In this document: one piece after another, positions 1-42,242 of the stretch
How the letters are laid out: every line of letters starts with the position of its first letter
Position numbering within the stretch: position 1 is the first letter of the stretch
IMG/VR virus record: IMGVR_UViG_2657245570_000016
Source of the DNA: a virus
Taxonomy: Duplodnaviria; Heunggongvirae; Uroviricota; Caudoviricetes
DNA: 42,242 bases
Direction: 5' to 3' (one strand)
Notes under the pieces: generated by a model
Database searches by the model: none
Told to the model about the DNA's origin: nothing
The model's input: only the letters and a program-made list of their open reading frames with translations
Program-made: the position numbers and the translations under genes

Positions 1-270
<270 letters not shown>

Positions 271-476
271 TTACCGTTAAATCATTTTAAAAATCAGTAA
301 GTTGTATCGAGTTTGTATGCTTTACTGTCATTAACTTACTGTATGTTGATCCAGTGTATTTAACCTTGATAAACTCAGTCCAGTAACACAAAGCCGCAAC
401 ACATTGCATTTTGTCCCGTAGAAAAGACTTGTATGTGTGTGCTTGTTTTCTGCGCCTACGCAGATAAGGATTGAGA

Positions 477-1874
477 ATGCCGCGCACTGTAACACATAAT
501 CCGGATAGCCCCAATAATGACGATGTTTTAGCCGCATCTGAAAAATGGGACGCCTGTAAACCCCCCTATACCAGCGCACACATGAAAATCTGTGTTGCTG
601 CCGCCAAAATCATCCTCGCTGCTTCCGGCGTGGCTCGCCGTTCCAAATACGAAAAAGAGAACTATCTCCGTATCGATTTCAGCAAAGCCGGTAAGGTTAC
701 ATTTTACGCCGAGTTTCCAAAAAAGATGGGCCTCAAAGGTAAAAAGCTCGGCGAGTGGCCGGAGCTCGCTATCCAGCTGGCGCGCGAAAAAGCGCTAGGT
801 ATGGCTGACGGTGGCCTGCGGGCAGAGTCCGTACATGCAGCGCTGGAAATGTACCGGGATGACCTCAAAGCCAAAGTCGCCCGGCAGAAGCTGAGCCCGG
901 ACAGTTTCACAACCTACGGGGTGCGTATCGACCGGATTAAAGCAACGTTCGGCGAGCGCGAGGTGTTCAGCGACGTAACATACAATCGGCTGGTGGAAGT
1001 GCTGGACGAGTGGATCGCTACTCGCTCGAACAATAACGCCCTGGAGTTGTTTGCCGAGCTCCGTCGGTTCTGGAAGTTCTGCGCACCTACTCTTTGCAAC
1101 GGCCGCAATGTTGCCGCCAGTCTGCCAGATGATTATGTTTCCTCCCGCGTACAGAAACCTACCCCCACACGGCTTTTTACCGATATTGAATCAATCGCCC
1201 GACTCTGGCTCAATGTTGCTGCCTGCACCTCTGTACACCAGAAGAATGCTGTTCGCTTCATGATCATCACTGGTGTTCGTCCGATTAATGTCCATAACCT
1301 GCGCTGGGACTACGTTCACGAGGAGGCTGGTGAAATTGTTTATCCGGAAGGGGTTATCGGCATGCGAGGGGCTATGAAAACACAAAAGGCTTTCCGCCTG
1401 CCGATAACCCCTGAGATCCGGCGGATTATCGACGAGCAGAAAGCCTGGCGTGATTCAGTTCCTGAGTGCAACAGGGATTATGTATTTTTGCAGCCACGTG
1501 ATCCAATGCAGCCATTTTCAAAACGATCACTGGATAAGCTGGTGAAAACATACAGCCCGGACGGGGCTGTAAAAGGAATAAAACATGATGGGACTGTTAA
1601 AGGGAAAGACGGTGCATTTAATACGATGTGCCGTAAATTCCTTAAGAGCAATGTTATTGCCTTGATGAAGGAAAGAGGCTATTCCCGCTCAGACCGAAGG
1701 GAAATCAGCCTCCTTTGCCTTCACCACTCCAGCAAGTCAGATGACCCGATGGCAGAACATTACGACTTTTCTGATGAGATTTTACAGGAAGAGATTGCGT
1801 TGAAGCGCGAAGCTTTCGAGGCTCACGAGCGGAGCATACTTGCGCAGGTGGCATTGCTACGGCGGCGAGGTTAA
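477..1874 (+). CDS. int: Tyrosine-type site-specific integrase
   Basis: The ORF track starts at a TTG (471); the first ATG is at 477 with AGGA 7 nt upstream. C-terminal region has the spaced R...H..R...Y residues expected of a tyrosine recombinase (e.g. LLCLHHSS, AEHYDF). It sits at the prophage end next to an excisionase-like gene. Confidence 0.8.
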   Translation: MPRTVTHNPDSPNNDDVLAASEKWDACKPPYTSAHMKICVAAAKIILAASGVARRSKYEKENYLRIDFSKAGKVTFYAEFPKKMGLKGKKLGEWPELAIQLAREKALGMADGGLRAESVHAALEMYRDDLKAKVARQKLSPDSFTTYGVRIDRIKATFGEREVFSDVTYNRLVEVLDEWIATRSNNNALELFAELRRFWKFCAPTLCNGRNVAASLPDDYVSSRVQKPTPTRLFTDIESIARLWLNVAACTSVHQKNAVRFMIITGVRPINVHNLRWDYVHEEAGEIVYPEGVIGMRGAMKTQKAFRLPITPEIRRIIDEQKAWRDSVPECNRDYVFLQPRDPMQPFSKRSLDKLVKTYSPDGAVKGIKHDGTVKGKDGAFNTMCRKFLKSNVIALMKERGYSRSDRREISLLCLHHSSKSDDPMAEHYDFSDEILQEEIALKREAFEAHERSILAQVALLRRRG

Positions 1875-2071
1875 TACTGGCTGCGACATTTTTGAATAAA
1901 AGCGTCGATATTTCGGCGCTCATAACGAACTACTTTTGCACTGAAACGAATTGGTGCCAGGATAGCCCGATGACGATGCTTAATATTCCACTCACATAGC
2001 GTTTTCTGTGTAATACCTAACTTTTGGCATACTTCATCCGGGGTGAGTAAATCGTCGGGTTTCTCGCTCAT
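1871..2071 (-). CDS. AlpA-family helix-turn-helix regulator / excisionase
   Basis: 66-aa protein with an HTH-like segment (LLTPDEVCQKLGITQKTLCEW); position directly beside int; 4-nt overlap with the upstream helicase gene. Confidence 0.65.
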   Translation of the reverse strand: MSEKPDDLLTPDEVCQKLGITQKTLCEWNIKHRHRAILAPIRFSAKVVRYERRNIDAFIQKCRSQY

Positions 2072-3462
2072 GCTATACCTCTCTTTTTCATGGCATCGAG
2101 CAGGATGTCCTGCACTGTTCGTTTTGAGTTGCGCCGCTCCATCACCATTTCATCCATAGTGTCGGCAGCAATAATGTGGTGAATAAATACCGGACGATTG
2201 TGTCCGGCCTGTATCTGCCTGGTGGGGCCGATACGTTCAATAATTTGCTGATATTGCTCCAGGTCCCACCAGTGTGAGAAAAATACCAGTATATTTCCGC
2301 CGTCCTGCATGTTCAGGCCGTGGCCCGCGCTGGCTGGGTGTGCAAAGAGAACAGGAATCTTTCCGGAATTCCAGTCGCGCAGTGTCTGTGGATCCTGGTC
2401 GAGGTGACGACCGCGAGGGAATGCTTTAAGCAAGCGTTCAAGATCGTGTTTCCAGTGATAAGCAACCAGCACAGGTGCGCCAGCTGCTTCGGTCAGTATG
2501 CTGTCCAGCGCCTGTAGTTTGGTGTCATGCAGTTCTGACCAACTTCCGGTGTCATCTGTGTATACTGCGCCGCTGGCGATTTGCAGACACTTCAGTGTCT
2601 TTGCCGCGGCGTTCGGTGCTTCGATGCCTTCGCCATTCAGCTCGAGGAACATTTCCTTTTCCATTTCACGATACTGCTGACGGGCCTTCGGTGGCATATC
2701 CACGCGGATTACGTTATGGATGGGGTCTTTGATATCGAACCAGTCGGCCGCATCCAGCGAGAGGGTTACATCGGCTAACGCTCGCTGTATTTCACCCTGT
2801 GAGTGAGCAAAAGGCTCCAGTTTGGTCCAGCTCTGCCCCGGAAACTGTATCGAGTTGAACCAGCGTGAGGTAAACGCGCCGTAAGTGCGCCCGAGACGTT
2901 GCCCCTGGTCCACAAACCACGATTGTCCCCACAAATCTACCAGGCCGTTCGGTGCTGGCGTACCGGTGAGATTTATCCAGCGCCGGACATACTTATGCGC
3001 CACTTTGCCCAGCGCCGCCGCGCGCTTACCACCACCGCGCAGCCGGAAGGATTTTAGCCGGGTGCTTTCATCTGGAATGACAGTACCGAACGGCCATCGT
3101 TCTCCCAATTCTTCAATCAGCCAGACAAGGTTATCGTAGTTGATGGTGAACACGCTTGCGTTGCTGTTCGTCAGCGCCATAGAGCGCGCTTTGGCATTAC
3201 CAATAATTGGCTGCACCTCGATATTGCGCAAATGTCCCCACTTCAGTGCTTCATCCGGCCATGTGCTGGCAGCCACGCGCAGCGGCGCGAGGACCAGTGC
3301 GGGGCATGTTTCTGCCCCTGCCATAAAGAGATCTTCCAGCGCAGTGAGCGTTGCCACGGTTTTACCCATTCCCATCCCCGCCCAGATGTTGCCGCGCAGG
3401 GTTTCGGTTTCGTGGTTGATAATGAGAACTTGGTAGGGGCGAGGTATATATTTTGGGGGCAT
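2068..3462 (-). CDS. SNF2-family ATP-dependent helicase
   Basis: Motifs in the translation: Q-motif (PYQ), Walker A GMGMGKT, DExx-like VIPDESTRLK, motif III LTGTPAPN. Confidence 0.85.
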   Translation of the reverse strand: MPPKYIPRPYQVLIINHETETLRGNIWAGMGMGKTVATLTALEDLFMAGAETCPALVLAPLRVAASTWPDEALKWGHLRNIEVQPIIGNAKARSMALTNSNASVFTINYDNLVWLIEELGERWPFGTVIPDESTRLKSFRLRGGGKRAAALGKVAHKYVRRWINLTGTPAPNGLVDLWGQSWFVDQGQRLGRTYGAFTSRWFNSIQFPGQSWTKLEPFAHSQGEIQRALADVTLSLDAADWFDIKDPIHNVIRVDMPPKARQQYREMEKEMFLELNGEGIEAPNAAAKTLKCLQIASGAVYTDDTGSWSELHDTKLQALDSILTEAAGAPVLVAYHWKHDLERLLKAFPRGRHLDQDPQTLRDWNSGKIPVLFAHPASAGHGLNMQDGGNILVFFSHWWDLEQYQQIIERIGPTRQIQAGHNRPVFIHHIIAADTMDEMVMERRNSKRTVQDILLDAMKKRGIA

Positions 3463-3524
3463 ATAATATGGCTCCTAAACAACAAAAGGCCAATTTAGAC
3501 CTTTTGTTGTTTTAAAAATGTTAT

Positions 3525-4442
3525 TTATAATAGTGCTGTTACTATTGCATCTTTAAAAATATTTTCTTCTTCATTTATTAAAGGTGATGACAGATGAATA
3601 ATTACTTCTTTTCCTGTCAATACTATTTGCTCGACTTGAAATCCTGCGTTGTGTAGTCTTTGGCGTAACTTTTCTAGTGCTGATTTTGATATACTAAATC
3701 CTTCACTCCTTATAGTATAACTGGCAACTCCATTTTTAATAATATCTACAGAGTTGTCAATTTCCTGCTGCGAGTAATTTTTCGGTGAGTCGAAAAATCT
3801 GGATTTTGTCGTTGCTGTTGCCCTAAGAGATATCAATAATGATTTGATATCTTTAATCTCAGATGCCAGATACTCAGTTTCTGATACTTCTTTCTGGTCT
3901 AGTTGTGCAACTTTGAAAGTGCCAAAATGTTTGAGGAATGTTGTGTATTCAGGATCAGTTACTGACTTTAAATATGTTTCTTTTATCTTGCTCGCAAGTC
4001 TTTCTTTGAATAAATTGATTGATTGGTATCTTAAATCCGAAGGGTACTCTAAATGTTCAATTGATGAAATGTCAAAGCTATAAGGAGTGCGCTCGTCCTT
4101 AATAATTACGGTCGGTTTGTCAAATGCGAGACGCATTCCTAATTCAAACATTACATTAGCGTTTCGAGCACTTATATCGCAAACAACTATGGGGTTTTCA
4201 TAAAGATTTTGAACAATTCGTTTTTGTATTACTGCAACATCATCATCTGAACTTACCAAATTTGCCTTGAATCCGGCATCATTTGATGCTTCACAAATAA
4301 TGTCATGAACATTTCTCCAATGTCCAGTGGGATAACCTTCTATGTCCGCAATTGGCATAATAATGCCGCATATATGAGGTGGCATATTTTTGTTGTCTTT
4401 TACATCATCTTGGTTTATTTCTTTCGTTTGTTGCTTAGCCAT
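3525..4442 (-). CDS. Hypothetical protein: N-terminal TIR-like / nucleoside 2-deoxyribosyltransferase-like domain plus C-terminal domain of unknown function (about 170 aa)
   Basis: N-terminal ICGIIMPIA...IVVCDISARNANVMFELGMRLAFDKPTVIIKD...SFDISSIEHLEY resembles the conserved core (R.xNV.FE.G ... pSD..G..Y) of TIR-like/deoxyribosyltransferase-like folds. Visibly AT-rich relative to neighbours; good AGGAG Shine-Dalgarno before the ATG at 4440-4442. Confidence 0.5.
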   Translation of the reverse strand: MAKQQTKEINQDDVKDNKNMPPHICGIIMPIADIEGYPTGHWRNVHDIICEASNDAGFKANLVSSDDDVAVIQKRIVQNLYENPIVVCDISARNANVMFELGMRLAFDKPTVIIKDERTPYSFDISSIEHLEYPSDLRYQSINLFKERLASKIKETYLKSVTDPEYTTFLKHFGTFKVAQLDQKEVSETEYLASEIKDIKSLLISLRATATTKSRFFDSPKNYSQQEIDNSVDIIKNGVASYTIRSEGFSISKSALEKLRQRLHNAGFQVEQIVLTGKEVIIHLSSPLINEEENIFKDAIVTALL

Positions 4443-4457
4443 AGCTTACACAGACTC

Positions 4458-4742
4458 CTATTGTAATTTTTTGCCTAATATACATGAAAGCTCCTTACTA
4501 TCCAGTACTACCACGGTAAAGCCCAGTTTTCGCAGACGTTCATGCTCGCGCAACTGATCAGGTCGTGGTGGTTTGCCTGGTGCTTTGCATTCGACAAAGA
4601 CGATGCGACCGCCGGGTAGCAGAACAATGCGATCTGGTACCGAGCGGAGACCGGGAGATACGAACTTAAAGGCAACCCCGCCAGCCTTTTTTACTTCAGC
4701 GACGAGGTGCTTTTCGATTAGGTTTTCACGTTCATAGGCCAT
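4458..4742 (-). CDS. VRR-NUC domain nuclease (PD-(D/E)XK fold)
   Basis: VPDRIVLLPGGRIVFVECKAPGKPPRPDQL contains the PD...E-C-K catalytic arrangement of VRR-NUC proteins; commonly found beside SNF2 helicases in phages. Confidence 0.8.
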   Translation of the reverse strand: MAYERENLIEKHLVAEVKKAGGVAFKFVSPGLRSVPDRIVLLPGGRIVFVECKAPGKPPRPDQLREHERLRKLGFTVVVLDSKELSCILGKKLQ

Positions 4743-4936
4743 TAGCTTTCGCCTTCCTGCTTTTTGCGTTTCTTCATGCAGATAGCGCAGTTCTCAGGAT
4801 GGTCATGCCATTCGTCAATCCTGATACCTGTGAACATCCATTTTCCGCATAGTGATATGGCTTCCCCCGAATTAAAGAAATGTGCTTTTTTCGACAGGGC
4901 GGGGAACCCCCAACCTTTATTATCGATATTAGACAT
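4742..4936 (-). CDS. Small putative zinc-binding phage protein
   Basis: 64 aa with C-x12-H-x-H-x5-C-x2-C spacing (LCGKW...WHDHPENCAIC) and a basic tail; its stop overlaps the VRR-NUC start (TAATG on the minus strand). Confidence 0.45.
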   Translation of the reverse strand: MSNIDNKGWGFPALSKKAHFFNSGEAISLCGKWMFTGIRIDEWHDHPENCAICMKKRKKQEGES

Positions 4937-5120
4937 CGTCCACCTCCTTACGCTTTTCGCGCATGTTCTGCATCAGACAAAAATCAAACCGACGTTCGCT
5001 TTGGCCCAGACCTGCATCGCCCGGTCGTACCCGCTGGACTGTTCAAGGCGCAAAGCCTCCCGTGCAGTCCGGTAATAAAGCGGACTGTCCCGGTATTTAA
5101 ATGACATAGGGTTTTTATTC

Positions 5121-5147
5121 CCAAATAAAAAACCCCGCAATGCAGGG
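5121..5147 (-). terminator. Rho-independent terminator-like hairpin read on the minus strand
   Basis: Minus-strand RNA would form CCCUGC-AUU-GCGGGG (6-bp stem with one G-U pair) followed by UUUUUUAUUU. It lies about 25 nt downstream of the stop of the 5172..5933 gene. Confidence 0.5.
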
Positions 5148-5171
5148 TTGTAATCAACAATAAGGGGGTAA

Positions 5172-5933
5172 TTACGAGGAAGCGTTAGCTATTTGAGCTT
5201 GTGTAAATTCGAAACCAGAATTTTGTAACCGTTGCACTAGACGAGGAACTGTTTCACGTACATGGTCGTTGAAATTCAGATACAAAATCCCGTTAGCATC
5301 AGAAGGCTGTTCTAGGTGCTGTTTCTGAAGGATTGCTACATTGCTGCGCCCTAAGGACGAAAGAAGCATACCCATCTCGAGTACAACGTTCTGTCTTGCG
5401 CGGGGTTGGATTTCTGCTTCACCGGCGCGCTTTGAGTATCCCATATCATCAGGTGTCAAAAGAACAATCCCGAAACGAGTAGCAGTTTGTCCTTGCCCAA
5501 TTTCACGTTCAAGCTCTTCAATAATGGTGAGTCCAGTCCCTCCCGTATTCTGCAAAATGAAATGGTCTGGTAATCCAAGTTTATGAAGGATTAGCTCAAG
5601 TTGTTCCTTTGCAGTATGGTCATGGCCGTGAACAATGAATATCTTTTTGGGAAGCTCAGATGGCTGTTCTACGGCTAGTGGTGTTGCCGTGGGGGGCGTT
5701 CCTAAATGGGACATTATTGCAGTTTCAACATTGGGACGTTCTTGAGGGTTCCCTTGAAACTGAATGGTCCGGGTGGTGTAAAGGTTAACAATTACGCCAT
5801 TCGTTAAACGATAGCAGTCATAAGTCTCACGCTGTTCGTGGGAAAAATTGGTGAACCCACACTCCCTCAAAAAGTCAGGAAAAGATTCTCTCGGGTATGG
5901 ATAGTTGATCGGCATTTCAGTTAGTTCCTGCAT
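5172..5933 (-). CDS. Hypothetical protein: N-terminal domain of unknown function (about 90 aa) plus C-terminal TIR-like domain (Cap12/PycTIR-type predicted nucleotide-binding fold)
   Basis: C-terminal KKIFIVHGHDH...FGIVLLTPDD...RARQNVVLEMGMLLSSLGRSNVAILQK...PSDANGILYL matches my recollection of the TIR-like consensus (FIvHG ... TPDD ... RaRqNVvfElG ... pSD..G..y). GC content looks lower than the flanking pol gene. AAAGGA Shine-Dalgarno before the ATG. Confidence 0.55.
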   Translation of the reverse strand: MQELTEMPINYPYPRESFPDFLRECGFTNFSHEQRETYDCYRLTNGVIVNLYTTRTIQFQGNPQERPNVETAIMSHLGTPPTATPLAVEQPSELPKKIFIVHGHDHTAKEQLELILHKLGLPDHFILQNTGGTGLTIIEELEREIGQGQTATRFGIVLLTPDDMGYSKRAGEAEIQPRARQNVVLEMGMLLSSLGRSNVAILQKQHLEQPSDANGILYLNFNDHVRETVPRLVQRLQNSGFEFTQAQIANASS

Positions 5934-5997
5934 AAGTATTGTTCCTTTAATTTACTCGAATTCAGCATGTCGCCATAGCTCGATAAGGTGAGTTATA

Positions 5998-8061
5998 TCA
6001 ATCTTTTTTGTAGTGGTACGCCTCAAAGCCGCCAGCGTTCAGCGGAATATCGGGTGCCCATTCGGGGTTAGTGGAGAGAAGCGCGGAAAGCGCTTTATCG
6101 TTGAAATCTTCTGTGTCTGGTGCTTCGGTGATCACCTCGTCGTGTACCGTTAGCACAATGCTGTAACCGGCACCCTCGATCAGCGGCATGTTTCTGGCTA
6201 GAACGTCGCGGGCGGCCGCCTGGGTGACGTTCTCCACCAGCTTTCCGCCGTAGGTTTTGAGTCGTTGCCATTTACGCGAATAAGAGTTAACACCCATGTA
6301 GGTGATATTCCCTTGTTCGATAACCGGAGACGGGTAGCATACAGCGCGTCCGGATGGTAGCTGTATGCGCAGCCACGCGCCATCACGTCGGATTTTAAGA
6401 TAGCCGCAATACAATGTTTTTTGCGGTGTGGCGATTGCTGTGCGGACAGTGCGCTCCAGCTCGTACCAGAAATCGCAGGTCGCCGGGTGCGCCCTGCGCC
6501 ACAGGCGCTTGAGCGAGTCACATGCGATGAATACACGCTCGGACAGGCCAAAGGTCGACTTACGCTTAACCGATTCGTCGTACCAGCTTTTTGCCTCGCG
6601 GATAACATCGCGGGGAATGTTTGGCAGTGCGGCGTTCGCCAGCTCGTCGAGATCGAGACCGTAAACCAGAGCAAAAGTGATGAAAGCCGATACACCACCT
6701 CCATAACCCAGACCGAGTTCCATGACTTTACCGATCTGACGCATGTGTTTATCAACATCATCTGGTGCAATATCGAAAGCTTTTGCATACGCCAGTTTAT
6801 ATAAGTCCGGACCCGTTCCAGCGTCATACTCTCTGAATGCATTCAGTTTCCATTCTTCTCCCGCCAGCCATGCCAGCATACGGCCTTCAATGTTTGACAA
6901 GTCACTTACCACTAGTTTTTTGCCTGTTGGCGCGATAATGCAGCCACGTAACGCTGAACTGGTTAGTTCCATGATATTGTCAAACAGCAGGTCTGCACAT
7001 CCGGCTTTCAGTGCTTCGATGCCTTCGTCTATTTGTTCCTGTTTTAGTGAAGGGCGGGGAAGGTTCTGGGGCTGGAATAGCCGTCCGGCCCAACGACCGG
7101 TACGTGACGCCCCGCAGAACTGTAGCGTACCGCGTAAGCGCCCGTCGTGGCTTACGCCTTTCATCAGTGCCTTGTATTTACTGGTGCTGGTAGTACTGGC
7201 TTGCAGGCGGATAGCCAGCAGTTCTTTCACGGCAGATGATAAATCGGGGTCGGCCATACGACGTTCCAGGGTACTGCGTTGCATGTCTGGTAGCTCCACA
7301 CCGTAGGATTCAACGATGTGCTTAATCAACGCGTCCCGTTGTGTGGCTGCCTGCACTTCGCCATCAGTCATTTCCTGTGTACGCTTTGCCAGGCGCTTTT
7401 GCTCCTGGTCTACCGCTTCGATCGCAGCGCGCGCGAGTTGCATGTCCATGCAGACGCCCCGGTCGTTGATCTGCTGATCACGATGCCAGAGCGCCAGCTC
7501 TGTCCCCTGATAATTCCACTTCGGCAGACGTTTATAGACTTCACGCATTGCTTCGATATCCAGTCCGGCGTAAGCAACAAAGCGCCGCCATTCTTCCGGA
7601 TGGGTTTTACTGGTGGCCCGACGCAGTTTGCTGTTTTTCGGACGTGGCTTACAGAACAGCTGGATCAGCGCTTTACCTTCTTTGTCCTTCGCTTTGTCTT
7701 GCGGGACGCCTAGTACTTCGCAGAGTTCCCCCAGAGACCCCGGGAGACCGTGCGCCAGCGCCTGCACCATCGTGTCGCGCCAACGTTCGACTGGCGGTGC
7801 CAGTCGCGGCATTGCATAACGCAGAACGGTGCGGTCGAAGTGAGAGTTATGGAAATAAAGCAGGGTTTCAGGGTCTGCGATTGCTTCGTATAAGCCGTGT
7901 GGAATACCACCACCGGCAGTGATATCCCACACGTTTACTGGCCCGTCGTTGATAGCCCATGCGAAAAGCATCACTTCAACGCCTTCGGCATACGCATGGG
8001 TACCGTTCGTAATAGGGATTTCGCAATAGGTTTCCAGGTCGCCCCATAGTATATTGGACAT
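5998..8061 (-). CDS. Family A (Pol I-like) DNA polymerase with N-terminal 3'-5' exonuclease domain
   Basis: 687 aa; N-terminal exonuclease motif (GDLETY) then a long polymerase region; a typical partner of DUF2800/DUF2815/VRR-NUC/SNF2 replication modules. Confidence 0.8.
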
Positions 8062-8107
8062 GTGTTTACCTAGGTTTTTATTCTATTAACTGATTAAAAG
8101 ATTAATT

Positions 8108-8737
8108 ATGCATATGATCCAATACTTGATTGACCATACAGAGCATCTGGAGAAAATAGCTGGATATATTTTTTCATGTTTGATTGTTATGGGAGTCTGG
8201 ATAAGAAAGATCATTTTTAATTATAAGTATAAAGAGCCTAAATATGTCAAGAAGTTAATTTTATATTTAATTAAGTATGAACGTTATCTGGATAAGGAGG
8301 ATAAGAAAGCCATAGAAAAAAGAATAAATGATAAAATTATTCGTGATGCGCTGAAATTGCAATCCTCTTATAACCGAAGAGATGTTATTTACATTTGCAA
8401 TAGATTAGAAAAAAGACAGTATATAAATCAGTTGATTAAGCTTCAGAATTATATAGAGAAAGATAACGGAGTGTTTTTTATTAATGTTGATTTTTCAGGT
8501 TTTTTATTTATTATTAGTCGTCTGTTTTCCTTTCTGTGTTTTGTGCTGTTTACCCTTTTTTCTATTATCTGCATTATTTCCATAGGGCAAAATGAAGGCC
8601 TTTTAAATTATCTTGTGTATATGGTTATGATAATAGTTTTAGAGACTGTTGGTTTTTGGATGTATGATACTTTCCCGTCTAAGAAAAAGATCTGTGAACT
8701 AAATAAAGAATTGAGAAAGATTAAGATTCCTGAGTGA
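8108..8737 (+). CDS. Hypothetical integral membrane protein (AT-rich moron on the opposite strand)
   Basis: Strongly AT-rich coding sequence. Predicted N-terminal transmembrane helix (IAGYIFSCLIVMGVWI), a Lys/Tyr-rich soluble middle, and two C-terminal hydrophobic helices. Convergent with the flanking early genes. Confidence 0.55.
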   Translation: MHMIQYLIDHTEHLEKIAGYIFSCLIVMGVWIRKIIFNYKYKEPKYVKKLILYLIKYERYLDKEDKKAIEKRINDKIIRDALKLQSSYNRRDVIYICNRLEKRQYINQLIKLQNYIEKDNGVFFINVDFSGFLFIISRLFSFLCFVLFTLFSIICIISIGQNEGLLNYLVYMVMIIVLETVGFWMYDTFPSKKKICELNKELRKIKIPE

Positions 8738-8755
8738 TTATACGCCTAATCAGTA

Positions 8756-8774
8756 GCCCGGTGTTTAACCGGGC
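8756..8774. terminator. Hairpin between convergent genes (possible bidirectional terminator; no clear U-tract)
   Basis: GCCCGGT-GTTTA-ACCGGGC, a perfect 7-bp stem between the 8108..8737 (+) and 8790..9338 (-) stops. Confidence 0.3.
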
Positions 8775-8789
8775 GTCTATGAAGTAGGG

Positions 8790-9338
8790 TTAAATTAGTG
8801 CTTCAGCATCAGCACCTTCGCTGATATCGTCGAAATCGTCAGCGCTTGCCACTCCGCCGCCAGCGAATGCATCGCCGTCTCGCAGGAACTGGACTCCGCC
8901 GAGTGAGGCATTAATGCGTTTACCGAAATTATTGTCCTGTGCCCAGATATCGATAACGGCGTTTACATAGCACCCTGCATAAGGACGTCCGTCAGCCTGA
9001 ATAAGTGGCGAACGATCGCGATCAAGAACAGCTGGGCGCGCTTTGTTAGCAGCATTCAGGAAGAAATTGCCGGGGAAGCCTTCATACTCTGCTTTTTCAT
9101 CACCATCATGCAGGCACAGATTGAGTTTTTTCTCCAGCTGGTTATAAATGGGCTCCCACTTCTCTCCCCATTTTTCCTTCGCTACCTGCTTCATAGCTTT
9201 ACGGATTTCTTCCAGTTGTGGGTGTTTGGGAGACATTAAAAATACTGCGGAGAAACGCGGATCGCCTTCGCCGTTTACAGTTTTAGCTTCAAACAGAGAC
9301 GGGAAGGCCAGACGAACATTGTTCAGCTTCAGTTTCAT
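8790..9338 (-). CDS. DUF2815-like phage protein (putative ssDNA-binding / replication accessory)
   Basis: N-terminus MKLKLNNVRLAFPSLFEAK and acidic C-terminal tail as I recall for DUF2815 proteins; adjacent to a DUF2800-like nuclease. Confidence 0.6.
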   Translation of the reverse strand: MKLKLNNVRLAFPSLFEAKTVNGEGDPRFSAVFLMSPKHPQLEEIRKAMKQVAKEKWGEKWEPIYNQLEKKLNLCLHDGDEKAEYEGFPGNFFLNAANKARPAVLDRDRSPLIQADGRPYAGCYVNAVIDIWAQDNNFGKRINASLGGVQFLRDGDAFAGGGVASADDFDDISEGADAEALI

Positions 9339-9353
9339 GGGTATTTCCTTAAA

Positions 9354-10655
9354 TCAGATGAGGTCTGCGGTTAGCGTATCGTCGGATACGTCGTCGAAAT
9401 CATTTACAGGGTTGATATTGAGTGCGGGGCGTGGGTCTGACTCGGGAACGACGGTTGGTTTACCATCAGCTCGTGTTATCAGTGCCTCGACTTTTGACCA
9501 ACGGCGTGGACTGGCCTTTTTGATAAGTTTTTCGGCTTTTGTGGGACTAATAAGTTTAAAGTCGAATACTTCTTCAGTTTTGTACCTGAACTGGTCCTTC
9601 AGAAGTGCGCGAGCTGCCTCTTCATCACTCCAGGCCCGGTTACCTTGTTTTCCTGTTACCAGTTTAAACCCCGGTACCGGATGTCCGGCATTGAGTTCAT
9701 TGTGAACCCGGTCCCGTACTGCCTTTAGCCAGGACTCAATAAAGTCGGCCTGGCTATAGATCTCCGCAAGCTGCTCAATGGTTAACAGAGGTACACGTGC
9801 GCTGGCATTGGTGATTATTTCGCTGACAGGCTTTGTCAGATCTTCAAAGTCGCTGGCCGCTGTTTGTAAATGCTGCATTTTCTGGGCAGTGCAAATAGCT
9901 TTTGCTTTACAGAAGCGGCACTGCTTTTCTCCAGGTATGAAGTTTTCCAGCGGTAGTGTCTCAATGCCTTCGCATTCAGCAATATTGAGAACAAGGATCG
10001 CACTGGTTGCGGCCTCCTGTGCTCGTTTACCGAAAGACTGAAGTTCCTGCACGGTTAACGACCATTCTGAAACGTGGTTGAGCCTTGGCTGGTGAATAAA
10101 TAATCTTACAGTCTCAAAGTCATACAGCATGCTGAATTGTTCGAGAGCACCCAGAGCATACAGTTGTAGTTGCTCATTTTGTTCTGCATCAATGCGGACG
10201 CCTTTGCCATATTTCAGGTCGTGGATTTGTAATTCGCTACCAGCGATGATTATGCCGTCGGCAGTTCCGAAAGATTCTTCCACACCCGTTATATGTGAGA
10301 AATCAACACGTTGTTCAACCAATAGTTCATTATTCTGTGCAAGAGTCCAGACCGTATCAACATACCGGCCAACGGCTTCGACCATTTCATCATCCACCTG
10401 TGGGCCAGATGTATCATCAGGATTTTCGCGAAGGGGGTATGAGCCGAGAAACATAGAAACATTGCATCCGGCGTAGTGTTCCGGGTGGCTTTGCCTGTTT
10501 CGTAGAACTTTTTCAGCAAGCGCGTGCGCTGCAGTGCCCTCGATTGCAAAAGTTGTTTCTTTATCCGGTTGTGTGGCCTCCAGCGCCAGACTTCCTGGGC
10601 AGCGCATCCATCGATGCGCTGATGATGGAGAAAGTTGTGCATGAACGTCTGGCAT
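9354..10655 (-). CDS. DUF2800 / Cas4-like PD-(D/E)XK nuclease
   Basis: N-terminal [14 protein letters not shown] motif plus a cysteine cluster ([10 protein letters not shown]) consistent with Cas4/RecB-like nucleases. Confidence 0.65.
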
Positions 10656-10657
10656 GA

Positions 10658-11560
10658 TTAACCCTCCAGTGCTTTTTCAGCCAGGGTGATTACTTCAGCG
10701 AGATTTTCATCCGTTACTTCACCAAGTTTCCTGGCTCCCTGTTTTTCCAGAATTGCAATAGCTTCTGCCCGGTAACCCCCTTTTGCTAACTGGAGGATCA
10801 ACCCTTCAGCTTGTTTGCGTAGTGCCGCGAAATCAATTGTATGGTCATCTTTGGCGTCATTATTCTGGCTGGAATTTGCTGTGTCTCTGCGTGCAAATTC
10901 TTCCTGCAGCTGAAGGTACTCAACACGGTTGGTCTCGATATGGCCTTTTTTCAGCATCTCGTTCAACTTGCGTAAGGTGTGGAGTTCACTGGCTGCTGTG
11001 CCGGATACATTTTTGACGTAAAACGGCCCCGTGCGTTCTCCATCTTTGTTACTGGCCTTTTTCGGCTTAACTTCATCACGCCCATCCGCAGGTGCATCAA
11101 GTAGCTGCTCGGCAAAAGCACGTCGCTCGCCGATGGTTGGCAGGTCGTCCCAGAACTTAAGGATGTTACGGGACAGGTCCAGGAGAGCAGGTTTAAGCAG
11201 CGCCCTGGCTCGTTTGACGCCCTGCAATGCGCTGTCGAGAGCATCAATCTGAACTACTCGTTTATCGCCTTCAGCATCACGGTAGGCAACAGCACGTTGC
11301 AGCATGTCTTCTGTGATAGGGGTGGCTACTGGGTAGAAACCAGCCAGTGCGATAACGTCGCTGAACTCCAGATCATCCAGTGTCATTGCCGCTGACATAT
11401 TTTCAGTTTCAGTTGCTGTATCCCGACATTCCTGCACTCGTGAAATCGTGTCAGGATGCATAACAATACCTGATGCCATTGTGCGGATAAGACGTTCAAG
11501 CAGCGCATTATGTTGTGCCAGAAGTTGATTATTAAGTTCGAGACTGGTTTCTAAACTCAT
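10658..11560 (-). CDS. Hypothetical phage early protein
   Basis: 300-aa ORF in the early-left operon, 3 nt from the downstream gene; no recognisable motif. Confidence 0.5.
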
Positions 11561-11706
11561 ACTGTGGTCCTCGCTACAAGGAGAATGAAAGTGATGATCA
11601 GACCGAGCGCAGTGGCAACGGCCAGACCGGTCATCAAATCGAAGTTTTTACGGCGATAACGGAGAACATCGCGCCCCGTCAGTCGATAGAGGTGTTCAGG
11701 TTTCAT
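11557..11706 (-). CDS. Small hydrophobic protein (49 aa), first ORF of the early-left operon
   Basis: Hand translation [49 protein letters not shown]; its stop overlaps the start of the next gene (ATGA). Below the ORF-track length cutoff. Confidence 0.35.
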   Translation of the reverse strand: MKPEHLYRLTGRDVLRYRRKNFDLMTGLAVATALGLIITFILLVARTTV

Positions 11707-11761
11707 CGGTTGTATTCCTTTTTTCATATCGGGGAGCGCGCTGTTGCGAGTGCGCTTTCAG

Positions 11762-11791
11762 ACATAAAAAAGCCCGTCATTTGCGGCGGGC
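11762..11791 (-). terminator. Terminator-like hairpin in the early-left leader (minus-strand sense)
   Basis: Minus-strand RNA GCCCG-(10-nt loop)-CGGGC followed by UUUUUUAU; lies between the presumed leftward promoter region and the first early ORF. Confidence 0.4.
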
Positions 11792-11930
11792 AAAGACTAC
11801 ACACAGCAATTACATGGATATCATCGAGTGCCTGCTTTTAACCACATCAGGCGAGGTGGTTCTCCTTGTACCCCTACAGTGAGAAATCGTCTAATATCTC
11901 TTCACCCCTACAGTTTGAGAGAGATTAGAT

Positions 11931-12500
11931 ATGTCTGAAGAAAAAGGAATTCTTTCCCGGATAACTGAATCGTTATCCGGCGTGGGAGGAGCAATTAAAG
12001 GCGCGGTTGGAGCAGCAAGAGAGATTCAGAATCTGACTGTCGACTATGCAGTTAAAGAGAAGACGCACACCTTACTCGATAAGCTAATGGATGTTCAGAT
12101 GCAGCAAATGTCGCTTCAGGAGCTGCTGATTGCGGCTAAGGAGAAAATTGTTGAACTGGAAAATGAGAAAGTAAAGCAAGAGAACTGGGCCGCTGAAGCG
12201 GCGAGCTATGAACTTTACCAGCCTATGCGGGGTACTCTGGTCTATCGCAGCAAGCTTTCTGCAGATACTGACCAATCTCCGGTTTATATTTGTCCCAATT
12301 GCTACGAGCAAAAGAGAAAATCTATATTGCAAGCGGAAGGTCTGGTTATTAAGCCAGGCCTTGGGCGAGCCGTTAATATGGTTTGTTCGCACTGTAGGGC
12401 TTCCTATCTGTTCAACCGAAATGCTTTAGAGGCCAGACTGCCTGCTGAAGATGAAAATCCGGGGAAGGCAATCACGGATTACGATCCTTACAACCAGTAA
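11931..12500 (+). CDS. Hypothetical protein with N-terminal coiled-coil and C-terminal CxxC...CxxC zinc ribbon
   Basis: 189 aa; heptad-like QMQQMSLQELLIAAKEKIVELENEKVKQ region; CPNC ... CSHC pairs; own ATG; transcribed opposite to the early-left operon and convergent with cI. Confidence 0.55.
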   Translation: MSEEKGILSRITESLSGVGGAIKGAVGAAREIQNLTVDYAVKEKTHTLLDKLMDVQMQQMSLQELLIAAKEKIVELENEKVKQENWAAEAASYELYQPMRGTLVYRSKLSADTDQSPVYICPNCYEQKRKSILQAEGLVIKPGLGRAVNMVCSHCRASYLFNRNALEARLPAEDENPGKAITDYDPYNQ

Positions 12501-12807
12501 TTTCTTTAAGCATGGGTACCCTTCCGGCCACCCAGAGTTAAAGGAACTAAGCGCCCCATCGTCGGGGCGTTTCAACTTGCGTGACTTATCAGTTCGTCGC
12601 GGTGTTGTCCTCTACGCTTACCGTACGCATACGGACTCGGCGCTTACCTCGATCCCATCGGGTGCCATTTCATTTTGCCAGGAGTACTGCGGCTTACCTG
12701 TCACGCGGTTCAGTTTGTTAAAGAGCTGGTATTAAAAAACGCATTAATTATGCGGTATCGTATTTATATGCGTTATGGGATTTTGCGTCAATACGAAAAT
12801 GAATTAT

Positions 12808-12845
12808 TTTGCAAATAAGAAAACCGCCCTTGTGGAGAGCGGTTT
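12808..12845 (-). terminator. Rho-independent terminator downstream of the repressor gene (minus-strand sense)
   Basis: AAACCGC-(11-nt loop)-GCGGTTT perfect 7-bp stem; on the minus strand it is followed by CUUAUUUGCAAAAUAAUU; about 30 nt past the cI stop. Confidence 0.5.
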
Positions 12846-12875
12846 GATCAGAAGTAAGTTATCAGACTGTAAAGG

Positions 12876-13550
12876 TTAGTACATGCGTAGCGCGGATTTG
12901 GCGATCCCCGCCACGTAATGGATTTTTTCAATGTTTTCGCGTGGTACTCTGACTGGTGGATGATCTTCATTTACAGACATTAGATGGAACAGGCCATCGC
13001 GTTCGAACAAGAAGGTTTTAACCATGACCTCACCGTCCCGGGTAACCACAAGTACTTCATCACCAGGAGTGTAGTCGTGGTTGGGTTCGACGATTACGAA
13101 CTCACCCTCTTTGATTCTAGGCATCATTGAATCACCAACACATTTCAGGGCGTATGCATCTTCATCCTTTGTCGGCCAGTATATGAAACCATCACTGCTA
13201 CCTACTGAATATTGGGTGTCGCTCCAAAGTCCTCCAACGCCTAGCTGAGTGTTTCCCAAAACAGGTACTTTATTAAACCTAAGAGAAATATACGTTTTTA
13301 TACCCGTCGCGTCCTCTTTCTCCATTTCTTGAAGGCTCCTTTCTGCCAGGTCTATTGGTGACACGTGGAAGTAGTCGGCGATCTGCTTTAACGTTGCGTA
13401 TTTCGGATCTTTCACCTCTCCTGATACCAGCCTGTGTAGCGTTGGTTGGTTCAGTTGTAACCGACGTGCCAGCTCAGTTATCGAGCTTATCTTGGCTTTG
13501 TCCATCAGGTACTTGATGTTTTGAGAAAGGATATCGGTAGTATCAATCAT
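12876..13550 (-). CDS. cI: CI-like phage repressor (HTH plus S24 LexA-type peptidase domain)
   Basis: N-terminal HTH (ITELARRLQLNQPTLHRLVSGE) and C-terminal S24 motifs (GDSM serine, VMVKTF lysine); divergent from a Cro-like gene. Confidence 0.9.
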   Translation of the reverse strand: MIDTTDILSQNIKYLMDKAKISSITELARRLQLNQPTLHRLVSGEVKDPKYATLKQIADYFHVSPIDLAERSLQEMEKEDATGIKTYISLRFNKVPVLGNTQLGVGGLWSDTQYSVGSSDGFIYWPTKDEDAYALKCVGDSMMPRIKEGEFVIVEPNHDYTPGDEVLVVTRDGEVMVKTFLFERDGLFHLMSVNEDHPPVRVPRENIEKIHYVAGIAKSALRMY

Positions 13551-13691
13551 TTGGATTCATCCATGTTGTATACAGGGACGGTGATTATGCGTTATCGGAT
13601 ATTTTAATCCAGGATGATATAGAATTGCCGTATTGCTGAATAATCCGTTTTCGTATAAATTTGCGCTATAGACGAAAGTGGAGACTTAAAT
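13551..13691. promoter_or_regulatory. Immunity-region intergenic DNA (expected divergent promoters and operators)
   Basis: 141-bp AT-rich spacer between divergent cI and cro; individual operators not resolved by eye. Confidence 0.5.
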
Positions 13692-13892
13692 ATGTCCGGA
13701 CTAACACCACAAGAGATGGTCAAAAGCTTGATTGATTCAGGGTATACCCAAAACCAAATTGCCGAAATTGCAGGCGTGAAGCAGTCTTCTATTAGTCGGC
13801 TTCTCACCGGGGTTCATTCTGACCCTCGCTTTTCTACAGTACGTGCGATAGAAAAGCTTTTTCAGGAAGTGACAGCTAGACAAAAGGCGTAA
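13692..13892 (+). CDS. cro: Cro-like HTH regulator
   Basis: 66 aa with HTH (YTQNQIAEIAGVKQSSISRLLTG); divergent from cI; GGAG Shine-Dalgarno. Confidence 0.7.
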   Translation: MSGLTPQEMVKSLIDSGYTQNQIAEIAGVKQSSISRLLTGVHSDPRFSTVRAIEKLFQEVTARQKA

Positions 13893-13895
13893 CCC

Positions 13896-16157
13896 ATGTC
13901 TGATAACAAACCATGGGGAGCTACGCCCGATGAGTGGTTCCACTTCGATCTGGTGTTGGGGATGACAGACAGGCTTTTACCTGTGGTGTCCAATCCCTGT
14001 GCAGAACTGTCGCCTAATAGCAAGCTGTCTCATAATTTCGGCAAAACCCCCAGTCGCTACAATGGCCAACGTAAGGTTGTTGGTATCCCCGACTGGGCTA
14101 ACTATGTTGTTACGGAAAACGATTTTGCCCGGTGGTCGAACGAACCCGATTACGGTATTTGCGTTCGTACTGGCGACGGGGTGGTGGCTCTGGACTGCGA
14201 TATCAATGACGCCGGGATGCAGGAGATCGTACGCAATATTATCCTGTCATGCCTGGGGGAACTTCCGCCACGTCGCTGGCGGGCTGACAGTCATAAATGC
14301 CTGTACCTGATTGCTGTTGATGGCGACTACCGTAAACGTGGTCACCGCCTGGAAGGCGAAAACAAACAAATAGAGCTGCTCGCTAAGGGCCAGCAGTTTG
14401 TGGCTTGTGGTACCCATCCGGCAGGCGAACGTATTCAGTGGGACTGCGGTCTGCCCGGCGAACCTCTGAAAATTACATCTGAACAGCTCGAAAGCCTGTG
14501 GCAGCGTCTGGCGGATAACTTACCCGTGAAAGACAGCTATACCGCAGGTGCAGGACGTCAGCGTGATCTTTCCTGTGTTGATCCTTCCGCGACAGATGAT
14601 GTCGCCGACTGGCTTGACGCGAACGGGTGGACTCTGTCAGTCAGCTCTGATGGTTCCCGCAATCTGAAACCGTTTCGGGATGAGTCAGAATACAGCAACG
14701 GTTGCAGCGAAACATCCATTAAGTATTTCCCAAAAGGGACGGGGGGATTTGAACAGGGACATTTTAAAAGCATGCACAACACCGATGCGGGGCTTACTGA
14801 TGCCGACTGGCTGGAAGGCTACGGCTATACGCAATCCCTGTTCGAAGATCTCACGGTGGTTGAAGATGGCGATAAGCCTGAATTTACCGATATTAATACA
14901 GATATGACAGCTCATTTTCTGGAACGCTTTATCTACGTCATCGAGGGTGACCAGGTATGTGATCTTAGCCGACCGCCATATCAGTGCATGATGGATATGA
15001 AGTCGTTCAAAAACCTGATGGCGCCTTACCAGTTCCCGCCAGAAGGGAAAGGGCAACCAACTCCCGCAACCAAACGGTGGATAGAGCATCGGCATAAGAA
15101 GATTGCTGAGACGACAGGCTATAAGCCCGGTGCGGGACGTATTATCGAGCGTTTCGACGGGCGGTTTGAGATAAACGAATTTTATATGCCTGAGCATCCA
15201 CGTACAGCGGATACAAGTAAGGTGTCCACGTTCCTTAATCATATGGCGTATCTGGTACCTGATGCCTGGCAGCGCGAGTTTTTCATCGCCCGTCTGGGGT
15301 GGATGGTTCAGCGTCCGGAGCGTCGATGCCCGATTTCTATTCTGCATGTGGCTTCCGCACATGGTACGGGCAGAGGATGGGTCAGCCAGTTAATGGAGCG
15401 CGTGCTTGGTCCGTGGAACTGTGCTCGTACTCGCATGAAGATCCTGTGCGATAACCAGTTCCATGACTATCTGTACAATACGCTTCTATGCACCATTGAC
15501 GAGGTGCGCGAAAATGATAAGCGGTATGAGGTGAACGATAAGATCCGTGACGTGCTGACAGAACCACGGTTTGAAGTGAACCGCAAATATGGCAGCAAAA
15601 AAACGATGGATATATACACCGGCTTTCTGTTCTACACCAACCACTTTGATGCGCTGGCGCTGCCAGAGGAAGACCGACGTATCGCTGTGCTGGGGGGCCC
15701 TGACTTCGCCGCAACTGAAGAGCATTACGCCAGCCTGTACGGTGCGCTAAGCGACAGCGACTTTATCGCCCAGGTGTACTGGTATCTGATGGGCGTTGAC
15801 CTGTCTCGCTTTAACTGGCAGCGCGCCCCCGAGACGAAAGAACGCCTTCTGATGATTGAAAGCAATAAGAGCGATGTGGAGGCTGCTCTTATTGAAATCC
15901 TGGATAATCCGCCTGTGCCAGCAATGACTTATCAACAAATTGTTAACGCAATACTGGCAGAAGCAGGAATGGATGTAGAAATTAACCAGAAGCATATTAC
16001 TCGCATTTTGAAAGAAAGAACAAAGCGGGAACCCGTACGCGTAAAAATTGACGGGTTTGTATATAGGATTTGGATTCTTGTAAAAAATAACGATTTCAGC
16101 AACGAAGAATTGCGCGAAATATATAAATCTTGCGAAATTTTGCAATCTGGATTGTAA
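13896..16157 (+). CDS. Replication primase (prim-pol N-terminal domain with P4/D5-type primase-helicase-like C-terminal region)
   Basis: 753 aa directly after cro and directly before an iteron-rich origin; N-terminal acidic VALDCDINDAG-type segment; large C-terminal NTPase-like region. Assignment is by architecture and context. Confidence 0.6.
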   Translation: MSDNKPWGATPDEWFHFDLVLGMTDRLLPVVSNPCAELSPNSKLSHNFGKTPSRYNGQRKVVGIPDWANYVVTENDFARWSNEPDYGICVRTGDGVVALDCDINDAGMQEIVRNIILSCLGELPPRRWRADSHKCLYLIAVDGDYRKRGHRLEGENKQIELLAKGQQFVACGTHPAGERIQWDCGLPGEPLKITSEQLESLWQRLADNLPVKDSYTAGAGRQRDLSCVDPSATDDVADWLDANGWTLSVSSDGSRNLKPFRDESEYSNGCSETSIKYFPKGTGGFEQGHFKSMHNTDAGLTDADWLEGYGYTQSLFEDLTVVEDGDKPEFTDINTDMTAHFLERFIYVIEGDQVCDLSRPPYQCMMDMKSFKNLMAPYQFPPEGKGQPTPATKRWIEHRHKKIAETTGYKPGAGRIIERFDGRFEINEFYMPEHPRTADTSKVSTFLNHMAYLVPDAWQREFFIARLGWMVQRPERRCPISILHVASAHGTGRGWVSQLMERVLGPWNCARTRMKILCDNQFHDYLYNTLLCTIDEVRENDKRYEVNDKIRDVLTEPRFEVNRKYGSKKTMDIYTGFLFYTNHFDALALPEEDRRIAVLGGPDFAATEEHYASLYGALSDSDFIAQVYWYLMGVDLSRFNWQRAPETKERLLMIESNKSDVEAALIEILDNPPVPAMTYQQIVNAILAEAGMDVEINQKHITRILKERTKREPVRVKIDGFVYRIWILVKNNDFSNEELREIYKSCEILQSGL

Positions 16158-16159
16158 AA

Positions 16160-16424
16160 AGGTGACGGCTAGGTGACGGCAAAACGCTTAAGCGTCACCT
16201 TAAAAAGTATATATAAAACAATGGGAAATGTGCTAAAGGTGACAGGTGACGGCAGAATTTAAAACTATATACGCGATAGTGTGTATTTTAGGTATTATAC
16301 GATCGCTTATATATAGAGAACTAAAATCAACCGTCACCTGTCACCTAAAACATCTTCAGGCCTTATATGGCGCGCTTTGCAGCAGGTGACGGATATGTAA
16401 TTACGCGTCACCTAGCCGTCACCC
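16160..16424. repeat. Putative replication origin: about ten GGTGAC(R)G iterons in inverted blocks around an AT-rich centre
   Basis: GGTGACGGCTAGGTGACGGC (16161-16180) is mirrored by GCGTCACCTAGCCGTCACC (16406-16424); AGGTGACAGGTGACGG (16237-16252) is mirrored exactly by CCGTCACCTGTCACCT (16331-16346); AT-rich centre around 16200-16320. Confidence 0.6.
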
Positions 16425-16472
16425 GGAAATTAACTTGAAAAAATTAGCAAATAACTAAATGAGGATACGACG

Positions 16473-16763
16473 ATGTCAAAGATATTCCGCCAATGTATGC
16501 CTTACGGTATCCGCAAAACAGCTGAGGGGGCTTGGGAAGCATTCAACAGAGACTACCAGCCCTTAGGGGAGGCTTTTTTCTTCAAAAGAGCACTAACGCA
16601 GGCCACTCGAGATGTGTTGGCGCCACCGCCGGTAACTCAGCGCGACGACTGTGTATGGCTGTATAGCGATATCGAGCACCCGATGCACTCTGAGGCTTAC
16701 TGGAAAGCGTATTGCCAGCGGCTTAAACATCTTTCTAACCTCAAAATGAAAGATGAACGGTAA
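16473..16763 (+). CDS. Hypothetical phage protein
   Basis: 96-aa ORF with a Shine-Dalgarno (GAGGA), between the origin and the Q-like gene. Confidence 0.45.
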   Translation: MSKIFRQCMPYGIRKTAEGAWEAFNRDYQPLGEAFFFKRALTQATRDVLAPPPVTQRDDCVWLYSDIEHPMHSEAYWKAYCQRLKHLSNLKMKDER

Positions 16764-16788
16764 GTAGCAAAACGTAGAGGTCAGAGCT

Positions 16789-17211
16789 ATGCGTGATATT
16801 CGACTGGTTTTAGAGCGATGGGGGGGCTGGGCTGCGAGCGAAGGTTGCAGTGTCTACTATCCACCTGTTTCCGCTGGATTTAAGAATCTGCTACCTGCAA
16901 CGCAAGCCGGGCGGCTGAAGTGCAGTGACAATGACGGTCTGATCATCAGCTCTGCTATGAACTGCCTGAAGAAAAAAGATCCGTACCTGTGTACGCTCCT
17001 TGAGTGGCATTACATCCAGGCGATGCCTGTGAGGGCTATGGGTGTGAAGCTCGGCGTATCACACACTCAAGTTCTGAAGAGGCTCCAGGCTGCAGAGGGA
17101 TTTATCGACGGCTGCCTGGCTATGCTGGACGTGGTTCTGGAAATGGATCAAGCAGTTCAGTCAAAGCCTAAGGCTATCAGGACTTTGCGAAGGAGCTGCC
17201 CGGCGGCATAA
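16789..17211 (+). CDS. Late-gene antiterminator, Q-like
   Basis: N-terminus MRDIRLVLERWGGWAA resembles Q-family antiterminators as I recall them; positioned before a terminator and the lysis genes. Confidence 0.6.
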   Translation: MRDIRLVLERWGGWAASEGCSVYYPPVSAGFKNLLPATQAGRLKCSDNDGLIISSAMNCLKKKDPYLCTLLEWHYIQAMPVRAMGVKLGVSHTQVLKRLQAAEGFIDGCLAMLDVVLEMDQAVQSKPKAIRTLRRSCPAA

Positions 17212-17619
17212 TATCCAGTAATCAATCACGTAAGGGAATCAGATGGTATTCAGGATTGCCGTAAACACCTGACGGCTTCAGGTATCAAGGTAAGATAAAA
17301 AATAGTTGTGGAATTCCAAAAAGCCGATTAGCCTGATATCTGTTGAAAACAGTTCATCACGAAGAGGCTTCCGCAAGGGGGCCTTTTTTATTGCCCCATT
17401 CTGGGGAAAAGTTAATAAAACAGGGCTTTCGCTGCGAAAAAACGCTATGCAGTTTTTGCCCTTTTTTATGCACCTTTTATTCACTCGAATTTCGTCATTC
17501 TGGACCACTTAAGTTGATTAAATAGGCCTTTCATCGCAAATCTATTGCGAGCGGGGATCGTGTGGTTCCTATAACGTACATTATGTTAAATAACTTCCTT
17601 TTTTAACAAATTTAACAAG

Positions 17620-17642
17620 GTTCGCTATGGCGAACTTTTTTT
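17620..17642 (+). terminator. Rho-independent terminator between Q and the lysis cassette (tR'-like)
   Basis: GTTCGC-TATG-GCGAAC followed by TTTTTTT. Confidence 0.65.
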
Positions 17643-17743
17643 GTATTCAGGGCCCACCGAAGGACGGCTCATAACCCAATCCTACGGGCGTATACGCAGG
17701 GCCCGCCTTTCAACAACACCCCGTAATGGCGGAGGTGGGAAGT

Positions 17744-18085
17744 ATGAAAATGCACAATGCTCCTCATTCCTGGCCTGACTTACTGGAACTCTTACAAAGT
17801 TGGTGGCGTGGAGATACGCCGTTGGGCGCAGTGGTTATGTCAATTGTTATGGCTGGCTTGCGCATTGCCTATTTTGGCGGTGGCGGCGGCTGGAAACGAA
17901 AAACGCTTGAGATTTTGCTCTGTGGTGCTCTGACGCTGACTTTTGCATCCGCTCTTGAGTATGTCGGATGGCCTAAATCGCTTTCTGTTGCCATTGGTGG
18001 TGGTGTTGGGCTGATCGGTGTCGATGCTATTCGTGGGGCTGCAATGCGAGTAATCGGTAACAAGTTTGGTGGCTCTAAGGAGTAA
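17744..18085 (+). CDS. Holin (dual-start MKM motif)
   Basis: Hydrophobic helices, Gly-rich segment, charged C-terminus; GGAGGTGGG Shine-Dalgarno before ATG-AAA-ATG; immediately upstream of the endolysin. The ORF-track start at 17726 would place the Shine-Dalgarno inside the ORF. Confidence 0.7.
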   Translation: MKMHNAPHSWPDLLELLQSWWRGDTPLGAVVMSIVMAGLRIAYFGGGGGWKRKTLEILLCGALTLTFASALEYVGWPKSLSVAIGGGVGLIGVDAIRGAAMRVIGNKFGGSKE

Positions 18086-18088
18086 TTC

Positions 18089-18565
18089 ATGCAGACACTA
18101 AATTCCCAACGTAAAGCTTTCCTGGATATGGTGGCATGGTCAGAAGGAACGGATAACGGGCGACAACCGACACGTAATCACGGTTATGACGTTATCGTCG
18201 GAGGTGAGTTGTTCACTGATTACTCCGATCACCCTCGCAAACTTGTCACGCTAAACCCGAAGCTTAAATCAACAGCCGCAGGCCGGTATCAGCTTCTTTC
18301 ACGCTGGTGGGATGCCTACCGCAAGCAGCTTGGCCTGAAAGATTTTTCGCCAGAAAGTCAGGACGCTGTGGCGCTGCAGCAGATTAAAGAGCGTGGCGCT
18401 TTACCGATGATTGACCGTGGCGATATTCGTCAGGCAATCGACCGTTGCAGCAATATCTGGGCGTCGTTACCTGGTGCAGGTTACGGTCAGTATGAACATA
18501 AAATCGGTGACCTGATTTCCAGGTTTAAAGATGCTGGTGGGGTGGTAAATGAAGCTGACTTATAA
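18089..18565 (+). CDS. R: Endolysin, lambda R-type lytic transglycosylase
   Basis: 158 aa, near-identical over most of its length to lambda R as I recall it (QRKAFLDM.AWSEGTDNGRQ.TRNHGYDVIVGGELFTDYSDHPRKLVTLNPKLKST). Confidence 0.9.
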   Translation: MQTLNSQRKAFLDMVAWSEGTDNGRQPTRNHGYDVIVGGELFTDYSDHPRKLVTLNPKLKSTAAGRYQLLSRWWDAYRKQLGLKDFSPESQDAVALQQIKERGALPMIDRGDIRQAIDRCSNIWASLPGAGYGQYEHKIGDLISRFKDAGGVVNEADL

Positions 18566-19073
18566 GATTGTCATCGCGGCATTTTTCTTCTCTGCCTTTG
18601 GGGCGCTCGTCTGGTCTGCAAACCATTACCACAGCAAGTATCAGGCAGAAAAGTTGCGGGCTGATAAAGCGGAAGGTGAAGCTGAATATCAAGGGAAAGT
18701 GATAGCTAATCAGGCATTAAACTTCAATCGTTTTAACCAGATAGCAGAAAACGCAAGCCGATTAAATTCTCTGGTCGACATCGGTCACGAGAAGACAGTC
18801 ATCAAATACCGTGAGGTTCTGCTCCGTGAAAAGAACTGTGATTTCCCTGTTCCTGCTGATATTGCTGTCGGGTTGCTCAACTACGCGAACCGTTTACGCG
18901 CCAGCGCATTGCACGCCGATTCCGGGTACATTGACCCAGCCGGTGATCGTGCCACTACCACCAGAACGTTGACATATTGCCAGGCTGTTCTGTGGATTAA
19001 CCCATTGTTGGCAGCCATCGAGAAGGCGAATAACCAGTTGGCTGGTGTCCGACAAATAGAACAGTCCCGGTAA
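18549..19073 (+). CDS. Rz: Rz-like inner-membrane spanin
   Basis: N-terminal transmembrane helix then a coiled-coil-like periplasmic region; overlaps the endolysin end; contains an embedded +1-frame lipoprotein ORF. Confidence 0.7.
   Translation: MKLTYKIVIAAFFFSAFGALVWSANHYHSKYQAEKLRADKAEGEAEYQGKVIANQALNFNRFNQIAENASRLNSLVDIGHEKTVIKYREVLLREKNCDFPVPADIAVGLLNYANRLRASALHADSGYIDPAGDRATTTRTLTYCQAVLWINPLLAAIEKANNQLAGVRQIEQSR
18826..18972 (+). CDS. Rz1: Rz1-like outer-membrane spanin lipoprotein embedded in Rz
   Basis: Hand translation from GTG 18826: VKRTVISLFLLILLSGCSTTRTVYAPAHCTPIPGTLTQPVIVPLPPER, with lipobox LSGC and a proline-rich mature part; +1 frame relative to Rz. Confidence 0.65.
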   Translation: MKRTVISLFLLILLSGCSTTRTVYAPAHCTPIPGTLTQPVIVPLPPER

Positions 19074-19134
19074 TAGCATTACAGAAGCTCTTCCAGGAGG
19101 GGCTTCGATAATGACCTGATAACTGGAAAATAAA

Positions 19135-19707
19135 ATGACTAAGAAGCTGAAAGCAAAACACGAGGTGTTTTGTCGCGAGTTTCTTGTCGATCTGAATGCT
19201 ACACAAGCAGCTATTCGCGCAGGCTACGTCTCCAGGCGAGCACATGTTACGGGGGCTGAACTATACGGTAAACCTGAGATACGCGCCCGTATTAACGAGC
19301 TAAAGCAGGAGCGTATTGATCAACTGGGCATTGATGCGAATTATGTGCTGATGCGACTGGTTGAGATCGACAGGCTCGATGTGGCTGACATCCTAGAGGA
19401 CGATTTAAGTATTAAGCCTCTGTCTGCGTGGCCGGAATCGTGGCGTCGGTACCTGAGTGGATTTAACCTCGCTGAAATGTTTGAGGGGCGAGGAGATGAC
19501 AGAGAAATGGTCGGGATCCTTAAAAAGATTAAGTGGCCTGATAAGGTTAAAAACCTTGAGTTGCTTGGGCGTCATGTTTCTGTTCAGGCGTTTAAAGACA
19601 ACGTCAAAAATGAAGTGACTGGCGCTGATGGAGGACCAGTCAGAACAGAAATTACCAACTTAACGCCGGAGCAGGCTGCAGAGGCGTATAGAAAAATGAT
19701 GGGCTAA
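19135..19707 (+). CDS. Terminase small subunit
   Basis: 190 aa with N-terminal HTH-like region ([12 protein letters not shown]), directly upstream of the large terminase ORF. Confidence 0.7.
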
Positions 19708-19709
19708 GT

Positions 19710-21332
19710 ATGCCGTTACCATTCCCCTTCGATTTTAAACATCCTGATTACCAGATGGTTTTTGAATGGCGGATGGAACGCCTACAGCGCATTCGCCAGA
19801 ATCCTGAAATATTGCCTGCACTAAAACAGTTTTACCGAACCAATCCGGCTCAGTTCATCATCGACTGGGGCATGACAACGGACCCGCGTAATATTGATTA
19901 TGGCCTGCCGGTGACCATTCCGTTTTTACTCTTCCCTAAGCAGGAGGAGTGGATCCACTGGATTATGGAACGCTGGGGCAATCGGGAGAATGGTATTACC
20001 GAAAAATCCCGTGAAATGGGGCTCAGTTGGACCGCGATCGGACTGGCATGTTCGCTTTGTCTCTTCAACAAAGAAATGGTTATCGGTTTCGGCTCCCGTA
20101 AAGAGGAATACGTCGACAGCACCGGTGACCCGAAAGCATTGTTCTGGAAGGCGCGCAAGTTCGTGGAAACACTGCCTGTAGAGTTTCGCGGTTCGTGGAG
20201 CGAGAAGAAGCACGCGCCATATATGCGTGTTGAGTTTCCTGAAACTGGTGCCGTTATCAAAGGCGAGGCTGGCGATAATATTGGTCGTGGTGACCGTACC
20301 ACGCTTTATCTGGTTGATGAGGCTGCATTCCTTCAGCGTCCTCTGCTGATTGATGCGGCGTTGTCACAAACGACGCGTTGCCGTATCGACCTGAGTTCAG
20401 TTAACGGCATGGCTAACCCGTTCGCTCAGAAGCGTCATGGCGGGAAGATACCGGTATTCACATTCCACTGGCGGGATGATCCTCGCAAGGATGAAGAGTG
20501 GTATCGCAGGGAATGCGAGAAAATCGATAATCCGGTGGTGGTGGCACAGGAACTTGATCTGAACTACAGCGCATCAGCGGAAGGCGTCCTGATTCCATCC
20601 GAATGGGTACAGGCTGCCGTTGATGCGCATATCAAACTGGGTATCCAGCCAACAGGCAAACGACTTGGCGCGATGGATGTCGCCGACGAAGGCAGGGACA
20701 AAAATGCCTTTTCCACCCGTCATGGCTTCCTCCTGGAAAATGTGCGGGAATGGTCCGGTGTGGGCAGCGACATTTATCAGTCCGTCAAGAAGGTTTTCGG
20801 CTTTTGCGAACAGGACAACCTCGAAGAGTTTCGCTTTGACGAGGACGGGCTGGGCGCTGGCGTTCGCGGCGATGCACGCGCTATCAACGAACTGCGTAAC
20901 GCTGCGCGTCGACCGTCAATACTTGCCACACCGTTTCGAGGTAGTGGCGCGGTATTTGATCCGGATGATGAAGCTGTTCGCGGGGACAACGGGCAAGCCG
21001 CACGTCTGAACAAGGACTTCTTCGCTAACGCCAAAGCCCAGAGCTGGTGGCGGTTACGTAAACTTTTTCAGAATACCTGGCGCGCCGTGGTTGAAGGTAT
21101 GGCTTACAACCCGGACGAAATCATCTCAATCAGCAGTAGCATGGCACTCAAAGATAAACTCATCATCGAGCTTTCGCAGCCGACCTATTCCATTAATGGT
21201 GTGGGAAAAATAGTTATTGATAAACAGCCTGATGGAACCCGATCGCCAAACCTTGCCGACTCGGTGATGATCAACTATGCCCCAATGAATTCAGCCCTGA
21301 ACATCTGGGAGCTGCTAGGGAGACAGGCCTGA
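19710..21332 (+). CDS. Terminase large subunit
   Basis: 540-aa ORF between small terminase and portal; acidic nuclease-like C-terminal half; assignment mainly by position and size. Confidence 0.65.
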
Positions 21333-22798
21333 TGGCACGAAACAAACAAGCCCTGCGGCGAACTGCGCAGGCCACAGCTGATGGTTATGAGAATTTTATT
21401 GCCCGCGTAGGGATGCAGACACCTAACCAGCACTCAGCATCCACCTACCGGGCTAATTTCACCAGTCGTAACCGCATGCTGGTGGAATGGTCCTATCGTT
21501 CGTCCTGGATCATCGGCGAAGCAGTCGATGCTATCCCGGATGATATGACCCGCAAAGGCATTCGCATCACTTCGGAAATTGATGCAAAAGATCGTGGCAT
21601 TCTCGAATCACAACTGGATGAGTTGCAAATCTGGGATGCGCTGAATGACGTGCTGAAATGGTCGCGCCTCTACGGCGGCGCGGTGGGTTTCATCATGATT
21701 GAGGGGCAGGCACCAATGACCCCGCTGCGACCCGAAACCATCGGTAAGGGCAAGTTTAAGGGAATTCTCCCGCTCGACCGCTGGATGATTGACCCGGTAC
21801 TGACCCGCCGCATTAAAGATATGGGGCCGGACCTGGGTAAACCTGAGTTTTACGATGTGGTGACCACAGCAACGGGAATTCCTGCCTGGCGCATTCATCA
21901 CAGTCGACTGATTCGCTTTGATGGCGTCACGCTGCCATTTCAGCAGAAGATGACCGAGAACGAATGGGGAATGTCGGTTGTAGAGCGTATCTGGGATCGT
22001 CTTACCGCGTTCGACAGCGCTACTGTCGGCGCGGCGCAGCTGGTCTACAAAGCGCATTTGCGTACCTACAGCGTGGAGAAGCTACGCGAGCTTATCGCAC
22101 TTGGTGGTCCTGCGTATGAAGCGTTGCTGAAGAATATTGACCTGATTCGACAGTTCCAGAGCAATGAAGGCATGACTCTCATGGACTCGCGGGATAAGTT
22201 TGAAACCCATCAGTACAGCTTCAGTGGTCTGGATGACATCCTTTCACAGTTTGCAGAACAGATTAGTGGCGCTGTTGGTATCCCACTGGTGCGGTTGTTC
22301 GGACAGTCCCCGAAGGGATTTTCTACCGGCGATGCAGACCTTGCCAACTATTACGACCGGGTAAGCTCGTTGCAGGAGAGGCGTTTACGTCTTCCGGTGC
22401 GGCGGATACTGGACATCATGCATCGTTCGGAACTTGGCAAGCCGCTGCCGGACGATTTCACGTTTGAGTTTAACCCGCTCTGGCAAATGTCTGATGTCGA
22501 TCGCTCAACGGTGGCGTTAAACACTACCAACGCAATCAGTACAGCGCTGGGTGATGGTCTGATGACACTGAAAGCCGCTATGACTGATTTGCGAGAAAAT
22601 TCTGACGTAACCGGCATCGGGGCATCCATTACCGACGAGGACATCGAGAATGCCGAAGATGAAGCGCCGCCCGGCATCGGCGAACCTGATGACGAACCGC
22701 AGGAACCGTCAGGCGGAAATCCGGTATCGAACCAGCCTACGCAGGATAGCGCGGGCGGTCGGGGACATCGTAAATGGTCACTACGATGGTTCAAATGA
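21332..22798 (+). CDS. Portal protein
   Basis: 488 aa after terminase, acidic C-terminus; typical position and size. Confidence 0.7.
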   Translation: MARNKQALRRTAQATADGYENFIARVGMQTPNQHSASTYRANFTSRNRMLVEWSYRSSWIIGEAVDAIPDDMTRKGIRITSEIDAKDRGILESQLDELQIWDALNDVLKWSRLYGGAVGFIMIEGQAPMTPLRPETIGKGKFKGILPLDRWMIDPVLTRRIKDMGPDLGKPEFYDVVTTATGIPAWRIHHSRLIRFDGVTLPFQQKMTENEWGMSVVERIWDRLTAFDSATVGAAQLVYKAHLRTYSVEKLRELIALGGPAYEALLKNIDLIRQFQSNEGMTLMDSRDKFETHQYSFSGLDDILSQFAEQISGAVGIPLVRLFGQSPKGFSTGDADLANYYDRVSSLQERRLRLPVRRILDIMHRSELGKPLPDDFTFEFNPLWQMSDVDRSTVALNTTNAISTALGDGLMTLKAAMTDLRENSDVTGIGASITDEDIENAEDEAPPGIGEPDDEPQEPSGGNPVSNQPTQDSAGGRGHRKWSLRWFK

Positions 22799-23423
22799 CA
22801 GTATCACGGAAATTATTGAGGCGCTGGAGCGCTACAGTGAAATCATCACCCCCTGGGCGACAAAGGTCGCGGAAAACTTTACCGCCGATATTGTGCGCAA
22901 GAATGATGAGCAGTGGCGTAAACACAGCAAAACCATCAGCCGTGAGCTACGCAATCTGGTAAACAGTGCCCCGCCAGGGCAGGTGATGAAATCCATCGTT
23001 GCTGAACAGGTTAAGTACATTAAATCGCTACCCCTCGAGGCGGCTGACAGGGTGTACGACATCCAGAATCGGGCGATTGAAGCTGTTGTGACCGGTGGGA
23101 GAGCGGAACATTTTGCTAAAGAAATAGCCGCATCGGGTGATATAGCAAAGTCCAGAGCTGACCTGATTGCCCGTACTGAACTTGGACGTGCAACCGGCGC
23201 GCTGGATCAGGCGCGTGCGCTGGCAATTGGTTCGAATGGTTATATCTGGCGTACAGCCGAAGATGGTGACGTCAGGCATTCTCATCGGGAAATGGAAGGT
23301 AAATTTGTCGAATGGGGCAAACCTCCAACGCTTGATGGCATGACCGGTCACGCTGGCGAGCTCCCGAATTGCCGCTGTTATAAAGAAATCGTTTTTCCCA
23401 CCTCCCATTCTTATCCCGCCTGA
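22650..23423 (+). CDS. Head morphogenesis protein (Mu F / SPP1 gp7-like)
   Basis: Follows portal; C-terminal conserved region (GYIWRTAEDGDVRHSHREMEGKFVEW...NCRCY). Overlaps the portal 3' end by 149 nt in another frame, so the true start is uncertain. Confidence 0.6.
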   Translation: MPKMKRRPASANLMTNRRNRQAEIRYRTSLRRIARAVGDIVNGHYDGSNDSITEIIEALERYSEIITPWATKVAENFTADIVRKNDEQWRKHSKTISRELRNLVNSAPPGQVMKSIVAEQVKYIKSLPLEAADRVYDIQNRAIEAVVTGGRAEHFAKEIAASGDIAKSRADLIARTELGRATGALDQARALAIGSNGYIWRTAEDGDVRHSHREMEGKFVEWGKPPTLDGMTGHAGELPNCRCYKEIVFPTSHSYPA

Positions 23424-23437
23424 ATCGCAGGTAACAC

Positions 23438-24658
23438 ATGAAATATTTTTTCAATACCCGGCTGGGGGAAACCCGCTATCAGCTGGCTGACGGCTCGTTG
23501 CTGTGCAAAGACGTGCCGATAGGACGAACAGGTAAGCAGCTCTATGGTGCTGATGACCTGCCAAAACTGAAACCCGATAAGTTCGGTGAAATAGTCGTCA
23601 CGCGTTCTCCTGAGCAGGTATTCCATCCGGCCACGCTCGCCTCATTCGAAGGGATGAGCATCACGATCCTGCATCCTGAAGATGAAAACGGGAATGTGCG
23701 GCTGGTAAATCCCGAGAACTGGAAAGAGCTTGCTGTCGGGCACCTCCAGAATGTCCGGCGCGGGACGGGTGAGCAGTCTGATTTGATGCTGGCTGACCTT
23801 ATCGTCAAAGACGAAAACGCCATTCAGCTTATCGAAGATGGCCTGCGAGAAGTGTCGTGCGGCTATGACGCGGAGTACGAGCAGACCGAGCCAGGTAAAG
23901 CCGGGCAGGTCGATATTACCGGAAACCATGTGGCTCTTGTCCCCAAAGGCAGAGCCGGAAATCGTTGTGCAATTGGAGACAGAGACACAATGGCAAATCA
24001 AAAGAAAAACTGGTGGAACCGCATGCGTGCAGCCATCAAGACAGGAGATGCCGACACCATGAACGAACTGGTGGAGTCGGCTCCCGCATCGGTTACAGGA
24101 GATGAGGGGGATTTGCCGCAGGGCGTTAATCTCAACATCAACCTGTCCCCGCAGCAACCACTACCGGACAAAGCACCAGAGATGGGTGGAGGTCCAACCG
24201 GCGACAGTGATGATGACCTCAAAACATTACTGAAAGCCCTGCTGGCTAAGCTGGAAGGAAATGCCACGGGCGATAACGATAATAAGCCTGACGATAATCC
24301 GACCGGTGACGGCGAGGACGATGAAGAGGAAACCACGATTACTGGTGACTCAGCCTGGCGTGCCGAAGTTATCGTTCCGGGTATCGATCTGAGCCGTAAG
24401 ATGAAACCGACCGAGTTCAAACGCGAGGTTCTGGCTTCCGCAGATAAAACGCTGGTTCGCCAGATTGTCGGTGATGCGGATATCCGCAAATTGCCGAAAC
24501 AATCGGTCGACATGGCGTTTAATGCCGTGTCTGAGATTGCCAAAGGGCGAAACACCCGCGCCACCACCGGCGATGCACAGCGCCTAAACATGGGCATGAC
24601 CAGTATCGCTTCCCTGAACAAACAAAACGCTGAATTCTGGGCAAACCGTAAAGGGTAA
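23438..24658 (+). CDS. Putative scaffold/prohead-processing protein (DUF2213-like)
   Basis: 406 aa with an acidic low-complexity segment (GDSDDDL...DGEDDEEE); sits between head morphogenesis and capsid genes. Confidence 0.5.
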   Translation: MKYFFNTRLGETRYQLADGSLLCKDVPIGRTGKQLYGADDLPKLKPDKFGEIVVTRSPEQVFHPATLASFEGMSITILHPEDENGNVRLVNPENWKELAVGHLQNVRRGTGEQSDLMLADLIVKDENAIQLIEDGLREVSCGYDAEYEQTEPGKAGQVDITGNHVALVPKGRAGNRCAIGDRDTMANQKKNWWNRMRAAIKTGDADTMNELVESAPASVTGDEGDLPQGVNLNINLSPQQPLPDKAPEMGGGPTGDSDDDLKTLLKALLAKLEGNATGDNDNKPDDNPTGDGEDDEEETTITGDSAWRAEVIVPGIDLSRKMKPTEFKREVLASADKTLVRQIVGDADIRKLPKQSVDMAFNAVSEIAKGRNTRATTGDAQRLNMGMTSIASLNKQNAEFWANRKG

Positions 24659-24661
24659 AAA

Positions 24662-25168
24662 ATGAATAATGTATTTCTGTACCGGATGCCTGTTGGCATT
24701 GCCGGGGCTGTCTCTCGCCCGCAGGACTTAACCGTCGAACCGGTGGTCCTTAAATCCGATAACGCCTTCGCTGCCTATGGCCTGGCTGGTAAATACGATG
24801 ATGACGGTTTTTTCGTGCCGCTGGCAGATGGTGATACCGCAGACAAGGTAAAGGGGATCTACGTGCGCCCTTATCCGACCACGTCGCAGCCGGACATGGT
24901 TCGCCAGGTGGGAACAGGCAAGAACTTCCCGGGCGACGCCATGAAGCGTGGCTACGTGACTGTTAATCTCGGTTCTGATTTTGATGCCAGCACCATCAAA
25001 AAAGGCGACCCGGTATACGTTGTCGTCTCCACTGATGAATCCATCAAAGTGCCGCTGGGGGGATTCATGTCCACGTCAGTCAGTGGCAAAAATGTGGTGC
25101 TGACCAACGCTGAATTCACAGGTGCCGGTGATGCTGACGGCAATGCAGAAATTTCCTGGAAGATTTAA
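24662..25168 (+). CDS. Head structural protein (decoration/cement-like)
   Basis: 168-aa ORF immediately upstream of the major capsid gene. Confidence 0.45.
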   Translation: MNNVFLYRMPVGIAGAVSRPQDLTVEPVVLKSDNAFAAYGLAGKYDDDGFFVPLADGDTADKVKGIYVRPYPTTSQPDMVRQVGTGKNFPGDAMKRGYVTVNLGSDFDASTIKKGDPVYVVVSTDESIKVPLGGFMSTSVSGKNVVLTNAEFTGAGDADGNAEISWKI

Positions 25169-25179
25169 GGAACAGACGA

Positions 25180-26121
25180 ATGATTACTTTTGATCAGGCA
25201 ACCGTTGACAGCTCTGGTGCCTTTCTCATCGGGGAGCTGGAGCGACTCGACCAGACGCTGAACCTGCCACTGGTGGGGTACACCTGGACCCGCGATATTC
25301 AGTTGCGTGAAGATGTCTCTATCGCAGATGACATTTCCAGCTGGACGAATACCAGCTTCGCCGCTGCGGGTACTGGTGCAAATCCGAATGGCAAAAACTG
25401 GGTAGGCAAAGACTCAACCGCTATTGCTGGCGTGAACGTGGATATCGGCAAATCCGGTAACCCGCTGAACCTGTGGGGGATGGAACTTGGCTGGACGGTC
25501 ATAGAATTGCAGGCTGCTCAGCAGGTCGGCCGCCCGATTGATACGCAGAAGTATGACGGTATGCAACTGAAATGGCAGATGGATAACGATGAACAGGTAT
25601 ATGTTGGCGATTCCGCATTAAACCTGAAAGGCCTTGTTACCCTGGACGGCGTGCCTGTCAACAACGCTGCCAAAACGTGGGCAACCTCAACACCGGACGA
25701 AATCCGCGCAAGCATTAACCAGGTGCTGTCTGATGCGTGGGCCGCTTCCGGTTACTCTGTGGTTCCGCGTGATTTGCTGATCCCGCCTGAGCAGTTTGCT
25801 CTGTTGTCCAGCATCATCGTTTCATCTGCGGGTAACCAGTCCCTGTTGACGTATCTTCAGACCAACACCATCAGCTATCACCAGAACGGTGTTCCGCTGA
25901 ATATCCGCGCGGTTAAATGGCTGAAAGGCCGTGGTGTGAGGAAAAAGGATCGCATGGTTGCGTACACCAACGATAAAAAATACGTTCGCTACCCGCTGGT
26001 TCCGCTTCAGAGCGTGCCGGTGCAGTATCGCGGTCTGTATCAGATCGTCACTTACTACGGCAAGCTGGGTGCGGTTGAGCCAGTGTACAAAGAAACCATT
26101 TCGTACGTTGATGGCATTTAA
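25180..26121 (+). CDS. Major capsid protein
   Basis: 313 aa in the canonical position after scaffold and decoration genes. Confidence 0.65.
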   Translation: MITFDQATVDSSGAFLIGELERLDQTLNLPLVGYTWTRDIQLREDVSIADDISSWTNTSFAAAGTGANPNGKNWVGKDSTAIAGVNVDIGKSGNPLNLWGMELGWTVIELQAAQQVGRPIDTQKYDGMQLKWQMDNDEQVYVGDSALNLKGLVTLDGVPVNNAAKTWATSTPDEIRASINQVLSDAWAASGYSVVPRDLLIPPEQFALLSSIIVSSAGNQSLLTYLQTNTISYHQNGVPLNIRAVKWLKGRGVRKKDRMVAYTNDKKYVRYPLVPLQSVPVQYRGLYQIVTYYGKLGAVEPVYKETISYVDGI

Positions 26122-26162
26122 CAGCCACATGGCCCCCTGGCGGGGCCATTAAGGATGACCCG

Positions 26163-26384
26163 ATGGCAAAAAATAATGCAGTAATACACGTACATACCCC
26201 GTTTGTGCTCACGCTTCCCGACGGTTCACGGCGCGAGTTTGTTAAAGGCCGTCATGCTGTGGAGGAAGACGTTGCCACGCACTGGTTCACTCGTGCGCAC
26301 GCGGAAGTATCCGTTGGCAAAGCCACAGACGCGCGTAACGAGGTAAAAAATGCCAAAGAATCAAAATCTGCCAGCGGTAAGTGA
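26163..26384 (+). CDS. Hypothetical small head-module protein
   Basis: 73-aa ORF with Shine-Dalgarno (AAGGATGA); overlaps the next gene by 35 nt. Confidence 0.4.
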
Positions 26385-26757
26385 TTTTCGCCGCGACTTC
26401 CCGCAGTTTGCTGACCCTGCCAAATATCCCGAAGCGCAAATCCAGTTTCGTCTGAATCTGGCCGATGAACTGCTGAGCGAAAACGTCACCGGCAAAAAGT
26501 TGTTTCCGTATTTTGCCGGATTGTTCGTTGCACACTACATGACGCTCTGGGCGGCAGACAGCCGGGCGATGCTGGCTGGCGGGCCGGGCGGTTCAACCAA
26601 TGGTGTTCAGTCCTCAAAGTCCGTTGACAAGGTAAGCGTCAGCTATGACACCAGCGCGACGCTGAATCCTGATGCAGGTTTCTGGAATAACACCCGATAT
26701 GGCGCTGAATTTTATCAGTTGATCACGATGTTCGGTGCAGGCGGTCGCCAGCTATGA
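26350..26757 (+). CDS. Putative head-tail connector protein (DUF4054-like)
   Basis: 135-aa ORF in the head-tail joining block; translationally coupled to neighbours. Confidence 0.45.
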
Positions 26758-27308
26758 GTTTCAAAAGCGGTGTAACAACGAGGGTGGATAACGCTAAGGC
26801 CATTCTGGATGCGCTCAGGTCGTTAACCAAAAAAGATGTGCTGGTCGGCATCCCTTCGGAAGACAGCGGGCGGGATGATGTTCCGTTTGGTAATGCGGGC
26901 ATCGGTTACCTCAACGAATACGGCTCACCAGAGCAGAACATCCCGCCACGACCTCACCTGGTCCCCGGCGTTAAATCGGCAGAAGAGCAGACGGTGCCGC
27001 AGCTCAAAACCGCGGCGCAGGCTGCTCTTGATGGTAATGCTGCGGGAGCAGAACGCGCACTCAACCGTGCCGGAACGCTGGCCGCTAATGGCGTCAGGCG
27101 TTACATGACTATTACCGGCTTTACGCCGCTTGCTGACAGCACTGTTGAAGCCCGGGCTCGTCGGGGGCGCAAGGGGGCAACACTGGAACTTGCCCGGCGT
27201 GTTGCTGGCGAATCTCCCGGAACCGATCTGGCGAAACCATTAATTGACACCGGGCAATATCGCAGAGCTATTACCCATGTAGTGAGGGATAAAGATGCCG
27301 ACTCTTGA
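26754..27308 (+). CDS. Putative head completion/adaptor protein
   Basis: 184 aa, overlapping start/stop with neighbours in the late operon. Confidence 0.4.
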
Positions 27309-27684
27309 TGTAACAGATGTGCTTTTTGACCCCGATTTTTGCGGCTTCAATTTGTGGGTAACACGCCGAGTGCAAACGGTGGATGAGGACGGGATCGGCA
27401 GCGACAGTGAAGTTAAAAAGCAGTTTGCCGGAGTCGTAACTGTTGATCGCTCTCTGGAAAACCGTCGTATGCAGGCCGGGCAGGTAATCAGTGGTGCAAT
27501 TCTGATTGTGACGACTGAGCGACTGACACAGGGACAGACTGGCCGTGATGCCGATATCGTGACGTATCAGGGCCGTGATTATCGTGTGACTTTCGTCGAC
27601 CCGTATACAGCGTATGGTGCCGGATTCGTTCAGGCGCATTGTGAGTTGATGCCGTTTGATGGGGGAACTCCGGTTGAGCAATAA
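27295..27684 (+). CDS. Putative head-tail joining protein
   Basis: 129 aa, coupled ORF in the late operon. Confidence 0.4.
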   Translation: MPTLDVTDVLFDPDFCGFNLWVTRRVQTVDEDGIGSDSEVKKQFAGVVTVDRSLENRRMQAGQVISGAILIVTTERLTQGQTGRDADIVTYQGRDYRVTFVDPYTAYGAGFVQAHCELMPFDGGTPVEQ

Positions 27685-28222
27685 CACCAGTACAGAGCGC
27701 GGATGGTTAATACCAACCAGTGGCGATCCGGATTATGACGAAGCGCTCGACAGGCTGTTAAGCCAGTGGATGCGTAACGTTTCCGGCCTGTCTGCCGGGA
27801 TGGTTCGCCCGCGCTGGCAGAAAGAGCAGCCGCCACTGCTACCGGTTGAAACGAACTGGTGTGCGTTTGGGGTTATCGGATGGTCAGGTGATGACAGTCC
27901 GGCATTCACCAGACAGACCGATGATGGCTCTCAGCTCTGGCGGCATGAAACGATTGAGTGTATGGCTTCGTTTTATGGACCGGCGGGGATGGTGTATGCG
28001 TCCCGGTTTCGTGACGGTATATCTGTGCCGCAGAACAATGCAGCACTGAATGCGCTGGGGCTGTCTCTTGGCGATTACACAGGTCTGACTCCCTTCCCTG
28101 AACTTATTAATCAGCAATGGGTCCGCCGCTACGATATGACGGTGCGCCTGCGCCGGAAGGTTGTGCGCGAGTACGGTATTAAATCGCTGGTGGAAGCACC
28201 AGTCATCTTTTTCGGAGATTAA
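27656..28222 (+). CDS. Putative tail completion/terminator protein
   Basis: 188 aa immediately upstream of the sheath gene. Confidence 0.4.
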   Translation: MMGELRLSNNTSTERGWLIPTSGDPDYDEALDRLLSQWMRNVSGLSAGMVRPRWQKEQPPLLPVETNWCAFGVIGWSGDDSPAFTRQTDDGSQLWRHETIECMASFYGPAGMVYASRFRDGISVPQNNAALNALGLSLGDYTGLTPFPELINQQWVRRYDMTVRLRRKVVREYGIKSLVEAPVIFFGD

Positions 28223-28225
28223 GCT

Positions 28226-29371
28226 ATGGCACAGGGCTTGCCTGTATCAAACGTTGTTAATGTTGATGTGATCATGTCGCCGCGTGCAGCATCAGGGCGA
28301 AATTTTGGTGCATTACTCATTCTCGGCCCGTCCACAATCATTCCGGTAAGTGAGCGCATTCGCCGTTATTCTGCCGCGGAAGATATTGGAAAAGATTTTG
28401 GCGTGGAATCACCAGAATATAAAGCTGCGCAGGTGTTTTTCTCACAATCACCGAAACCTCAGGAGGTTTTTGTTGGTCGTTGGGTGAAAACGAAGGGAGA
28501 CAGCGAACAGGCCACGCCTGAGACGCTGGAGCAGGCTGTGAATGCCATGCTTGATTATACTTCATGGTATGGGCTGGGGATTGCAGACGATGCAGATATT
28601 CCGGATGCAGACTGGCTGAAAGTGGCTGCGGCGATCGAATCCTCTTCTGTAAGCCGTATTCTGGCGATTACGACAAGCGATGAGAAATGCCTGCAGACTG
28701 CATCCAGAGATGATTTGGCATCAAAACTGAAAAGCGCCGGATATTCACGCAGTTTTATACAATATTCATCGGGTAATAAATTCGCTGCGTTATCTGCATT
28801 TGGCCGGGCATTCACGGTTAATTTCAATGGCAGTAATACCGCGATTACGCTCAAGTTTAAGCAGGAGCCGGGTGTCGGGTATGAAACACTGACAGTCAGC
28901 CAGGCATCGGCACTTGATGCAAAAAACTGCAATGTGTTCGTGTACTACCAGAATGATACAGCTATCCTCCAGCAGGGAGTGATGGCTAACGGCGATTTCT
29001 TTGATGAACGCCACGGCCTGGACTGGTTACAGAATTATGTGCAGACCAACCTCTATAACCTGCTTTATACCAGCACCACGAAGGTTCCCCAGACTGAAGC
29101 CGGTATTACCCGACTGTTATCAAATGTTGAAAAATCACTGGATCAGGCCGTTCAGAATGGACTGATTGCTCCGGGCGTATGGAACGGTGGCGACCTTGGC
29201 CAGTTGTCATCAGGTGACACGCTGCCCAAAGGTTATTACGTATACGCCCAGCCGCTGGATGAACAGGCACAATCAGAACGTGAAGCCCGTAAGGCTCCGG
29301 TGATTCAGGCTGCAATAAAACTTGCAGGCGCGGTTCATTACGCTGACGTACAGATTAACGTTGTTCGCTAA
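28226..29371 (+). CDS. Tail sheath protein (DUF3383-like)
   Basis: 381 aa directly upstream of the tube, chaperone and tape measure genes. Confidence 0.6.
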
Positions 29372-29381
29372 GGGGAAGTGA

Positions 29382-29822
29382 ATGTCTACCTATTCTTTTA
29401 TGGATGTCACTGCGACGCTGACCGGGCCGACCGGTTCGATTGACCTCGGGTACGGTTCGGCAAGTTCTGAAGAGGGGATTGTGGTTGCGATGGGCGGTCC
29501 TAAAAACACCATGACCATCGGTGCTGATGGTGAAGTGATGCACAGCCTCCATGCAGATAAAAGCGGGACGATTACCGTTAACCTTCTGAAGACATCACCG
29601 ACAAATAAAAAATTGTCGCTGGCGTATAACGCACAGAGCCAGTCTTCTGCCACATGGGGGAATAACGTTATCGTTATCCGCAACAAGGTCAGCGGCGACA
29701 TCATCACGGCACGCAGTGTTGCGTTCCAGAAACAACCGGATAACGCCAACGCTAAAACCGGTAATACGATGCCGTGGGTGTTTGACTGCGGCAAGATTGA
29801 CCAGGTTCTCGGGGAGTTTTAA
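29382..29822 (+). CDS. Tail tube protein
   Basis: 146 aa between sheath and chaperone genes. Confidence 0.55.
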   Translation: MSTYSFMDVTATLTGPTGSIDLGYGSASSEEGIVVAMGGPKNTMTIGADGEVMHSLHADKSGTITVNLLKTSPTNKKLSLAYNAQSQSSATWGNNVIVIRNKVSGDIITARSVAFQKQPDNANAKTGNTMPWVFDCGKIDQVLGEF

Positions 29823-29825
29823 TGC

Positions 29826-30278
29826 ATGGAATTCGAAATTAAAGGCGTGAAATATCGCACGGCAAAACTCAGCGTTTTTGACCAGCTGAAAGTGACCCGC
29901 AAACTTCTGCCGGTGCTGGCAGGAATGATGTCAGATTTCGGGAGTATTCGCTCCCGTTTGCCTGCTGACGGCAAAATCGACACCGTGAAATTCGAACAGT
30001 TAAAACCGGTGTTTGAAACCATGCTCCCGCGTATCGCTGAGGAACTGTCTTCCCTGACCGAAGATGACACCGATGCGATTATTCATCCCTGTCTTGCGGT
30101 GGTATCGCGGCGTCATATGGACGGATGGGTGCCGGTATTTACCCAGGGCGAACTGATGTTTGATGATATTGACTTGCTGGTCATGCTGCAGCTGGTGGCG
30201 CGGGTGGTCGCCGATTCGCTGGGAAATTTTTTGCCTACACCCCTTACCAGCACGACGCAGAGCCTGCAACAGGGCTGA
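29826..30278 (+). CDS. Tail assembly chaperone (G-like)
   Basis: 150 aa just upstream of the tape measure; contains a TTTTTTG slippery heptamer near its 3' end with an open -1 frame extending to the tape measure start. Confidence 0.55.
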   Translation: MEFEIKGVKYRTAKLSVFDQLKVTRKLLPVLAGMMSDFGSIRSRLPADGKIDTVKFEQLKPVFETMLPRIAEELSSLTEDDTDAIIHPCLAVVSRRHMDGWVPVFTQGELMFDDIDLLVMLQLVARVVADSLGNFLPTPLTSTTQSLQQG

Positions 30279-30466
30279 CGTTTAACAGCCTGCCGGACGG
30301 GCTGTCCTACCTTCTCAATCCGGTTGACGCCGGGTTAATTCCTTATACAGCACTTAAAGATGGCTCTGTCGATTTGTATGACATTGCTCTCTTGAATGAC
30401 CATCTGGCGGTAAAAGCGGATAACCAGCGACGCATTGAGAAATGGAGAGAGGATAATGAACGCTGA
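30227..30466 (+). CDS. Predicted -1 frameshift extension of the tail assembly chaperone (GT-like product)
   Basis: Heptamer T TTT TTG at 30227-30233 in the zero frame; the -1 frame is open for 79 codons to a TGA at 30464-30466 (checked codon by codon). Confidence 0.45.
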   Translation, partial: FFAYTPYQHDAEPATGLTFNSLPDGLSYLLNPVDAGLIPYTALKDGSVDLYDIALLNDHLAVKADNQRRIEKWREDNER

Positions 30467-32441
30467 AACTATTAAAGATTTCCTCGTCTCGCTTGGCTTC
30501 CGTGTGGATGATGCAGGAGCGAAAAAGTTCGGTTCTGTCCTCGCCGGTACAACTGCAAATGTCATCAAAATGGGGCTGGCTGTTGAAGGGGCTGCGCTGT
30601 CCGTGGTGGCCTTCACGGCTAAGATCGCCTCCGGCCTGGATAATCTTTACTGGGCGTCACAGCGCACCGGCGCGACGGTCCAGGGAATTCAGTCTATTGG
30701 CTATGCGGTTTCGCAGGTTGGCGGCAGTGTGGACGCTGCGCGATCTTCTCTGGAAAGCCTCTCCCGGTTTATTCGTAACAATCCCGGAGCAGAAGGCTTT
30801 CTGAATCGCCTGGGCGTACAGACCCGTGATGCCAGCGGTAACATGCGTGACATGGCTGCTATCTTTACGGGCGTTGGACAGAAACTCAGCAGCATGCCGT
30901 ATTACCGGGCTAACCAGTATGCGCAGATGCTGGGCATTGACGAAAATACCCTGATGGCTATGCGTCGCGGAGTGGGGCAGTTCAGCGCTCAGTATTCAGA
31001 AATGGTGAAAGCGATCGGATTTAATGCCGATCAGGCTGCCTTATCGTCAAACCGGTTTATGACCTCGCTGAAATCGCTCGGTGAAATGGCCAGGATGGCG
31101 CGGGACAAAATCGGATCGAATCTTGCGGACGGACTGGCGGGGCAGATTGATAACCTGCGCAAAAAGATAATTGAAAATTTTCCCAAAATTGAAGTCACCA
31201 TCACAAAGGTCATAAAGGGGATCCTCTGGCTGGGTGAGATAGTCGGGCGGGTAGCATTTCGGATAGTCGATGGTGTCGGAGATATCATCGAGTGGTGGGG
31301 GAAACTGGATGCCGAAACGAAAACCCTGATAGAGGTTATCGGCGGTCTGGTTGTCGCCATGCGGATACTTAACTCTACTTTCTGGATGTCACCTATAGGG
31401 CTGATTACCGGTCTGATCGTGGCTCTCGGTCTCTTGTGGGAAGACTACAAAACATGGAAAGAAGGCGGTAACAGTCTTATCGACTGGGAAAAATGGCAAC
31501 CGGCAATAGATAAAGCGAAGGATGCGATCACCTGGCTTCGTGATCACCTTCTGGAACTAAAAGATGGTGTTGGCGGCTGGCAAAATGCACTGGAAATCCT
31601 TGGTACATTCATCGCGGGTGTCTGGGTATCCAGGGTTCTGGGGGCTTTCGGGAAAATATCAGGTTTGCCGGTCCCGCCGTGGTTAAAAGGCTGGATGGCT
31701 TATGCTGCGTATTTGTACTCTGATCGCGAAAATATTGGTGCCAGTGCGAAGTCATCCTGGGATTACACGAAACAAAATATTGGAGATTCATTGCGCTGGC
31801 TTGGCATTGATACCGATTTTGGTCGTAATCCTCATACCGTAAAAGGCGCAAATATTCAGTCAGATATTCCAGGTGCTGAGCCGGAACAATATGCACAGGC
31901 TACGAAACGAGGAGAACGGAATAACAATCCGGGAAACCTTAATTTTGCTGGTCAGGCAGGGGCTTCTCTTGAACGCCCGGGCGGGCGATTTGCCAGATTT
32001 GAAACTGCCTTTGATGGATTACGGGCTCTTGCTCGTCAGTTAATGCTGTACGCCGGACGGGGAATAAACAGTGTGGAGAAAATTATCTCTACCTGGGCAC
32101 CTGCGTCTGATAATAACAACACAACAGCGTATATCAGGGCTGTATCGCAACGACTGGGAGTGGATCCCCGGGCTGCCCTGAATATGAGCGATCCGCAAAC
32201 CATGTCAGCATTGATGAGCAGCATTATCCAGCATGAGAATGGAAGAAATATCTATTCTCGAGAGCTGATTAATAAGGCTGCCGTGGCGGGAATTAGTGGC
32301 AAAGTGACAGAGGTTAACCAGCAAAATACCTACCACATTTACGGTGGCGGAGATCCGCACGCTGTCGGTAATGAGGTTGCACGTCGGCAACAGTCTGCAA
32401 ATGCTCAGGTCATGCGAAGTAATCAGGTGAGGGTGGGTTAG
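30456..32441 (+). CDS. Tail tape measure protein
   Basis: Long alpha-helical, partly hydrophobic protein after the chaperone. ATG at 30456 has a GGAGAGAGG Shine-Dalgarno; the ORF-track start at 30435 is a TTG. Confidence 0.7.
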   Translation: MNAETIKDFLVSLGFRVDDAGAKKFGSVLAGTTANVIKMGLAVEGAALSVVAFTAKIASGLDNLYWASQRTGATVQGIQSIGYAVSQVGGSVDAARSSLESLSRFIRNNPGAEGFLNRLGVQTRDASGNMRDMAAIFTGVGQKLSSMPYYRANQYAQMLGIDENTLMAMRRGVGQFSAQYSEMVKAIGFNADQAALSSNRFMTSLKSLGEMARMARDKIGSNLADGLAGQIDNLRKKIIENFPKIEVTITKVIKGILWLGEIVGRVAFRIVDGVGDIIEWWGKLDAETKTLIEVIGGLVVAMRILNSTFWMSPIGLITGLIVALGLLWEDYKTWKEGGNSLIDWEKWQPAIDKAKDAITWLRDHLLELKDGVGGWQNALEILGTFIAGVWVSRVLGAFGKISGLPVPPWLKGWMAYAAYLYSDRENIGASAKSSWDYTKQNIGDSLRWLGIDTDFGRNPHTVKGANIQSDIPGAEPEQYAQATKRGERNNNPGNLNFAGQAGASLERPGGRFARFETAFDGLRALARQLMLYAGRGINSVEKIISTWAPASDNNNTTAYIRAVSQRLGVDPRAALNMSDPQTMSALMSSIIQHENGRNIYSRELINKAAVAGISGKVTEVNQQNTYHIYGGGDPHAVGNEVARRQQSANAQVMRSNQVRVG

Positions 32442-33028
32442 TGGATATTCTCTCTACACTTTTTCATCAGCAGAGCAGAAAAATAGGAATGATTGTTCCC
32501 AGTGTTGTTATTTCAGAGAAGCATACAGATATGCTTGAAATAACAGAGCATCCGGTAGAGGTCGGGGCCGCTGTCGCTGATCATGCCTATAAAAAACCGT
32601 CAGAAGTGGTGATGGAGGTTGGTTTCGCCGGTGGCGGCGCATTGCTGGATTTTGCCAGTAACCTGACGGCTACCAGCCTGCTCGGCCTGAGTCCTCAGCA
32701 GACGTATCAGGAGCTACTGGGTCTGCAGGAAAGCCGTATCCCCTTCGATGTGGTAACCGGTAAACGGCTGTACAGCAACATGTTGATCCGGGCGCTGGAA
32801 GTGACGACGGACAAGACAACCGAAAACGTCCTGTCCGCCGTCCTCACCCTGAGGGAGGTCATTATCTCCCGGACACAGCAGATTACCGTCGCGGATAAAA
32901 CCAACATGAAGGAAGGGGCCAGCACGTCGGCGGTACAGAACAGCGGCAACAAAACCACAAAGCCTCCAGATACTTCACTGCTGAAAAGCATCACGGGTAA
33001 CGTGGCGTCATTACTGGGGGGCGGCTAA
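32441..33028 (+). CDS. Tail/baseplate protein
   Basis: 195 aa, coupled ORF after the tape measure. Confidence 0.4.
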   Translation: MDILSTLFHQQSRKIGMIVPSVVISEKHTDMLEITEHPVEVGAAVADHAYKKPSEVVMEVGFAGGGALLDFASNLTATSLLGLSPQQTYQELLGLQESRIPFDVVTGKRLYSNMLIRALEVTTDKTTENVLSAVLTLREVIISRTQQITVADKTNMKEGASTSAVQNSGNKTTKPPDTSLLKSITGNVASLLGGG

Positions 33029-33330
33029 TGACAATTCAGGAAATTCCGCTGACAGCGGACAACCAGCAGTTCAGCATCGTCCTGGGTGGTGTCACCTGGC
33101 GGATTAGCATCATATGGCGCGATCTGTACTGGATTATGGACCTGCAGAACGACAGAGGGGAGCCGGTAATCTCCGGTATTCCTCTCGTCACTGGTGCTGA
33201 CCTGCTGGCGCAGTACGCCTGTATGGGGCTTGGTTTTAAGCTGGTGGTGGTCTGTGATGACAACACACAGGATTACCCCACAAAAACTGACCTGGGCGGT
33301 CGCAGCCATTTACTGGTATCAACGGAGTAA
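33028..33330 (+). CDS. Tail/baseplate protein
   Basis: 100 aa, coupled ORF. Confidence 0.4.
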   Translation: MTIQEIPLTADNQQFSIVLGGVTWRISIIWRDLYWIMDLQNDRGEPVISGIPLVTGADLLAQYACMGLGFKLVVVCDDNTQDYPTKTDLGGRSHLLVSTE

Positions 33331-33332
33331 GC

Positions 33333-34397
33333 ATGTCACAGAACTGGATGAGACATTTCGAGCTGCAGCTTGTGGACGGGAACGGTCAGGGAATTGAGCT
33401 AAGTGATTTCAAAGTCACCTTTACGATCGACTGGTTCAACATCAGCAGCGCGTCCCGGGTAGGGACTATCAAAATTTATAACCTCTCGGCAGATACTGTG
33501 AACCGAATTACCGGGCAGGAGTTTTCGAAAGTGCGTCTGATTGCCGGTTACGACGGTATCGCGCCGGAGGTGTCAGCAAGCGACGTAGGGACCGTGCGGG
33601 AAGTTGACGCGGCGGACGTGGGCCAGAGAGATGGCCGCAACTACGGACTGATTTTCAGCGGTGAAATTCGCTACTCGGTCACAGGAAAAGACAGTCCGGT
33701 TGATACCTACGTCCTGATTCAGGCAGCAGATACTGATCTGGCTTTTGCTACCAGTATAACCTCACAGACGCTGGCTGCCGGTTACACGGTCGCTGATGTG
33801 AACCGTGCGCTGATGAAAGACTTCGAAGCCAAAGGCGCGACCGAAGGCCTGACGCCTGAAATGCCTGCTACTGTATTCCCCCGGGGGCGGGTACTCTTTG
33901 GCATGACGCGGCATCTAATGGATAACGTAGCCGGACAATGTGGCGCAACATGGCAATTCGTGGACGGTCAGCGCCAGATGGTGGTGAATAACGAATATGT
34001 TCACGAAGCGATTGTGCTCAACAGCGCTACCGGGCTTATTGGAATGCCGCAGCAGACTATCGGTAACGGCGTAAACGTCCGCGCGCTTATTAATCCGAAC
34101 ATCCGGGTTAACGGGCTCATTCAGCTGGATCAGGCTTCCGTCTATCGTACCGCGTTGTCGAACAACGATATTGCGATGGCTGGTGGTCAGATCACCGACC
34201 AGAACACGGACGGAAATATCACGCTCAGCGGCACCACATCGCAGCCTGCCAGCATCGCAACGGATGGCGTTTATATTGTGCGCGGGATTATGTACACTGG
34301 CGACACAAGGGGCCAGGCGTGGTACATGGATATGATGTGTGAAGCGCGTGGCGCGGCGGATCTTGTTTCCTCATCAGCGAGGGAAAGAGGGCTTTAA
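33333..34397 (+). CDS. Putative baseplate hub / late control D-like protein
   Basis: 354 aa between tape measure-proximal genes and the spike gene. Confidence 0.4.
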   Translation: MSQNWMRHFELQLVDGNGQGIELSDFKVTFTIDWFNISSASRVGTIKIYNLSADTVNRITGQEFSKVRLIAGYDGIAPEVSASDVGTVREVDAADVGQRDGRNYGLIFSGEIRYSVTGKDSPVDTYVLIQAADTDLAFATSITSQTLAAGYTVADVNRALMKDFEAKGATEGLTPEMPATVFPRGRVLFGMTRHLMDNVAGQCGATWQFVDGQRQMVVNNEYVHEAIVLNSATGLIGMPQQTIGNGVNVRALINPNIRVNGLIQLDQASVYRTALSNNDIAMAGGQITDQNTDGNITLSGTTSQPASIATDGVYIVRGIMYTGDTRGQAWYMDMMCEARGAADLVSSSARERGL

Positions 34398-34732
34398 TGA
34401 AACGGTTATGTTTGGCGTTAGTTATGATGGTTACTGCTCCGGCGATGGCTGCAATTCAGTGCGGCAACTACACGATGACCGGTGACGGAATGACTGTTAT
34501 TAACGGTGAAACTGTCACATCACAGAAGATAAAATTTCTGGGAAAAGATGGTGACTATTCAAACATGAAAATGGACATGGGCCTGATGCCTTCCCGTGAT
34601 GGTAACAATTACGGCTTTGAGTTTGTGAAACGTAACGGAAAAGCTTTCCTGAACGTCCAGCTGCTGCAGAACAGCATGGACGCGCCGAAAATCATTGGAT
34701 CTTTCCCGTGTAAAAAAGTGAGCAGCAAGTGA
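34397..34732 (+). CDS. Secreted small protein (signal peptide), moron-like
   Basis: N-terminal signal peptide MKRLCLALVMMVTAPAMA|A; lower GC than flanking tail genes; TAATG overlap with the upstream gene. Confidence 0.5.
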   Translation: MKRLCLALVMMVTAPAMAAIQCGNYTMTGDGMTVINGETVTSQKIKFLGKDGDYSNMKMDMGLMPSRDGNNYGFEFVKRNGKAFLNVQLLQNSMDAPKIIGSFPCKKVSSK

Positions 34733-35241
34733 CAGTTGATGATGATCCTTTGAATTCATTTCAAGACCCTGACTTTCAGGAACTTCTCGGCGGAATTGAT
34801 ATTACTCTTGTTATAAGGTTTTTTAATTATTTTTCGCGTTTCGAATATGCGTTAAAAAGAATTAATTTCAAAAAAACTGATCGTAGAAATTATCTAATCG
34901 GTGCTGACTGGAGCCGCTACGCTACTGATGATACGCGGCCTTTATATCCTACTGGAAATAGAAATGTCGATAGGGCAGTTGAGTATCTATGTCAGCAACC
35001 TGTGAAGCAGCAGAGGCATGATTTTTCGTGGGAGGATAAACCTCCAATCGAACCTCATTCTCTTGCTGAAGCATTAAAGCAGATCCCGTATATAAGAAAT
35101 AATCTCTTTCACGGCGGGAAGTATTTACGTCCCGCCCCCGTTCGTGATGAAAAGTTATTGAAATACTCTATTTATTTGATGCAGTTGTGTTTGATAACTG
35201 ATAATCAGCTTTCTGAATACTTTAATACTATCCACCGATAG
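34729..35241 (+). CDS. Hypothetical AT-rich protein with an Rx4H (HEPN-like) motif, moron-like
   Basis: Strongly AT-rich; GTG start overlapping the previous stop; contains IRNNLFHGGKY; followed by a terminator. Confidence 0.45.
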   Translation: MTVDDDPLNSFQDPDFQELLGGIDITLVIRFFNYFSRFEYALKRINFKKTDRRNYLIGADWSRYATDDTRPLYPTGNRNVDRAVEYLCQQPVKQQRHDFSWEDKPPIEPHSLAEALKQIPYIRNNLFHGGKYLRPAPVRDEKLLKYSIYLMQLCLITDNQLSEYFNTIHR

Positions 35242-35261
35242 TCATTCTTCATGAGATAAAA

Positions 35262-35290
35262 CCTGCCACCCGGCGGGTTTTTTGCTTTTT
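35262..35290 (+). terminator. Rho-independent terminator after the tail-module moron cassette
   Basis: CCTGCC-ACCC-GGCGGG (6-bp stem with one G-U pair) followed by TTTTTTTGCTTTTT. Confidence 0.6.
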
Positions 35291-35301
35291 GGAGCCTACC
35301 A

Positions 35302-36054
35302 ATGGCAGTAACTGACCAGACCCGCAGTGGCGATCTTGCCGAAACATTTAAATCTGAACGGGAAACAACAAAGAACCAGATCCGTGTCGCCTTGCCTGGC
35401 ATTATTCAGTCATTCGATCCTGACGCGGTGACGGCGGTTGTGCAGCCAGCTATCCGGTCAGTTGAAAAGGATAACGACGGTAACCGCATTACCAAAAATT
35501 ACCCATTGCTGGTGGATGTGCCAGTGGTATTCCCGCGCGGCGGAGGCTGTACGTTGACTTTTCCGGTAAAAGCTGGGGATGAGTGTCTTGTCGTTTTTGC
35601 CGATCGTTGTATTGATTTCTGGTGGCAGAGCGGCGGGATACAGGAGACGGTTGATGACAGAATGCATGATTTATCGGATGCGTTTTGTATTGTCGGTCCC
35701 CAGTCGCAGGCTAGGAAGATTAGCGGTATTAATACCAGTGCCACACAGTTGCGTAGTGACGACGGCAGCACCTATTTTGAGCTTAATCCTGATACCAGGA
35801 AAATTAAAATTGTCGCTCCGGGGGGGCTTGATGTGGTTGCCCCCCTGGCTGATTTTTCTGAGAAAGTAACCATTCATGGCCTGTTAACCTGGATGGGGGG
35901 CATGGTGGGGTCTGTGGTTTCTGGTGTGGCTTCAAAAATCACTGGTGCTGTTGAGTTTTTGGGGAGCGTGAAGGCTAACGGCAAGCCAATCGATGATACG
36001 CACACTCATGGTGGTGTTCAGCGCGGTGGAAGCAGTACCGACGGGGTAAACTGA
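35302..36054 (+). CDS. Baseplate spike / assembly protein V-like
   Basis: 250 aa; N-terminal OB-fold-like region; C-terminal THTHGG motif as seen at spike tips of V-type proteins. Confidence 0.5.
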   Translation: MAVTDQTRSGDLAETFKSERETTKNQIRVALPGIIQSFDPDAVTAVVQPAIRSVEKDNDGNRITKNYPLLVDVPVVFPRGGGCTLTFPVKAGDECLVVFADRCIDFWWQSGGIQETVDDRMHDLSDAFCIVGPQSQARKISGINTSATQLRSDDGSTYFELNPDTRKIKIVAPGGLDVVAPLADFSEKVTIHGLLTWMGGMVGSVVSGVASKITGAVEFLGSVKANGKPIDDTHTHGGVQRGGSSTDGVN

Positions 36055-36407
36055 TGCGATACAGACGTGAAGACGCCGATGGCGATTACACCTTTGGCAG
36101 CGGTGATGACACCTGGCTGATTAACTCACCGGAGGCCGTGGCGCAGGCGGTAAAAACGCGATTCGAATTGTGGTATGGGCAATGGTTTCTCGACACCACC
36201 GAGGGGACTCCGTGGATCCAGTCCGTACTCGGTAAGCAGAAGCCGGAAACCTACAACCTGGCGATCCGTAAGCGCATCCTCGAAACGCAGGGCGTTAAAT
36301 CAATCCTCTCTTTCAATACGACGCTGGATACCACGACCCGACGTGTCATGTTTTCCGCTGAAATCGACACTCTTTATGGAATAACGACTGTTACATCGGA
36401 GGCGTAA
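36054..36407 (+). CDS. Baseplate wedge protein (W/gp25-like)
   Basis: 117 aa between the spike and the J-like gene. Confidence 0.45.
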   Translation: MRYRREDADGDYTFGSGDDTWLINSPEAVAQAVKTRFELWYGQWFLDTTEGTPWIQSVLGKQKPETYNLAIRKRILETQGVKSILSFNTTLDTTTRRVMFSAEIDTLYGITTVTSEA

Positions 36408-37606
36408 TGGCTCTGAACCTTGATTCTCTCGGTTTATCTGCAAAGGTAACCGCGGAGGGGATCAGTGCGCCTGATTATCAGACGATACTCAGCACCCTGA
36501 TTAGCTATTTTCAGCAGATTTATGGCAGTGATGCCTACCTCGAACCGGACAGCAAAGACGGCCAGATGGTGGCTCTGATGGCGCTGGCGATTCATGATGC
36601 CAATAATACTGCGATAACTGTCTACAACTGTTTTTCACCGGCAACCGGCTATGGGGCTGCACTGACCTGTAACGTGAAAATAAATGGTATTTCACGTAAA
36701 GGCGCGACGAACTCTACGGTTGATTTGCTTCTTACAGGAACTGCCGGAACAACCATCATTAATGGCAGCGTGAAAGACAGTAATAATGTGATATGGCGTT
36801 TGCCTGCTTCAGTGGTGGTAGGCGTGGATGGTACAGTGATGGTGACCGCAACATGTTCCGTCAGTGGTGCAGTGGCGGCGCTGGCTGGAACTATCACTGA
36901 AATTAATACGCCAACCCGTGGCTGGGTTTCGGTAACCAATCCTGCTGCAGCCACTGTGGGCACTCCGGCAGAAACTGACGCTGAGTTACGTATCCGCCAG
37001 TCGCAAAGTGTTGCGTTGCCATCAATAACCCCATTTGAAGCACTGGATGGTGCTGTTTCTAATGTTACCGGTGTAACCCGCCACAAACTCTATGAAAACG
37101 ATACTGGTTCGGAGGACGGTAACGGGTTACCGCCACACTCTGTTGCTGTAATTGTGGATGGCGGTGATGTAACGGATATTGCTCAGGCTATCAGAGGGAA
37201 TAAAGGCCAGGGGACAGCCACTCACGGTACAACATCCGTTACGGTTCCGGATAAATACGGCAATCCCCATGTAATCAAATTCTCGCGTTCCAGTGATGTG
37301 CCTGTTTATGCCCTGATTAAATTAAAAGTTTTTACGGGTTATACCTCACAGATAGGGCAGCAGATCCAGCAGGCTATTTCCGACTATATCAATAGTCTGA
37401 TGATTGGTGATTCGGTCCTTTTAAGTCGCATTTACTCACCGGCGAATCTTGGCGTGGTGAGTGGCGGGAATGCACGCTATTACGATATTCAGGAACTGAC
37501 GATTGGGAAATCCCCGGGGGCTTTGTCGTCATCAAACATTGATATCAGATACAACGAATCTGCGTCCTGTACCCCGAAAAATATCGTTATAACGGTGGAG
37601 TCATGA
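36407..37606 (+). CDS. Baseplate J-like protein
   Basis: 399 aa in the canonical position. Confidence 0.6.
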   Translation: MALNLDSLGLSAKVTAEGISAPDYQTILSTLISYFQQIYGSDAYLEPDSKDGQMVALMALAIHDANNTAITVYNCFSPATGYGAALTCNVKINGISRKGATNSTVDLLLTGTAGTTIINGSVKDSNNVIWRLPASVVVGVDGTVMVTATCSVSGAVAALAGTITEINTPTRGWVSVTNPAAATVGTPAETDAELRIRQSQSVALPSITPFEALDGAVSNVTGVTRHKLYENDTGSEDGNGLPPHSVAVIVDGGDVTDIAQAIRGNKGQGTATHGTTSVTVPDKYGNPHVIKFSRSSDVPVYALIKLKVFTGYTSQIGQQIQQAISDYINSLMIGDSVLLSRIYSPANLGVVSGGNARYYDIQELTIGKSPGALSSSNIDIRYNESASCTPKNIVITVES

Positions 37607-38283
37607 GCAAATACACCGAACTAATCACGAACTACCACGCCACCAAACCTAAATTTCTTGCGCATGTTGATCTGATGACCCGGCCACTTATTGATGTTGC
37701 GGCTGCCACCAGAGGGCTGATTAGTGCATTTGATATTGACTCTGCGGTTGGTGTGCAACTTGACATCCTTGGATTGTGGATCGGACGTAGCCGTGTTGTC
37801 AGCCAGCCTATCTCAGGTGTCTATTTCAGCTGGGATACCGACGGGCTTGGATATGATCAGGGGGTATGGCAGGGACCATACGATCCTGATTCAGGATACA
37901 TGTATCTCAGCGATGAAACTTATCGTGTCATTCTTAAAGCGAAGATTGCGATTAATAACTGGGACGGACGGAATGATTCGCTTCCGGCAATTCTTGACGC
38001 GGCAACAGCAGGATCCGGGCTGCGAATGCAGATAGTCGATAACCAGGACATGACGATATCGGTCTGGGTCTTTCCTGATACTGATATTTCAGATGTATCG
38101 CGTGAGTTAATTGCGGCAATTAAACAGGGGTATCTCACAGTAAAAGCCGCCGGGGTATGGGCGGGTGGCATTGAAACACCTTCGGTGGAAACCCCATCGG
38201 AAGGCTCAAAATTTTTTGGTTTTGATATGGATAACGAATTCATCAGTGGTTTTGATGTAGGAGCATGGGGAGTATTACTCTGA
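37603..38283 (+). CDS. Baseplate/tail protein (I-like)
   Basis: 226 aa between J-like and tail fibre genes. Confidence 0.45.
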
Positions 38284-38978
38284 TGGCGAAAAATGACTTT
38301 AAAGCGTTTGCAACGGATCGAAATGCCAATGTTATATCGCAGGAGGAATGGGAAGCGTTGCCCGCGCTTTTATCTGGATTTACAGCAGGGAAAGCCTCCA
38401 GTGCGCAAGTCAATAAGGTTATTCGGCAGGCCAGCTTTATTGCTGCAGCTCTGGCCCAGTTTGTAAGTGATAAAACGCAACGGGATGTGCTTGATAATGG
38501 TGATCTGCCCGGTTTTGTTGAATTGCTGGGATCGGGGTTTGCTGTTGAATACCTGAGCCGCAAGAATCCGTTTGGCGATATCAAATCGGACGGCACGGTG
38601 AAAACAGCTCTCGAAAACCTTGGTTTGGGAGAAGCGGCAAAACGGAATGTGGGCACAGGAGATAATCAGATACCGGATATGGGAGCATTCGCTTCTGGTT
38701 CGGGATGGTTCAGGCTACCAGGTGGATATATTGTTCAGTTTGGCACTTTTTCAGGAAACACGACCCGCTTTATCAGTGGACACTTCCCTATACCATTCCC
38801 TAATCAGCCGATGATTTCAGTCAGTGTTATGTCTGATGCCGTTCAGTCAGACCCGTCGAATCCTGCCCCGCAGGTTTTGTCTGTAAATTTTGAACATATC
38901 AGTAATTCAGCGTGGCGTGTGGCAACCAGTGATATCTCACAGCAATACAGATTCAGTTATATTTCGATAGGACGGTAG
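38265..38978 (+). CDS. Tail fibre protein (constant part plus currently expressed variable C-terminus)
   Basis: Contains the left inversion site at 38611-38634 inside the coding sequence; followed by a tail fibre assembly gene. Alternative ATG at 38283. Confidence 0.6.
38611..38634. repeat. Invertase recombination site, left (hix/gix-like)
   Basis: TCGAAAACCTTGGTTTGGGAGAAG; its left half resembles the hix half-site as I recall it; matches the reverse complement of 40429-40452 at 21 of 24 positions. Confidence 0.6.
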
Positions 38979-38980
38979 AA

Positions 38981-39421
38981 ATGCAGAAATATATTTTCAG
39001 TGCCGATAAAAATGCGTTTTTCCCTGTGGAGCTTAAAATCGCTTATCAGGAATCCGGCGAATGGCCCGATGATGGAATCGAAATTGACGACACTGTTGCT
39101 GCCGAATTTATGAAGGAAGCACCAGAAGGAAAATACAGAGGTGTCATCGACGGAATGCCTGCATGGATTGATATTCCACCGCCAACTCATGAGGAACAAA
39201 TTGCCGCAGCCGAACTGAAAAAGCAGCAATTGATTAATCAGGTCAACGAATACATAAACAGTAAGCAATGGCCTGGTAAAGCGGCGATTGGTCGCCTGAA
39301 AGGTGAGGAACTGGTGCAATATAATTTGTGGCTGGATTATCTGGACGCACTGGAACTGGTCGATACTTCCGGTGCGCCAGATATTGAATGGCCTACGCCT
39401 CCGGCAGTTCAGGCCAGATGA
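38981..39421 (+). CDS. Tail fibre assembly protein (Tfa/U-like)
   Basis: 146 aa; conserved C-terminal ELVDTSGAPDIEWPTPP, mirrored by the opposite-strand paralogue (DTSTAPDVIWPELP). Confidence 0.7.
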   Translation: MQKYIFSADKNAFFPVELKIAYQESGEWPDDGIEIDDTVAAEFMKEAPEGKYRGVIDGMPAWIDIPPPTHEEQIAAAELKKQQLINQVNEYINSKQWPGKAAIGRLKGEELVQYNLWLDYLDALELVDTSGAPDIEWPTPPAVQAR

Positions 39422-39989
39422 CATCCGGCGCGGTGCTGGTATCTGTTGCCGTCACCGCGTCAATGTAATCCAGCACAGCGTTAAGCCGGGTTGTTTCTGC
39501 CTGCGTCAGTTTCCGCCCGGCTTGTAATTTCAGCTGAATCAGACTAATGGAAGCCATTGCTGCATCAATCAGTGACTGGCGCTGTGCTTCTGACGCGTCT
39601 ACTGCGGCGCTATGCTGTGCCTCGGTATCCGTCACCCATTTCTCACCATCCCATTTATCGTATGGCATTAACGGTGAAAGCGTGACATAACCATCTTTGA
39701 TGGCACCGATATAATCCACTGTAACAGCTGCGCCATTTTCGATTGAGTAAACAGTCTCATTGCGATGGTCCTCTTCATGGCTCCATCCCTTACCTGTAAA
39801 TACAGCCACTTTTCCCGGAATGTTTTCGCCAGGGTTAATTCCAGTGGAACAGGCGGGCATACTTACGCCAGTATTAATATATTCATCAGACCAGCCCGTA
39901 TACTCAGATGTTTCAGCATCATAATAAAAACAACGCATATCGCCCGGCACTGTAGCCAGTCCATTTTCATCAAAAATTGGGGTCATCAT
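39393..39989 (-). CDS. Alternative tail fibre assembly protein (Tfa') inside the invertible segment
   Basis: 198 aa on the opposite strand with a Tfa-like C-terminus; convergent and overlapping with tfa. Confidence 0.65.
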   Translation of the reverse strand: MMTPIFDENGLATVPGDMRCFYYDAETSEYTGWSDEYINTGVSMPACSTGINPGENIPGKVAVFTGKGWSHEEDHRNETVYSIENGAAVTVDYIGAIKDGYVTLSPLMPYDKWDGEKWVTDTEAQHSAAVDASEAQRQSLIDAAMASISLIQLKLQAGRKLTQAETTRLNAVLDYIDAVTATDTSTAPDVIWPELPEA

Positions 39990-40441
39990 TTAGCCCTCAC
40001 CAGAAAGTTAAATGCAATATTTCGCGGTCTGACGGCAACAAAATTCACACCATCACCCACAGAGTTACTGGTGAAATTAAATCGTGAAAATCCTGGCTGA
40101 TTTCCGGCGATACCATCATGAAAATTAATTGTGTGGCCCGCACCATCGCCTATATTCCCGGCAAACTGAGAAAAGTTTGTAGCTGCCTGCCAGCTTAATA
40201 ATTCGCGACCACCGTCTGCACCTCGCCCGTCATCCCAGATACGAATGAAATCACCGCGGGCTTCAGGTAATACCAGCGAAGGAAACACTTTCGCCAGCAC
40301 AGGGTAATCAGAGGCAGAAAATTTCGCCCCGTTAAACTTCAAAAACACCATACCGGACCAGCTGTCGATGACAGAATTTGGCATTGCAGCGGACGGCCAG
40401 AAGAACGGAACGCCAATAGCTGGGGCACCTTCTCCCAAACC
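39986..40441 (-). CDS. Alternative tail fibre C-terminal segment (Sv'-like; promoterless, expressed only after inversion)
   Basis: Open frame on the minus strand starting at the right inversion site; encodes a Gly-rich fibre-like C-terminus; no plausible own start. The ORF-track Met at 40483 lies outside the invertible segment. Confidence 0.55.
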   Translation of the reverse strand, partial: GLGEGAPAIGVPFFWPSAAMPNSVIDSWSGMVFLKFNGAKFSASDYPVLAKVFPSLVLPEARGDFIRIWDDGRGADGGRELLSWQAATNFSQFAGNIGDGAGHTINFHDGIAGNQPGFSRFNFTSNSVGDGVNFVAVRPRNIAFNFLVRAK

Positions 40442-40452
40442 AACGTTTATGA
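40429..40452. repeat. Invertase recombination site, right (hix/gix-like)
   Basis: CTTCTCCCAAACCAACGTTTATGA is the inverted copy of 38611-38634; lies 57 bp upstream of the invertase start. Confidence 0.6.
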
Positions 40453-40509
40453 AAATGCAGAAATAACGAGCAAATGGCATCATTCCTGCTTTTGTCAGAG
40501 GGATCCACT

Positions 40510-40824
40510 ATGCTTATTGGCTATGTACGTGTGTCAACAAATGACCAGAACACAGATCTACAACGTAATGCGCTGAACTGTGCAGGATGCGAGCTGTTTT
40601 TTGAAGACAAGATAAGCGGTACAAAGTCCGAAAGGCCGGGACTGAAAAAACTGCTCAGGACATTATCGGCAGGTGACACTCTGGTTGTCTGGAAGCTGGA
40701 TCGGCTGGGGCGCAGTGTGCGGCATCTTGTCGTGCTGGTGGAGGAGTTGTGCGAACAAGGTGTTAATTTTAGTAGTTATGTTATTACAGGTGGGGGATTT
40801 CTCCCCCTTATGCAGATTTTCTAG
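40510..40824 (+). pseudogene. Serine DNA invertase (Hin/Gin/Pin/Cin family), truncated after about 96 codons
   Basis: MLIGYVRVSTNDQNTDLQRNAL...DTLVVWKLDRLGRSV closely matches the Pin/Hin N-terminal catalytic domain; after EQGVNF the sequence diverges (SSYVITGGGFLPLMQIF*) into AT-rich DNA. Typical family members are about 185-190 aa. Confidence 0.75.
40787..40802. other. GC hairpin at the junction between the truncated invertase and AT-rich DNA
   Basis: GGGGGA-TTTC-TCCCCC perfect 6-bp stem, about 27 nt downstream of the stop of the minus-strand 281-aa gene. Confidence 0.4.
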
Positions 40825-40828
40825 TTAA

Positions 40829-41674
40829 CTATTGGCGAAGTGGCCATATTTTTCTGTTTTTTAAAAAACTATCTTCAACTATATAACTGCAACAATGTTC
40901 ACTAAGGCCATAAAAACTAATTATTCCATATTTATGAGAAGCTATATCAGACAGTTCTGCTAATACTGTGGCAAGCCAACGAGCGATGCTAAGAGAATAG
41001 AATCTTCCCCACTTTTGAACAATGGTATTTTGTCCAGTACGGATGGAGGCTGATATAAGGTCTTGCATAATGTTGGTACTTTCATTCATATACATGACCG
41101 TTGTATACGGTGAAAGAGTGGCATTGATAAACCTAGCATTTTCTTCAACACGTCTTTGTTCAACTGTATAATAATAATGTTTTTCAAGGATACTCTCGGC
41201 TACTTCTCCCCACCATTTATTAATAGGTTCATTATTGGTTAAATTGGGGCTGCTTAATGAGGAGAAATTTGCGTAACGTCCCCGTCGGGCATCAGCAAAG
41301 GAATCTAAACATTCAAGTATTTTGTAGGTAATTTTATGTGTAGGACGTGAATATCTCAGAGATAGTTGCATTTTTTTAGAAATACTATCAACCTCGTTGG
41401 TTAATTCAATGAGCTTATGTCCAAATTTTCTTACAATATTCTCATCAGGCATTTTCCCTTTGTGTTCAATGGCATAGTGTGCAACAAGTATTAGTTTAGC
41501 AAGTCTCTCAAAACCTACAGAAAGCCCAAAAAATGCTGTGTAATATTCACCTATTTTGTCTGCATAATTGGCTTTACCTATGGCTGTTGCCCCAGAACCA
41601 ATGAGCTGTGTAACTAAAGATGCTTCTCGGCCCAGAGCGTGCCATGCTGGAATATCCCAGGGATTTTTATTCAC
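40829..41674 (-). CDS. Hypothetical protein (281 aa), AT-rich cargo gene
   Basis: Long ORF in visibly AT-rich DNA; no motif I can assign confidently. Confidence 0.5.
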   Translation of the reverse strand: MNKNPWDIPAWHALGREASLVTQLIGSGATAIGKANYADKIGEYYTAFFGLSVGFERLAKLILVAHYAIEHKGKMPDENIVRKFGHKLIELTNEVDSISKKMQLSLRYSRPTHKITYKILECLDSFADARRGRYANFSSLSSPNLTNNEPINKWWGEVAESILEKHYYYTVEQRRVEENARFINATLSPYTTVMYMNESTNIMQDLISASIRTGQNTIVQKWGRFYSLSIARWLATVLAELSDIASHKYGIISFYGLSEHCCSYIVEDSFLKNRKIWPLRQ

Positions 41675-41801
41675 TTTATTATTTTCCTTTGCTCATAAAT
41701 TTAAATTGTTTGAGTATCTCATAAAATATAAGGAGATGGTTAAGGTTGTTGATCGCATATAATAGCTATTGAAAGTCAAGAACTCGGTTTTATGTTCTAC
41801 C

Positions 41802-41842
41802 ACTAATTAATATATTGTGAGTTTGACAATATATTAATTAGT
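41802..41842. repeat. Perfect palindrome (16-bp arms, 9-bp spacer) upstream of the 281-aa gene
   Basis: ACTAATTAATATATTG-TGAGTTTGA-CAATATATTAATTAGT; the arms are exact reverse complements. Confidence 0.6.
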
Positions 41843-41975
41843 ATGATCAAACCAGCCATCAACTGATTCCTTGTATCTTTCAGAGTCTCCAGAACAAAAG
41901 CCTTAACGAATTCCTTATTTGTGAGTGCCTTACCAAAAGCCCATTGTTGCAGGGAACGAGTATAAAACTCGCCAG

Positions 41976-42242
41976 CTACTGGAGCAGGCTACCTGATTGT
42001 CGATCGATTCCTGCGTCCATATAGTCGATGGTCTTCTGGAGCTCTTCGATTAGGGCAATAGCTTTTGCTCGAGAAATGCATATTAGTTGATCCGGAAATT
42101 CTTGTAAGGGCCAGTTTGGTATACAGGCCATGTTATCAGTGAAGGATGCAGACAAGTAAACTTCATTGGTAACTAGGGAATAGCTTACCTCAAAATTGGT
42201 GAGTTCCGGCAAACTGCTAACGTTTGATTCTTTTCTGCGCAT
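41976..42242 (-). CDS. Hypothetical protein (apparent Met is at the window edge; may extend beyond the window)
   Basis: 88-aa ORF whose ATG coincides with the last 3 nt of the window; AT-rich. Confidence 0.35.
   Translation of the reverse strand: MRRKESNVSSLPELTNFEVSYSLVTNEVYLSASFTDNMACIPNWPLQEFPDQLICISRAKAIALIEELQKTIDYMDAGIDRQSGSLLQ

Follow-up and report, generated by a model that had tools for sequence, protein, structure and literature searches.

A tail assembly chaperone and a DUF6889 extension in an Escherichia coli prophage, predicted to be joined by programmed −1 ribosomal frameshifting

Introduction

The closest described systems come from phages lambda and P2. For the G/GT pair of lambda, domain roles and a 30:1 ratio of the two products have been demonstrated (Levin et al. 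1993; Xu et al. 2004, 2013, 2014; as described in PMC5009743). In P2, translation of E/E+E′ shifts into the −1 frame on TTTTTTG (Christie et al. 2002, as described in PMC3091744 and PMC3931495); in those descriptions, E′ runs into the start of the tape measure gene, is not preceded by a ribosome binding site and is not followed by a hairpin. A conserved GTTTTT slip motif has also been argued for the TAC-N/TAC-NC products of Pakpunavirus (Vandenendeviridae) and Andersonviridae myoviruses (PMC12846349). A spiral-forming tail assembly chaperone fold is represented by HK97 gp13 (2OB9) and YqbN (3KLU) in the work of Pell et al. 2013, as cited in PMC9603447.

Here we analyse a tail assembly chaperone locus in a viral DNA sequence (IMGVR_UViG_2657245570_000016); ‘the window’ refers to this whole stretch of 42,242 nucleotides. 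Sequence comparison indicates that the long form of the chaperone is very probably made by programmed −1 ribosomal frameshifting of the lambda G/GT and P2 E/E+E′ kind. A first-pass annotation had proposed this G/GT arrangement, and the position of the gene, the domain in the extension, its frame, its missing start codon and the constraint on the slip site are all as that proposal predicted. Our literature search found no publications on the PF21822/DUF6889 family.

Results

A putative chaperone gene between the tube and tape measure genes

Comparison with RefSeq places the window in an E. coli prophage adjoining yfhL; no tRNA gene was found anywhere in the whole window. By Pfam, the tail module is of the DUF3383-sheath/KPP10-tube type with an E217-type baseplate. 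Its genes run in the order sheath, tube, chaperone and tape measure, with two overlapping frames between the tube and tape measure genes. The relevant features are:

1-261, minus strand: yfhL, neighbour of the integrated prophage
477-1874: tyrosine integrase gene, at the prophage end next to yfhL
28226-29371: sheath gene, DUF3383 / E217 gp31-like
29382..29822, plus strand: tail tube gene, 146 aa, Pfam PF11681 (KPP10_Orf10/Phage_Tube_PhiTE), E 9e-61
29826..30278, plus strand: predicted tail assembly chaperone, short zero-frame product (TAC-N), 150 aa, PF21822, phrog_1688
29826..30466, plus strand: predicted frameshift product, 213 aa, joined across the slip
30221..30233, plus strand: slippery tract G GGA AAT TTT TTG (GGGAAATTTTTTG as a tract), three overlapping X XXY YYZ heptamers
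30230..30466, plus strand: −1 frame extension, 78 codons plus TGA, DUF6889, predicted C-terminal domain of the long product
30302..30466, plus strand: RefSeq stand-alone ‘DUF6889 family protein’, 54 aa, first codon CTG
30456..32441, plus strand: tape measure protein gene, 661 aa, phrog_2276 ‘tail length tape measure protein’, E 3e-265

RefSeq names the tube gene (29382..29822) ‘DUF3277 family protein’ and gives the tape measure gene the same start as ours, the ATG at 30456, which is preceded by GGAGAGAGG. The open reading frame at 29826-30278 matches Pfam PF21822 (Phage_TAC_15; E 3e-30, 105.8 bits, gathering cut-off 22) and phrog_1688 ‘tail assembly chaperone’ (E 4e-65), matches that identify its predicted product as the tail assembly chaperone. 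A sequence search of the PDB returned no match or relative for the chaperone–extension product, NCBIfam contained no matching model, and an AlphaFold2 model of the 213-aa fusion (mean pLDDT 40.3) was too poor for a fold search.

Several other parts of the prophage have features of their own. Between the baseplate hub and the spike gene lie two ORFs, 34397-34732 (111 aa) and 34729-35241 (170 aa), which have no Pfam match and hit only unknown-function PHROGs (phrog_3443 and phrog_19013); the N-terminus of the 111-aa product, MKRLCLALVMMVTAPAMA, resembles a signal peptide. These may be cargo genes within the tail module. In the early region, RefSeq annotates a TIR domain-containing protein (5172-5933, minus strand) among genes for a DNA polymerase (5998-8061), a VRR-NUC protein (4458-4742) and an SNF2-related protein (2068-3462), and the TIR gene may act in defence or counter-defence. 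An ANR family transcriptional regulator in the same region (4929-5107, minus strand) is a frameshifted pseudogene according to RefSeq. Two convergent tail fibre assembly genes (39077-39670, plus strand; 39642-40082, minus strand) are followed by a gp53-like fragment on the minus strand and a truncated recombinase pseudogene (40510-40776); the segment from 39077 to 40776 looks like a Gin/Cin-type invertible tail-fibre segment in which the invertase is broken.

The slippery tract and the −1 open frame

Near its 3′ end, the chaperone gene reads CTG GGA AAT TTT TTG CCT (L G N F L P). The heptamer T TTT TTG at 30227-30233 lies in the X XXY YYZ register of the chaperone frame and is overlapped by two others, G GGA AAT (30221) and A AAT TTT (30224), the first of which resembles the lambda slippery sequence, G GGA AAG. 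The zero-frame stop is the TGA at 30276-30278, 45 nt from the last base of T TTT TTG to the last base of the stop codon. Counted from 30227, the −1 frame contains 79 sense codons and ends at a TGA at 30464-30466; it has been open since 30173, for a total of 97 codons. Its stop lies 11 nt beyond the tape measure ATG, and the extension (30230..30466) covers both the last 16 codons of the chaperone gene and the first 11 nt of the tape measure gene. The positional claims of the first-pass annotation, namely an in-frame T TTT TTG, its 45-nt distance from the chaperone stop, a 79-codon open −1 frame and a −1 stop just past the tape measure start, agree with these coordinates.

The tract allows two joins, each of which would yield a 213-aa product. 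Slippage on A AAT TTT corresponds to join(29826..30230,30230..30466) and reads ...GNFFAYT..., whereas slippage on T TTT TTG corresponds to join(29826..30233,30233..30466) and reads ...GNFLAYT.... The predicted junction peptide of the fusion is SLGNFFAYTPYQ or SLGNFLAYTPYQ, and would contain SLGNFFAYTPYQHD if the shift occurs on A AAU UUU or G GGA AAU and SLGNFLAYTPYQHD if it occurs on U UUU UUG.

Long −1 frames are rare in the surrounding genes. Across 29 morphogenesis ORFs, −1 open runs (n = 569) have a median length of 8 codons, a 95th percentile of 33 and a maximum of 76, and the 97-codon chaperone run exceeds chance expectation. Among 28 in-frame X XXY YYZ heptamers, reading beyond the stop is possible only from the three in the chaperone gene and from one other. 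This other heptamer, G GGG GGC at 33016-33022, is in frame two codons short of the stop of a Dit-like baseplate gene (32441-33028), where the −1 frame is that of the next gene, encoding the baseplate plug (33028-33330). The 33016 heptamer is probably a coincidence because the plug gene has its own ATG, which overlaps the stop.

Evidence that the extension encodes a protein domain

The −1 extension matches Pfam DUF6889 (PF21829; E 9e-20, 70.6 bits, cut-off 23.9) and phrog_4364 (E 1e-22). For the part of the extension past the chaperone stop in 55 distinct sequences, median dN/dS was 0.165 in the −1 frame, compared to 1.69 and 1.49 in the other two frames, both of which carry stops in every sequence (55/55). 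Mean pairwise differences at −1 frame codon positions 1, 2 and 3 were 0.28, 0.24 and 0.55, respectively, in the same 55 sequences. By these measures, the extension is a protein-coding domain under purifying selection.

Signals for independent expression of this domain are scarce. In the window, the −1 frame lacks both a start codon and a ribosome binding site: it contains no ATG or GTG, just two late TTGs that lack a Shine-Dalgarno sequence, and no promoter-like site was found for the extension. An ATG, GTG or TTG precedes the conserved LPDG block in only 6 of the 55 sequences, and the commonest internal ATG corresponds to the Met/Leu position of a conserved FL(M/L)RPV motif. Conservation of the −1 peptide, FFARTP(Y/R)QRD, starts at the T-run itself; the zero-frame tail past the T-run is variable, 12–18 residues long and rich in Pro, Thr, Ser and Glu.

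Conservation of the frame relation

Searches by tblastn with the chaperone and, separately, with the extension returned the same 40 phage records, from hosts including Escherichia, Yersinia, Salmonella, Klebsiella, Citrobacter, Hafnia, Providencia, Edwardsiella, Acinetobacter, Burkholderia, Bordetella, Ralstonia and others. In all 40, the chaperone match ends at residue 134–135 and the extension starts a few bases later with an offset of 2 mod 3, which corresponds to the −1 frame (40/40). A species-level scan with one genome per species added 55 loci, 54 of them complete enough to score, and in 51 of these 54 prophage loci the extension is again in the −1 frame; in the three exceptions, either the chaperone gene is broken or the extension contains an indel. 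The first-pass annotation had named a −1 frame not conserved in relatives as an outcome that would count against frameshifting, and the outcome across both sets was the opposite. The IMG/VR scan recovered only near-identical copies (94–100% identity), which are of little use for substitution analysis.

Individual loci deviate in various ways. Only 47 or 23 codons of the chaperone gene are left in Apirhabdus and in an Arsenophonus endosymbiont. An indel shifts the extension of Enterobacter sp. R1, an Arsenophonus MAG has a truncated extension, and in Izhakiella australiensis the stop of the extension has been lost, so that the frame continues for 273 codons. In a variant from Logan SRR23924998 (L157 985-1030), the equivalent of 30221-30233 contains T7 in place of T6, and the complete 213-aa fusion is encoded in one frame, ...GNFFAYT... 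(protein cluster of 16 sequences). Either a sequencing error in the homopolymer or a true mutation that leaves only the long form could explain this variant; error or mutant alike, its conceptual translation shows that the two predicted halves join cleanly at the tract.

Constraint on the slip site

Codon choice at the tract is far more uniform than elsewhere in the gene. Across the 66 sequences compared, Phe135 is encoded by TTT in 65/65 cases, Asn134 by AAT in 51/51, and the codon ahead of Phe135 (for N, G, S, D or P) ends in T in 65/65. Control Phe columns in the same gene contain 25 TTT versus 33 TTC and 27 versus 36. When only the 54 enterobacterial sequences are considered, the codons are AAT in 47/47, TTT in 54/54 and TTG in 47/47 where the residue occurs. 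The exclusive use of TTG for Leu136 (47/47) is found even though CTG dominates other Leu positions. At conserved residues in this enterobacterial set, the share of the top codon is typically 0.45–0.75, whereas it is 0.85, 1.0, 1.0 and 1.0 for Gly133, Asn134, Phe135 and Leu136, respectively. Judged by this synonymous constraint, the slip site is under selection.

Stop codons narrow the position of the frame change. Four lineages carry a −1-frame stop whose last base is one base or one codon upstream of the T-run, in the contexts GGT AGT TTT, GGT AAT TTT and GGT GAT TTT and, in Providencia, TAG CAG TTT; Acinetobacter A785.1 has a TAA just upstream of TTTGGGAAATTTT. Because these stops abut the T-run, the frame change must occur on the tract. 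Taken at the level of the aligned loci, a −1 frame change at 30221-30233 links the two parts of an encoded chaperone–DUF6889 fusion.

Stimulatory elements

A downstream stimulatory RNA structure, which the first-pass annotation had suggested looking for, is neither present in the window nor conserved in the 55 relatives. The 100 nt downstream of the tract (30234-30333) fold no better than shuffled sequences (z −0.67). For the first 45 nt downstream in the 55 relatives, the mean z was +0.32, with a single sequence below −2, and RNAalifold gave an essentially empty consensus with zero covariation. Rfam contained no family matching anywhere in the window. On the basis of the z-scores, RNAalifold and Rfam, we rule out a downstream stimulator. 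An upstream Shine-Dalgarno-like stimulator is likewise not supported. No such element is conserved, synonymous conservation is elevated only at codons 133–136, and the GGGTGG that lies 16–19 nt upstream of the slip site is weak and beyond the useful spacing for a stimulator.

With no downstream structure and no upstream element, the efficiency of frameshifting may therefore be low. Lack of a stimulatory structure refutes nothing. It agrees with phage P2 and its relatives, which are without a hairpin in the description given in PMC3091744.

Discussion

Comparison with known frameshifting chaperones

The locus has overlapping frames between the tube and tape measure genes, a −1 frame, an in-register slippery sequence and a conserved arrangement, and these attributes place it, as a predicted and unannotated member, in the class of standard tail-chaperone frameshifts of Xu et al. 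2004. As in lambda, the gene lies between the tail tube/shaft and tape measure genes, and a −1 shift near its 3′ end would produce a minor long form that shares its N-terminus with the short form. By contrast, the lambda tail is non-contractile, the domain roles and the 30:1 ratio have been demonstrated for lambda only, and a Pfam scan at E values up to 10 detected no sequence similarity to lambda proteins.

The resemblance to P2, as that phage is described in the sources cited above, extends to a contractile-tailed temperate enterobacterial phage, the same T6G heptamer, an extension that reaches past the tape measure start and is without a ribosome binding site, and no downstream hairpin. The differences are also clear. 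The products are 150 and 213 aa here compared to 91 and 142 aa in the P2 descriptions, the tail module is of the DUF3383-sheath/KPP10-tube type rather than the FI/FII type of P2, and two additional heptamers overlap T6G in the prophage tract. Moreover, Pfam models of the P2 E family do not match, and the Pfam scan at E up to 10 returned PF21822 and PF21829 only. The chaperone locus is predicted to act like P2 E/E+E′, yet is no sequence member of that family.

Pakpunavirus and Andersonviridae share with the prophage the same tail families, a KPP10-type tube and an E217-type baseplate, a conserved −1 open frame and a downstream ORF that is routinely called ‘hypothetical protein’, and their short poly-T motif, GTTTTT, is comparable to the NNT TTT that is universal here. 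They differ in being virulent Pseudomonas and enterobacterial phages, and none is among the 40 records matched by the chaperone in the tblastn search of the phage collection. Their case, like the present one, rests on comparative evidence. Two homologues that match in both chaperone and extension are Klebsiella phage Mulock (CPT_Mulock_014/015; 60% identity to the chaperone) and Burkholderia phage Magia (gp15/gp16; about 42% identity), for which GenBank gives a joined CDS named ‘tape measure chaperone frameshift product’. These joined CDSs were predicted by a curator, and the Mulock genome paper makes no reference to a frameshift. Magia differs in having C CCT TTT ATC instead of a T6 run.

A model for synthesis and function of the two products

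In the model that we favor, most ribosomes would halt at 30278 and release the 150-aa chaperone, whereas a minority would slip back one base on the 30221-30233 tract. The slip would take place while tRNA-Phe occupies the A site on UUU (A AAU UUU) or at the codon after that (U UUU UUG). These shifted ribosomes would read 77–78 more codons to the TGA at 30464-30466 and produce a 213-aa protein with an N-terminal chaperone domain and a C-terminal DUF6889 domain. By analogy with lambda (PMC5009743), the short form and the N-domain of the long form would coat the tape measure protein, and the rare C-domain would recruit the tail tube protein, allowing the tube to polymerise around the tape measure. 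The proportion of short to long form would presumably matter, and neither product would stay in the virion. The roles assigned to the two domains, tape measure binding and tube recruitment, are thus borrowed from lambda and would apply here by inference.

Alternative explanations

Could the extension be expressed without ribosomal frameshifting? A separate small gene with its own start, as in the RefSeq annotation at 30302-30466, would leave the chaperone in its 150-aa form only. RefSeq and several GenBank records do annotate stand-alone proteins of 43–78 aa, and an ATG occurs within the extension (alignment column 31) in 25 of the 55 relatives, preceded in 16 of these by a Shine-Dalgarno-like sequence. 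However, the annotated start in the window is a CTG, its frame offers no ATG or GTG, and the two TTGs, neither of which has a Shine-Dalgarno sequence, come once most of the conserved domain has passed. The Met in column 31 alternates with Leu as a plain residue of the FL(M/L)RPV motif, and the peptide is conserved upstream of every candidate start, back to the T-run. The fixed frame relation to the chaperone seen in all relatives would not be required of an independent gene, and the slip site is under synonymous constraint; we regard this explanation as highly improbable. Even less credible, at a negligible probability, is an open −1 frame that is a product of chance or a decaying remnant from which nothing is made. 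This frame is the longest of the 569 −1 open runs in prophage morphogenesis genes, matches a Pfam domain and is conserved from Enterobacterales to Acinetobacter, Burkholderia, Bordetella and Ralstonia. Its dN/dS of 0.165 excludes the chance or decay reading, which conservation in relatives also refutes.

Transcriptional slippage would reach the same protein by another route: RNA polymerase would add a U on the T6 run, and in some of the mRNAs chaperone and extension would share a single frame. In favor of this route, the run is homopolymeric, with T6 here and T7 in some relatives; AAAAAAA and UUUUUUU runs have been discussed as sources of transcript indels (PMC4066793); and a non-frameshift mechanism has been proposed for T4-like chaperones, according to the title of Vladimirov et al. 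2022 as cited in PMC12846349. Nevertheless, the motifs present are canonical ribosomal heptamers, and what is conserved is the codon register, namely T TTT with a preceding codon that ends in T, rather than the length of the run. In addition, four T's suffice in distant relatives (NNT TTT ATT; Acinetobacter, Burkholderia and a Pseudomonadota MAG), too short a run for efficient slippage by the polymerase. Because these four-T relatives keep the arrangement and the codon register is conserved, transcriptional slippage is very unlikely, its small residual probability being confined to the T6/T7 lineages, and programmed −1 ribosomal frameshifting is the reading that we carry forward.

Which codon slips

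The first-pass annotation had singled out T TTT TTG as the slip site. This heptamer is present and P2-like, but A AAT TTT, three nucleotides upstream, fits at least equally well. Every enterobacterial locus with an intact chaperone gene contains T TTT TT(G/T/C), and in some of these loci the T-run is the sole canonical heptamer (GGC GGT TTT TTG and GGT GAT TTT TTG). Outside Enterobacterales, the next codon is ATT, ATC or ATG, and NNT TTT alone is kept. Distant relatives have A AAT TTT in Acinetobacter and C CCT TTT in Burkholderia, non-canonical forms elsewhere (G CCT TTT, T TCT TTT and G GAT TTT), and G GGA AAT only in Bordetella IFTN9. The tetramer T TTT with Phe in the A site is common to 65 of the 66 sequences, and, because heptamers are not kept in distant relatives, it is this tetramer that constitutes the shared element.

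Reporter data from E. coli are relevant to this choice. Motifs of the H_HH.U_UU.Y type, including A AAU UUU and C CCU UUU, are among the most efficient, and the tetramer U_UU.U ranks well above U_UU.G (PMC4066793). In the same study, U UUU UUG is listed as efficient for eukaryotes only and not for E. coli, and the U_UUG tetramer gives only 1.8–3.6 fold over background (PMC4066793). Since only T TTT is kept in distant relatives, A AAT TTT should be an equally good or better candidate, and by this comparative reasoning we consider A AAT TTT (30224) at least as likely a shift site as T TTT TTG. Both slip positions may contribute in the window. We tentatively propose, as a reading that falls just short of probable, that the true site is the Phe codon, where tRNA-Phe would re-pair from UUU to the overlapping UUU (A AAU UUU here; bare U_UUU in distant relatives), and that the three-heptamer tract of Enterobacterales is an extended slippery run that provides useful efficiency without an RNA stimulator. 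If the Phe codon is the site, then the product would read ...GNFFAYT..., not ...GNFLAYT....

Annotation and broader implications

The first-pass expectation that pipelines omit the fusion is borne out by existing records. In the RefSeq records covered, which include a genome identical to the window, the joined product is replaced by the 54-aa, CTG-start CDS at 30302..30466, best read as an annotation artefact that covers part of the extension, and four identical phage records (vB_EcoM-606R2 and relatives) label the extension fragment ‘hypothetical protein’. In databases, the domain appears as stand-alone proteins of 43–78 aa called ‘DUF6889 family protein’ or ‘NTP pyrophosphohydrolase’; the latter name is carried by fragments of 43–73 aa in NCBI nr and by two Klebsiella phage records, and looks like a propagated label to which the sequences lend no support. 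The prophage type itself is common, with matches in 368 of the 5,426 complete E. coli genomes searched, 309 of which cover 80% or more of a 1.3-kb query, and is also present in many other Enterobacterales.

The main value of these results is therefore in annotation hygiene, namely the treatment of DUF6889 in RefSeq, Pfam and nr. Recognition of DUF6889 as the C-terminal domain of the long chaperone form would provide a function for this domain and a reason to merge Pfam/NCBI entries. The scientific interest is small and centers on the question of tetramer versus heptamer; knowledge of phage tail assembly is unchanged. For that question, the locus is a clean natural test case, as tetramer, heptamer and tandem-heptamer sites occur in homologous contexts without stimulatory RNA. 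If slippage does occur on the Phe codon, then a tetramer without any stimulator would serve as a functional recoding signal that has been conserved in several bacterial orders.

Follow-up and report, generated by a model that had tools for sequence, protein, structure and literature searches.

What do the two small genes between the baseplate hub and spike genes of a temperate myovirus prophage do, and do they belong together? The window analysed here (the whole IMG/VR record IMGVR_UViG_2657245570_000016, 42,242 nucleotides) is a prophage of the SEN34 / vB_EcoM-689R2 type from E. coli, and an earlier note, made from the letters alone, had read the pair as an AT-rich two-gene cassette with its own terminator, encoding an exported protein and a HEPN-like RNase or toxin. 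We found that only the second gene is variable cargo, and that its 170-aa product is probably a weapon in phage–bacterium conflict. The interval and its flanks are laid out as follows.

33333..34397, plus strand: baseplate hub gene (354 aa), left backbone flank; PHROG 196 'baseplate hub', E = 2e-88
34397..34732, plus strand: gene for the 111-aa exported protein (phrog_3443)
34397..34450, plus strand: Sec-type signal peptide MKRLCLALVMMVTAPAMA of that protein, predicted cleavage after A-M-A, no lipobox, read from the sequence
34729..35241, plus strand: gene for the 170-aa HEPN-like protein (phrog_19013), variable cargo of the slot
35258..35290, plus strand: intrinsic terminator (hairpin and T tract), right border of the cargo slot, from folding and conservation
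35291-35294, plus strand: ribosome-binding site (RBS) of the spike gene, GGAG
35302-36054, plus strand: spike gene (250 aa), right backbone flank; Pfam PF18352, E = 5e-44, and Apex motif

Both open reading frames sit where they had first been placed, and the genes follow one another without a gap: the ATG of the 111-aa gene overlaps the hub stop (TAATG), and the 170-aa gene starts at a GTG overlapping the stop of the 111-aa gene (GTGA), a start that the earlier note had proposed and that is now backed by homologues aligning with it from the first residue on. Translation of the 170-aa gene is coupled to that of the 111-aa gene, and translation of the latter in turn to that of the hub gene. The hub gene, with a weak Pfam match to E217_GP41, is kept in all related loci, and the spike gene product is named 'membrane-puncturing spike protein' in RefSeq. 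Two co-oriented, coupled genes between hub and spike could be taken for structural or assembly parts of the baseplate. However, the 111-aa protein carries a Sec signal peptide, most relatives lack the 170-aa gene, and Providencia phage PSTCR3 has the same module without either gene, its hub and spike genes overlapping directly with nothing in between, while Hafnia phage yong1 retains just a 21-codon remnant of the 111-aa gene. A baseplate role is hence hardly credible, in line with the original view that neither gene is tail structure. The hub–spike interval of this phage lineage is best explained as an old insertion, comprising a fixed exported-protein gene, a recombination-prone slot and a conserved intrinsic terminator.

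The presence or absence of the genes in relatives, a comparison that the earlier note had suggested for the cassette as a whole, separated its two members: the 170-aa gene is variable, but almost every Enterobacterales relative has the 111-aa gene 3' of its hub gene. The 111-aa gene is a lineage-fixed accessory gene that belongs to the backbone, not to the variable cargo. Its predicted signal peptide, already noticed in the first reading, follows by eye the n-h-c pattern (MKR, LCLALVMMVTA, then PAMA with cleavage before A; small residues at -3 and -1), and across 30 homologues the N-terminus varies in sequence while keeping its hydrophobicity, the mature part being highly conserved with two invariant Cys. 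A lipoprotein reading was rejected, as C22 is preceded by I-Q, which is not a lipobox. Homologues are named 'Secreted protein' or 'putative exported protein' in their sources, and a RefSeq relative, 99% identical over residues 1-108, is called 'STY1065/STY2022 family phage-derived protein'. No significant match was found in Pfam, NCBIfam or PADLOC, and literature searches on STY1065/STY2022, the RefSeq accessions, the PHROG ids and the phage names returned nothing relevant. The 111-aa protein most likely acts in the periplasm as an accessory factor; that it takes part in superinfection exclusion, along the lines of the earlier note, would be a guess.

The terminator, claimed at 35262-35290, is real and slightly longer (35258-35290), with a stem of 10 bp (35258-35281) followed by a T tract and a folding energy of -19.3 kcal/mol (z = -3.4; 0 of 200 shuffles as stable). 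It is not the cassette's own, however, since 20 of 20 aligned loci keep it in front of the spike gene with any cargo, and the loci with an empty slot (L040, L041, L102 and L103) have it as well. In every relative checked, about 12 nt separate it from the RBS of the spike gene downstream; two loci (L011, L017) show hairpin-preserving changes, and Hafnia phage yong1 has it too. The terminator is a conserved backbone element, common to all cargos. Its place just before the RBS of an essential baseplate gene raises the question of how late transcription passes.

Between these fixed elements lies a slot whose content changes from phage to phage. Complete E. coli genomes carried the 111-aa gene in 103 cases, the 170-aa gene in 25 and a different two-gene cargo in 27, and alleles of the 111-aa and 170-aa genes are shuffled independently, which does away with the supposed two-gene cassette and leaves the 170-aa gene as the sole cargo in this window. 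We counted at least 25 cargo architectures among 97 loci (slot length 63 to 1,502 bp, mean slot GC 0.42); the slot was empty in 4 loci and otherwise held one to three AT-rich genes. The alternative occupants were of conflict type and included an Mrr_cat nuclease (E = 8e-28), which also matches ZorD and type IV restriction endonuclease models, a YafO toxin (E = 1e-17) within a toxin pair, a T5orf172/MUG113 domain protein and several small envelope proteins with a signal peptide or transmembrane segment, and about half of the slot cargos are exported or membrane proteins. Most cargo sets lack annotation; the tested cargos gave domain-level matches in PADLOC and no named complete defence system, and the small protein (142 aa) of the most common alternative cargo had no sequence match in the PDB. 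A repeat search for att- or IS-like cargo borders yielded just one 13-nt chance pair, and therefore cargo exchange probably proceeds by homologous recombination in the conserved flanks. Running from the 3' end of the 111-aa gene to the pre-spike terminator, this compact and easily recognised hotspot of a common Enterobacterales prophage lineage could be mined for new defence or exclusion genes.

We further focused on the 170-aa gene. The AT-richness claimed for both genes holds for this one (GC 0.384, GC3 0.339; late region GC 0.51), whose AT content is the highest in the late region (0.2% of equal-sized windows as low, z = -3.8), but not for the 111-aa gene, whose composition is ordinary (GC 0.452, GC3 0.545; 7.6% of equal-sized late-region windows as low). 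The protein belongs to a family of about 2,400 clusters at 50% identity, has no significant match in Pfam, NCBIfam or PADLOC, and a literature search returned no functional data for any family member. Two motifs stand out.

34831..34857, plus strand: helix-1 motif F-S-R-F-E-Y-A-L-K, conserved in two family alignments
35095..35112, plus strand: R123-N-N-L-F-H128, candidate HEPN catalytic motif, followed by G129-G-K131

The Rx4H motif reported in the first reading is thus present, and it is the sole Rx4-6H in the protein. A lone Rx4H motif is expected by chance in roughly one of five proteins of this size, on a rough estimate; it is significant here because it is invariant in 147 diverse homologues (25-36% identical to the query), among which E39, R123, H128 and G129 are all invariant and N124 is at least 90% conserved. 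Within the helix-1 motif, R37 and K43 are nearly invariant beside E39. In some family members the protein is joined to the YaaA-like domain DUF6884, which putatively binds DNA (PMC11701544), and such fusions could hint at a function different from RNA cutting.

The 170-aa protein is presumably cytoplasmic, and its AF2 model (pLDDT 91) predicts a helical-bundle fold. The structural search for a HEPN fold that the earlier note had in view brought no relative to light, as Foldseek with this model against the PDB returned nothing below E = 2.7. At the sequence level, the only PDB matches below E = 1 were Csx1-Crn2 chains (E = 0.027 and 0.15), and the profile alignment, at a marginal E of 0.027, places RNNLFHGGK on W-R401-N402-S-V-A-H406-G-G-R of Csx1-Crn2 and extends over the next helix; R401, N402 and H406 lie in the HEPN domain of that protein and are described as its catalytic motif (PMC11317161). 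Moreover, 11 of the 16 PADLOC models with any sub-threshold match are Cas13, Csx1 or CARF-HEPN models, and the commonest sub-threshold Pfam matches of the family include Abi_2, HEPN_Apea and HEPN_Swt1. None of the curated HEPN models in Pfam, NCBIfam or PADLOC matched significantly, the HEPN-type matches of family members being at E = 0.003 or weaker, and hhalign gave no alignment between the family profile and one AbiV-type HEPN protein. A PADLOC match to HEC-05 in two family members (E = 7e-5) was set aside, as HEC-05 is a BrxU/GmrSD-like protein. Together, fold prediction and profile similarity give a weak but consistent indication of a HEPN protein.

Non-catalytic HEPN-like domains do exist, and the 170-aa protein might accordingly be a helical nucleotide- or protein-binding adaptor or an anti-defence inhibitor whose Rx4H resemblance is convergent, a reading that fits the failure of any model to reach threshold and the empty Foldseek search of the PDB. 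Yet the invariance of R123 and H128 together with conserved N124, N125, G129 and K131 across about 2,400 clusters is not easily accounted for unless these residues form a catalytic or ligand site, and the sub-threshold matches concentrate on HEPN RNases; we consider this reading improbable.

The genomic context of the homologues bears on what such an RNase might do. Distant homologues of the 170-aa protein were located in defence-type neighbourhoods, after an XRE and ImmA/M78 pair, among HEPN_AbiV, TIR and Mrr-DEAD genes, or next to an nSTAND3 NTPase, and one homologue with 30% identity lies among the tail genes of an unrelated Klebsiella prophage. Neighbours differed in every context examined; no neighbour recurs, so the 170-aa protein looks partner-less. 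This matters for the possibility that it is the HEPN-like toxin of a prophage addiction or stabilisation module, with a small RNA, a small protein or the 111-aa protein as an unrecognised antitoxin. We regard that as distinctly unlikely, given that no MNT-type or other partner gene recurs beside family members, that the 111-aa protein is exported and most genomes encoding it lack the 170-aa gene, and that the region offered neither an Rfam match (33000-36500 searched) nor a repeat or antisense feature. A two-gene toxin–antitoxin or sensor–effector pair of the 111-aa and 170-aa proteins was likewise rejected; a toxin-plus-partner arrangement is unlikely because the 111-aa protein, an exported one, is also found where the 170-aa protein is absent.

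When the 170-aa gene is expressed is a separate matter. The best sigma-70-like promoter candidates of the gene had just 9 of 12 consensus matches, no more than shuffled sequences, and among 23 sequences no promoter site upstream of the 111-aa gene was common across lineages. Production of the 170-aa protein may be confined to a late stage of the phage's lytic growth. Classical prophage defence needs expression in the lysogen. One alternative, which we hold to be rather unlikely, is that the 170-aa protein is expressed late and works for the lytic growth of the phage itself, not as a lysogen-protecting defence, for example as an RNase that shuts off the host, blocks co-infecting phages or satellites, or counters host immunity. 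It would agree with the missing promoter of its own, with the start/stop overlaps of the hub, 111-aa and 170-aa genes, so that these look co-transcribed with the late tail genes, and with the little or no spacer before the gene in five of five alleles of this type examined. On the other hand, the gene is dispensable, with empty or alternative slots in otherwise near-identical phages, the other genes found in the slot are typical toxin or lysogen-benefit genes, and distant homologues reside on chromosomes, within defence islands and outside phages.

On balance, our leading explanation, which we hold with slightly more belief than doubt, is that the 170-aa protein is a partner-less HEPN-type RNase for abortive infection or inter-phage conflict, carried in a swap-in slot. 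The protein would be inactive by default and would oligomerise, two RNxxxH motifs building one active site; an infecting or competing phage would then trigger the cutting of RNA (tRNA, rRNA or mRNA), with abortive infection or inter-phage exclusion as the outcome, as for HepS of Gifsy-1. For this protein we infer RNase activity, oligomerisation, trigger, defence phenotype and expression timing. If the family consists of active solo HEPN RNases, a widespread unnamed family would join the single-protein immune effectors.

A bolder proposal, to which we give a minor chance, is that the hub–spike insert is a dedicated cargo-acceptor module with interchangeable, co-expressed immune effectors insulated by the terminator, and that the 170-aa protein founds a new family of solo HEPN sensor-effectors. 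The fixed exported protein would then possibly be a general superinfection-exclusion factor, late transcription would have to read through the insulating terminator, and the 170-aa protein would sense a phage component directly and cleave RNA. If true, this would provide a second example of a solo HEPN sensor-effector, unrelated to HepS.

Among known systems, HepS (STM14_3211), a solo HEPN abortive-infection protein of the Salmonella prophage Gifsy-1, is constitutively expressed and triggered by a siphovirus tail-tip protein (PMC13043305). The 170-aa protein resembles it in being a single small prophage protein with a candidate Rx4-6H, no recurrent partner and an accessory-gene position, and in having family members inside and outside prophages. 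In contrast, no similarity between the two could be detected by sequence, HepS being absent from the PDB matches at E up to 10, and HepS is encoded in the replication/antirepressor region of a lambdoid phage, whereas the 170-aa gene lies in a myovirus baseplate operon. With the HEPN domains of Csx1/Csm6 and Cas13, the protein shares the motif R-N-x-x-x-H-G-G, placed where a helix reaches its C-terminus and leading through a loop into the last long helix, but it has neither a CARF or other sensor domain nor a CRISPR context, and the similarity is marginal (E = 0.027-0.15). It also differs from HEPN–MNT pairs, as no nucleotidyltransferase was found beside the 170-aa gene or near any homologue examined; its neighbours are the exported-protein gene and the spike gene, not an MNT antitoxin. 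Phage morons such as HK97 gp15 and lambda lom/bor are extra genes of deviant composition between tail genes, with an intrinsic terminator and variable presence. The 170-aa gene is moron-like in its deviant GC, its variable presence (empty, alternative and no-insert relatives) and the terminator, but no promoter was identified, and here terminator and first gene are fixed while the second position swaps many cargos. Similarly, the slot recalls the defence hotspots of P2-like prophages and P4-like satellites (PMC9122126) in its fixed position, its conserved phage-gene flanks and its many alternative AT-rich sets, often of nuclease or toxin type; it differs in belonging to another phage lineage, in its position at the hub–spike junction and in the exported or membrane nature of about half of its cargos.

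Nearly all of the window belongs to a temperate myovirus prophage. Its genes include an integrase and, for replication, primase-polymerase and PolA-like genes; its late region encodes the tape measure, a Dit-like protein, plug, hub, spike, sheath initiator, baseplate J and wedge. Over the hub-spike region (33300-36100), the sequence is 100% identical to three induced phages of E. coli (vB_EcoM-689R2, 606R2 and 611R5), and it is related there to phage SEN34 of Salmonella (Brunovirus) and to Wanchaivirus phages of Klebsiella. The features are as follows.

471-1874, integrase
2068-3462 (minus) and 3525-4442 (minus), neighbours of the TIR-domain gene: one SNF2-like helicase and one 305-aa ORF with no match in Pfam
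5172-5933 (minus), 253-aa TIR-domain protein
5998-8061 (minus), PolA-like ORF
8108-8737, ORF divergent from it
33333-34397 (plus), hub
34397-34732 (plus), 111-aa protein
34729-35241 (plus), 170-aa protein
35302-36054 (plus), spike
38265-38978, tail-fibre gene
38981-39421 (plus), 39393-39989 (minus) and 39986-40483 (minus), ORFs 3' of the tail-fibre gene (region 38981-40483)
40829-41674 (minus), 281-aa ORF with no Pfam match

Besides the 170-aa protein, the prophage carries a second candidate defence cargo in its early region, a CAP12/Pycsar-effector-type TIR-domain protein (Pfam PF10137, E 2.9e-31), in whose gene neighbourhood GC is 0.33-0.35 at about 3400-4100. The window's GC minimum (0.28, at 7900-8400) falls on the start of the PolA-like ORF and the divergent ORF, and the right prophage end is also AT-rich (40800-41700, GC 0.35-0.37). 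The strand-switching ORFs beyond the tail-fibre gene have a layout that resembles an invertible tail-fibre segment.

The two ORFs that the earlier note placed inside the baseplate gene block are present as described: the ATG of the first overlaps the hub stop, and the GTG of the second overlaps the preceding TGA, a start supported by homologues that align from residue 1. The signal peptide reported for the 111-aa protein is a textbook Sec signal (MKRLCLALVMMVTAPAMA, then A). The terminator is genuine and strong: its 10-bp stem (35258-35281) is followed by a T tract, and it folds at -19.3 kcal/mol (z = -3.4). Of the AT-richness claimed for both genes, only that of the second stood, with a GC of 0.384 and GC3 of 0.339 (as low in just 0.2% of equal-sized late-region windows), whereas the first, at GC 0.452, has a GC3 in the ordinary range (0.545).

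Largely real as this observation is, its reading as one cassette with its own terminator needs revising. A set of 5,426 complete E. coli genomes contained 103 carriers of the 111-aa gene, of which only 25 had the 170-aa gene too; in another 27 genomes this position was taken by a two-gene cargo unrelated to it. Homology ended at about nt 320 of the 336-nt 111-aa gene. Wherever upstream sequence was available in the loci examined (16 of species-representative genomes, 80 of IMG/VR, plus several annotated phages), the 111-aa gene lay immediately 3' of the hub gene. Its distance from the spike gene ranged from 63 to 1,502 bp, and clustering of the ORFs in this interval revealed at least 25 architectures among 97 loci. 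The slot between the 111-aa gene and the terminator was AT-rich in all 16 individually measured loci (GC 0.36-0.46 vs 0.47-0.57 in the flanks). Four loci (L040, L041, L102 and L103) have an empty slot and run from the 111-aa gene stop through about 25 nt to the terminator hairpin, T tract, GGAG and spike ATG. The terminator-RBS block was kept in 20/20 aligned loci whatever the cargo, with substitutions that preserve the hairpin in L011, L017 and Hafnia phage yong1. The variable slot, its empty forms and the conserved terminator-RBS block show that the exported-protein gene and the terminator form the fixed unit, and that cargo is inserted in the hypervariable slot between them. Cargo types and 111-aa gene alleles are reshuffled without regard to each other or to the hub.

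In Providencia phage PSTCR3, whose hub is 38% identical to the window's, the hub and spike genes overlap directly, with neither insert nor terminator, and in yong1 just the final 21 codons of the 111-aa gene are left. Neither window gene is therefore needed for building such a baseplate, which bears out the earlier view that they are not tail structure. The 111-aa gene, found in 20 of 23 phage records with a hub roughly at least 48% identical, is an accessory gene of long standing that has become fixed in the lineage.

The commonest cargo (31 of the 97 loci; e.g., L001 3429-4584, L004 4483-5642, L031 and L032) is a two-gene pair of about 245-275 and 125-150 aa, with no Pfam family for either protein; the small proteins of two variants share 30% identity and an R-x-N-x-D-Y motif, and one variant weakly matches PADLOC HEPN_IX (E 0.027). 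Other cargos include a membrane-anchored protein with two TM segments and an Mrr-type restriction nuclease domain (L018 4132-5019; Pfam 8e-28), which also matches ZorD and type IV REase models, a YafO toxin (1e-17) with an upstream 193-aa partner (L017 4392-5383), a 410-aa protein with a T5orf172/MUG113 domain (L107 3917-5152; 11 loci), a secreted tRNA_anti-like OB-fold protein, a DUF2335 membrane protein and several small signal-peptide or membrane proteins. Judged by these predicted domains, the slot content is typical for a prophage accessory or defence hotspot. One locus, L007 (CACSKA010000001.1), is titled Chryseobacterium sp. 18061 and carries an Enterobacterales-type prophage with tail proteins 79-93% identical to the window's, which probably reflects contamination or a mislabelled assembly.

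On the evidence of its sequence, the 111-aa protein is exported: across 30 homologues the signal region is variable in sequence yet hydrophobic, and the mature domain shows strong conservation, including two invariant cysteines; the protein is probably disulfide-bonded. Its model is all-beta (pLDDT 74), and motifs such as TSQK, MGLMPxRDGNxYGF and NVQLLQ are strongly conserved. Its invariable position and export signal, together with the range of alleles between near-identical phages, prompt a tentative conjecture that it might act as a periplasmic exclusion or envelope-modifying factor.

The 170-aa protein has no matching model in Pfam, NCBIfam or PADLOC and was assigned to phrog_19013, a PHROG of unknown function. 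Close relatives (49-75% identity) occupy the same slot in related prophages of Enterobacter, Citrobacter, Salmonella, Pantoea and Pseudescherichia, and 2,392 family members emerged when 1.84 billion cluster representatives were searched with a profile. Most stand alone, at about 165 aa; a few occur in fusion with DUF6884, a YaaA-like domain with a putative role in DNA binding or repair (PMC11701544), and in P0167 and P0175 the family region is the C-terminal domain. Across 147 diverse aligned members, E39, R123, H128 and G129 are invariant and R37, K43, N124, N125, G130, K131 and R139 nearly so. The confident, mainly helical AF2 model (pLDDT 91.4) places RNNLFH at the C-terminal end of helix 112-127, followed by a long helix (137-157). 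The sole PDB sequences below E = 1 with the family profile were Csx1-Crn2 chains (E 0.027 and 0.15), which aligned RNNLFHGG onto W-R-N-S-V-A-H-G-G, where R401, N402 and H406 form the catalytic R-X4-6-H motif (PMC11317161). Moreover, HEPN models (Cas13a, Cas13-ApeA, Csx1, CARF-HEPN) made up 11 of the 16 PADLOC models with sub-threshold family matches, and sub-threshold Pfam matches were to Abi_2, HEPN_Apea and HEPN_Swt1. Taken together, motif invariance, the model, the Csx1-Crn2 alignment and the sub-threshold matches make a HEPN-type fold and active site likely; the HEPN idea of the earlier note thus gains convergent evidence, albeit weak and with no above-threshold model.

Expression is the weak point of the proposal, developed below, that this protein aborts infection. 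We found no own promoter for the 170-aa gene and no conserved sigma-70-like site upstream, and the gene is translationally coupled to the hub gene via the 111-aa gene, so it may be made only alongside the late genes; this would speak more for a role in the phage's own lytic cycle, e.g., in competition between phages, than for classical defence of the lysogen. The terminator poses a further puzzle: in the window (35258-35304) as in the aligned loci of all relatives checked, it lies about 12 nt 5' of the spike RBS. Hairpin and spike ATG are only about 20 nt apart, and in empty-slot loci the hairpin lies only about 25 nt from the preceding stop. A conserved promoter would fit on neither side, so transcripts that carry the spike gene, or any baseplate gene further downstream that has no promoter itself, must read through a canonical terminator. 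Either termination is partial, or phage antitermination operates, or the hairpin has another role, e.g., RNA stabilisation. In Yersinia artesiana (L012, about 5310-5408), two tandem terminator hairpins rather than one precede the spike gene.

Among distant family members, one sits behind an XRE repressor and ImmA/M78 peptidase, one among HEPN_AbiV, TIR, RNase_T and Mrr-DEAD genes, and one adjoins a 1,257-aa nSTAND3 NTPase; a 30%-identical member lies among the tail genes of an unrelated Klebsiella prophage, and the remaining members examined have unrelated neighbours. No partner gene recurred in these neighbourhoods, so the 170-aa protein looks self-sufficient. Convergent but weak evidence supports the 170-aa protein as a solo HEPN-like effector in a prophage accessory hotspot. 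Its nearest characterised functional analogue is HepS of Gifsy-1, a solo HEPN protein that is an inactive tetramer at rest, is switched on by siphovirus tail-tip proteins and cuts tRNA anticodon loops (PMC13043305). By analogy with HepS, the 170-aa protein would be a latent RNase that is activated in infection and then aborts it.

What the first reader, a model, noticed from the sequence alone, without database searches (positions are those of the whole stretch)
38611..40452. Hin/Gin-type invertible tail-fibre (host-range) segment with hix-like crossover sites
A 24-bp sequence inside the tail fibre gene (38611-38634, TCGAAAACCTTGGTTTGGGAGAAG) is repeated in inverted orientation at 40429-40452 with 21 of 24 matches, with the central dinucleotide TT on the top strand at the left site and on the bottom strand at the right site. 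The 1.8-kb segment between them carries two convergent tail-fibre-assembly genes and a promoterless alternative fibre C-terminus on the minus strand, exactly the Mu G-segment / P1 C-segment layout.
Basis: partly seen in the sequence, partly recalled or inferred. Interest (0 to 1): 0.55.

Follow-up and report, generated by a model that had tools for sequence, protein, structure and literature searches.

The report
Invertible tail-fibre switch with broken invertase
This is a real but well-known kind of DNA flip-switch that lets an E. coli prophage swap the tip of its tail fibre; its own flipping enzyme is truncated here, yet near-identical copies in other genomes sit in both orientations, so an enzyme encoded elsewhere in the cell probably does the flipping.

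Summary
The 24-mers at 38611-38634 and 40429-40452 are inverted repeats (21/24; 0 of 100 shuffles gave a second match). The core is TT on the left and AA on the right. Both 26-bp sites (38608-38633, 40430-40455) are identical at all 52 positions to the crossover sites of the e14 P segment in E. coli K-12. Their half-sites fit those of Mu gix and P1 cix. The segment carries two alternative fibre C-termini, each with its own Tfa chaperone. A simulated inversion gives an in-frame 264-aa fibre. That flipped sequence exists at 100% identity in 16 complete E. coli genomes (18 at >=99.9%); the window's orientation exists in 3. It lacks helix E and the DNA-binding domain. The same truncation occurs in 43 genomes and in both orientations, so at least one inversion followed it and needed an invertase in trans. 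There is published precedent: PinQ and PinR invert e14's P segment. I could not locate the trans enzyme. Verdict: a new member of a known kind, with a modest twist.

The parts
38283..38619 (+). Constant N-terminal part of the tail-fibre gene, outside the invertible segment (about 112 codons). It ends in the conserved ...[10 protein letters not shown] motif that the left site encodes.
   Evidence: ORF list and NCBI annotation of the identical genome. PHROG tail-fibre families match residues 1-120. It is 100% identical in genomes of either orientation.
38608..38633 (.). Left 26-bp crossover site, CTCTCGAAAACC TT GGTTTGGGAGAA. It is equivalent to the left site of the e14 P segment.
   Evidence: 26/26 identical to the e14 site in K-12; half-sites fit Mu gix and P1 cix. 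Homology to Klebsiella/P2-like phage cassettes begins here (query position 332). Differences from flipped genomes start at 38635.
38620..40443 (.). Invertible segment, core dinucleotide to core dinucleotide (1824 bp including both cores).
   Evidence: A simulated inversion of exactly this interval is reproduced at 100% identity in 16 complete genomes. It differs by 1 base in 23,959 from L003.
38634..38978 (+). Variable fibre C-terminus A (gp53-like C-terminal domain). It is currently fused to the constant part, giving a 231-aa fibre.
   Evidence: Pfam PF21882 Gp53-like_C, E=3e-8, residues 150-237 of the 237-aa ORF; translation.
38981..39421 (+). Tail-fibre assembly chaperone (146 aa), cognate to C-terminus A.
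   Evidence: Pfam Caudo_TAP E=9e-34; phrog_188 E=2e-62; 56% identical to e14 TfaP.
39393..39989 (-). Tail-fibre assembly chaperone (198 aa), cognate to C-terminus B. It converges on the other tfa gene and overlaps it by 29 nt.
   Evidence: Pfam Caudo_TAP E=2e-25; phrog_105 E=2e-83; 64% identical to e14 TfaE.
39986..40483 (-). Alternative fibre C-terminus B (tail-collar type). The part from 39986 to about 40441 lies inside the segment. The ORF runs on to an ATG at 40483 in the spacer, like stfE in e14.
   Evidence: phrog_3100 and phrog_523 (tail fibre / tail collar fibre), E=2e-53 and 7e-45; 45% identical to K-12 StfE. After simulated inversion it fuses in frame to give a 264-aa fibre. That fibre is annotated as a complete CDS in flipped genomes.
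40430..40455 (.). Right 26-bp crossover site, TTCTCCCAAACC AA CGTTTATGAAAA.
   Evidence: 26/26 identical to the e14 site. It is unchanged in all truncated-invertase relatives examined.
40510..40776 (+). Truncated pin-type serine invertase gene, codons 1-89 of about 184. The ORF then reads 15 unrelated codons to a stop at 40824.
   Evidence: Pfam Resolvase N-terminal domain, E=1e-28, profile positions 2-98 of 145 only. 83/89 aa identical to K-12 PinE. Homology to intact pinE ends at 40776. NCBI calls it a pseudogene missing its C-terminus. No 3' half is present anywhere up to attR.
40528..40599 (.). Stretch equivalent to the recombinational (Fis) enhancer, nt 19-90 of the invertase gene.
   Evidence: It is in register with the enhancer annotated in P1 cin. 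Identity is 69/72 to e14 pinE, 54/72 to P1 and 53/72 to Mu. G...C 15-mers lie at gene nt 22-36 and 71-85; the proximal one is about 96 bp from the right core. Fis binding was not tested.
40777..42242 (.). AT-rich cargo arm that replaced the 3' end of pin. It holds a 281-aa ORF of unknown function (40829-41674, minus strand) and continues about 208 nt past the window to attR.
   Evidence: 37% GC against about 50% for the prophage. No Pfam, PHROG or PADLOC match. The same junction occurs in 43 genomes. attR was located.

Best explanation
This is a Pin/e14-type (Din-family: Hin/Gin/Cin/Pin) invertible tail-fibre segment at the right end of a complete, roughly 42-kb contractile-tailed prophage inserted between yfhL and yfhH of E. 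coli. A serine invertase dimer binds each of the two inverted 26-bp sites. With Fis bound at an enhancer in the first ~90 nt of the invertase gene, the tetramer cuts at the 2-bp cores (TT/AA), rotates 180 degrees and religates. This flips 1.8 kb. Flipping exchanges which of two receptor-binding C-termini, each followed by its own Tfa chaperone, is fused in frame to the constant fibre N-terminus. The result is a 231-aa gp53-like fibre, as in the window, or a 264-aa collar-type fibre. In this prophage lineage the cis invertase is truncated at codon 89, so it has no helix E and no DNA-binding domain, and foreign AT-rich cargo takes the place of its 3' end. Both sites and the enhancer-equivalent stretch are intact. 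The switch therefore depends on a Pin-family invertase supplied in trans by another element in the same cell. Shown here: the sites, the layout, the in-frame fusion, the truncation, and both orientations among near-identical copies. Inferred: the cleavage chemistry, the Fis dependence, the identity of the trans enzyme, and the host-range consequence.
For: The repeat is real and non-random. Both 26-bp sites are identical to the e14 sites, and the half-sites fit gix and cix. Domain content is as expected. The simulated inversion is in frame. It is found at 100% identity and 100% coverage in 16 genomes (18 at >=99.9%), against 3 genomes in the window's orientation. L003 differs from the simulated flip by 1 base in 23,959. 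Flipped and unflipped genomes share the same insertion site, the same truncated recombinase pseudogene and the same 281-aa neighbour. The same truncation junction is present in 43 genomes. No pin 3' half and no other invertase lies in the element. The enhancer-equivalent stretch is 69/72 identical to e14's and is in register with P1's annotated enhancer. Each genome of the near-identical group has at least one more pin-family N-terminal homologue in its chromosome. Published experiments show that the e14 P segment, which has the same inverted repeats, is inverted by PinE and in trans by PinQ and PinR (PMC12529663). e14 inversion has been seen by whole-genome sequencing within clonal cultures (PMC4272514).
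Against: I could not locate the second pin-family gene or show that it is intact, because the search tool gives no coordinates for secondary places. The crossover can only be placed within the 15-bp identical stretch 38620-38634. The product is therefore the same as that of rare homologous recombination between the repeats. The crude Fis-motif spacing came out at 49 bp, against 47 bp in the literature (PMC3798978). The 3:19 orientation split could come from a single inversion event, so the flipping rate is unknown. One relative (EPSSH018) and three O26/O111-type genomes show no second PinE-family homologue in the chromosome, even with sensitive blastn.
Confidence: 0.85

Rival explanations
1. 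Frozen relic. The switch died when the invertase was truncated. The two orientations seen in genomes were fixed beforehand or were moved between copies by homologous recombination, and nothing flips today.
For: The invertase is certainly non-functional. Only 3 of 22 near-identical genomes have the minority orientation, so one event could explain the split. In K-12, a pinE deletion is reported to lock the e14 segment at physiological expression levels (PMC12529663).
Against: A truncation happens on one DNA molecule with one orientation. Copies sharing the identical junction and differing by 1 base in 24 kb occur in both orientations, so at least one inversion came after it. Transfer of the truncated arm by recombination between otherwise identical prophages of opposite orientation is less parsimonious. 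Sites and enhancer-equivalent stretch remain intact across 43 genomes.
Confidence: 0.1
2. The inversion arose by general (RecA-type or illegitimate) recombination between the short inverted repeats, not by a site-specific invertase.
For: The exchange point can only be mapped to the 15-bp identical stretch 38620-38634, and homologous exchange would give the same product.
Against: Fifteen to 21 bp of identity is a very poor substrate for homologous recombination (established knowledge). The repeats are exact copies of experimentally proven invertase sites (PMC12529663). Opposite states also occur in other lineages carrying the same truncation.
Confidence: 0.04
3. The selected function is host defence, not phage host range. 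As with PinQ and StfE2 in e14, inversion creates a small chimeric fibre-tip protein, read from the ATG at 40483, that masks surface receptors and blocks adsorption of other phages.
For: The minus-strand ORF starts outside the segment, and its leader (MMPFARYFCIFINVGLGE) resembles that of K-12 StfE. In flipped genomes NCBI annotates the equivalent 132-aa gp53-like ORF as a complete CDS. StfE2 is reported to block T2 adsorption (PMC12529663).
Against: Unlike e14, this prophage looks complete: integrase, replication, lysis, terminase, head, tail and baseplate genes are all present. The ordinary host-range role therefore suffices. No promoter above chance was found upstream of that ORF. The fibre C-termini differ from e14's, so the T2 result cannot be carried over. 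This reading is compatible with the main mechanism and concerns only the benefit.
Confidence: 0.12
4. Assembly artefact. The orientation differences among genomes reflect mis-assembly across the repeats.
For: None specific. Inverted repeats can confuse assemblers in general.
Against: The repeats are only about 20 bp, far shorter than any read. Twenty-one independent complete assemblies agree base for base with one of the two predicted arrangements.
Confidence: 0.01

Closest known systems
P segment and PinE of cryptic prophage e14 (E. coli K-12)
   Same: Both 26-bp crossover sites are identical (52/52 positions). The gene order is the same: fibre, tfa, tfa(-), fibre C-terminus(-), pin. The segment is almost the same length (1794 against 1797 nt between arms). 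The right site, spacer and pin 5' region are 94% identical in DNA. The retained PinE residues are 83/89 identical.
   Different: It lies in a different and complete prophage, at yfhL/yfhH rather than icd, with a DUF2612 rather than DUF2313 baseplate neighbour. The receptor-binding cassettes differ: C-terminus A is unrelated to StfP, C-terminus B is 45% identical to StfE, and the Tfa proteins are 56-64% identical. The invertase here is truncated.
G segment and Gin of phage Mu
   Same: Constant and variable fibre organisation with two fibre-tip/chaperone pairs in opposite orientation. 26-bp sites with half-sites ending AAACC. Invertase gene immediately beside the right site, with the enhancer in its 5' end.
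   Different: The Mu segment is 3 kb with longer flanking repeats (41 nt at 93%) and a TC/GA core. Identity in the enhancer stretch is only 53/72. Gin is intact.
C segment and Cin of phage P1
   Same: The same TT/AA core dinucleotides and half-site family. The annotated enhancer at cin nt 19-90 aligns in register with the retained pin fragment.
   Different: The P1 segment is 4.2 kb, cin lies on the opposite side relative to the fibre gene, identity in the enhancer stretch is 54/72, and Cin is intact.
Cross-talk between invertases: PinQ and PinR acting on e14; Fin of Fels-2 acting on the Salmonella H segment
   Same: An invertible segment is flipped by an invertase encoded in a different prophage. 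This is the mechanism inferred here (PMC12529663).
   Different: In those cases the segment's own invertase (PinE, Hin) is also intact. Here the cis enzyme is missing, so trans action would be the only route.

Membership tests
Din-family (Hin/Gin/Cin/Pin) Fis-dependent invertible segment | Two 26-bp crossover sites in inverted orientation, each made of two imperfect 12-bp half-sites (about TTNTCNNAAACC) around a 2-bp core | tested here: met
   Sites at 38608-38633 and 40430-40455. All four half-sites fit the consensus derived from e14, Mu and P1 sites read from their records.
Din-family (Hin/Gin/Cin/Pin) Fis-dependent invertible segment | Core dinucleotides that are complementary between the two sites, so that the staggered ends pair after a 180-degree rotation | tested here: met
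   TT at 38620-38621 and AA at 40442-40443, the same pair as P1 cixL/cixR and e14.
Din-family (Hin/Gin/Cin/Pin) Fis-dependent invertible segment | An adjacent intact serine invertase gene (about 184-193 aa: catalytic domain, helix E and C-terminal helix-turn-helix) | tested here: not met
   Only codons 1-89 remain (40510-40776). There is no C-terminal half up to attR and no other invertase in the window. The cis elements qualify, but the locus is not a self-sufficient system.
Din-family (Hin/Gin/Cin/Pin) Fis-dependent invertible segment | A recombinational enhancer with two Fis sites, centres about 47-48 bp apart, about 100 bp from the nearest crossover site and inside the 5' end of the invertase gene | tested here: inconclusive
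   The stretch 40528-40599 is in register with P1's annotated enhancer and is 69/72 identical to e14's. The candidate proximal site is about 96 bp from the core. My crude motif scan gives 49-bp spacing, and Fis binding cannot be tested here (PMC3798978).
Din-family (Hin/Gin/Cin/Pin) Fis-dependent invertible segment | The segment carries alternative fibre C-termini with cognate chaperones in opposite orientations, and inversion keeps the reading frame | tested here: met
   for the domains; for the in-frame 264-aa product; for its annotation as a CDS in flipped genomes.
Din-family (Hin/Gin/Cin/Pin) Fis-dependent invertible segment | Both orientations actually occur | tested here: met
   Three genomes in the window's orientation and 18 flipped at >=99.9% identity. 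L003 differs from the simulated flip by 1 base in 23,959. Heterogeneity within a single culture was not testable.
e14 element itself (same mobile element as in K-12) | Integration in icd and the e14 gene set, with StfP/TfaP/TfaE/StfE cassettes | tested here: not met
   It is inserted between yfhL and yfhH. The cassettes are only 45-64% identical or unrelated. It shares e14's recombination module but is not e14.
Multi-site shufflon-like fibre switches (Min of p15B; three-site P2-like prophage switches) | Three or more crossover sites giving more than two arrangements | tested here: not met
   Only two sites with the AAACCNNGGTTT core and matching half-site flanks exist in the window. The four other 1-mismatch core matches lie far away and lack those flanks.

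The most novel reading that the evidence does not exclude
The 5' stub of pin is not just debris. It is kept because it contains the Fis enhancer. This prophage's host-range switch would then be a pure cis element that has handed control to invertases of co-resident prophages. The orientation of its fibre would be set by whatever induces those foreign enzymes, for example phage attack as reported for pinQ. Under this reading the two crossover sites also serve as the boundaries for wholesale cassette replacement, as seen in strain 82.0312.
Probability: 0.3. Interest if true: 0.5.

Novelty: new member of a known kind. Interest (0 to 1): 0.3.

Why it matters
Invertible tail-fibre segments are textbook biology, and this one uses the same crossover sites as e14, so the switch itself teaches nothing new. 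What is worth recording is the natural experiment. A lineage of complete prophages, found in 43 complete E. coli genomes, has lost its own invertase but kept the sites and the enhancer-bearing stub. Near-identical copies still occur in both orientations, and one copy has a cassette replacement bounded exactly by the sites. This supports, from genome data alone, the recently reported idea that prophage invertases act across elements. It also warns annotators that 'partial' fibre and recombinase pseudogenes at such loci can belong to a working switch. It also matters for predicting host range from prophage sequence, because the fibre that is read depends on which orientation happened to be assembled.

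Tried and rejected
1. Locating the trans-acting invertase failed. search_dna_similar reports only the best place per record, so the second pin-family place in the ST38-like genomes could not be given coordinates.
2. I looked for sibling prophage records from strains 606, 611 and 683 carrying an invertase, using the pinE 3' half and the pin 5' stub. None appeared.
3. A split gene was rejected. No pin 3' half was found by tblastn or blastn anywhere up to attR.
4. A third crossover site (shufflon-like system) was rejected.
5. I first read the 99.8% phage hits (vB_EcoM-606R2 and others) as an unrelated phage sharing the cassette. I withdrew this because the records carry tadA, yfhB and yfhH flanks and the same truncated invertase, so they are this prophage in the flipped state.
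6. The idea that the stub's enhancer part is more conserved than the rest was not supported. Among truncated relatives, nt 1-100 of the stub varies more (89-92%) than nt 100-267 (about 100%). This probably reflects recombination breakpoints.
7. Searches of Pfam, PHROGs and PADLOC for the 281-aa cargo ORF found nothing.
8. A literature search for the phage record name found nothing.
9. The sigma-70 promoter scan of the spacer was at chance level.
Full report
CONTEXT. The window is E. coli chromosome. It matches three complete genomes at 100%. It consists almost entirely of one prophage inserted between yfhL and yfhH, which lie 55 bp apart in K-12. A duplicated attachment core of about 38 bp sits at window ~214-251 and again about 208 nt beyond the window's right end. 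The prophage looks complete. It has an integrase, replication genes, holin and lysozyme, terminase, portal and head genes, sheath- and tube-like proteins, and a baseplate. The finding lies at its right end.

OBSERVATION. The two 24-mers match in inverted orientation at 21 of 24 positions. The repeat finder gives a 20-nt arm pair at 95% complementarity, 1794 nt apart. With up to three mismatches the motif occurs only at these two places, and none of 100 shuffles gave two matches. In the register of the invertase family the sites are:
- left, 38608-38633: CTCTCGAAAACC TT GGTTTGGGAGAA
- right, 40430-40455: TTCTCCCAAACC AA CGTTTATGAAAA
The cores are complementary between the two sites, as inversion requires. 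No third site exists in the window.

ANATOMY.
- The fibre gene (38283-38978, +) contains the left site at codons ~109-117. Its N-terminus matches tail-fibre PHROGs and its C-terminus matches Pfam Gp53-like_C.
- Two Caudo_TAP chaperone genes follow, 38981-39421 (+) and 39393-39989 (-). They converge and overlap by 29 nt.
- A tail-collar-type fibre C-terminus lies on the minus strand, from 39986 to the right site. Its ORF runs on to an ATG at 40483.
- Inverting 38620-40443 in silico fuses the constant N-terminus in frame to this second C-terminus. The result is a 264-aa fibre, followed directly by the 198-aa chaperone.

THE INVERTASE. MLIGYVRVSTNDQ... starts 54 bp to the right of the right site, at 40510. 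It matches only positions 2-98 of the 145-position Resolvase N-terminal profile. It is 83/89 aa and 254/267 nt identical to K-12 PinE. Homology to intact pinE stops at 40776, codon 89, after which 15 unrelated codons lead to a stop. NCBI annotates it as a pseudogene missing its C-terminus. No 3' half lies anywhere up to attR, and no other invertase is in the window. The replacing DNA is 37% GC against about 50% for the prophage. It holds a 281-aa ORF with no Pfam, PHROG or PADLOC match. From established knowledge of serine recombinases, a protein without helix E and the C-terminal helix-turn-helix cannot bind the sites or form the active tetramer.

COMPARISON WITH KNOWN SYSTEMS. I read the reference sites from their own records: e14 in MG1655, Mu and P1. 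Both window sites are identical to the e14 sites at 26/26 positions. All half-sites fit the family pattern, and the TT/AA core pair is also that of P1 cix. P1's record annotates the enhancer at cin nt 19-90. The equivalent stretch here (40528-40599) is 69/72 identical to e14's, 54/72 to P1's and 53/72 to Mu's. A crude scan finds G...C 15-mers at gene nt 22-36 and 71-85, in register in the window, e14 and Mu. The proximal one is about 96 bp from the right core. The literature gives about 100 bp and 47 bp between Fis site centres (PMC3798978). My spacing is 49 bp, so this point is supportive but not conclusive. The cassettes are not e14's: C-terminus A is unrelated to StfP, C-terminus B is 45% identical to StfE, and the chaperones are 56-64% identical. 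This is therefore e14's recombination module on a different phage with different receptor-binding tips.

DOES IT FLIP? I searched 5,426 complete E. coli genomes with equal-length queries in the window's arrangement and in the simulated flipped arrangement.
- The window's arrangement is present at 100% identity in 3 genomes.
- The flipped arrangement is present at 100% identity and full coverage in 16 genomes, and at 99.9% in 2 more.
- One flipped genome (L003) differs from my simulated flip by a single base over 23,959 compared bases. Against the unflipped window its differences begin at 38635 and end at 40428.
- Flipped genomes have the prophage at the same site, with the same truncated recombinase and the same 281-aa neighbour.
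- Three 'phage' records (vB_EcoM-606R2, 611R5, 683R1) are this same prophage, all in the flipped state.

INFERENCE OF TRANS ACTION. The truncation junction with its cargo is shared by 43 genomes at 94.5-100% identity. The 101-nt junction is 98-100% identical in every copy I fetched. A truncation arises on one molecule in one orientation. Near-identical descendants in both orientations (3 against 19 in the closest group of 22) therefore imply at least one inversion after the enzyme was lost. More distant truncated copies also differ in state:
- L009 and L010 express the collar-type tip.
- L011 expresses a gp53-like tip.
- L012 carries other cassettes.
In L009 the flanks are 100% identical to the window, and all 407 differences lie between 38639 and 40422. 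That is a cassette replacement bounded by the two sites. Each genome of the closest group has at least one more pin-family N-terminal homologue in its chromosome. Such homologues occur in 4,650 of the 5,426 genomes. Published experiments show that the e14 P segment, with the same repeats, is inverted by PinE and in trans by PinQ and PinR (PMC12529663). e14 inversion is also detectable within clonal cultures (PMC4272514).

LIMITS.
- I could not obtain the coordinates of the second pin-family gene, or check whether it is intact.
- The crossover maps only to the 15-bp identical stretch 38620-38634, so rare homologous exchange would give the same product.
- The number of independent inversion events is unknown.
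- Whether the minus-strand ORF starting at 40483 is expressed is open. The promoter scan was at chance level, while the homologous e14 ORF is reported to yield an adsorption-blocking protein after inversion (PMC12529663).
- That paper also reports that a pinE deletion locks e14's segment. My inference only: such a deletion would also remove the enhancer, which the stub here retains.

VERDICT. The feature is a new member of a well-known kind, and its nearest relative is e14's P segment. The one point of interest beyond the ordinary is that the locus is invertase-less yet polymorphic in orientation, which points to control by invertases of other elements. Interest is modest (0.3).

Noticed in passing
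window 40777-42242 (continues about 208 nt past the window end to attR): AT-rich (37% GC) cargo arm that replaced the 3' end of pin. It holds a 281-aa ORF (40829-41674, minus strand) with no Pfam, PHROG or PADLOC match. It is conserved together with the truncation in 43 E. coli genomes. Its position at a prophage end suggests a moron or defence-type gene.
   Followed up: partly
window ~40784-40800: A GC-rich hairpin, GGGGGATTTCTCCCCC, lies immediately after the point where pin homology ends. It could be the terminator of the 281-aa ORF, or part of the DNA that was joined there.
   Followed up: no
window 41802-41818 / 41826-41842: A perfect 17-nt AT-rich inverted repeat (ACTAATTAATATATTGT ... 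ACAATATATTAATTAGT) with 7 nt between the arms, in the cargo arm. Its function is unknown.
   Followed up: no
window 41976-42242 (minus strand): An ORF of at least 88 aa that runs off the right end of the window, with no PADLOC match. It is not annotated in the RefSeq genome but is called hypothetical in the phage-record copy.
   Followed up: no
window 5172-5933 (minus strand): A TIR-domain protein is annotated in the prophage early region, beside a DNA polymerase, an SNF2-related protein and a VRR-NUC protein. It may be a defence or counter-defence gene.
   Followed up: no
window ~214-251, and about 208 nt beyond the window end: An attachment-site duplication of about 38 bp. The prophage is inserted in the 55-bp yfhL-yfhH intergenic region of K-12.
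   Followed up: yes
L009 (NZ_CP122451.1, strain 82.0312), equivalent to window 38639-40422: The flanks are 100% identical to the window for more than 1 kb on each side. All 407 differences lie between the two crossover sites. The segment interior has been replaced, with the sites as boundaries.
   Followed up: partly
NZ_CP047378.1 (strain CAU16175), 4221437-4222804: About 1.37 kb separates the pin stub from the 281-aa ORF, instead of 52 nt. This is presumably an insertion.
   Followed up: no
window 39331-39348 / 39457-39474: An 18-nt inverted repeat (83% complementary) that is also present in e14. It arises because the two convergent Tfa genes encode the same C-terminal motif on opposite strands, and it is not a recombination site.
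   Followed up: partly
window ~4929-5107 (minus strand): A small ANR-family regulator is annotated as frameshifted. Apart from pin, it is the only other pseudogene in the prophage.
   Followed up: no

Follow-up and report, generated by a model that had tools for sequence, protein, structure and literature searches.

Does an invertible tail-fibre switch stop working when its own invertase gene has been cut short? This question is raised by a prophage of E. coli in which a gene for a serine invertase, located beside two opposed tail-fibre genes, breaks off within its coding sequence. The invertases of the Din family are Hin, Gin, Cin and Pin, and the broken gene, which we call pin', belongs to the Pin/Gin type. 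The initial annotation of this DNA had proposed that the switch is probably locked unless it is complemented in trans. Here, we examine the window, i.e., the whole stretch of 42,242 nucleotides that was analysed, together with related genomes. We consider it likely that pin' was inactivated by a swap of the neighbouring cargo gene, that the cis-acting sites were left intact, and that the segment is flipped occasionally by a Din-family invertase supplied in trans.

The prophage and its truncated invertase

The window is a segment of the E. coli chromosome. Its own genome lies outside the set of complete genomes, and the three closest complete genomes are 1296KP, at 1 SNP, and 22AR0747 and MSB1_6C, at 2 SNPs each. 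The prophage of about 42.2 kb sits in the 5' end of yfhL, a gene that in K-12 is separated from yfhH by 55 bp. The att core, TTCACACATATCACAATT, is duplicated, with one copy at about 213-251 of the window and the other, attR, about 200 nt past the window end (45769-45790 of locus L003). Since both att repeats are intact around the prophage, everything up to yfhH, including the AT-rich DNA that follows pin', lies inside the element, and a deletion at the prophage end is ruled out as the cause of the truncation. The annotation of the prophage is complete but for one frameshifted small regulator, and includes integrase, replication, lysis, terminase, head, contractile tail and baseplate functions.

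Some further features of the element were observed. Insertion at the 5' end of yfhL gives YfhL a replacement N-terminus, and the site has been used by prophages with the same right-end module and at least two kinds of tail backbone. The early/replication region contains a gene for a TIR-domain protein (WP_001551506.1; 5172-5933, minus strand), flanked by the DNA polymerase gene and the frameshifted regulator, which is of the ANR family; this may be a defence or counter-defence gene. We found no description of the prophage family that carries pin' and the adjoining cassette. The vB_EcoM-606R2 records, of which we found no mention in the literature, were considered as an independent phage with this tail module and an intact invertase and rejected, since they proved to contain this same prophage flanked by host DNA. 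ON470579.1 was deposited as a 'complete genome' and contains the host genes tadA, yfhB and yfhH, while the end of ON470582.1 and the start of ON470584.1 each adjoin an invertible segment. These three and ON470588.1 and ON470593.1 appear to be predicted prophage regions, or contigs that broke at the switch, rather than packaged genomes.

The right end of the prophage has the following features.

40510-40776, plus strand: pin', the 5' 89 codons of a Pin/Gin-type serine invertase gene, a pseudogene remnant (Pfam, PHROG and alignments)
40777-40824, plus strand: read-through tail of the pin' ORF, 15 unrelated codons and a stop (homology break)
40777-41960, no strand: AT-rich replacement cassette of 1184 bp (homology to a sibling prophage stops at 40776 and resumes at 41961)
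40792-40807, no strand: GC hairpin of 6 bp, GGGGGA-TTTC-TCCCCC, 21 nt beyond the stop codon of the 281-aa gene on the minus strand
40829-41674, minus strand: cargo gene for a 281-aa protein of HEPN-like fold, candidate for a defence function (homologue search and predicted fold)
41976-42242, minus strand: 88-aa ORF (phrog_17793) between the cassette and attR, common to the window and the sibling prophage

The ORF at 40510-40824 on the plus strand encodes 104 amino acids followed by a stop. It matches the Pfam Resolvase N-terminal domain (E=1e-28) over profile positions 2-98 of 145 only, and the PHROG 'DNA invertase' family (E=3e-47). Residues 1-89 are about 93% identical to full-length PinE (184 aa). 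When the DNA is aligned in register with full-length pinE, the two are almost the same as far as 40776; homology ends at 40776|40777 and the sequence is unrelated from 40777. A truncated Pin-type invertase, as initially annotated, is thus confirmed by the partial Pfam match and the homology break, though the retained part measures 89 residues and not 96. The description of homology through EQGVNF followed by unrelated sequence is accurate, with EQGVNF ending at residue 87 and the homology at residue 89. Residues 90-104, YVITGGGFLPLMQIF, are read-through beyond the homology. This tail is not conserved as coding sequence, and three other lineages lack its stop codon. In every genome examined, PGAP has a pseudogene entry for the stretch 40510-40776, named 'recombinase family protein, missing C-terminus'.

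The retained part includes R7 and S9 (in YVRVSTNDQ) and D64, R65 and R68 (in KLDRLGRS), so pin' still has the catalytic core of a Din-family invertase. What was lost can be seen from full-length PinE, which aligns to Gin (PDB code: 3UJ3) with E=1e-93. By this alignment, the linker, the helix-turn-helix DNA-binding domain and helix E all fall within the missing residues 90-184. Helix E, the oligomerisation helix (about residues 100-135), is absent from pin' and is not encoded elsewhere in the window. The C-terminal helix-turn-helix domain (about residues 139-184), which carries the Fis-contact residues, is absent as well. A tblastn search with Pin residues 90-184 in all frames of the window found nothing, the best hit having E=0.065 over 23 aa. 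The loss of the rest of the catalytic domain and of the entire DNA-binding domain, which had been noted from the reading frame, is therefore borne out by the Gin alignment and by this search.

The same junction recurs in many genomes. We found pin' joined to the same AT-rich DNA in 43 complete E. coli genomes at 94.5-100% identity, and the breakpoint is at the identical base in all ten copies aligned across it, the window included. Because there is one breakpoint and one cassette in all copies, the truncation, on the evidence of these alignments, is one shared, ancestral event. Two copies have been altered further. In CAU16175 (3368-6108 of locus L005), pin' is separated from the 281-aa gene by an IS421 element, which has inserted directly behind the hairpin; the tail region of this prophage has been rearranged too, with an IS3 element in the DUF2612 gene. 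The copy in 14EC029 (700-3770 of locus L017) has the same stub and cassette without recognisable 26-bp crossover sites and with a different, glycine-rich tail fibre, and its switch may have been lost altogether.

The origin of the junction is indicated by a sibling prophage in E. coli 2013C-4465 (NZ_CP015241.1). It is like the prophage of the window in its integration site at yfhL, its tail module, its crossover sites and the 88-aa ORF next to attR. Unlike the window, it has a full 182-aa pinE, followed in order by a 215-aa gene on the minus strand, the 88-aa ORF and attR, and is without the 1184-bp cassette. As homology stops at 40776 and resumes at 41961, the 1184 bp in the window have replaced 1045 bp in the sibling, i.e., the 3' half of pin and the 215-aa cargo gene. 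An insertion or deletion event had been suggested at this position. Incoming DNA is indeed involved, in the form of a cassette replacement and not of a simple insertion or a deletion at the prophage end. AT-rich DNA does start at the break, where the GC content falls from 0.487 in pin' to 0.376 over 40777-42242 (0.492 for the whole window). The GC hairpin noted at the break is also real, though it lies at 40792-40807 and not at 40787-40802, and is part of the incoming cassette, not of pin. It folds better than shuffled sequences on the minus strand only (z=-2.3, against -0.7 on the plus strand); this z-score is modest, and the hairpin was not called a canonical intrinsic terminator in a terminator scan.

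The corresponding slot of e14-type prophages, between pin and attR, is occupied by mcrA. The different genes found there across members make this a variable cargo slot. In this slot, a single-gene AT-rich cassette, encoding the 281-aa HEPN-like protein, took the place of an earlier cargo gene. The left junction of the swap cut into pin at codon 89/90, and the parts for helix E and the DNA-binding domain were lost.

The new cargo protein has no Pfam, PADLOC or PHROG match, and the 215-aa protein of the sibling has no Pfam or PADLOC match. The 281-aa protein has 486 homologues across many proteobacteria, with 56-74% identity among the best 120 listed, and its gene moves as a single-gene module. 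A homologue in Enterobacter lies on an island with an integrase gene, beside a type I R-M system, and one in Serratia occupies a P2-like gpA-portal hotspot beside a PvuII R-M system. The predicted fold of the protein contains the HEPN four-helix arrangement. Compared with the HEPN motif R-x(4-6)-H, it has only RKFGH (R-x3-H), in which H86 is invariant and R82 is less than 90% conserved. Based on this predicted fold and these neighbourhoods, the 281-aa gene is a reasonable candidate for an anti-phage gene, perhaps a new single-gene system.

The tail-fibre switch and its inversions

The elements of the switch lie upstream of pin' and within its 5' part.

38283-38978, plus strand: tail-fibre gene expressed in the window orientation, WP_060615827.1 (PGAP; Pfam Gp53-like_C, E=3e-8)
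38608-38633, minus strand: left 26-bp crossover site, TTCTCCCAAACC-AA-GGTTTTCGAGAG as read on the minus strand (inverted repeat, pattern scan and inversion end-points)
38981-39421, plus strand: tail-fibre assembly (chaperone) gene for part A (Pfam Caudo_TAP, E=9e-34)
39393-39989, minus strand: tail-fibre assembly gene for the alternative part B (Pfam Caudo_TAP, E=2e-25)
39986-40447, minus strand: alternative C-terminal part B of the tail fibre, without a promoter (PGAP 'phage tail protein, missing N-terminus')
40430-40455, plus strand: right 26-bp crossover site, TTCTCCCAAACC-AA-CGTTTATGAAAA (inverted repeat, pattern scan and inversion end-points)
40531-40594, no strand: candidate Fis-dependent recombinational enhancer (motif scan and position)

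This is the layout of the G, C and P segments, with the constant N-terminus of the fibre outside and two opposed C-termini, each with its chaperone, inside. The expressed gene consists of the constant N-terminal part up to the left site and then the gp53-like C-terminal part A. Inversion fuses part B to the constant part, and the resulting complete gene of 795 nt is present in the flipped genome WP3-W18-ESBL-08. The fibre thus measures 231 aa or 264 aa, depending on the orientation. The two 26-bp sites are inverted with respect to each other, share the central AA and are conserved in 8 further loci. Within the retained stub, there are two Fis-like G-N13-C 15-mers, GTGTCAACAAATGAC (centre 40538) and GTGCAGGATGCGAGC (centre 40587), with 49 bp between their centres. 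The pair is 95.5 bp from the centre of the right site, and is a weak match at the level of the motif. In Hin, the enhancer is 65 bp long and about 100 bp from a hix site, with the centres of its Fis sites 47 bp apart (PMC3798978). The motif and its position make the stretch at about 40531-40594, inside the stub, a candidate Fis enhancer. The cis-acting parts, i.e., both 26-bp sites and the 5' segment of pin where Din-family enhancers lie, have stayed intact after the truncation.

Three pairs of genomes carrying pin' show that such segments have been inverted. Between 22AR0747 and WP3-W18-ESBL-08, 1794 bp between the repeats are inverted with 0 mismatches. O111:H11 8D and O26 97-3250, which have a different cassette, differ by an inversion of 1583 bp, and C11 and C10, which have an e14/YmfQ-type tail backbone with the same stub and cassette, by one of 1566 bp, again with 0 mismatches in both. 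The end-points of all three inversions are canonical Din-family sites with the AA core. As the truncation is common to all copies, the three flips came after it. On these comparisons, the switch is not permanently locked, with exact inversion in three independent pairs.

It could be argued that the switch is permanently locked nonetheless, with orientations that were fixed before the truncation in phages that were then acquired independently. That large groups are uniform in orientation (20/20 and 3/3 of the ST38-like clade) fits this idea. However, the single breakpoint and cassette make the truncation ancestral, and the flipped pairs have only 0-1 SNP in their flanks and the same chromosomal site. 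Moreover, three cassettes and two tail backbones each occur in both orientations, and the same truncation would have been needed at least six times. We therefore regard a permanently locked switch as unlikely. It is very unlikely that RecA-dependent homologous recombination between the inverted repeats made the inversions. Such repeats do exist, but at 20-26 bp they are very short for RecA, and the end-points of all three pairs fall at Din-family sites with the AA core, as expected for site-specific inversion.

Flipping looks rare, since the ST38-like clade of 23 near-identical genomes is split into 20 in one orientation and 3 in that of the window. A second copy of IS200 is present next to icd in 22AR0747 and 1296KP and is absent from WP3-W18-ESBL-08. 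Given this shared element, the three genomes in the window orientation may form one subclade, for which a single flip would suffice. For comparison, the P segment of e14 has a PinE of its own, and its inversion is reported in 33% of 562 genomes (PMC12529663).

The source of invertase activity

If pin' is dead, the enzyme has to come from elsewhere in the lysogen, and a search for other invertase genes, which the initial annotation had advised for the host genome, was productive in the relatives. In two of the three closest genomes, 22AR0747 and MSB1_6C, an intact 184-aa PinE is encoded on an e14-family prophage at icd. One of this prophage's own sites, TTCTCCCAAACCAAGGTTTTCGAGAG, is identical to the left site of the window, and the other, TTCTCCCAAACCAACATTTATGAAAA, has one mismatch to the right site. 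We also observed that the invertible segment at 38556-40000 of the window is 96% identical over 1445 bp to that of the icd e14-family prophage of these genomes (4770-6214 of locus L009). The icd site is empty in 1296KP, which has the window's orientation, and in the flipped WP3-W18-ESBL-08. There is no invertase in the lambdoid prophage at potB in the ST38-like genomes inspected. By megablast, there is a second pin-like match in every ST38-like genome listed except EPSSH018 and CAU16175. Megablast found no second PinE-like sequence in nine O26/O111-type genomes, which include both orientations. A more distant invertase, or a prophage that has since been lost, would explain the orientations in the O26/O111 genomes. 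PinQ/PinR-type enzymes are 38% identical (PMC12529663); at this level of identity such enzymes would escape megablast and could still work in trans.

There is a precedent for such borrowing. In K-12, PinQ, the product of a cryptic prophage, acts in trans to invert the P segment of e14, and this segment is locked in pinE and pinE pinQ mutants (PMC12529663). Action in trans is thus the expected mechanism at our locus, and we infer the identity of the flipping enzyme from the prophages that its relatives carry. We propose that the segment keeps one orientation in most descendants, with an occasional inversion by a compatible Din-family invertase from a co-resident prophage, e.g., the e14-family PinE at icd. 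The original expectation of a switch locked unless complemented in trans was essentially right, considering the 20 to 3 split in orientation, the at least three exact inversions and the PinE of the relatives.

The possibility that the 89-residue fragment is naturally short and functional, as a regulator, a dominant-negative partner or even a catalyst, must also be weighed. The fragment is in frame and without stops in all ten lineages examined, the differences are mostly synonymous (27:6, 35:13 and 16:6, synonymous to nonsynonymous), and both orientations occur in the O26/O111 genomes where megablast found no other PinE-like gene. However, the fragment is without helix E, which makes up the dimer/tetramer interface and has the residues that control tetramer formation (PMC4513852). 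It is also without the DNA-binding domain, which in Din-family invertases contacts both DNA and Fis (PMC3798978). Neither the read-through tail nor the stop codon is conserved, and the orientations in the O26/O111 genomes could be due to the PinQ/PinR-type enzymes that megablast misses. The synonymous bias has another explanation, because the stub is mosaic. Across lineages, divergence reaches 22% in nucleotides 1-240, where most of the changes are synonymous, but the last 27 nt and the cassette hardly vary. Between the window and e14-type pinE, identity is 97.5-98.3% over nucleotides 1-240 and only 74% over the last 27 nt. The simplest reading of this pattern is that the stub has recombined repeatedly with intact pin genes of other prophages, which probably carried tail-fibre cassettes along. 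The stub would have no stops because it is repeatedly overwritten from intact pin alleles, and this overwriting explains the synonymous bias too. dN/dS was therefore discarded as a test of pin' function, being uninformative for a mosaic. A functional fragment is highly improbable, and the best explanation of the sequence is that pin' would be a dead remnant, unable to bind or recombine DNA.

The persistence of this remnant could have a reason of its own. Among the 43 complete genomes, with at least two tail backbones and at least five cassettes, selection might keep the stub for the right site, the enhancer and about 270 bp of pin homology, which would maintain an orphan switch that runs on borrowed invertases and allow tail-fibre cassettes to be exchanged with co-resident prophages through recombination at the stub. 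We offer this only as a tentative suggestion.

Finally, a full-length frame hidden by a sequencing or assembly error, for which nothing speaks except the abrupt end of homology, can practically be dismissed, as the junction recurs in 43 complete genomes that were sequenced independently, no downstream frame encodes Pin residues 90-184, and what follows pin' is another gene, on the opposite strand, for which there are 486 homologues.

Relation to known systems

The locus closely resembles the PinE/P segment system of e14 in K-12. The similarity of residues 1-89 to PinE and the same 26-bp sites are accompanied by the same arrangement, i.e., a constant fibre part, two opposed pairs of C-terminus and tfa, the invertase and a cargo gene before attR (mcrA in e14). 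Unlike in e14, the invertase ends at codon 89, integration is in yfhL and not in icd, and the backbone is one with a DNA polymerase and a DUF2612/baseplate-J tail. In the operation of one prophage's segment by the invertase of another, the locus would be like PinQ of the Qin prophage acting on the e14 P segment (PMC12529663). It differs from the K-12 P segment, which has its own intact PinE, in that the cis-encoded enzyme appears to be dead and the switch, to judge from sequence, would depend wholly on a foreign enzyme. The pin-attR slot is like the cargo/defence hotspot between gpA and portal in P2-like phages, in that it holds different genes in different members. Unlike in such hotspots, the exchange of cargo here has damaged a neighbouring phage gene.

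An invertase pseudogene whose inversion can be complemented in trans is a known and ordinary kind of gene decay, and our finding leaves the current understanding of Din-family inversion systems unchanged. It does illustrate that the swap of a cargo gene at a prophage end can disable an adjacent phage function, and that a tail-fibre switch can stay invertible after its own enzyme is gone, through dependence on invertases from other prophages. An annotator who meets a 'partial recombinase' beside opposed tail-fibre genes should not conclude that the switch is frozen. For phage biology and for the prediction of host range in phage therapy, the receptor specificity of such a prophage depends on the rest of the lysogen.

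Follow-up and report, generated by a model that had tools for sequence, protein, structure and literature searches.

An exchangeable cargo slot at the right end of a SEN34-like Escherichia coli prophage carries a candidate HEPN-like anti-phage gene

PrrC (EcoprrI) and RloC are anticodon nucleases encoded in Type I restriction-modification (R-M) operons, prrC lying within prrA-prrB-prrC-prrD, and both combine an N-terminal ABC-type ATPase with a canonical HEPN motif. Their linkage to R-M systems is stated in PMC3710099. HepS, from the Gifsy-1 prophage of Salmonella, is a solo HEPN anticodon nuclease acting by abortive infection (PMC13043305); it has the canonical R100-x4-H105 and its homologues are defined as having ≤250 aa. 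AbiV from Lactococcus (~200 aa) requires a non-coding RNA encoded upstream, whose small hairpin inhibits the RNase (10.1101/2024.05.05.592566; PMC13064643). Metal-independent RNase activity at a dimer interface is characteristic of the HEPN superfamily. HEPN proteins of the AbiV/AF0298 type have been described as lacking the His of Rx4-6H and using an alternative one (PMC3710099); the AbiV authors assign R91/H97 as a canonical motif (10.1101/2024.05.05.592566).

The last part of the DNA analysed here (the window, a stretch of 42,242 nucleotides) belongs to the right end of a temperate myovirus, SEN34-like (Brunovirus-like), that has inserted into the 5' end of yfhL. According to the alignment of K-12, attL and attR, the attL core (TTCACACATATCACAATT) occupies positions 214-231, within the 5' part of yfhL (1-261, minus strand), and the attR core is found at the equivalent of 42450-42467. 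A single copy of the core is present in the window and another in L001 (17051-17068), the coordinates of which differ from those of the window by an offset of 25399. In K-12, where the site is empty, yfhH and yfhL are separated by only 55 bp. An earlier note on this DNA had left it undecided whether the AT-rich block at the end of the window was prophage or host flank, and had proposed extending it rightwards to attR and comparing it with prophage-free strains at yfhL; because the attR core sits ~210 bp past the window end, the whole block is prophage DNA and the host flank is excluded.

The block is indeed more AT-rich than the tail genes, as first noticed, with a GC content of 0.36-0.37 over 40800-42000 against 0.44-0.55 (0.37 for the 281-aa gene it contains and 0.50 for the remaining window). 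However, it had been treated as a single unit and it consists of two parts. The first is a variable cargo segment of 1184 bp and ~36% GC (40777-41960; breakpoints 40776/40777 and 41960/41961 by blastn against L078), which megablast detected in 44 of 5426 E. coli genomes, invariably at this locus. The second (41961-42242) is the start of a conserved right arm that runs on for ~210 bp to attR; it is phage backbone common to 125 E. coli genomes (megablast) and shows 95.7% identity to L078. On its left, the cargo segment abuts a Pin/Gin-type serine invertase (40510-40776, plus strand) of which only codons 1-89 are left, the intact sister invertase having 182 aa. The homology to the intact pinE of strain 2013C-4465 (94% identity) ends at 40776 and therefore the replacement of the invertase 3' end, previously placed at 40787, begins at 40777. 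This gene is a pseudogene: it lacks a complete resolvase catalytic domain, with the C-terminal catalytic part missing, and the C-terminal HTH_7, the Pfam Resolvase match is N-terminal only (profile positions 2-98 of 145), and PGAP labels it as a pseudogene, incomplete, with the C-terminus missing.

The right arm opens with an 88-aa gene (41976-42242, minus strand; phrog_17793, homologue of SEN34_31). This is the second ORF that was thought to run off the window; in fact it is complete, its ATG being the last three bases of the window, and the identical locus of the genome also contains it in full. Located next to attP, it belongs to the conserved backbone of SEN34-like phages and is not cargo. 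We also considered it as a partner of the 281-aa gene, an idea that was rejected as the two co-occur only in this E. coli prophage. The 88-aa protein has a predicted beta-beta-beta-alpha fold that resembles a COMM domain, which is characterized by such a fold over ~70-85 residues and by obligate dimers.

The cargo segment stands in place of the invertase 3' half and the 215-aa gene of sister prophages, and it contains the 281-aa gene, a palindrome with 17-bp arms and a dinI-like remnant. The same slot carries differing cargo in IAI1, H10407, 2013C-4465 and SEN34: an O-acetyltransferase or acyltransferase in SEN34 and IAI1, and the 215-aa protein, of membrane/coiled-coil type, in other sister prophages. 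The region between the tail-fibre inversion module and the 88-aa gene is a slot of exchangeable accessory genes, in which, we propose, recombination swapped out the invertase 3' half and the usual 215-aa gene. The incoming DNA would be a 1.18-kb AT-rich mosaic from another mobile element, bringing the dinI-like remnant, the palindrome and the 281-aa gene. The proposal that this prophage end is a site for accessory cargo thus holds for the 281-aa gene, which lies in the variable slot, and fails for the 88-aa backbone gene. The SEN34-like (Brunovirus) moron slot and the P2 hotspot between gene A and the portal gene are alike in being variable accessory loci at a fixed place of the backbone; both are places and not mechanisms, and they link their contents to an accessory or defence role by association only. 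Three 'phage' records with the 281-aa gene (ON470579, ON470588 and ON470593) were discarded as evidence of packaging. ON470588, the one inspected, is a prophage prediction, because it includes the host genes yfhH, pgpC and tadA, and we assume the same for ON470579 and ON470593, so these three GenBank 'phage genomes' should be read in this way.

The dinI-like 3' remnant (41834-41953, minus strand) is 5'-truncated and frameshifted, and its translation matches ...FVQETLKDT... and then, in a second frame, ...DEWFVH followed by the stop codon. Its nucleotide identity to dinI-like genes in E. coli plasmid records is 74-76%, and in one of these records (CP081794) the dinI-like gene adjoins an integrase and a type II R-M system. 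That this fragment could derive from the C-terminus of hsdR was unsupported by tblastx on the fetched homologue loci, and the separate plasmid search identified it as dinI-like. The neighbourhood of the 281-aa ORF is therefore decayed, since it adjoins a pseudogenised invertase and a dinI-like fragment, which would fit the idea that the block represents host flank, or else a remnant in decay, with an ORF that no longer works in this strain. However, the att boundaries contradict the host-flank part of this idea, the ORF is intact, with 97.7-100% DNA identity over the 44 genomes that have it, all the family-invariant residues are retained and the ribosome-binding region is conserved with homologues, so that we give this explanation hardly any credence.

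The 281-aa gene (40829-41674, minus strand, GTG start) encodes WP_001039127.1, annotated in RefSeq as a hypothetical protein. That it is a real gene, as the earlier note had proposed, is borne out by the strong conservation of the protein across hundreds of relatives. The family comprises 949 clusters at 50% identity (E ≤ 1e-3), nearly all of 270-290 aa, in Proteobacteria, Mycobacterium, Nitrospinota, Fibrobacteres, Binatia and Bacillota. At seven other host loci the gene was compared with its flanks, and its GC content is 11-15 points lower in six of them and 2 points lower in the seventh (L015). The family is thus large, unnamed and horizontally mobile. The only upstream sequence shared across hosts is ~25 nt around the ribosome-binding site. 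The 281-aa protein had zero matches in Pfam, NCBIfam, PADLOC and PHROGs, and the family is absent from their annotation. In the PADLOC check that had been suggested for both proteins, neither the 281-aa nor the 88-aa protein matched any family at E ≤ 1 in PADLOC-DB v2.0.0, a release of 2023, so a newer named system could cover the family. Our search for the accessions in the literature available to us and in the DefensePredictor supplements found no mention of them, although the gene may have been tested elsewhere.

The genomic contexts of the family members are informative about their possible role. L015 and 11 of the 57 genome loci show the order hsdM-hsdS-X-hsdR, with the family gene as X and gaps of 13-20 bp, and in Enterobacter and Pseudidiomarina islands the family gene comes immediately after hsdR. 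Family members are also located in P2-like prophages, one of them in Serratia, where they fill the slot that separates the replication gene A from the portal gene, and one of the copies in this slot adjoins a PvuII R-M system. Another member lies 3.5 kb from Thoeris, copies are placed at prophage ends beside umuDC and in one case beside an invertase, and neighbours at other loci include CBASS, PARIS AriA, MADS, DRT, integrases and IS elements. No R-M system is present beside the window copy, and no conserved partner gene accompanied the family among the loci examined. The suggestion of defence cargo therefore gains from the defence contexts of relatives elsewhere, and for the 281-aa gene itself it depends on context and fold. 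Because the family is found both in R-M operons and in prophage defence hotspots, single-gene anti-phage defence seems to us the most likely role. We cautiously lean towards the 281-aa protein being a solo abortive-infection anti-phage effector, probably a HEPN-like RNase, a function that we infer from its contexts together with its predicted fold.

It is also conceivable that the 281-aa gene is accessory cargo that does not serve anti-phage defence and that, for example, acts as a selfish module for addiction or stabilisation, modulates Type I restriction activity or encodes a stress-response nuclease. Many family members are surrounded by housekeeping genes with no defence neighbour, and the close linkage with hsdS and hsdR may reflect control of restriction and not cell killing. 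Against this, proteins with at least 70% mutual identity occur both embedded in R-M operons and alone in the cargo slots of prophages, without an R-M system in the neighbourhood, which disfavours a dedicated R-M regulator. Furthermore, R-M operons and the P2 slot between gene A and the portal gene are classic locations of defence genes (PMC9122126; PMC3710099). We consider a non-defence role unlikely and retain an anti-phage effector as the preferred reading.

The AlphaFold model of the 281-aa protein (pLDDT 82.5, pTM 0.83) is all-alpha and contains a four-helix up-down bundle with HEPN topology. The conserved N-terminal ~160 residues would form this HEPN-like domain, while the C-terminal half is less conserved; comparison of the two halves by hhalign showed no internal duplication of the tandem HEPN type (probability 0.3%). 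A review accepted AbiB, AbiJ and AbiV as HEPN proteins on the basis of 117-118 residues at 2.9 A against 4NQF (PMC13064643). Our model gave nothing significant with Foldseek against the PDB, with no hit under E = 0.6, and profile searches of PDB sequences with close and distant alignments returned only noise. No curated HEPN profile of Pfam or NCBIfam matched the 281-aa protein. Among 51 distant members, a single one matched Pfam HEPN_AbiV (E = 0.0022, short of the curated cut-off), which is near chance level because 51 sequences were tested, and a rerun on 30 of 50 distant members did not recover this match, so it is unmapped to residues.

Even in family members with as little as 27% identity, eight residues remain invariant, E, R, K, H, R and Y among them. 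The Rx4-6H motif is absent from the end of helix 3 of the 281-aa protein: the invariant R133 has no His 4-6 residues further on, the motif being R-Y-x-N-[FL]-x-x-L, and the invariant H86 falls, in the model, in an insert after helix 2. The putative active site is likely to comprise E56, R57 and K60 in helix 2, H86 in the insert, and R133 and Y134 where the third core helix ends, and this layout of invariant residues matches the alternative-His HEPN variant. It could be argued that the protein is HEPN-like but not a nuclease and that, in the way of MtlR, a HEPN protein that is non-catalytic, it serves as a ligand- or protein-binding sensor or as a scaffold acting via a host partner. However, an active site is favoured over a binding surface because eight residues are invariant over such distances, and the E, R, K, H, R and Y among them resemble the former; moreover, a scaffold sits poorly with a family that has no conserved partner gene. 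We therefore find this alternative improbable and keep a HEPN-like RNase as the preferred reading of the fold.

The DNA around the gene contains two inverted repeats. Downstream, 22-37 nt from the stop codon, there is a GC hairpin (GGGGGA-TTTC-TCCCCC, 40792-40807, minus strand), read from the sequence, which is possibly a terminator; it has no T-run and the terminator scan made no call at it. Upstream, the inverted-repeat search revealed a perfect palindrome (41802-41842) whose 17-bp arms flank a spacer of 7 nt, located 128-168 nt from the gene and immediately past the stop codon of the dinI-like remnant. The palindrome is probably an old dinI terminator, as its abutting that stop codon suggests, or an operator. 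We looked for it as an operator repeated in the prophage and discarded this, as there was only one weak half-site with three mismatches (8416-8432).

A perfect hairpin upstream of the gene, in RNA that folds with z = -3.6 against shuffled controls, raises the possibility of an AbiV-like pair of toxin and RNA antitoxin. Nevertheless, in the viral collection the palindrome occurs only alongside the E. coli copy of the gene, and homologues elsewhere have no conserved counterpart of it upstream, just the stretch at the ribosome-binding site being common. In the R-M-embedded copies the start coincides with the stop codon of hsdS and hsdR follows after 13-20 bp, leaving no room for an RNA gene. The position of the palindrome next to the dinI-like stop codon also makes it resemble an old terminator, Rfam gave zero matches over 40400-42242, and no cis-encoded upstream RNA antitoxin of the AbiV type III toxin-antitoxin kind is conserved across the family. 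An RNA-controlled pair is thus very unlikely in our opinion. Besides having no conserved RNA partner, the window protein differs from AbiV in an extra C-terminal half of ~120 residues and in not matching the Pfam model.

The solo effector that we favour can also be compared with the other two systems. It does not belong to the HepS family as defined by length (≤250 aa), R-x4-H and HepS homology: it has 281 aa and no Rx4-6H, and no sequence similarity to HepS is detectable. In contrast to HepS, its family is also found inside Type I R-M operons. There, ~20% of the family occupies the same hsdS-hsdR slot as prrC, which suggests, by analogy, a back-up suicide nuclease guarding the restriction enzyme. 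Unlike PrrC and RloC, the family has neither the ATPase nor the canonical motif (the 281-aa protein, all-alpha, gave no match to an ABC or P-loop ATPase domain), and no R-M system adjoins the window copy, the embedding being a feature of L015 and the 11 genome loci mentioned above.

In the proposed mechanism, the C-terminal half would restrain the enzyme for as long as no phage cue is present; on sensing such a cue, the enzyme would cleave RNA (tRNA, rRNA or mRNA) and halt translation. For the relatives between hsdS and hsdR the cue might arise when the Type I restriction enzyme is inhibited, as with PrrC, while the solo prophage copy would more likely sense a phage product directly, as HepS does. 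More tentatively, the family may represent a new non-canonical catalytic variant of HEPN, with E-R-x-x-K in helix 2, His in the insert that follows and R-Y past the third core helix, that acts as a guard of Type I restriction, in the slot of PrrC and with no ATPase, or as free-standing prophage defence. If this were true, it would provide a new HEPN catalytic variant and a new route from the loss of restriction to cell suicide.

Finally, it is useful for annotation that the cargo slot next to the tail-fibre invertase is exchangeable in the E. coli SEN34-like prophages at yfhL. If the function is confirmed, the 281-aa protein would define a widespread single-gene defence family of ~950 clusters at 50% identity in many phyla. 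It would also be a second and much simpler nuclease of the hsdS-hsdR slot, in which guarding of the PrrC type could be tested with no ATPase, and a test of HEPN chemistry on an alternative set of residues.

The earlier note had left open whether the AT-rich DNA at the right end of the window belongs to the prophage or to the host flank, and we have found that the 281-aa gene (WP_001039127.1; 40829-41674, minus strand, GTG start) lies inside the prophage, between attL and attR. At the left end of the window are yfhL (1-261, minus strand) and, after it, a tyrosine integrase gene (471-1874). Alignment of the K-12 junction, the left end of the window and the sequence beyond its right end in E. coli 22AR0747, the rightward extension that the note had proposed, revealed an 18-bp core (TTCACACATATCACAATT) within the 5' end of yfhL that is common to the three sequences. 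It is located at 214-231 (attL) and, beyond the window end, at 17051-17068 of the 22AR0747 locus L001, equivalent to 42450-42467 (attR). In K-12, 55 bp separate yfhH and yfhL; the note had suggested a comparison with prophage-free strains at this locus. The yfhL N-terminus of the lysogen is supplied by the phage (MSLLITKR replaces MALLITKK) and, because the prophage brings this replacement, the ferredoxin gene remains intact. Just past the window end, in the stretch that separates the 88-aa gene from attR, there is a tandem repeat (ATTCAATAACAC x2; L001 16984-17012) at ~40 bp from the core of attR, which may represent a pair of arm-type integrase binding sites.

The block is indeed AT-rich and opposite to the tail genes, as described before: its GC content is 0.36-0.37 over 40800-42000 versus 0.44-0.55 in the tail genes leftward, and both ORFs are on the minus strand. 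The region 40400-42242 is 100% identical in 22AR0747 and other complete genomes, and the PGAP order in 22AR0747 is a recombinase pseudogene without its C-terminus, WP_001039127.1 (281 aa, hypothetical), an unannotated gap and yfhH. The second ORF revealed by the ORF scan of the window (41976-42242, minus strand) had been thought to run off its end, but it is complete at 88 aa: its ATG is formed by the last three bases, and the longest ORF in the identical genome locus is likewise of 88 aa. A megablast search of 5426 E. coli genomes divides the block at 41960/41961, with 40829-41960 present in 44 genomes and 41961-42242 in 125. The prophage of strain 2013C-4465, at the same site, is homologous over 40429-40776 (94%) and 41961-42242 (95.7%), and between these stretches it carries the remainder of pinE, which is intact there at 182 aa, and on the minus strand a gene of 215 aa; IAI1 has an acyltransferase and the 215-aa gene at the same slot. 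In the circular record of Salmonella phage SEN34, a Brunovirus, the order is tail fibre, tail-fibre assembly gene, O-acetyltransferase, small ORF, 88-aa homologue (83% identity) and integrase. The DNA from 41961 onward is therefore conserved backbone next to attP, and 40777-41960 is an exchangeable cargo slot. Thus, the proposal of accessory or defence cargo at the prophage end holds for the 281-aa gene and fails for the 88-aa gene, which is backbone. As a locus this is nothing unusual: a cargo slot of a prophage, shaped by mosaic recombination.

The commoner occupant of this slot at the yfhL site is the 215-aa gene (minus strand in three sister prophages: L078, 4310-4957; L003, 5310-5957; L077, 4310-4957). 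Its product has an N-terminal hydrophobic helix followed by coiled-coil-like sequence, found no match in a Pfam search and is a possible superinfection-exclusion or Abi-type protein. Another record, ON470588.1, titled Escherichia phage vB_EcoM-611R5 complete genome, carries host yfhH, pgpC and tadA, and because of these host genes it is a prophage prediction with host flank and not a virion genome; ON470579.1 (vB_EcoM-606R2) and ON470593.1 (vB_EcoM-683R1) are from the same submission series. The 88-aa gene corresponds to phrog_17793, which has no function assigned, and its family occurs only in prophages of Escherichia, Salmonella and Citrobacter, apart from distant relatives in phages of Stenotrophomonas and Yersinia. 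In its model (pLDDT 72, a modest confidence) three strands are combined with a long helix, and the likeness to COMM domains is a lead only; prokaryotic COMMD-like proteins have an extra helical domain and no known function, and the paper describing them does not mention phages (PMC13392464). A partnership with the 281-aa gene was ruled out, as their co-occurrence is limited to this prophage. Elsewhere in the prophage, the part of the early region that separates the SNF2 helicase gene from the DNA polymerase gene encodes a 253-aa protein (5172-5933, minus strand) with a clear TIR domain of the CAP12/Pycsar-effector type (PF10137, E = 2.9e-31) and a 305-aa neighbour (3525-4442, minus strand) that matches PF10137 weakly (E = 0.011), a pair that may constitute a second defence or counter-defence cargo locus.

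The cargo segment 40777-41960 is itself a mosaic. To its left there is an incomplete serine-recombinase ORF (40510-40776, plus strand) that covers only positions 2-98 of the 145 of the Resolvase profile. This was the invertase of the tail-fibre inversion module (38265-40483, two opposed sets of tail-fibre C-terminus and assembly genes), and because of its loss the module can no longer switch host range, unless a different Pin/Gin-type invertase in the cell acts in trans. Within the segment, 41834-41953 shows 74-76% identity to dinI-like genes of E. coli plasmid records, at their 3' end; in CP081794, the sole record inspected, this gene adjoins an integrase gene and a type II R-M system. The minus-strand translation gives ...FVKAFVLETLKDT, continued in a second frame by ...DGWFDHTN and a stop, matching ...FVQETLKDTWESADEWFVH and a stop; the stretch is a 5'-truncated, frameshifted remnant. 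Directly after its stop codon there is a perfect palindrome (41802-41842, 17-bp arms, 7-nt spacer), most simply read as the old dinI terminator. It was absent upstream of family members from other hosts in the homologue loci compared, and in the viral collection it occurs exclusively alongside the E. coli copy of the 281-aa gene. In strain CAU16175 (NZ_CP047378.1) the match to 40400-42242 is in two pieces around an IS421 transposase, so that in at least one lineage an IS element has entered the cargo region.

Searches of Pfam, NCBIfam, PADLOC-DB v2 and PHROGs with the 281-aa protein were empty, no relative was found among PDB sequences, and its accessions are not mentioned in the searchable literature. 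It matches no named system in the libraries searched, the newest defence library being of 2023; the PADLOC search that the note had called for was negative. A defence role is pointed to by genomic contexts and fold. A word-seeded search gave 486 clusters at 90% identity, with relatives at 56-74% identity in Enterobacter, Serratia, Klebsiella, Vibrio, Chromohalobacter, Methylocella and others, and the full HMM scan gave 949 clusters at 50% identity (E <= 1e-3), almost all of 270-290 aa and with one domain arrangement. In GTDB they spread over Alpha-, Beta- and Gammaproteobacteria, Mycobacterium, Nitrospinota, Fibrobacteraceae, Binatia, Longimicrobiaceae, Pirellulales and Bacillota. The GC content of the gene is 11-15 points lower than that of its flanks in six of seven other host loci, and 2 points lower in the seventh, the R-M-embedded L015, a pattern consistent with horizontal spread. 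Eight residues (E17, E56, R57, K60, H86, R133, Y134 and W154) are invariant in an alignment down to 27% identity, and strongly conserved positions are almost all within residues 1-160. The gene is genuine and intact, and the family to which it belongs is large and uncharacterised. In Enterobacter, Serratia and Klebsiella (L004, L011, L013) a hairpin (GAGCTCACAAC.AG.TGTGAGCTC) is conserved 35-60 nt 3' of the gene, after the stop codon, whereas downstream of the E. coli copy there is a different GC hairpin; the mobile unit in these three hosts thus seems to carry its own terminator.

Several family members are close to defence genes. In Enterobacter the gene is 85 bp past hsdR in an integrase-bounded island with Vsr, HNH and Type I R-M genes, and in Pseudidiomarina it is directly 3' of hsdR in an operon also containing a RhuM/Fic gene. 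A metagenome contig has the order hsdM-hsdS-X-hsdR, where X is the family gene and starts at the hsdS stop codon, and this order recurred in 11 of the 57 genome loci of a tblastn survey, with 13-20 bp between X and hsdR. The Serratia gene is carried by a P2-like prophage, where replication gene A and the portal gene flank it; this slot has been called a hotspot of antiviral systems (PMC9122126), and in one Serratia strain the gene adjoins a PvuII R-M system; in Chromohalobacter a Thoeris system is 3.5 kb away. In Klebsiella and a related viral contig it is at the prophage end beside umuDC, and in that contig an intact invertase also adjoins it. At further loci it is a solo insertion amid housekeeping genes. 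Some of the 144 immediate neighbours surveyed at 42 loci without R-M matched CBASS, PARIS AriA, MADS, DRT, type II methyltransferases, integrases, IS110 or Phd/YefM, and many were ordinary metabolic genes. Solo and R-M-embedded members are interleaved at 70% identity or above, so that one kind of protein seems to serve in either setting.

The AlphaFold2 model (32-sequence alignment; pLDDT 82.5, pTM 0.83) is all-alpha, with a disordered loop at 134-148. Its structural match list includes HEPN-like C-terminal domains of nucleotidyltransferases (2pbe, 3jyy), YutE, AF0298 (2hsb), TT1696, MNT-HEPN toxins (7ae2, 5yep, 8xdj), sacsin HEPN, Csm6, Csx1, AbiV (9bj5, 16% identity), HepS (9oik) and MtlR. 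Foldseek against the PDB gave nothing significant, and Pfam HEPN_AbiV matched one of 51 distant members below threshold (E = 0.0022); for comparison, 117-118 residues at 2.9 A versus 4NQF were enough for a recent review to accept AbiB, AbiJ and AbiV as HEPN (PMC13064643). The canonical Rx4-6H motif is absent from the family. According to the HEPN survey of Anantharaman et al., this motif is where helix 3 ends and a conserved acidic residue, if present, is on helix 2, and AbiV and AF0298-type domains, which lack the motif His, use a second conserved His from the helix 2-3 insert (PMC3710099). Likewise, E56, R57 and K60 are on the second long helix (43-70), H86 is in the insert after it, and R133, Y134 and N136 are at the end of helix 114-131, ahead of the loop to helix 150-166, a putative active site that fits this alternative-His layout. 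The literature on the AbiV active site is not uniform, since the authors of its structure assign a canonical R91/H97 pair (10.1101/2024.05.05.592566).

The contexts and the predicted fold point to defence. We propose that the 281-aa protein could be a solo abortive-infection effector whose N-terminal nuclease, conserved and HEPN-like, would be kept inactive either by the more variable C-terminal half or, like HepS (PMC13043305), through oligomerisation. Control by an RNA antitoxin, as for AbiV, is unlikely because upstream similarity among family loci is limited to ~25 nt around the ribosome-binding site (AAAGGAAAA...) and the R-M-embedded copies leave no room for an RNA gene. The prr operon has the gene order prrA-prrB-prrC-prrD. 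PrrC is linked to R-M systems (PMC3710099), like the family copies inside R-M operons, for which an inactivated restriction complex may serve as the cue, by analogy with PrrC. A phage cue would switch the proposed effector on, leading to RNA cleavage, and for this prophage copy the cue would more likely be a phage protein. All these data make us lean slightly towards the 281-aa gene being a solo HEPN-like abortive-infection or R-M-linked effector.

Follow-up and report, generated by a model that had tools for sequence, protein, structure and literature searches.

Where inverted repeats are imperfect, template switching in E. coli preferentially corrects them towards perfection, and this process has been put forward as the reason why perfect inverted repeats remain over-abundant and conserved in the non-coding DNA of the organism (PMC5941160). 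Template switching can also create and maintain a perfect hairpin stem in a single event (PMC8794818). The perfect inverted repeats that derive from it have short spacers, are longer than expected by chance, and combine one pre-existing arm with a reverse-complement copy of it (PMC5941160; PMC8794818). The 41-bp palindrome described here, at positions 41802–41842 of the window (the whole 42,242-nt stretch of viral DNA that was analysed), likewise shows these properties and, as in quasipalindromes, a perfect core has been retained in surroundings that diverge. Unlike the quasipalindrome cases, it is found at an inter-module joint of a prophage cargo slot and extends into a degenerate repeat of ~100 nt per arm. 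Other described elements share some of its features. As in loxP and FRT sites, two perfect inverted arms surround a short asymmetric spacer, but there is no cognate recombinase and no second site, and the arms exceed the usual 11–14 bp. Like REP and BIME elements, it is an intergenic palindrome that would give rise to an intercistronic RNA hairpin; REP elements, however, occur in hundreds of GC-rich copies, whereas the 41-bp palindrome is AT-rich and single-copy. Like the intrinsic terminators found at moron boundaries, it lies between two independently acquired genes and places a hairpin directly after the stop codon of a (pseudo)gene, but its stem is A-T rich (2 G-C pairs of 17) and is followed by no T/U-run, so that the defining features of an intrinsic terminator fail.

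The palindrome reads ACTAATTAATATATTGT-GAGTTTG-ACAATATATTAATTAGT. Direct reading of the sequence gives two arms of 17 nt (left, 41802–41818; right, 41826–41842) that are 100% complementary and enclose an asymmetric 7-nt spacer (GAGTTTG, 41819–41825), the predicted hairpin loop. Within the right arm, the outermost 9 nt (TTAATTAGT) form the stop-codon region of a dinI-like remnant. A preliminary description of this DNA had reported a perfect 41-bp palindrome here, with arms of 16 and a spacer of 9; the palindrome is real and its arms are perfectly complementary, but one base pair had been missed in the count, the correct lengths being 17 and 7. The approximate distances given in the same description agree with our values: the GTG start of a 281-aa gene (41674, minus strand) is 128 bp downstream of the palindrome, and the stop of an 88-aa ORF (41976) is 134 bp away. 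No longer perfect inverted repeat occurs in the 42-kb window, where the runner-up has arms of 13 nt. In 200 simulated windows (first-order Markov model) the longest arm was 8–12 nt, typically 9–10 nt and once 14 nt, and among 2000 simulated versions of the surrounding AT-rich region (40771–42242) it was at most 13 nt. Because perfect arms of 17 nt are far above these simulated lengths, the palindrome is not a product of chance. Each arm contributes two G-C pairs, the remainder being A-T, and the predicted folding energies are −12.2 kcal/mol for the DNA hairpin (z = −7.5) and −22.8 kcal/mol for the RNA hairpin with its flanks (z = −3.5).

The window represents a ~42-kb E. coli prophage, kin of vB_EcoM-606R2 and 611R5, that is integrated between yfhL and yfhH with the 5' end of yfhL as its target. 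The 18-bp att core, TTCACACATATCACAATT, is present as a direct repeat, with attL inside the yfhL 5' end at 214–231 and the attR copy ~208 bp past the end of the window, and the yfhL coding sequence is restored by this repeat. As the att core lies ~610 bp beyond the palindrome, the palindrome is part of the prophage interior and not of the prophage end; a role as a prophage end or att site was rejected, the 18-bp direct repeat being located elsewhere. Alignment to related prophages identifies a DNA invertase pseudogene, truncated at its 3' end, at 40511–40798 (plus strand), which forms the left border of a cargo slot. Homologue comparison assigns ~40799 to ~41716 to a cargo segment composed of the 281-aa gene (40829–41674, minus strand) and a 5' region that is conserved in its family only to ~41716. 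It is followed by a segment (41717–41833) that has no other match in collections of E. coli, phage and plasmid sequences, and then by the dinI-like remnant, which DNA and peptide similarity place on the minus strand at 41843–41960, with its stop at 41834–41836; the remnant is 5'-truncated and frameshifted and retains only the C-terminal part. The attR-proximal module (41961–42242) contains the 88-aa ORF (41976–42242, minus strand; phrog_17793, function unknown) and is common to SEN34-like prophages, with homology to those prophages stopping at ~41961. Two related prophages, L008 and L062, carry an intact invertase and fill the same slot differently: L062 has a different, 215-aa cargo gene, and L008 has an intact dinI-like gene convergent with the invertase, with a GC-rich terminator in between. 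Compared in this way, the interval between the DNA invertase and the 88-aa ORF is a variable cargo slot, and the palindrome sits on a mosaic joint within it. A TTAATT microhomology at both cassette edges was considered as well and was dropped, since the alignment shows invertase homology running to ~40798.

The palindrome is present in 44 of 5426 complete E. coli genomes, at one locus in each and always in the same context, and no further match was detected in these genomes even at E <= 10. The window itself has no second copy within 3 mismatches. Both arms are found in IMG/VR only in the 6 contigs of this prophage, and four metagenome contigs have the same flanks as the palindrome locus, the remaining metagenome matches being unrelated AT-rich palindromes. 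The palindrome is single-copy and specific to this prophage lineage. The preliminary description had called for a search of this kind and had named multiple dispersed copies as an outcome that would speak against its proposals; no such copies were found in the 5426 genomes. A dispersed repetitive element (REP or MITE) was rejected on the basis of the single locus per genome and of IMG/VR and metagenome matches confined to the same context. Three variants of the spacer were observed (GAGTTTG, GAGTCTG and GAATCTT), so that 3 of its 7 positions vary compared to ~4% of sites in the surrounding 1.4 kb, marking the spacer as a local mutation hotspot; the binomial probability of at least three variable sites among seven is ~0.002–0.004, as estimated post hoc. 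Across 18 sampled haplotypes the 34 arm positions showed no changes, an invariance that is not significant by itself (0 of 34 sites, with ~1.4 expected). A 53-nt stretch around the left arm has 0, 1 or 3 differences across the 44 genomes, matching the three spacer variants.

Variation was also observed at and beyond the left border of the slot. In all 44 genomes the 3' part of the invertase is missing, but the 5' fragment that remains is much more polymorphic, in a mosaic manner, than the adjacent cassette, and the tail-fibre and assembly genes (segment 38265–40483) are different or inverted between genomes. This pattern suggests inversion or recombination driven in trans, or allele exchange. 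In NZ_CP047378.1 an IS421 (IS4-like) insertion is present at the left edge of the cassette. A GC-rich hairpin, GGGGGA-TTTC-TCCCCC, is located at 40792–40807, ~20 nt downstream of the 281-aa stop and at the truncated-invertase junction; it is a possible terminator for the cassette, although no T-run follows the hairpin on the minus strand.

The right arm of the palindrome is continuous with the dinI-like remnant. The remnant has ~75% DNA identity to annotated DinI-like genes, which are found in more than 1000 E. coli genomes and in many phages, with an alignment score of 123 compared to ~25 for shuffled sequences, and its conceptual peptide is identical to a DinI-like C-terminus at 16 of 27 positions. 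The DinI Pfam model gave no match to the conceptual remnant peptides, which are short. The TAA stop of the remnant (41834–41836, minus strand) lies inside the right arm, and the palindrome thus straddles the stop codon of the dinI-like pseudogene. Most of the intact dinI-like genes in IMG/VR also have the 9-nt sequence of the outer right arm at their 3' end, and by this comparison it is the ancestral 3' end of these genes. The possibility that dinI-like genes natively end in such a hairpin was rejected, as ~70 IMG/VR dinI-like loci end in ...ACGTGTTAATTAGTG and have no palindrome. Searches of the E. coli, phage, plasmid and IMG/VR collections yielded no dinI allele closer than ~75% and no ancestor-like form without the inverted copy described below.

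Inverted similarity extends beyond the perfect arms. When the arms were left out and the left flank (41700–41801) was aligned with the reverse complement of the right flank (41843–41960), the score was 42, a value reached by 1 of 2000 shuffles (21.2 ± 4.2) and by none of the control windows from the cassette (at most 33). The aligned flanks share ~70% identity, with indels (p about 5e-4 without taking the register into account), and the alignment is in register with the palindrome core to within ~6 nt. A 27-nt pair (41728–41754 and 41892–41918) is 78% complementary and concentric with the palindrome, their centres falling at 41823 and 41822, respectively. A 246-nt region is predicted to fold as one long interrupted hairpin (DNA z = −3.4; RNA z = −3.9, −57.3 kcal/mol). 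As judged from these alignments and folds, the palindrome is the perfect core of a ~230-bp degenerate inverted repeat spanning ~41709–41938. Since the left flank is significantly similar to the reverse complement of the remnant, in register with the palindrome, the segment without other matches is an inverted copy, now decayed, of what is left of the dinI-like 3' end (41717–41801, plus strand), and it makes up the left flank of the longer repeat. Counted as far as the spacer, the copy fills 41717–41818, beginning at the conserved 5' boundary of the cargo family (~41716). The left flank compared on its own to other dinI genes has no detectable similarity, its score of 24 being equal to the shuffle mean.

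We consider the chances about even that the palindrome is the preserved apex of an inverted duplication made by fold-back or template switching, and that any role it has is no more than that of a passive hairpin. The marks of a fold-back event are present: one arm is continuous with a pre-existing dinI 3' end, inverted similarity reaches beyond the perfect core, and the repeat is located at a rearrangement joint. Under this model, the cargo cassette would have been joined to the right-end slot of the prophage by a fold-back or snap-back template-switch event that copied ~100 nt of the dinI end in reverse, with the 7-nt spacer serving as the turn-around loop. The precursor expected from such an origin is a dinI allele with TAATTAATATATTGT..GAGTYTG after its stop and without the inverted left arm. 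The flanks would later have decayed to ~70% identity with indels, and the 17 bp beside the loop would have been kept identical, most simply by repeated intrastrand template switching, i.e., quasipalindrome correction. The palindrome is then probably not a dedicated protein-binding site; when the DNA is single-stranded, or in RNA reading through from the 88-aa ORF, the sequence would form a 17-bp A-T or A-U hairpin whose effect, at most, is that of a weak, passive barrier or an RNA-end structure upstream of the promoter of the cargo gene itself. An alternative origin, in which the palindrome already existed in the cassette donor and recombined with the dinI end at a TAATTAA microhomology, fits equally well. 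As a structural feature of a mosaic prophage end, the palindrome is an ordinary one. A fold-back origin would make a striking palindrome a structural by-product of phage genome patching and not a regulatory or mobile element, and the locus would serve as a worked example of how an inverted duplication of the fold-back kind can be left behind when cargo is swapped at a prophage hotspot, how the inverted copy of a pseudogene may supply the promoter region of a new gene, and how the apex of a repeat can stay perfect while the remainder decays.

A perfect 17-bp core beside decayed flanks (0.7^17 ~0.002) could equally reflect selection for a function, and because the difference between this core and its ~70% identical flanks may have such a cause, explanations based on an RNA hairpin and on an operator were kept. 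We find it rather improbable that the core has been kept by selection as a site for a dimeric protein of host or phage, or an RNA switch, controlling the 281-aa gene, or as a hairpin that seeds cargo exchange. More specifically, transcripts that run from near attR through the 88-aa ORF and the remnant could contain an RNA hairpin that stops transcription in a non-canonical way, stabilises the 3' end or is a site of processing, insulating the cargo gene from upstream read-through in the manner of REP hairpins or moron-boundary terminators. This is doubtful, though it draws on the predicted stability of the RNA both for the core with its flanks and over the 246 nt, and on the perfect state of the core next to decayed flanks; moreover, no canonical terminator was found on the minus strand between the 88-aa ORF and the 281-aa gene, and the GC-rich terminator that follows the intact dinI-like gene in L008 is absent from the palindrome locus. 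The RNA stem is, however, nearly pure A-U, with a U-tract on neither strand, an Rfam search of the palindrome returned no match at E <= 1, and where the two flanking gene families occur elsewhere, the hairpin is not conserved with them. A terminator had been among the functions suggested in the preliminary description. Downstream of the stem the plus strand continues ATGATCAAACC and the minus strand GGTAGAACATAA, neither of which is a T-run; since a lack of T-runs is combined with only two G-C pairs per arm, the palindrome is not a canonical terminator, and a consensus scan for terminators was also negative, leaving that suggestion without support. An operator for a dimeric regulator had been proposed as well. 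We regard it as unlikely that the palindrome is an operator or upstream site at which a dimeric protein, be it from the host, from the phage or from a gene nearby, controls the 281-aa gene or an embedded promoter. Perfect dyad symmetry with a 7-bp centre, arms that are invariant in the sampled haplotypes around a variable spacer, weak sigma-70-like hexamers on both strands within the palindrome (TTAATA-17-TATATT) and a position ~50–70 bp upstream of the best promoter candidate (41752–41725) are all compatible with a site of this kind, but the prophage has no second site, no other half-site and no half-site enrichment, and the palindrome is absent upstream of all 281-aa homologues examined (Enterobacter, Citrobacter, Serratia and Marinobacter). 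The family shares an upstream stretch of only ~45–55 nt from the start, without the palindrome, which led us to reject a conserved upstream element of the 281-aa family; an element tied to the 88-aa ORF was rejected on the evidence of ~24 prophage loci with ORFs 76–97% identical and other cargo, all of which are without the palindrome. Neither neighbour offers an obvious regulator: no family or fold match was obtained for the 281-aa protein, which is all-alpha, Pfam and NCBIfam searches were negative for the 88-aa protein, and no DNA-binding domain was recognised in either.

Among the well-described operators, those of CRP, LexA and LacI were compared by their consensus sites, and none fits the spacing of the palindrome. 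The left half of the CRP consensus, TGTGA, is present, but with CAATA as the right half; the palindrome contains TGT-N7-ACA, compared to CTGT-N8-ACAG for LexA; and the 8-mer ATTGTGAG equals the left half of lacO1, but with a half-site spacing 1–2 bp too short. The palindrome could also be a core recombination site of the lox or FRT kind, whose inverted arms enclose an asymmetric overlap of 7 bp, or a terminal repeat belonging to a small element that brings cargo into the slot. Its 17-7-17 architecture resembles simple tyrosine-recombinase core sites, with the inverted arms placed around an asymmetric overlap in the range of 6–8 bp, and its position coincides exactly with a module boundary, in a slot that is filled differently from one related prophage to another. 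We nevertheless judge this highly improbable: no partner copy is present at the other edge of the cassette or elsewhere in the window, the palindrome is single-copy in every carrier genome and is absent from the same slot in prophages with other cargo, and no recombinase gene is adjacent, the only candidates being the integrase, which is encoded at the far end and uses an 18-bp att core of its own, and the truncated serine invertase. The end of a small element was nonetheless, of the three options in the preliminary description, the one closest in spirit to these results: a module boundary, the joint between the dinI-like remnant and the cargo, does fall at the palindrome, but the palindrome is not a repeated element, has no partner terminal repeat and is not the att core.

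The 281-aa cargo gene belongs to a widespread uncharacterised family of all-alpha proteins, with at least 486 homologues, 56–74% identical, in Gammaproteobacteria and Alphaproteobacteria. Homologues are located beside hsdR in Enterobacter, after ogr in Citrobacter, between gpA and the portal gene in Serratia, and beside an Abi-like gene in Marinobacter; the ogr and gpA/portal locations are P2-type hotspots. The AlphaFold model of the protein is confident and all-alpha (pTM 0.84). The sequence has no match in Pfam, NCBIfam, PADLOC, PHROGs or the PDB sequences, its fold has no Foldseek match in PDB or BFVD, and a literature search with the protein accession returned nothing. The gene is a candidate new anti-phage or cargo gene and, as a member of a conserved, unannotated family that occurs in known defence hotspots, constitutes a more useful lead than the palindrome. 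Its best sigma-70-like promoter candidate, TCAACA-16-TATATT at 41725–41752 (minus strand), is predicted from consensus match only and falls inside the inverted dinI copy.

Several minor observations were also made. The Marinobacter sp. ELB17 homologue of the 281-aa gene has a defence-island-like neighbourhood, with a fragment of a tyrosine recombinase, an Abi-like protein of 270 aa and a pair resembling YoeB and its antitoxin encoded on its flanks. In the early region of the prophage, RefSeq annotation of an identical locus places a TIR-domain protein at 5172–5933 (minus strand), beside genes for a phage DNA polymerase, SNF2 and VRR-NUC proteins. Seven metagenome contigs with a GC content of ~0.35 contain an unrelated, conserved palindrome family that has the same 12-nt inner half-site as the 41-bp palindrome, CTGTTAATATATTGTAT...ATACAATATATTAACAG, with an 11-nt spacer, and that is possibly an operator in some low-GC organism.
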